Shown here: in pieces, positions 1-17,369 of the stretch
Layout: the number at the start of each line of letters is the position of its first letter
Position numbering within the stretch: position 1 is the first letter of the stretch
Origin: Nitrospinota bacterium
Lineage (GTDB): Bacteria > UBA8248
Assembly: GCA_030754595.1 (NCBI GenBank)
Contig: JASLZZ010000082.1
Coordinates: forward strand, 1-17,369
Length of the DNA: 17,369 bases
Direction: 5' to 3'
The notes under the pieces: generated by a model
The model's database searches: none
The model's input: only the letters and a program-made list of their open reading frames with translations
What the model was told of the DNA's origin: nothing
Made by a program: the position numbers and the translations under genes

Positions 1-102
1 GCCCGTGTCGGAGCTGATCTTCGCACCCTGGAAATCAATCATGATGGATCGGTCGAAGCTGGGCCGAAGGGCTTCTTTTTGGCTGCCACCATCTCCGGGC
101 AT
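1..102 (-). mobile_element. IS1380-family transposase, N-terminal 34 aa (runs off the left edge)
   Basis: Manual minus-strand translation from ATG at 102 gives MPGDGGSQKEALRPSFDRSIMIDFQGAKISSDTG, matching the IS1380 N-terminal pattern (F-D-R-x-x-x-x-x-F-x-G-x-x-(I/V)-(T/S)-S-D-x-G). A GAGAGG RBS lies just upstream. Not in the ORF track because it is partial. The element's terminal repeat could not be located. Confidence 0.8.
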
Positions 103-134
103 CTGATATCCTCTCGCTCGGGCGATTTTGGCCA

Positions 135-143
135 ATTATATCA
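135..143 (-). promoter_or_regulatory. Extended -10 promoter (TGnTATAAT) for the IS1380 transposase
   Basis: The minus strand reads TGATATAAT at 143..135, about 33 nt upstream of the transposase ATG, within an AT-rich patch. Confidence 0.55.
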
Positions 144-251
144 TATGGTTACAGAGATTCTAGCCTCTTTTTGCTCCGTCCCGCCGCATAATGTGGATAA
201 AATTCTCTTTTTTCCGCAGGAAATTCCCCTTTTGGGGGTAAAATCCCGCTT

Positions 252-279
252 TTCACAATGCACCCGTTCTATGTATAAT
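252..279 (+). promoter_or_regulatory. Sigma70-type promoter upstream of the aminotransferase operon
   Basis: TTCACA (252-257), a 16-bp spacer, then TATAAT (274-279). Confidence 0.55.
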
Positions 280-314
280 GATAAGGCGTAATTGAGAGGA
301 AGCGATTTTGCGGG

Positions 315-360
315 TGCGGCTGATCTCGTTCGAAGCGGGTTCGGCCGCATTTTCTTGTTT
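315..360 (+). terminator. Terminator-like hairpin in the 5' leader of the aminotransferase gene
   Basis: TGCGGCTGA (315-323) pairs with TCGGCCGCA (341-349) with one G-U, has partial inner pairing, and is followed by TTTTCTTGTTT. Confidence 0.4.
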
Positions 361-383
361 CGAACCAACAAAGGTGAAGAGCG

Positions 384-1307
384 ATGGAGAGCGAGCGGGT
401 ACTTTATCTGAACGGCGAGATCGTCAAGGAGTCCCAGGCGAGGATATCCCCGTTCGATCGTGGTTTTCTCTGGGGAGACGGGGTGTACGAGGTGACGCCC
501 GATTTCGGCGGCAGCCTCTACAGGCTCGGCGATCACATCGACCGGCTCTACCGGTCGCTCCGCTACGTGCGGATCGACCCCGGCATGAGCCCGGAGGAGA
601 TGGAGCGGGCGACGCTGGACACCCAGAAGGGGAACGAGGGACGGCTCGAGCAGGGCGGAATGTACCGGGTGGGGCACTGGGTGACGCGGGGGGTGGACGA
701 TCCTTCCATGGCGGCCGGCGCGGCGTCGCGGGCGACGGTGCTTATTTTCTGGCGCCCGGTCGATGTGGAGGCGGTCGCCCGGAACGCGAAGTCGGGCGTC
801 CGTCTCGCGGTGACCGCCACGCGGCGAAACCCGCCCGAGTGCGTGGAAACGCGCGCCAAGGTCACGAGCAAGATGAACCAGATCCTCGCCGAACTCGACG
901 TGGCGGCGAGCGGTTCGCTCTCGCTCATGCTCGATATCCACGGGAATGTCGCCGAAAACTCGGTCTCGAATTTTTTCATCGTCCGGGACGGGGCCCTGTG
1001 GACGCCGCCCGAGCGGAACATTCTTCTGGGCGTGACGCGTAAGGCGGTGTTCGAGCTGGCCGCGCGGCTGGGCATTCAGGCCGTTGAGCGCGACTTCACG
1101 ATGTACGACGTGGCGCAGGCGGACGAGTATTTCATCACCTCGAGCGTCATCTGCGCGATGCCGGTGAGGGAGGTGGACAGCTTCCGTCCCAAGGCGGGGG
1201 TGCCTGGCCCGGTGACCCGGCGGCTGATAGACGCTTTCGCCGAGGATACGGGTTTTGATTACAGGGCTCATCTGGTTTCGGCGGCGGGCGAGCGCCCGCG
1301 GGATTGA
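384..1307 (+). CDS. PLP-dependent aminotransferase class IV (D-amino-acid/branched-chain aminotransferase, ADC-lyase fold)
   Basis: Motifs: YLNGEIV, FDRGFLWGDGVYE, a catalytic Lys candidate in RAKVT, ENSVSNFF, ILLGVTR, ADEYFITSS and PGPVTRRL. Confidence 0.93.
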   Translation: MESERVLYLNGEIVKESQARISPFDRGFLWGDGVYEVTPDFGGSLYRLGDHIDRLYRSLRYVRIDPGMSPEEMERATLDTQKGNEGRLEQGGMYRVGHWVTRGVDDPSMAAGAASRATVLIFWRPVDVEAVARNAKSGVRLAVTATRRNPPECVETRAKVTSKMNQILAELDVAASGSLSLMLDIHGNVAENSVSNFFIVRDGALWTPPERNILLGVTRKAVFELAARLGIQAVERDFTMYDVAQADEYFITSSVICAMPVREVDSFRPKAGVPGPVTRRLIDAFAEDTGFDYRAHLVSAAGERPRD

Positions 1308-1382
1308 TTCGGGGCGGGGTTGATTCGATATCGCGCTTCGCCCGAAAACGCGCGGAAAAACTGAAACGGAAGAGAGGTCGCG

Positions 1383-1865
1383 ATGCCGGCATTTTATACG
1401 ACGAAAGCCAGCCTGGATCTAATGAGAGAGAAGGTCGAGGGGATTCAACACCGCCTGAAGACCGAGGTGGCCCAGGAACTCGCCAAGGCGGCGGATTACG
1501 GAGACTTGAGCGAAAACTCCGAGTGGGAGGCCGCGCTGGAGATGCAATCCAATCTTAAGCACGAGGCGGGCAAGCTGATGGGCAAGATACAGGAAGCCGA
1601 GCTGATCGAGGATCTGCCCATCGCCGGCGACCGAGTGACGATCGGCACCGAGGTGACGCTCTTCGATCTCGACAAGGACGAGGAGTTGACCTACAAAATA
1701 CTCGGCGAGCAGGAAAGCGACTTCCAGAACGGAATCCTGTCATTTCAGGCGCCGCTCGTGCGCGGTTTGATGCAAAAAGAGCCGGGCGACGAAGTGCAGG
1801 TCAAGCTCCCGAGCGGCACGCGGAATTTTGAAATCGTCGACGTGAAAAAAATCGAATTCCCTTGA
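1383..1865 (+). CDS. greA: Transcription elongation factor GreA (Gre family)
   Basis: GDLSENSEW motif with the acidic tip residues intact, and C-terminal GILSFQAPLVRGLMQKEPGDEV; 160 aa; GAGAGG RBS. Confidence 0.9.
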   Translation: MPAFYTTKASLDLMREKVEGIQHRLKTEVAQELAKAADYGDLSENSEWEAALEMQSNLKHEAGKLMGKIQEAELIEDLPIAGDRVTIGTEVTLFDLDKDEELTYKILGEQESDFQNGILSFQAPLVRGLMQKEPGDEVQVKLPSGTRNFEIVDVKKIEFP

Positions 1866-1869
1866 TCAA

Positions 1870-2673
1870 ATGAGACGGCCGGACCTGAGCGATCGCCTTC
1901 TCGCCTACCTCTTTTTCGCGGCCGCCGTCATTCTCGTCGCATGGTTCGCATATCTTCCAGGCCTGGCCCCGGCCTGGCGGCTCCCGGGCAGCCCGCAGCT
2001 CTACCGGTTCGGCCTCGCGGGCTCTTTTCTTTTGTTGGTCTCGCTCTTTTTCGTCCTCGCCAAGCGAACGCGGTGGGGCGGCTCCCCGGTCCGTTGGTTT
2101 TCGGCCCATATCGTGGCGGCTTTGGCGGGCGGCGTGTTGGTGGCGATTCATTCGGCGGGCCGCCTGCGCTACGCGCCGGCGCTTTTGCTTCTCGCCCTGG
2201 CGGCGCTTGCGGCGCTGGGTGTGTGGGCGCGCATTCAGCTTTCCCGGCGGATGTCCGCCACCTTCGCCGAAAAACACGAGAGCTTCGGTTTCATCAGGAA
2301 TGTCTCCGCCGGGGAAGCCCTCGCCGGGGACGAGGACCGGGAGCGCCTCGGGGCTCTCATCCGGAAAAAAGAGAGTCTTCTCGCGCGCCTTGAGCCCGGG
2401 GCCGGGGAGGGGACATTCTCGTTCACCCCGTCGCTCTGGCTGGCGCACCCGGTGTTGGCGGCGGCCTACGCCCGCCTCGTCAGGGAGGAGAGCGCCATCC
2501 TCGGCGTCCGGGAAAAAGTTCCAGCCGCGCAGGCCCACTGGCGTAGGCTTCATTTGACGCTGGCGGCGATCTTCGTCCTGGGGCTGATCGGCCACGTCGT
2601 CGTGGTCACCCTCTTCGCCGGCTACGTCTCGGGAGGGGAGGAGATATACTGGTGGCATCTCGCCGCATGGTGA
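1870..2673 (+). CDS. Integral membrane protein, putative di-haem b / ferric-reductase-like anchor
   Basis: About five hydrophobic helices; two of them each carry an H-x13-H pair (H80/H94 and H228/H242). Starts 4 nt after greA and lies directly upstream of the Mo enzyme. The CDS is well supported; the function is inferred. Confidence 0.7.
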   Translation: MRRPDLSDRLLAYLFFAAAVILVAWFAYLPGLAPAWRLPGSPQLYRFGLAGSFLLLVSLFFVLAKRTRWGGSPVRWFSAHIVAALAGGVLVAIHSAGRLRYAPALLLLALAALAALGVWARIQLSRRMSATFAEKHESFGFIRNVSAGEALAGDEDRERLGALIRKKESLLARLEPGAGEGTFSFTPSLWLAHPVLAAAYARLVREESAILGVREKVPAAQAHWRRLHLTLAAIFVLGLIGHVVVVTLFAGYVSGGEEIYWWHLAAW

Positions 2674-2746
2674 TTTGATCCGGATTTCAAGCTTCAAGCC
2701 TCGGGCCTGTGGCCCCCGGGCCGCCGACTCCGAGACGGGGGATTCC

Positions 2747-5722
2747 GTGAATCCGCTTTCCCTGATGATCGATCTCGAGCGGTGCTTCGGCTGCAAGAGT
2801 TGCGAGGCGGCCTGCAAGCAGGAGCACCGTCTCGGCCCGGCCGAGTACCGGACGAAGGTCGTCTGGCTGGACGATGCCTCGGGCGGGGGATTCGATTTCC
2901 TCACCCTGACCTGCCAGCACTGCGAGCGCCCCGCCTGCCTCCGGGCCTGTCCGGTGAACCCGGCCGCCATCTCAAAAAACCCCCTGACCGGGATCGTCGA
3001 GGTCAGGGAGGAGAGCTGCACGGGCTGCGGGGAGTGCGTCATCGCCTGCCCCTACAGCGCGATGGGATACGACCCGGTGGGACATCACGCCGTGAAGTGC
3101 GATTTGTGCCCGGACCGGAGGGAGGCCGGCCTCGAACCCGCCTGCGCGAGTATCTGCCCCGGCCACGCGATCCACTTCGGCGCGCGGGATGAACTCCTCG
3201 AGCGGGCCCGTCGCGAGGAGCGCGGCATCCGCGACCACGATCATTTCCTGCTCAAACCTCAGACCATCTACCTTGAGCGCCTGCGCAACGGAAACGGGGA
3301 GACTCATCCCCCTGCCGGTTTCGGTGTGCGTCCCGCCTTCGCCGATGCGCCGGGGGCCAAAAAAATATTCGTAGAAAAGAGTGCGAGTTTCCCCTACGGG
3401 GAGGAGCGGGAAGCCGCCGAGGTGGACCGGATTGAGCCGGGCGGGTGCAACATCTGCTTCAACTGCTGCAGCGTGAATTTTCACTTCCGGGGCGAGGAGC
3501 TGGTGAAGATCACCGGCAACGCCGAGGACCCGGTCCTGAAGGGGAGGCTCTGCCCCAAGGCGCAGATGACGCTCCAGATGTACCACAGCGAGCACCGCCT
3601 CACCCGGCCGCTCAAGCGCATCGGCAATAGAGGCGAGGGCGAGTTCGAGCCCATCGGCTGGGAGCAGGCCCTGGACGAGATCGCCGAAAAGCTTGAAAAA
3701 ATCCGCCTGAAATGGGGGCCCGAAGCCCTCGGCATGTACATCGGGACCCGGACGGGGCTGCTCACCAAGAGCGGCTACACGCGGCTCTTCGCCCAGATGT
3801 GGGGGACGCCCAACGTCGCGGGTACGGACCCGTTTTGCGCCACCGGGAAATCCATCGCCTACGAACTCACCCAGGGCGCGGTCGGCAGCGGCAACTCCTA
3901 CACCCCCGGCGACCTGGGCAGCGCCGGGATGTACCTCTACATCGGCGACAACCAGGCCGAAACGCGCCCCGTGTATTTCGGGATGATCAACGACTGGCGC
4001 ATCAAGAACCGCGCCCGGATGGTGGTCGTCGATCCCCGGTGCACGGTCACGGCCTCGAAGGCGGACAGCTGGCTGCCCATCCGGGCGGGGACGGATATGG
4101 CGCTCGCGCTCGCGCTGACCCACGAGATTTTATCCCGCGATCTTCACGACCGGAAATTCTGCGAGGAGTGGGCGCTGGGCTGGGAGCGGTGGCGCGATTT
4201 TATTTTCGAGAAGGGGTATACGCCCGAGTGGGCGGAGCCGCTGACCGGGATTCCCGCCGGGGATATCCGCGCGCTGGCCGCCGATATCGCCCGCGCCGAC
4301 GGCTGCGTCATCTTCGGCAGCCGGGGCCTGAACCAGCACACCAACGCCACACAGACCAACCGCGCGCTGATGTTCCTCGCCGCCATCACGGGCAACTGGG
4401 GCCGGAGGGGCGGCGCCTACTTCAACATGACGGCGGGCCCGCCCATTGCGCCGGACGCGCCGCCCGGCCGCCGGGCGCGGATCGAGCGGCCCCGGATTCG
4501 CCTGAGTCCGGCCGGGTGGATCGAGGCCATGCGCGGGGGCGCGCCCTATCCGCTGCGCGCGCTGATCTCCTGCAACAACCCGATGGCCCAGTGGCCGGGC
4601 CAGGCCGCCGCGCGGGAGGCTTTCGCCGGCCTTGAACTGATGGTCCATATCGAACTGTTCGCCAACGAGACCTCCGCCTTCGCGGATTATGTGCTTCCCG
4701 CCGCCGGAGGGATCGAGAAGGGTGAAATCGGGCGGGCGAACGATGACCGCCGCATCGTCTGGATCGAAAAGCTCATCGACCCGCCGGGGGAGGCGAAGCC
4801 GGACGGCTGGATCTGGATTGAGTTGGCCCGGCGGCTGGGCTACGGGGATGTGCTCAAGGAGGAGTACAAGGACCCCCGCGTATTCTGGGACGAGGTGTGC
4901 ATCCGGAACGACCACCTCCGGGGCGTCACCCAGAAGCGGCTTCACTCGGTCCCCTACCGCTGGGTGCGCTTTCCGGTGGCGAGCGAAGACGCCCCCGAGG
5001 AGGAAACCCTCTACCTCGAGGGAACCACGGCGGTGGGCTGGCCCGAGGGCCACCGCTTCCCGACCCCGAGCGGGAGGCTCGAGTTCTGGACCGAGGCGAT
5101 GGAGGAAAAATTCAAAGCCCTCGGCCTCTCGGCGCTGCCGGAGTTTTACAGCGACACTGAACAGCTTTTGGAAATGCCCTACGTGGTGTCCGAACACGGG
5201 GACGCGGAAATAGGTGTGATCTCGCCCTTCCACAAGGGCGCTCCGACTGGGGTCTCACGCTGCCGGATCGTCGCACCGGTCGCACCGGTCGCACCGATCG
5301 CACCGGGCGGTGATGATGGAGTAAGCCCCGGCGCCGCGCTGCGCGCGCGCGGCTTCGACACTGAACTGATCACGGGCCGCCCTCCCGCGCCCCACTTTCA
5401 TAGCTGGACCCATTATTTCTGGCAGGCCCAGGAGATGTGGCCGGACCTTTACTGCCAGATACATCCCGTACGGGCCGGGCGGTTGGGAGTGTCGGACGGC
5501 GACCGGATGCGGGTGGAGACCCCGCGCGGGAGCATCGAGGCGATGGCCTGGGTGAGCGCGGGAATCCGCGAGACGGCGGTGTTCATCCCCATCGGCTGGG
5601 GCGAGCGGCAGCCTTACCATCCCTGGCGGCCGGTCAACTTCCTGACCGACAAGGACCAGCGCGACCCGGTTTCGGACCAGACGAATTTGAAGAGCCTGCT
5701 CTGCCGAGTGTCGAAATATTGA
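2747..5722 (+). CDS. DMSO-reductase-family (bis-MGD) molybdopterin oxidoreductase with a fused N-terminal four-cluster ferredoxin
   Basis: The N-terminus has four Cys groups (CFGCKSCEAAC, CQHCERPACLRACP, CTGCGECVIACP, CDLC...PACASICP). These are followed by the FS0 motif CNICFNC...GRLCPK, RLTRPLKR, WEQALDEIA, VVVDPR, PIRAGTD, ADYVLPA, FPTPSGRLEF and a domain IV region (LITGR...IHP...GDRMRVETPRG). The likely start is GTG 2747 with a GGGGGA RBS; the ORF track extends to TTG 2675. Confidence 0.92.
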   Translation: MNPLSLMIDLERCFGCKSCEAACKQEHRLGPAEYRTKVVWLDDASGGGFDFLTLTCQHCERPACLRACPVNPAAISKNPLTGIVEVREESCTGCGECVIACPYSAMGYDPVGHHAVKCDLCPDRREAGLEPACASICPGHAIHFGARDELLERARREERGIRDHDHFLLKPQTIYLERLRNGNGETHPPAGFGVRPAFADAPGAKKIFVEKSASFPYGEEREAAEVDRIEPGGCNICFNCCSVNFHFRGEELVKITGNAEDPVLKGRLCPKAQMTLQMYHSEHRLTRPLKRIGNRGEGEFEPIGWEQALDEIAEKLEKIRLKWGPEALGMYIGTRTGLLTKSGYTRLFAQMWGTPNVAGTDPFCATGKSIAYELTQGAVGSGNSYTPGDLGSAGMYLYIGDNQAETRPVYFGMINDWRIKNRARMVVVDPRCTVTASKADSWLPIRAGTDMALALALTHEILSRDLHDRKFCEEWALGWERWRDFIFEKGYTPEWAEPLTGIPAGDIRALAADIARADGCVIFGSRGLNQHTNATQTNRALMFLAAITGNWGRRGGAYFNMTAGPPIAPDAPPGRRARIERPRIRLSPAGWIEAMRGGAPYPLRALISCNNPMAQWPGQAAAREAFAGLELMVHIELFANETSAFADYVLPAAGGIEKGEIGRANDDRRIVWIEKLIDPPGEAKPDGWIWIELARRLGYGDVLKEEYKDPRVFWDEVCIRNDHLRGVTQKRLHSVPYRWVRFPVASEDAPEEETLYLEGTTAVGWPEGHRFPTPSGRLEFWTEAMEEKFKALGLSALPEFYSDTEQLLEMPYVVSEHGDAEIGVISPFHKGAPTGVSRCRIVAPVAPVAPIAPGGDDGVSPGAALRARGFDTELITGRPPAPHFHSWTHYFWQAQEMWPDLYCQIHPVRAGRLGVSDGDRMRVETPRGSIEAMAWVSAGIRETAVFIPIGWGERQPYHPWRPVNFLTDKDQRDPVSDQTNLKSLLCRVSKY
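5270..5305 (+). repeat. 9-bp tandem repeat (G/A)TCGCACCG x4, encoding VAPVAPVAPIAP
   Basis: Three exact GTCGCACCG units and one ATCGCACCG unit, in frame within the Mo enzyme. Confidence 0.9.
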
Positions 5723-5760
5723 GTATGGCGAAAAAGTTTTGAAATAAGTTTCAGCCCGCC

Positions 5761-6303
5761 CTACTCGATAGGGTCAGGCGCGACGGGAAGGCAAACCTCG
5801 GTCCTGAGCCCGGCTTCGGGGACTTCGCGCGGGTCGTTGAGGTAGCGCTCGACGACCGGCCCCGCTACCCGGCGGAAGCCGCCGTAGGGGAGCCATTCCT
5901 CCTCGATGCGCCGGAGTGTGTCGCCGATCCGGTCGTAGGCCCCCTTGTGAACCGCCCCGGCGTACCACCCGCCGGGCATTTCGATTTCGCTCAATCTCTC
6001 GGGCACGGGCGCGCCGGGCGGAATCGCCCGGCAGGCGGCGTAGCCCCCGTCTTCTTGACGAAGGCCGAAGGGCGCACCTGCGGTGAGCGTTCCTGCGGCG
6101 AGCGCGCCTGCGGCTGGCCAGCCGCCAGCTGGCCAGCTGCCGCAACGGGAGATCAGCCGCCCCCAGAGGCGGCCCGCAGCTTCGGTTGAGACCTCCGTCG
6201 ATACTTCGGTCGAAGCTTCGATCAAGACCTCGGCGCTCTCCCGGAGTCCCGCCCCGCGAACGGCCTCGCGCCGCTCGACCTTAACAATCAGTTTCACCGC
6301 CAC
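5761..6303 (-). CDS. GyrI-like small-molecule-binding domain protein
   Basis: C-terminal PGGWYA...HKGAYDRIGDT...EEWLP...VVERYLNDPREVPEAGLRTEVCLPV is typical of GyrI-like/AraC effector-binding domains. GTG start with an AGAGGGAG RBS; the N-terminal half is degenerate and repetitive. Confidence 0.82.
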   Translation of the reverse strand: MAVKLIVKVERREAVRGAGLRESAEVLIEASTEVSTEVSTEAAGRLWGRLISRCGSWPAGGWPAAGALAAGTLTAGAPFGLRQEDGGYAACRAIPPGAPVPERLSEIEMPGGWYAGAVHKGAYDRIGDTLRRIEEEWLPYGGFRRVAGPVVERYLNDPREVPEAGLRTEVCLPVAPDPIE

Positions 6304-6348
6304 GCTCTCCCTCTGGTGCGAACGCGGGTTCCGGAGCGAACGCGGGCC

Positions 6349-6711
6349 TCACCGGACGATGAGCAATCGCACCCCGGCCACGATGGCGACGAGGCCGACT
6401 GCGCGTCTGATGGCGATCCCTGGCAGATTCCGCAAAAAATAAGCTCCGATAAAGCCGCCGACGATCGCCCCGGCGGAGATGAGGACGGCGTATCGCCAGT
6501 TCATGTTTCCGTGGCGGATATTCTCGAACGAGGCGATGGAGGTGTTGGACAGCGAGGCCAGCATCGAGACCGCGACGACCTCCTGCGCCTTGATGCCGGG
6601 GATGAGAAACAGGGCGGGAACGGTGATGACGCCCCAGCCGACGCCTGTCGCGGCCTGAATCGTTCCCACCACGAGCCCGAGCACCAGTAAACCGATAGAC
6701 ATCAGATCCAA
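6349..6711 (-). CDS. Sulfite exporter TauE/SafE family membrane protein (half-size, about 4 TM)
   Basis: GTIQAATGVGWGVITVPAL and GAIVGGFIGAY motifs; 120 aa; GGGAG RBS. Confidence 0.82.
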   Translation of the reverse strand: MDLMSIGLLVLGLVVGTIQAATGVGWGVITVPALFLIPGIKAQEVVAVSMLASLSNTSIASFENIRHGNMNWRYAVLISAGAIVGGFIGAYFLRNLPGIAIRRAVGLVAIVAGVRLLIVR

Positions 6712-6767
6712 TGTAATCTCCCTTTGCTGTCGAAAAATGCCGAATCCCGCGCGCCGGTGGCGGCGGC

Positions 6768-7598
6768 CTAGGTGGGGAAGAATATGGCCGGAATCAGGGC
6801 CCGCGCCTTGGCGGTCTCGCCCTCGATGCGAAACGCGCCCGTGGCTTCCTTCGCGTCGATGTCGGCGCGCCCCGTCGCCATCAGGATCATATCGCTGGCC
6901 GGGGCGAACAGAGAGACGTCGAACTCACCCTCCGCCTCGCTCAAGGCGGAGGCCTTTTCGTTTTCGATGGACATCGCCCAGACGTGGCCCGTGTCGGTGG
7001 TCTCGAAGCGGAACCGGCCTTCGAGTTTGAGGTCGGGGTTCGTGTTGTAAATCATTGGAATCCGGAGGCGGAGGTTATCGGCGGCCTGATCGAGCACGGC
7101 CGGGTGAAGCGGCGCGCCGGGTTCGTTCAGGATGTCCCACTCGTGGAGGCTGAATTCGTAGATGCGCTGGATCACGAAATAGGGGATGGGCAGGATGCCG
7201 CGCCGGTGCCAGGCGGTTTTTTCGTAGTCCTTGGGGCCGAGCGACCTGAAAAGCGAGATGACCTTCCGCGTGTCCTCATCGAACCGATCCACGAGCGTGT
7301 CTCCATCGAGAGCGGCAATCTCGTCCATGATCGATGTACGAAGCGCCATGAACTCTTCGCGGTCGCTCGCGCCGAGAGGAAATCCGTGATTCCCCTCGAG
7401 CCCGTTTCCCACGGTCGATGCGTAAAACTGCGCCCCGAGGGTCAGGTGCCCCACAATCTGGGAGGCGTTCCAGTCCGGGCAATACGTCTCCTTCTTCCAG
7501 TCGTCCGCGCCGAGGGTCCTGAAATACGTGGCGAGGCGAACCCGCTCGCTGTCGATGGTCTCTATTGTCGAATACATCGTTTTTTCAAGCTGTTCCAT
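6768..7598 (-). CDS. Maleylpyruvate-isomerase (MDMPI/DinB-like) family metalloprotein with a C-terminal SCP2-like domain
   Basis: TYCPDWNASQIVGHL and RIYEFSLHEWDI supply the His...E-x3-H-x2-D metal site; the tail DMILMATGRAD...FRIEGE is SCP2-like. Confidence 0.82.
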   Translation of the reverse strand: MEQLEKTMYSTIETIDSERVRLATYFRTLGADDWKKETYCPDWNASQIVGHLTLGAQFYASTVGNGLEGNHGFPLGASDREEFMALRTSIMDEIAALDGDTLVDRFDEDTRKVISLFRSLGPKDYEKTAWHRRGILPIPYFVIQRIYEFSLHEWDILNEPGAPLHPAVLDQAADNLRLRIPMIYNTNPDLKLEGRFRFETTDTGHVWAMSIENEKASALSEAEGEFDVSLFAPASDMILMATGRADIDAKEATGAFRIEGETAKARALIPAIFFPT

Positions 7599-7738
7599 GA
7601 ATCCTCTCTGAGTTAAATCGGCTTTTTTTGAGCGCCGCCCCGGAATATTGCCGCTTTCGCCCGGTTGTGCGACCGTATGCGAATCATACTACATGGCGTG
7701 GCGGACGGACGAATTCAGTCAGCCGGGAGGAGGAAAAA

Positions 7739-8368
7739 ATGCTCTATGAAGTGCGGGCCTATACGTTCACGCAGGGTAGTCTTGACGAGGCGATCAAGGG
7801 TTTCAGGCGCACTGTCGAGGAGCGGGTGAAGCTCTCCCGATTGATATGTTTTTTCCGTTCGGCCATCGGCGATCTGGATCGCATGTTTCATATCTGGGAG
7901 TACGAAAATTCCGCTCACCGCGAGAGCGCGCGCGATGAGGCGCAGAAAGCTTCATGGTGGCCGCCCCTGAAGGCCGAGAAGATTTTGTACCAGCAGACCC
8001 GGTTGATGGCGGCCGCTTCTTTTCGACTGGAGCCCCGCACCGGCGCCATGGGCGGTTTCTATGAGATAAGGAGCGACACCTTTCAGGCCGGTACGATGGA
8101 AAAACTCGGCGCCGCCTGGGCCGAGCATCTTCCCGAAAGAGAAAAACTCTCGCCCCTCGCCGCCGCCTTCGCGAACCCGGCGAGTGAATTCGCCTCGGGC
8201 ATCCTGAACGAGTTCCTGCACATCTGGCCCTACCGCGACCTCAACCATTGGGCCGAGGTGGACGAGGCCGCCGGCAAGCTCACCGGCTGGCGGGATTGCT
8301 CGAATCCTTATCTCAGGTCGCGCAAATCCGAAATCTGGCGCCCCGTGGATTTCTCGCCGATGTGCTGA
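7739..8368 (+). CDS. NIPSNAP family protein (two domains)
   Basis: Duplicated YEVRAYT/YEIRSDT and HIWEY/HIWPY motifs, ending in FSP. Start is ATG 7739 after a GGAGGAGG RBS; the ORF track's TTG 7628 is too far upstream. Confidence 0.88.
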   Translation: MLYEVRAYTFTQGSLDEAIKGFRRTVEERVKLSRLICFFRSAIGDLDRMFHIWEYENSAHRESARDEAQKASWWPPLKAEKILYQQTRLMAAASFRLEPRTGAMGGFYEIRSDTFQAGTMEKLGAAWAEHLPEREKLSPLAAAFANPASEFASGILNEFLHIWPYRDLNHWAEVDEAAGKLTGWRDCSNPYLRSRKSEIWRPVDFSPMC

Positions 8369-8454
8369 GTTCCATCCTTCACCAGGGTGCGCCGCCGCCC
8401 CTCCATGCGGCATAATCGCCGTACTGGACATCTGATCGCGAACCCGCCCGCGCG

Positions 8455-8546
8455 CGGGTGAGTCCTGCCGGACGGGTGAGTCCTGCCGCGCGGACAAGAA
8501 AGTCGGACTAGAAAGCCGAGCAAGAAAGCCGACCGGGCTAGAAAGG
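8455..8546 (+). repeat. Intergenic direct repeats: a 16-bp exact pair plus four ~13-bp C(A/T)AGAAAG units
   Basis: CGGGTGAGTCCTGCCG at 8455-8470 and 8473-8488; C(A/T)AGAAAG starting at 8495, 8508, 8521 and 8538. Confidence 0.85.
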
Positions 8547-8568
8547 AAGCCTCAAGAGAGGAAACCTC

Positions 8569-9429
8569 GTGGAAAAACTCACCGGACGCATATTCGCGGA
8601 GACGCGATACGACTGGGCGAACGTCGGGGCCGCCCTCACCGAGCGGGGGGTGGTCCTGCTCGATAGTCCGGTTCGCCCGACGGACTCTCTCGACTGGCAG
8701 GGCGAGGTCCGGGGGCTGAGCCCGCTGGGCATCCGCTACCTCATCGCGACCGACTATCACGGAGACCATACGACGGGCGCTTCTTTTATCGAGGACGAGG
8801 TGACCTTCATCTCCCCCCAGGTTGTCTTCGATGAGTTCTCGAAGGGCGACAACGCCTTTTCCAAGGAAATTTTCACCAAAACCCTCGAGGATCGCGGTCT
8901 CGCCGAGGAGGCCAGACAGATTACCGACGCCCCGGTTCCCCTGCCCGACGTCTGTTTCGAGGATTCGATGACGCTCCACCTCGAACCGCTGACTTTCGAG
9001 ATTCGCCGCCTGGGGGGGCACTCGCCAGCCACCTCGATGATCTTCATCCCCGAGGAGGGAGTCATATTCGCCAGCGATATCGTCATCAACGAGCCCTGTC
9101 CGGGGCTGAGGGACGCGAACGTCCAGGAATGGATCGATGCGCTTTCCTTCATAGAGGACCTTCCGGCCGACCGGGTGGTGCCGGGACACGGCCCCATCGG
9201 CGGAATGAAGGAGGTGGGCGAGTTGAAGGAGTACCTGACGACCGTCCTGGGGAAGATGAAGGCCCTCGCCGCCGAGGGCCGGGAGAAGGGCGAAGCCGTC
9301 TCGGACCCGTTTTTCGACCAGTTCTTCTGGGCCGACACCTCGCGGGGGGAATACTGGATTCAGCAGCGAAAAGACACTTTCCAGGGCGGCCTCGGCCGCG
9401 TTTTTGATGAGGCGAAGGGCGCCCGGTAG
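8569..9429 (+). CDS. Metallo-beta-lactamase-fold hydrolase (cyclase-like)
   Basis: VVLLDSP, TDYHGDH (a variant of HxHxDH), GGHS, FASD and VVPGHG motifs; GTG start with a GAGAGG RBS. Confidence 0.88.
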   Translation: MEKLTGRIFAETRYDWANVGAALTERGVVLLDSPVRPTDSLDWQGEVRGLSPLGIRYLIATDYHGDHTTGASFIEDEVTFISPQVVFDEFSKGDNAFSKEIFTKTLEDRGLAEEARQITDAPVPLPDVCFEDSMTLHLEPLTFEIRRLGGHSPATSMIFIPEEGVIFASDIVINEPCPGLRDANVQEWIDALSFIEDLPADRVVPGHGPIGGMKEVGELKEYLTTVLGKMKALAAEGREKGEAVSDPFFDQFFWADTSRGEYWIQQRKDTFQGGLGRVFDEAKGAR

Positions 9430-9480
9430 GCGGCGCGAAATCATCATTAATTTTTCTTGATGACCGAGTAGGAGGCTGCG

Positions 9481-9900
9481 ATGCAGGTCGAGGAAAAAAA
9501 ACTGGGCCGTATTTTTCAGATGAAACTCGAGGAGGGGGATGATTTTTACGGCGTGGTCGATGCGTTCGCGAAGGAGAAGAATATCCGCTCGGCCTCGGTG
9601 TTTCTTTTCGGGGCCCTTCAGAAGACCGAAATACTCACCGGGTTCAAGGATATGGAGGGGTTCAACGTGGACCGCCGCCATTTCGATGACTGGCGCGAGT
9701 TGGTCGCGCTGGGGAACATCACCTGGCCCGACAATCCCCCTCCGGCGCTGGGCGATGTCACCTGGGACGAGCCCCAGCCCTACGTCCATCTTCACATGGC
9801 GATCAGCGGCGGGCCGGGCAAGACCGAGGATGTCCTCGTCGGCCACCTCTCGGGCGGCGATGTGAAGGGCATGTTCCTCGACATCTACGAGCTGGTGTGA
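9481..9900 (+). CDS. PPC/DUF296 domain protein
   Basis: KLEEGDD...FAKEKNIRSASV...GAL, ELVALGNI and YVHLHMAIS...VGHL (the three-His site); AGGAGG RBS. Confidence 0.85.
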   Translation: MQVEEKKLGRIFQMKLEEGDDFYGVVDAFAKEKNIRSASVFLFGALQKTEILTGFKDMEGFNVDRRHFDDWRELVALGNITWPDNPPPALGDVTWDEPQPYVHLHMAISGGPGKTEDVLVGHLSGGDVKGMFLDIYELV

Positions 9901-10952
9901 TGGCGGCCCGGAGAATCGCCAAAAGCTGCACTTTTCTCACCGGCGGCGACGTCGCGCCCGACCGCAAGGGCGGGCGGGGCCTGCTCGGCAAGACGGCTTC
10001 CCTGTTCCGGAAGGCGGACTACGCCTTCCTTAACCTCGAGCACAATCTCTCGACGAGCGGCCGGCTCATGAAGGGAAAGCCCACCCATCATCGGGGAGGA
10101 CCCGAGTTGATCGAGGGGTTTTTAGAGGCCGGCTTCGACGCGCTCACCATCGCCAACAACCATATGCTCGACTTCGGAGAGGAGGCGTTTTTCGATACGC
10201 TTTTACTGCTCGAAGCAAAAAAAATCCCCTTCACGGGCGGGGGCAGGAATCTCCGGGAGGCGAAAGAGCCGGTCGTGCTCGTCAGAAACGGCCTCAAAAT
10301 AGGCCTTTTGGCCTACTCAACGACGCTGCCCCAGGGCGCCGCCGCCGGAGCGAAAGAACCGGGGGTGAACCCGATGCGGGTCGATACCTCCTACACCCCG
10401 AGACGAAACCCCATCGAATATCCGGGCTCCGAGATGCTGGTGACGACGAAAACGGCCCCCGCCGACCTGGCCCGGATGAAGCGCGATATCGCGGCGCTCA
10501 AGAAAAAAACAGACGTGGTTCTGGTCGGCAACCACTGGGGGGCGAGCATGTCCCACGCCGTCCAGGACTATCAGCGCGAAATCGGCCGGGCGGCCATCGA
10601 CGCCGGGGCCTCGGGCGTCTTCGGCGGGCACCAGCACGTCCTCCAAGGCGTCGAATTTTACAAGGGCTGTCCCATCGTCCACTGCACCGGAAATTTGATC
10701 TTCGATATCGTCGAGCCGTTTTTCACCGACGCGACGCACCAGACGTTCCTGTTCGGCGGGAATTTGTCGAAAAAAGGAATCGCCGACCCCTACATCATCC
10801 CCTGCCGCTGCGGTATCGGAAACGCACCGGCGATACTCTCCCCCCGCGCGGGGGCCGGGAAGGAAATCGTCCGCTTCCTGGGCGCGCTGTCGGAGCCCTT
10901 CGGCACCGGGCTGAGGGTGCGGGGGAATAGGGTGGTGCTTGTTCCGGGGTAG
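9897..10952 (+). CDS. CapA/PgsA-family (PGA_cap) metallophosphoesterase
   Basis: GGDV, NLE, ANNHMLDFG, HWG, GHQHVLQG and GNLIFD motifs. Start overlaps the DUF296 stop (GTG 9897 or ATG 9900). No signal peptide or membrane anchor is visible. Confidence 0.88.
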   Translation: MMAARRIAKSCTFLTGGDVAPDRKGGRGLLGKTASLFRKADYAFLNLEHNLSTSGRLMKGKPTHHRGGPELIEGFLEAGFDALTIANNHMLDFGEEAFFDTLLLLEAKKIPFTGGGRNLREAKEPVVLVRNGLKIGLLAYSTTLPQGAAAGAKEPGVNPMRVDTSYTPRRNPIEYPGSEMLVTTKTAPADLARMKRDIAALKKKTDVVLVGNHWGASMSHAVQDYQREIGRAAIDAGASGVFGGHQHVLQGVEFYKGCPIVHCTGNLIFDIVEPFFTDATHQTFLFGGNLSKKGIADPYIIPCRCGIGNAPAILSPRAGAGKEIVRFLGALSEPFGTGLRVRGNRVVLVPG

Positions 10953-10973
10953 GGGGTAGTTTTCCCAGGAATT

Positions 10974-12145
10974 TTACAGAAACGGCATCGATCGGATGCG
11001 CATGACCTGGTTCGTCGACTCGGAGTGAAGAAACGCGGCCGTGTCGCGGAGGTATTTCTCCATCGGCGCCTCGGTCATGTAGCCCATCCCGCCCCAGACC
11101 TCGAGCGCCCGGGTGGCGACCCGGAAGCAGGTCTCGCCCATGAAGGCCTTGGTCATGAACGCCATCTTGGGGTCGTATCGCTCGGCCTCCTCGGCGGTCC
11201 ATGCGGCGTAGTGCAGGAGCCTTCGCGCCGCCTCCAGATCCGCGAAGCAATCCGCGAGGATGAAGCCGACCGCCTGGTGCTCGATGATGGGGCGCCCGCC
11301 CTGGACGCGGTTCCTGGCGTACTCGAGCGCGTCCTCGTAGGCCGCCCGCCCGACGCCCAGGCAGGGGGCGGCCGCCTCGATGTTCGATCCCCGCACCTTC
11401 CTTCGCGCCGCCGCCGCCCCGTTCACCTCGGTCAGCCGGTCCGGGTCGGACACCCGGAGATCGTCGAAAATAAGCTCGCGGTTGGGCCCGAGACGCATCC
11501 CCATCTTGTCGTGATAGCGGCCGAAGGAGAACCCTTCCATCTCGGGGGTGAGGAGAAAGTAGGTGCACCCCTCGGCGACGCCCGCCGCGGGGTCGGTCCT
11601 CGTGTTGACCATGTAGAGTTTCGAGAGCCCGGCGTTGAAGATGAAATGCTTCATGCCGTTGATGAGCCAGCCATCGCCGTCGCGGACGGAGCTCGTCCGC
11701 ATCCCGGCGGCGGGGTCGTTGTAGGGAATCATGTTGTCCGACTCCGAGTCGGGTTCGGTTCCGGCGATGCTGAAGTGATAATGATGGTCGGAGGCGAAGG
11801 CGGGGAGGTAGCGGGCCTTTTGCTCCTCGTTCATCATCGTCTCGAATACCCGGGACATCTTCCAGTCCTGCTCGAGGATGACGCTCGTGCCCAGGTCGCC
11901 CCAGCCGAGTTCCTCGCCCACGAGGCAGAGCGTCATCATGTCGGCTCCGCCCCCGCCCCATTCTTCGGAGAGGCCCAGCGTCCTCAGCCCCACCCGGCTG
12001 GCCTTTTCGAGCACCTCCACCGGGTGGCGGTCCTTGGGGTCGGGCCGACTGTCCATCTCGGCGGCCATCGGGCGAATCTCCCGCTCGGCGAACTCGTGCG
12101 CCATCCGCTGAAGGGCGATCTGCTCGTCGGTCAGGGAAAATCCAT
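10974..12145 (-). CDS. Acyl-CoA dehydrogenase family protein (apparent 1-nt frameshift just after the natural start)
   Basis: FSLTDEQ, TEPDSESD, WLINGMKHFI, DKMGMR, RVQGGRPIIEHQAV, WGGMGYMTEAPMEKYLRD and HSESTNQ (catalytic Glu position retained). The RBS-backed ATG at 12145 is 1 nt out of frame with the body. Confidence 0.88.
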
Positions 12146-12162
12146 GGGGTTTCCTTTCGCTT

Positions 12163-12906
12163 TTAGGTGGACATGCCGCCGTCGATCCGGAGGACGATTC
12201 CGGTGACGTAGGCGGCCTCATCCGAGGCGAGAAAGACGAAACCCCCCGCCATTTCCTCGGCCGTACCCCAGCGCCCGAGCGGGATGCGCTCTAGGTATTT
12301 CGCCTGAAAGCGCTCGTCGGTCCGGATGGTGTCGGTCATCGGCGTGATCGCCGCCGGAGAGATGCAGTTGACGGTGATGCCGTAGCGGCCCAGCTCGCGC
12401 GAGGCGCTCTTGGTGACGCCGACGATTCCCATCTTGGCTGAGGAGTAGTTGATCTGGCCGATGGTGCCGCGCAGCCCCGCGCCCGAGGTGACGTTGATGA
12501 TGCGCCCGCTCTTTCGCGGGATCATCCGTTTGGCGGCGGCCTGGGTGCCCGCCCAGGTGCCCTTCAGGTGAACGGCGATAACCGCGTCGAAATATTCTTC
12601 GGTCATCTTGTGGAGCATGGCGGCGCGGACGATGCCCGCGTTGTTCACCATGATGTCGATGGGACCGAACTCGGATTCGCACCGGTCCATCATGCCCTGG
12701 ACCTCGGCCACCTGGCTCACGTCCGCGCGGTGAAAAACGGCCTCGCCGCCCGAGTCCGTGACCAGTTTGGTGGTTTCCTCGCCGCCCTCCTCGTTCAGGT
12801 CCACGGCGACGACGCGGGCGCCCTCGGCCGCGAAGGCCTGGACGACTGCCCGGCCGATTCCCTGAGCGGCGCCGGTGACGACCGCTGTTTTTTCCTTGAG
12901 ACGCAT
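12163..12906 (-). CDS. Short-chain dehydrogenase/reductase, FabG-like
   Basis: TGAAQGIG, NNAG and YSSAK motifs and IPLGRWG. Asp after beta-2 (VDLN) suggests an NAD(H) preference. Start ATG 12906 follows an AAGGAG RBS. Confidence 0.93.
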   Translation of the reverse strand: MRLKEKTAVVTGAAQGIGRAVVQAFAAEGARVVAVDLNEEGGEETTKLVTDSGGEAVFHRADVSQVAEVQGMMDRCESEFGPIDIMVNNAGIVRAAMLHKMTEEYFDAVIAVHLKGTWAGTQAAAKRMIPRKSGRIINVTSGAGLRGTIGQINYSSAKMGIVGVTKSASRELGRYGITVNCISPAAITPMTDTIRTDERFQAKYLERIPLGRWGTAEEMAGGFVFLASDEAAYVTGIVLRIDGGMST

Positions 12907-13165
12907 GAAAAACTCCTTTCCTGCCTGTATGAGTCCGGGCCAGCTTGGTGAAAGAAAGCCCGATGAAAGAAAGATGCCGCCGCCCGAGGGCACGGGCGAT
13001 TATACGCGAGCGCCCCGAAATTTCCTCCCGCTGGGCGCGGGGGCCTGCCGCCGAGCGCCAAGCCACAATTAATGGTATTTTAGGGCCGAATACAGGGTCA
13101 TTTGTTTCTTTTGGCATTTTCTCAGGCGCGGGGGTGTACCCCTCGCCCAACCGGGGGAGTTCAAG

Positions 13166-13495
13166 ATGGGATTTGTCGATCTGAATGCGATGGAATTCGA
13201 GGTTAAGGAGGGTACGAACCGGAAGGTGCTCCAGGGGAGTAATATGACGATGCAGTTCTTCGACCGGGAGCTGAACGTGGTTCAGGAACACAGCCACCCG
13301 CAAGAGCAGGTCGTCTATCTCTTGGAGGGCCGGCTCAAGGTCACCCTCGAGGGCGAGGGGACGCGGGAGGTCGAGGCGGGCAACGCCGTTCAAATTCCTG
13401 GCGGGCTTCCCCACCGTATCGAAACCCTCACCCAGGTCAAGGTCGTTTCGGTCTATAGCCCGGCCCGCGATCTGAGCGTGCCGTCCCAGCCATGA
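13166..13495 (+). CDS. Cupin domain protein
   Basis: HSHPQEQVVYLLEG and IPGGLPH cupin motifs; GGGGAG RBS. Confidence 0.9.
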   Translation: MGFVDLNAMEFEVKEGTNRKVLQGSNMTMQFFDRELNVVQEHSHPQEQVVYLLEGRLKVTLEGEGTREVEAGNAVQIPGGLPHRIETLTQVKVVSVYSPARDLSVPSQP

Positions 13496-13550
13496 CGGAT
13501 GGCGCGGCCATGACGTTGGTACAGCCGTTGCGGCCGGGGGCGGATAGAAA

Positions 13551-14552
13551 ATGACCGGAGAAAAGGTGCGCCTGGCCTCGGTGGGCCTCGGTAAATGGGC
13601 CAGGACCCTCGCCGCAGCCGCCGCCCGCAGCGGGGCGGTGGAAATCGTCCGCTGTTTCGACCCGGTGGAGGAGGCCCGCGCCACCTTCGCCGAGGAGATT
13701 GGCGCCCGACTGGCCGCGAGCTATGAGGAATTGTTGAAAGATAGCGAGGTCGAGGGCGTAATCGTCGCGACCCCGCACTCTACCCACGCGGATGTCGCCT
13801 GCGAGGCGGCCTCGGCGGGCAAGCACCTGTTCGTCGAAAAGCCGTTCGCGCTGACGGCGGCGGAGGCGAGGCGCATCATCGAGGCGGCCGAGCGGGCGGG
13901 GCGCACTCTTCAGGTGGGCCACAAGCGCAGATGGTTCGGGGCCAACCGGCGAATTTTAGGGATGATCGAGGCCGGCGAGCTGGGGATACTTCATCAGCTC
14001 GAGGCCAACTACTCGCGGCCTATCTTTCAGGCCCCGAGGGCGGGCTGGCGGGGCGACCCCGCCGAATCTCCCTTGGGCGGGATGACCGGCCTGGGCATCC
14101 ACATGGTCGATTTGCTCTCGGCCTTCGCCGAGGGGCGGATCAAGCGCCTCGCCGCGTTCAGCAAGAAACTTTTCGGAAAAACGAACCTCGACGACGTGAC
14201 GAGCATCGCCCTCGAATTCGAGAGCGGACCGCTCGGCTATGTCGGGACCTCGGCCGTCGTCCCCATGTTCGTCACCGCCTCCGCCCTCGGAACCGAGGCC
14301 GGGGCCTGGAGCGAAGGGGACGGCTCAAGGCTTTTCGTTCAGAAAACGGGTGAGACGGTCAGGAGGGAAATCCCCGTGGACGCGGGCGACGGGGTGGCGG
14401 CGGAGCTGGCCCACTTCGCCCGGTGCATCCGCACTGGCGAGAGCCCCGAGGCGGGCGGGGCCGAGGGGCTCGAGATCGCCGCCGTCCTCGAAGCCATGGC
14501 CGAGAGCGTCAAGACCGCCCGCGCGGTCGAAATGAAGGATTTCAGGGGGTAG
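13551..14552 (+). CDS. Gfo/Idh/MocA family oxidoreductase
   Basis: VGLGKWA Rossmann motif, VATPHSTH, GKHLFVEKP and GIHMVD. Confidence 0.93.
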   Translation: MTGEKVRLASVGLGKWARTLAAAAARSGAVEIVRCFDPVEEARATFAEEIGARLAASYEELLKDSEVEGVIVATPHSTHADVACEAASAGKHLFVEKPFALTAAEARRIIEAAERAGRTLQVGHKRRWFGANRRILGMIEAGELGILHQLEANYSRPIFQAPRAGWRGDPAESPLGGMTGLGIHMVDLLSAFAEGRIKRLAAFSKKLFGKTNLDDVTSIALEFESGPLGYVGTSAVVPMFVTASALGTEAGAWSEGDGSRLFVQKTGETVRREIPVDAGDGVAAELAHFARCIRTGESPEAGGAEGLEIAAVLEAMAESVKTARAVEMKDFRG

Positions 14553-14578
14553 CCAGTTAAAAGCAAGGGGTTTCAAGG

Positions 14579-14606
14579 GGGAAAGGCGTAGGCTGCTCGC
14601 CTTCCC
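14579..14606. terminator. Hairpin between convergent genes, possible terminator
   Basis: GGGAAAGGCG (14579-14588) pairs with CGCCTTCCC (14598-14606) with one bulge. There is no clean U-tract directly adjacent. Confidence 0.35.
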
Positions 14607-14607
14607 G

Positions 14608-17214
14608 CTATTTCATCGCCTTGCTCATCGCCGAAATCACGCGGTCAAGGATGGCGCCGTCCTTGTAGGGGAGGCGTTTCTTCATGTCATGAGGCGTGAC
14701 GGCCGGGCTGATTCGCCCGACCTCTGCCATCTCCCGCCGGGCTTCCTCCATCCGGTCGAGCTCGGTGTACATGAAGGCCAGGTAGGCGTGGGCGGGCATG
14801 AAATCCGGGTTGATGGCGATCAGCCTTTTAAAGCTGTCGATGCTTTTTTCGAAGTCTCCGGTCATCGCCTGGGCGTGGCCCAGACCCCACAAGTAGGTGG
14901 GGGGATAGCGCGGGTTCAGGCGCATCGCCCGCCGGACCAGGCCGATGGTTTCCTTCGGTTTTCCCGCCCAGGTCAGGATCACCCCCAGGCCCGCATAGCC
15001 GTCGGCGTCGTTGGGGTCGAGGGCGATGACGCGCCGCGCCTCGGCGATGGCGGCGCCGTGTTTTTTTCTCCATAGGTTGGCGTGGGCCAACACCTTCCGG
15101 GGCTCTGGCAGCCTTTCGTCCAGGCTCCTTCCCCGGAGCGCCAACTCGGTGGCCCGTTCGAGCACCTTCGGGTCGCGGCTCCAGCCGAACATCCAGCGGT
15201 GCAGATATACCTCCCCCAGCCCCGCGTAGGCCACCGCGAATTCCGGGTCAAGCTCGATGGCTTTTTCGAACATCCGCCGGGCCTCATCGTTCGACTCTTC
15301 CGTAAAGAGGTGAACTTTTTCCCGCCCGCGCAGGACATAGTCGTAGGCCTCGGGATTGCCGGTGCGCTGGCGCTCCAGGCGCTCCCGCTCCCCCTGGGTC
15401 AGCTTCACCTTGAGGGCTGCCACTATTTTTTGCATCACCTCGTTCTGCATCCCGAAAATATCTTTCAGCTCCCTGTCGTAGCGCTCGGCCCAAAGGTGGT
15501 CCCCCGATTTCGCGTCGATGAGCTGGGCGTTGATGCGCACCTTGCCGCCCGCGCGGCGCACGCTGCCCTCGAGCACGTAGCGCACCCCCAGCTCCTCGGC
15601 CACCCGCTTCACCTTCACGGCCTTGCCCTTGTAGGTGAACGTCGAGTTCCGGGCGATCACGAAAAGGCCCGAAACCTTCGAGAGGTCGGTGTTCAGGTCC
15701 TCGGTCATGCCGTCCGCGAAATACTCCTGTTCGGGGTCGTTGCTCAGGTTCGCGAAAGGCAGCACCGCGATCGAAGGTTTCGTGGGGAGCGAAAGCGGCG
15801 GGTTCTCCGGCAGGCCCGCCTTGCGGAGAGCGTCAACGAATCGGTCTGTATCCGATTGATTCTTGAAGGGTAATATCCCTGAAACGCGCTCGAGAGAGAA
15901 CTTGGGGTCTAACCTGAGGATTTCCGCAACCGCAGCACGGGCCTCCTCCTCGCGGCCCGCCAAGCTATAGGTGATGGCGAGGCCCAGGTGGGGAAACAGA
16001 CGGTTATGCGCGCGGCGGAGCGCTTTCTTGAGTGCCGCGATCGCCTCTTCGTACCGTCCCGTACTGGCATAGGCGGCGCCCAGGATTTGCAGGTGAAAGG
16101 ACGAGGCGACAGGGTTGAGACGGATCGCCTTTTTAATCGATGCGATGGTTTTCTCCGGCCTGCCCGCAAAGAACTGAACCAACCCCCTGAGATAATAGCC
16201 GCGATCCGAATTGGGATTGAGGGCGATGGCCCTCTCTTGCTCGGTGATGGCATTCTTGTACTGCCTTTTCAGGAAATAGACGTACCCCAATAAGCTGCGG
16301 GCCATGGGGATGGAGTCATCCAGGGCGAGGGCATTTTGTGCAAGTTCTTCGGCCCGTGCGATAGAGTGCTTGCGAGACTTGCCCCAGCCAAACCTCGCGT
16401 CCATCAGGTGCGTATAACCGATCCTCACATACGGCCATACGAACCCCGGGTCCAGGGCAATGGCTTGCTCCGCCATCCGCCGGGCCCGGACATTGTCATC
16501 CTTGGTGAGACGATAAAAATATTCATGGGCCTGCAAGGTTTTTAGAAAGGCCTTGAGGTTGCCGGTGCCTTTTCCAAGCAGCTGGGACTGTCCCACACCC
16601 GTGAGCTTCCCTCTCAGGGCCAAGATTATCTTCATCGTGATCTCATCCTGGAGGGCGAATATGTTTTTCATGTCCCGGTCGTAGCGCTGCGCCCAAAGGT
16701 GGTGCCCCGTGAGGGCGTCGATCAGCTGGGCCGTGATCCGAACCTTCTCGCCCGCCCGCTGCACGCTGCCCTCGAGGACGTAGCGCACCTCCATCTCCTC
16801 GGCCACCCGCTGCACCTTCACGGCCTTGCCCTTGTAGGTGAAGGTCGAGTTGCGGGCGATGACGAATATCCCGGGAACCTGCGATAGCGCGGTGATGATG
16901 TTCTCGCTGATCCCGTCTCCGAGATAATCTTGCTTGGGGTCGCCGCCCATGTTGGCGAAGGTGAGGACGGCGATGGAGGGCCTATCGGGCAGCGGGAATT
17001 TCATCTTCTTCACGGAAACGGGCTCGACATCCGGCAGCCTCGACTTGCGGAGAGAGGCGAGGGCGCGCTCGCGCTCGGCGAGATCCTTGAAGTCCAACGT
17101 CTTCACAAAACGCCTTGCCGAGAATCTGGGGTTCCGCTTGAGGACCTCCCGGGCCATGGCGCGGGCCTCCTCCATCCGGCCCGCCTCGGCGTAGGTTATC
17201 GCGAGCCAGATATT
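14608..17214 (-). pseudogene. 5'-truncated multi-module TolB-like/TPR protein of the type usually fused to adenylate/guanylate cyclase domains
   Basis: Two complete modules (PSIAVL.F.N...QEYFADG...VIARNSTFTYKGK...VRYVLEGSV followed by TPRs), 1203 nt apart, plus the tail of a third. Homology continues upstream of ATG 17175 (IWLAITYAEAGRMEEAR) to about 17214, where IS sequence begins and in-frame stops follow. Confidence 0.8.
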
Positions 17215-17215
17215 A

Positions 17216-17369
17216 GAACCTATCCCAAAACCTGTTTTTCCGCCCTATAATTACGCCATGTACCGCCCACGAAGAAGGAGCGGAGCACGTGGCATGGCAT
17301 GGAGTGACCGACGCGCAATGGGAAGAGATTCGGGTCCACCTGCCCAGGGCGAAGTGCAGCCCGCAGGGA
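17216..17369 (+). mobile_element. IS5-family insertion sequence, left end and transposase N-terminus (CDS from GTG 17289, partial)
   Basis: GTG 17289, after an AAGGAG/GGAG RBS, gives MAWHGVTDAQWEEIRVHLPRAKCSPQG, matching the LTDxQWxxIxxxLP...GRP start of IS5/DUF4096 transposases. The putative end GAACCTATCCCAAAACC follows a TA/TTA target-like site; TATAAT lies at 17246-17251. Confidence 0.82.

Follow-up and report, generated by a model that had tools for sequence, protein, structure and literature searches.

Complex iron-sulfur molybdoenzymes of the DmsABC, PsrABC and NarGHI type combine a MopB module bearing an FS0 motif with a ferredoxin module whose 16 cysteines serve four clusters, the two modules residing in separate A and B subunits, and they are held at the membrane by anchors of the NrfD/DmsC, NarI or FdnI/cytochrome b561 type. 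In PsrABC/PhsABC, represented by Thermus thermophilus (2vpw), the separate A and B subunits go with a Tat leader and a periplasmic site, and the anchor PsrC is of the NrfD type and free of haem. A cytoplasm-facing catalytic site together with a membrane-spanning dihaem anchor is the layout of NarGHI, where the path runs from cytoplasmic Mo through FS0 and four FeS clusters to two b haems placed across the membrane; NarG and NarH are distinct polypeptides, NarI belongs to the Nitrate_red_gam Pfam family, and NarG uses Asp as the Mo ligand.

SoeABC is a cytoplasm-facing sulfite:quinone oxidoreductase (Dahl et al. 2013, as cited in excerpts of PMC10100899 and PMC10839748), described as membrane-bound, with a Cys-liganded MopB and three subunits including the NrfD-type SoeC. 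In ActB of alternative complex III, according to an excerpt of Wells et al. 2023, a MopB-like and a ferredoxin module share one polypeptide; their order is A-B, the Mo cofactor and three clusters are lost, and the partners of ActB are NrfD-type subunits. The inner-membrane proteins (IMPs) of the PCC3 and PCC4 clusters are defined in an excerpt of He et al. 2017 (PMC5566968) by W-x3-H-x13-H on TM3 and TM5, are proposed there to carry electrons across the inner membrane and are modelled as quinone-active; in PCC4 subgroup II a Fer4_11 gene adjoins the IMP. They have five TM helices with an SGxxG motif on TM4 and a dihaem nature that is predicted only, and their clusters contain a multihaem cytochrome/porin and no molybdoenzyme.

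The gene pair studied here lies in a 17,369-nucleotide stretch of the Nitrospinota contig JASLZZ010000082.1, which as a whole is called the window. All modules of the DmsABC/PsrABC/NarGHI type are present in it, but in one polypeptide (a B::A fusion) and beside an anchor that matches none of their anchor families. In comparison with PsrABC/PhsABC, FS0 and the Cys ligand can be aligned (C364 on C173), and the ferredoxin domain with its four clusters scores 78.5 bits with PsrB, whereas the fusion is Tat-less, with a site placed in the cytoplasm, and the anchor is a putative dihaem protein of five TM helices. The pair would resemble SoeABC as a cytoplasm-facing, membrane-bound enzyme with a Cys-liganded MopB and in the substrate proposed below, and differs in having two subunits and in lacking an NrfD match; it would follow the path of NarGHI with two putative haems, although its anchor is unmatched by Nitrate_red_gam and its ligand is Cys. 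Unlike ActB, the fusion has the order B-A and keeps every ligand. With the IMPs the anchor shares five TM helices and both W-x3-H-x13-H motifs, and it adjoins a ferredoxin-molybdoenzyme fusion as the IMP of PCC4 subgroup II adjoins a Fer4_11 gene; in contrast to the PCC3/PCC4 clusters, the partner is a molybdoenzyme, no multihaem cytochrome/porin lies beside the pair, and TM4 has LGVWAR in place of SGxxG, only the last Gly (G117) being kept. Our reading, with a probability of roughly 0.55, is that the pair encodes a cytoplasm-facing, membrane-bound Mo (or W) bis-MGD enzyme, a B::A fusion on a putative dihaem anchor; within it, sulfite as the substrate is the leading guess, at well below even odds.

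Results

Gene pair and gene models

An earlier note on this DNA had described a membrane protein with two H-x13-H helices directly preceding a single polypeptide with four ferredoxin Cys groups, FS0 and a full bis-MGD domain. Both open reading frames are present as described, and they and their neighbour comprise the following features.

1870..2673, plus strand: anchor gene, 267 aa, a five-helix membrane protein whose TM4 and TM5 are joined by a helical loop of ~95 residues on the cytoplasmic side
2095..2151, plus strand: W76-x3-H80-x13-H94 in anchor TM3, invariant; putative axial haem b ligands, H80 proximal and H94 distal
2539..2595, plus strand: W224-x3-H228-x13-H242 in anchor TM5, invariant; putative second haem b ligands, H228 proximal and H242 distal
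2747..5722, plus strand: fused B::A gene, 991 aa from GTG 2747, with ferredoxin domain, linker, FS0 and bis-MGD catalytic domain
2783..3157, plus strand: four ferredoxin Cys groups (C13 to C137), 16 Cys; Pfam Fer4_11, 4.6e-23
3446..3553, plus strand: FS0 motif C234-x2-C237-x3-C241-x27-C269, invariant; Pfam Molybdop_Fe4S4 (PF04879)
3596..4831, plus strand: molybdopterin oxidoreductase domain PF00384, 7.4e-44
3836..3838, plus strand: codon of C364, putative Mo ligand, in the invariant 'F-C' of 'DPFCAxGK'
5366..5695, plus strand: molybdopterin dinucleotide-binding domain PF01568, 1.3e-20
6349-6711, minus strand: TauE ORF, real, but matching the Pfam model over its N-terminal half only

The two genes are 73 nt apart. 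The reading frame of the fusion opens at TTG 2675, and its start is placed at GTG 2747 because the N-termini of homologues, a database twin of 991 aa and the GGGGGA that precedes the codon by 6 nt all agree with it.

The fusion protein and its family placement

Pfam recognises Fer4_11, Molybdop_Fe4S4, Molybdopterin and Molydop_binding in the fusion protein. Throughout 17 aligned fusion sequences C13/16/19/23, C56/59/64/68, C91/94/97/101 and C118/121/133/137 are invariant, and these 16 Cys are expected to bind four [4Fe-4S] clusters, FS1-FS4; the FS0 cysteines C234, C237, C241 and C269 are likewise invariant in the aligned homologues. C364 aligns with Cys173 of PsrA (PDB 2vpw_A), which we take to be the Mo ligand there, and the residue after it is Ala, Ser or Gly in 17/17 sequences. 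A twin-arginine leader is missing from all 17 aligned N-termini, in keeping with the earlier note, which had described the window's protein as lacking one, and the first Cys group begins already at residue 13; the catalytic site is therefore placed in the cytoplasm, not the periplasm. B and A form one ORF in the window and in all 120 homologues among the matches listed (967-1013 aa). Relatives that are not fused also exist, namely the representatives P0243 and P0244, which lack a Tat leader too.

Neither the fusion protein nor any of 13 of its nearest cluster representatives scores above an NCBIfam cut-off. The best score of the fusion is with Fdh-alpha (TIGR01591, 292.3 bits against a cut-off of 666.25), and its nearest families include PhsA (NF012032, 266.6 against 694), DmsA/YnfE (219 bits) and NasC (202 bits); narG is absent from the best 25 matches, and no SoeA model occurs among the NCBIfam matches. 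The closest solved relatives of the catalytic domain are PsrA (219 bits) and then FdhF of the HDCR complex (215 bits). Literature searches found no description of such a gene pair, and its position outside characterised clades, suspected beforehand, is thus borne out: judged by its sequence, the pair is a real and uncharacterised complex iron-sulfur molybdoenzyme.

The membrane anchor

The anchor of the window matched no Pfam or NCBIfam family. Its AF2 model, of only moderate confidence (pLDDT 71.7), has five long hydrophobic helices (8-31, 42-67, 73-95, 102-146 and 219-253), and a fold search against solved structures gave no matching fold, STEAP4 standing at rank 3 in Foldseek with a non-significant E of 1.7; nor did Pfam show a ferric reductase domain (Nox/STEAP/MsrQ). 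H80-x13-H94 falls in helix 3 and H228-x13-H242 in helix 5, with W76 and W224 preceding (W-x3), and all six residues are invariant in 17/17 anchor homologues of 53-90% identity, which exceeds chance given a mean column identity of 64%; the 17 homologues also share W261, H263 and W267 of the periplasmic tail without exception. These homologues are typically of 257 aa and annotated as hypothetical, and the gene is single copy in the window's genome.

The earlier note had called the anchor non-canonical. This stands as far as known types go, since neither the window's anchor nor the 17 anchors match the NrfD/DmsC, NarI or FdnI/cytochrome b561 Pfam families at E up to 10; a plasmid homologue has one faint Ni_hydr_CYTB match (E 0.033). 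DUF4405 (PF14358) has no match in the window's anchor and is matched by 13/17 homologues at E up to 10, best by P0226 (E 1.9e-6, 28.7 bits against a cut-off of 26.7), there over the helix of the TM5 motif only, at profile positions 36-63. The anchor is homologous, however, to five proteins of 277-323 aa that share the W-x3-H-x13-H pair (hhalign 98.4%, E 8e-15, 96 columns), and therefore is not without precedent. Multihaem cytochromes c adjoin the genes of all five, and Fer4-flavoproteins those of 2/5; they are cytochrome-associated IMP-like proteins rather than confirmed members of PCC3 proper. What is new here, on the strength of this profile comparison, is the kinship of a molybdoenzyme's putative anchor to predicted dihaem inner-membrane proteins of multihaem-cytochrome clusters, and the anchor is probably a dihaem cytochrome b of IMP type.

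Co-inheritance and predicted docking

An anchor-HMM match lies directly upstream of the fusion gene and on the same strand in 76/80 loci; in the remaining 4/80 the fusion gene is at a sequence edge, so that adjacency holds in 76/76 testable loci, which span four classes or phyla. Of 51 genomes belonging to the window's phylum, 36 carry the anchor, the same 36 carry the fusion and 15 have neither; in a further genome, G048, remnants of the two genes still adjoin each other, one deletion having taken parts of both. Seven of 251 Burkholderiales genomes have both genes and one more has a fusion match cut by a contig end, and none of the 251 holds a full-length anchor without the fusion. Cultured carriers of the pair include Halomonas pelophila CS7 and Pseudohalocynthiibacter aestuariivivens RR4-35. 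The pair is thus widespread, with strict co-inheritance and adjacency.

The predicted complex of anchor and fusion scored an ipSAE of 0.78 (runs 0.82, 0.75 and 0.78) against 0.00 for the best control, a mark attained also by 116/157 solved complexes and 2/215 mismatched pairs, counts which are only rough because our own alignments were used. The runs share at least 94% of contacts, with partner pLDDT of at least 79. On the fusion side the modelled interface comprises residues 60-79 and 88-114 of the FeS domain, surrounding C68 and C91/94/97, which by analogy with NarH are presumably the ligands of FS4, and on the anchor side the N-terminus, the TM2-3 loop and the large loop. The models hence support a docking of the fusion on the anchor at the expected FS4 face. 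Two checks proposed earlier, co-conservation across genomes and a predicted interface, turned out in favour of the pair, and the two proteins very probably form a real complex.

Gene neighbourhood

A link to sulfur chemistry had been suggested from the neighbouring TauE gene; this hint is weaker than claimed, since the TauE half-gene recurs in only one of 80 related loci (L001). The link is better supported by a TauD-family gene, which stands beside the pair in 13/80 loci, upstream on the same strand in 11 and abutting the anchor gene in 10, and is absent from there in the other 67. In a FastTree of 76 fusions the TauD loci fall into three alphaproteobacterial subclades, with at least 4 state changes. 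The best family for the 4 TauD-like proteins tested (of 13) is taurine dioxygenase at 214-287 bits, and none of the 4 reaches its cut-off of 313 bits. In the Nitrospinota-like, beta and gamma clades the annotated neighbours are housekeeping genes, and no ORF with two or more CxxCH occurs within 4 kb of the pair in any of the 80 loci. A distinct Soe-like set is present in the window's genome as well; it consists of a MopB of ~958 aa, cytoplasmic, and a fused Fer4_11::NrfD partner, and scores only 81.6 bits against the fusion profile.

Discussion

We propose that the two proteins form one membrane-bound molybdenum (or tungsten) bis-MGD oxidoreductase with its catalytic site facing the cytoplasm. 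The 991-aa fusion would carry Mo, FS0 and the four [4Fe-4S] clusters, its FS4 face docking on the cytoplasmic loops of the 5-TM anchor, which would hold two b haems, the proximal one between H80 and H228 and the distal one between H94 and H242. Because this Mo/FeS wire would be docked on a dihaem anchor, electrons could move between a substrate in the cytoplasm and the opposite side of the membrane, where they would most likely meet a quinone/quinol site near the distal haem, for no other partner gene is conserved; coupling to quinone we hold to be somewhat better than an even bet. As to direction and substrate, our committed guess is the oxidation of cytoplasmic sulfite to sulfate, which would make the enzyme a functional analogue of SoeABC. 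Sulfite is a tentative first choice, made because of the TauD-like gene in the 13 alphaproteobacterial loci, and it is favoured too by PsrA, a polysulfide reductase, as the closest solved relative. Against it stand the 67 loci that have no such gene beside the pair, the scores under the cut-off of the four TauD-like proteins tested and the rarity of TauE; with the separate Soe-like set in the window's genome a second sulfite dehydrogenase would be redundant there. Moreover, by analogy with NarI/FdnI-type anchors, energy would probably be wasted if a donor of very low potential had to pass its electrons across the membrane to a distal quinone site, which counts against our explanation.

The same considerations bear on the strongest alternative, namely that the complex works in reverse as a NarGHI-like reductase, oxidising quinol on the periplasmic side near the distal haem and reducing a cytoplasmic oxyanion or oxide at Mo (nitrate, chlorate, selenate, tetrathionate/thiosulfate, an S- or N-oxide). 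In the NarGHI layout the topology conserves energy only for a reductase, and such an arrangement, if true, would yield proton-motive force; the housekeeping surroundings in most clades are what a standing respiratory enzyme might have, and the nearest families include the reductases PhsA, DmsA/YnfE and NasC at 267, 219 and 202 bits. However, the fusion falls short of every family cut-off, the neighbourhood of the pair shows no conserved transporter that would carry such a substrate, the association with TauD points to a product that gets oxidised, and the ligand is Cys and not the Asp of NarG, so that we regard a reductase as doubtful.

Were the complex coupled otherwise than to quinone, its anchor might be a pure transmembrane wire that exchanges electrons with a redox protein of the periplasm whose gene lies elsewhere, for instance a cytochrome c or a different enzyme. 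Its homology to the IMP-like proteins beside multihaem cytochromes fits this, as do the invariant W261, H263 and W267 of the periplasmic tail and, in the excerpt of He et al. 2017 (PMC5566968), the trans-membrane electron transfer proposed for IMPs and the Fer4_11 neighbour in PCC4 subgroup II; the same excerpt models the IMP as quinone-active, however, and the 80 loci are free of multi-CxxCH ORFs within 4 kb, which makes a wire improbable.

A fusion protein that works as a soluble enzyme of the cytoplasm, with the membrane protein as no more than a syntenic neighbour, is very hard to credit: a docking score is the model's own confidence, and P0243 and P0244 are relatives both unfused and Tat-less, but the matched presence and absence in 51 and 251 genomes, the unbroken adjacency, the single deletion that hit both genes in G048 and a four-cluster ferredoxin wire without another obvious end point all speak for a complex. 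Equally remote is a membrane-bound cytoplasmic formate dehydrogenase, for which Fdh-alpha as the top NCBIfam score and FdhF as the second-best solved relative would argue, since 292 bits lie far under the cut-off and formate dehydrogenases carry a (Sec/Cys)-His dyad, whereas in the 17 aligned fusion sequences His never follows the ligand Cys.

Some smaller observations bear on the sulfite guess. Against it, the Halomonas regulator resembles PdxR by its score and no sulfonate regulator; in its favour, L039 has an ATP sulfurylase next to the cluster, and a PF03601 'putative sulfate exporter' is found ~5 kb from the pair on plasmid NZ_CP049042.1.

The gene pair

The two genes under study lie in a window of 17,369 bp with about 63% G+C, which is one entire contig of a draft genome of 3.55 Mb, and are placed as follows.

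1383-1865: greA, with its stop codon 4 nt ahead of the anchor ATG
1870-2673 (+): anchor, a hydrophobic protein of 267 aa
2675-5722 (+): open frame of the fusion, a molybdoenzyme of B::A type
5761-6303 (-): GyrI-like gene, downstream of the pair
6349-6711 (-): TauE/SafE ORF of 120 aa, whose match to PF01925 covers only the N-terminal half (positions 1-109 of 237)

The start of the fusion was placed at GTG 2747, giving 991 aa, because of the N-termini of homologues, a GGGGGA 6 nt upstream and a database twin of 991 aa. Fer4_11, Molybdop_Fe4S4, Molybdopterin and Molydop_binding domains are recognised in it by Pfam, and across 17 aligned fusion proteins (67-83% identity to the first sequence) all 16 ferredoxin cysteines are invariant, as are the FS0 motif C234-x2-C237-x3-C241-x27-C269 and C364, the counterpart by alignment of Cys173 in Thermus PsrA, which we take to be the Mo ligand. 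A twin-arginine leader is found in none of the 17 aligned N-termini and the first cluster motif starts at residue 13, from which it follows that the protein, judged from its sequence, must remain cytoplasmic. In 17 anchors (53-90% identity), W76, H80, H94, W224, H228, H242 and H263 are invariant. The earlier note, which described a membrane protein with two H-x13-H helices and a single polypeptide carrying four ferredoxin Cys groups, FS0 and a bis-MGD domain with no Tat leader, was correct in every point. Two lineage-specific insertions are absent from most homologues, namely 10 additional residues in the cytoplasmic loop of the anchor (window 2290-2319) and a 12-residue Ala/Pro/Val-rich stretch with repeated 'APV/API' ahead of the dinucleotide-binding domain of the fusion (window about 5300-5340).

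Co-inheritance and distribution of the pair

Relatives of the fusion were collected at 80 loci from reference genomes that are recorded as Nitrospinae/Nitrospinota or as Alpha-, Beta- or Gammaproteobacteria, among them Halomonas pelophila CS7 and the Olavius algarvensis Gamma 3 symbiont. A match to the anchor HMM stands immediately upstream of the fusion on the same strand in 76 of them, and in the remaining four the available DNA ends where the fusion gene starts. Of the 51 genomes of the window's phylum, 36 have the anchor, exactly these have the fusion as well, and the other 15 have neither; of 251 evenly sampled Burkholderiales genomes, 7 (about 3%) contain both genes, an eighth holds a fusion fragment ended by a contig edge, and a full-length anchor lacking the fusion was met in none. 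The two genes which had been proposed to form one enzyme are therefore co-conserved. No third gene beside the pair is conserved in every clade among the 80 loci, and the module is highly conserved, its best 120 homologues, at 67-100% identity, being spread across phyla.

Some single cases are worth recording. In one genome of the window's genus (G048:C8:18578-19426), remnants of both genes lie side by side, consisting of residues 1-50 of the anchor and, with one TGA, residues 742-981 of the fusion, and it seems that one deletion destroyed both genes together. One Burkholderiales genome holds two complete copies of the pair (G207:C5:171060-174817 and G207:C20:129171-132927). In the cultured Pseudohalocynthiibacter aestuariivivens RR4-35 (Rhodobacterales) the pair is carried by the 90-kb plasmid pRR4-35_5 (NZ_CP049042.1), where it is annotated as 'hypothetical protein' and 'molybdopterin-dependent oxidoreductase'. 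In addition, two seawater metatranscriptome runs of one study contain 100%-identical contigs of 151-206 nt, which cover window positions 2077-2282, 3502-3775 and 4714-4879, plus a 34-nt piece; since such libraries can contain DNA, these contigs are no proof of transcription or co-transcription.

Kinship of the anchor

In its AF2 model (pLDDT 71.7) the anchor has a helical loop besides five TM helices. No PDB entry was matched by Foldseek at E <=0.001 (best E 1.1), the highest Z from VIA-align wide was 7.5, which is the noise level for helical bundles, and the ESM Atlas returned only unnamed 'hypothetical protein' clusters. The Pfam family DUF4405 is touched by 13 of 17 anchor homologues, the best matching of which (P0226) does so on a single helix.

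Relatives of the anchor were found as weak matches in five Burkholderiales genomes (E 1e-7 to 1e-11 per genome). These proteins of 277-323 aa share the plan of the anchor, with a PGS..Y..G motif, a basic loop, W-x3-H-x13-HS in helix 3, a long helical loop and W-x3-H-x13-H in the last helix, and profile-profile comparison with the anchor gives a probability of 98.4% (E 8e-15). Their genes directly adjoin multihaem cytochromes c in all five cases and a Fer4-flavoprotein in two. He et al. 2017 (PMC5566968) present proteins of this kind as the conserved inner-membrane protein (IMP) of PCC3/PCC4 clusters, which has SGxxG on TM4 of its five TM helices and a WX3HX13H motif that occurs twice; according to them it is predicted to bind two b haems and to conduct electrons through the inner membrane, and in PCC4 subgroup II it is adjoined by a Fer4_11 gene. 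Both haem motifs of this IMP are kept in the anchor, whereas of SGxxG only the last Gly is retained, and no cytochrome c gene was found within 4 kb of the pair in the 80 loci. The earlier note had called the anchor non-canonical. The window's anchor indeed has no significant match in Pfam, DUF4405 included, but it is not wholly without precedent, being homologous to cytochrome-associated IMPs.

Predicted docking of the ferredoxin domain

A complex of fusion residues 1-225, the ferredoxin domain, with the anchor was modelled from alignments of both together with three controls. An interface between the two proposed subunits is indeed predicted, with a docking score of 0.78 (runs 0.82, 0.75 and 0.78) against 0.00 for the best control, at least 94% of contacts in agreement between runs and a partner pLDDT of at least 79. 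The mark of 0.78 is attained by 116 of 157 solved complexes and by 2 of 215 mismatched pairs, counts which are only a rough guide for a model built on our own alignments, and the score expresses the confidence of the model and is no measurement. The modelled contacts on the ferredoxin domain fall in residues 60-79 and 88-114, around C68 and C91/94/97. The analogy with NarH suggests that these cysteines are the ligands of FS4, which in known enzymes is the cluster closest to the membrane subunit. The anchor for its part is contacted at its N-terminus, in the loop between TM2 and TM3 and in the long one between TM4 and TM5, all of which would be cytoplasmic by our reading of the positive-inside pattern.

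Relatives of the catalytic module

The catalytic module was placed by NCBIfam scores, PDB scores and a search of representatives. No NCBIfam cut-off is reached by the fusion, for which the best scores are Fdh-alpha 292 bits (cut-off 666), PhsA 267 (694), DmsA/YnfE 219 and NasC 202, and its closest solved relatives are PsrA (219 bits) and then FdhF of the HDCR complex (215 bits). Formate dehydrogenases have a (Sec/Cys)-His dyad at the ligand; in the 17 fusions the residue following the ligand Cys is never His, which argues against such an enzyme. Among 1.84 billion cluster representatives, searched with the catalytic domain, the entire fused family is one representative. It is followed by P0243 and P0244, which are unfused, Tat-less, at 55% and 49% identity and start at the conserved 'FPY' linker; by Tat-bearing relatives at 34-43%, of which P0246 and P0248 (40-43%) have clear twin-arginine leaders; and outermost by a group of about 690 aa at 32-36%. 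Hence cytoplasmic and periplasmic cousins both exist. None of the 13 representatives scanned reaches a curated cut-off either, and by these scores the pair does not fall within an already characterised clade.

In the literature covered, mostly main texts of open journals, no description of a B::A fusion with such an anchor was found. The accessible part of Wells et al. 2023 mentions only ActB as a MopB-ferredoxin fusion, and the word 'molybdopterin' is absent from the Nitrospinota comparison PMC10839748. We rate the pair as a variant of the complex iron-sulfur molybdoenzymes.

Electron path and substrate

The anatomy of the two proteins implies an order in which electrons would run from Mo through FS0 and FS1-4 to a predicted proximal haem (H80/H228) and a predicted distal haem (H94/H242), and from the latter probably to quinone, the most economical destination given that the pair has no other conserved gene beside it. 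The kinship of the anchor with IMPs makes a partner protein in the periplasm a live rival to quinone.

The one clue to the substrate that recurs is a TauD-family gene. It is a neighbour of the pair in 13 of 80 loci, stands upstream in the same orientation in 11 and directly abuts the anchor in 10. These loci fall in three alphaproteobacterial subclades of the fusion tree and need at least four changes, and the four TauD-like proteins scanned have taurine dioxygenase as nearest family, at 214-287 bits under a cut-off of 313. In the cluster of locus L039, ATP sulfurylase and a BisC-family enzyme are also present, and a PF03601 'sulfate exporter' is near the pair on plasmid NZ_CP049042.1. Because TauD releases sulfite in the cytoplasm, our best guess, at less than even odds, is that the pair is a sulfite:acceptor oxidoreductase. 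Against this guess, 67 of the 80 loci lack a TauD-family gene in that cluster next to the pair, and the window's genome has a separate Soe-like set. Moreover, a membrane-spanning dihaem anchor would by analogy suit a NarGHI-like reductase better energetically. The TauE/SafE gene, in which the earlier note saw a hint of sulfur chemistry, recurs in only one of the 80 related loci (L001), which counts against sulfite and rules the gene out as a conserved neighbour; a sulfonate link through the TRAP transporter and MocR-type regulator of Halomonas is likewise ruled out, the regulator scoring as PdxR-like.

We give roughly one chance in four to the reading that IMP-type dihaem proteins are general transmembrane electron couplers which dock four-cluster ferredoxin modules on the cytoplasmic face, and that one was here recruited for a new respiratory molybdoenzyme class, which would oxidise cytoplasmic sulfite (e.g. 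TauD-released) without SoeABC and pass electrons to quinone or a periplasmic acceptor in marine and soil Alpha-, Beta- and Gammaproteobacteria and Nitrospinota-like bacteria.

Public records name the pair only 'molybdopterin-dependent oxidoreductase' and 'hypothetical protein', and owing to this generic annotation a respiratory-type enzyme with about five to six FeS clusters and probably two haems is absent from metabolic reconstructions. The pair offers a first candidate catalytic partner for the IMP family, until now discussed solely beside multihaem cytochromes, and could help explain how multihaem-cytochrome conduits are linked to the cytoplasm. Two cultured carriers, H. pelophila CS7 and P. 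aestuariivivens RR4-35 (plasmid), make the question testable.

Neighbouring genes and other molybdoenzymes

The GyrI-like gene follows the pair in 10 Nitrospinota-like loci, the window counted. In L001 it is also adjoined by the short TauE/SafE ORF (72% identity), which therefore looks like a real half-size gene and not debris. The TauD-like gene is immediately preceded by a conserved ORF of about 185-195 aa (L069:3792-4343, L073:3749-4333, L076:3807-4364 and L051:3204-3776) with no Pfam match. Such an ORF occurs at five loci in one alphaproteobacterial subclade and, forming a blast cluster of its own, at three loci in another, and is a possible fourth member of the TauD operon.

The window's genome encodes a second cytoplasm-facing molybdoenzyme:

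G000:C134, L095:2891-7427 (-): MopB of about 958 aa, no Tat

It is preceded by a 546-aa B::C fusion, in which Fer4_11 (a four-cluster ferredoxin) is joined to an NrfD-type membrane domain, and the set is possibly a SoeABC-like enzyme. The same genome has type II DMSO-reductase-family catalytic ORFs of 1161 and 1167 aa on C66 (L101:1831-5313) and C33 (L102:1334-6452), the latter with an adjacent iron-sulfur subunit and chaperone gene in a set that resembles nitrite oxidoreductase. C50 adds a BisC-family enzyme and C100 one of the YdeP family, and the genome has a further three MopB proteins of about 800 aa. On the plasmid (L135, NZ_CP049042.1 12957-33164), the pair lies within a catabolic-looking cluster comprising a Rieske protein, a hybrid-cluster NAD(P) oxidoreductase, an amidohydrolase, BetB, a LysR regulator, a 733-aa MopB and the PF03601 exporter.
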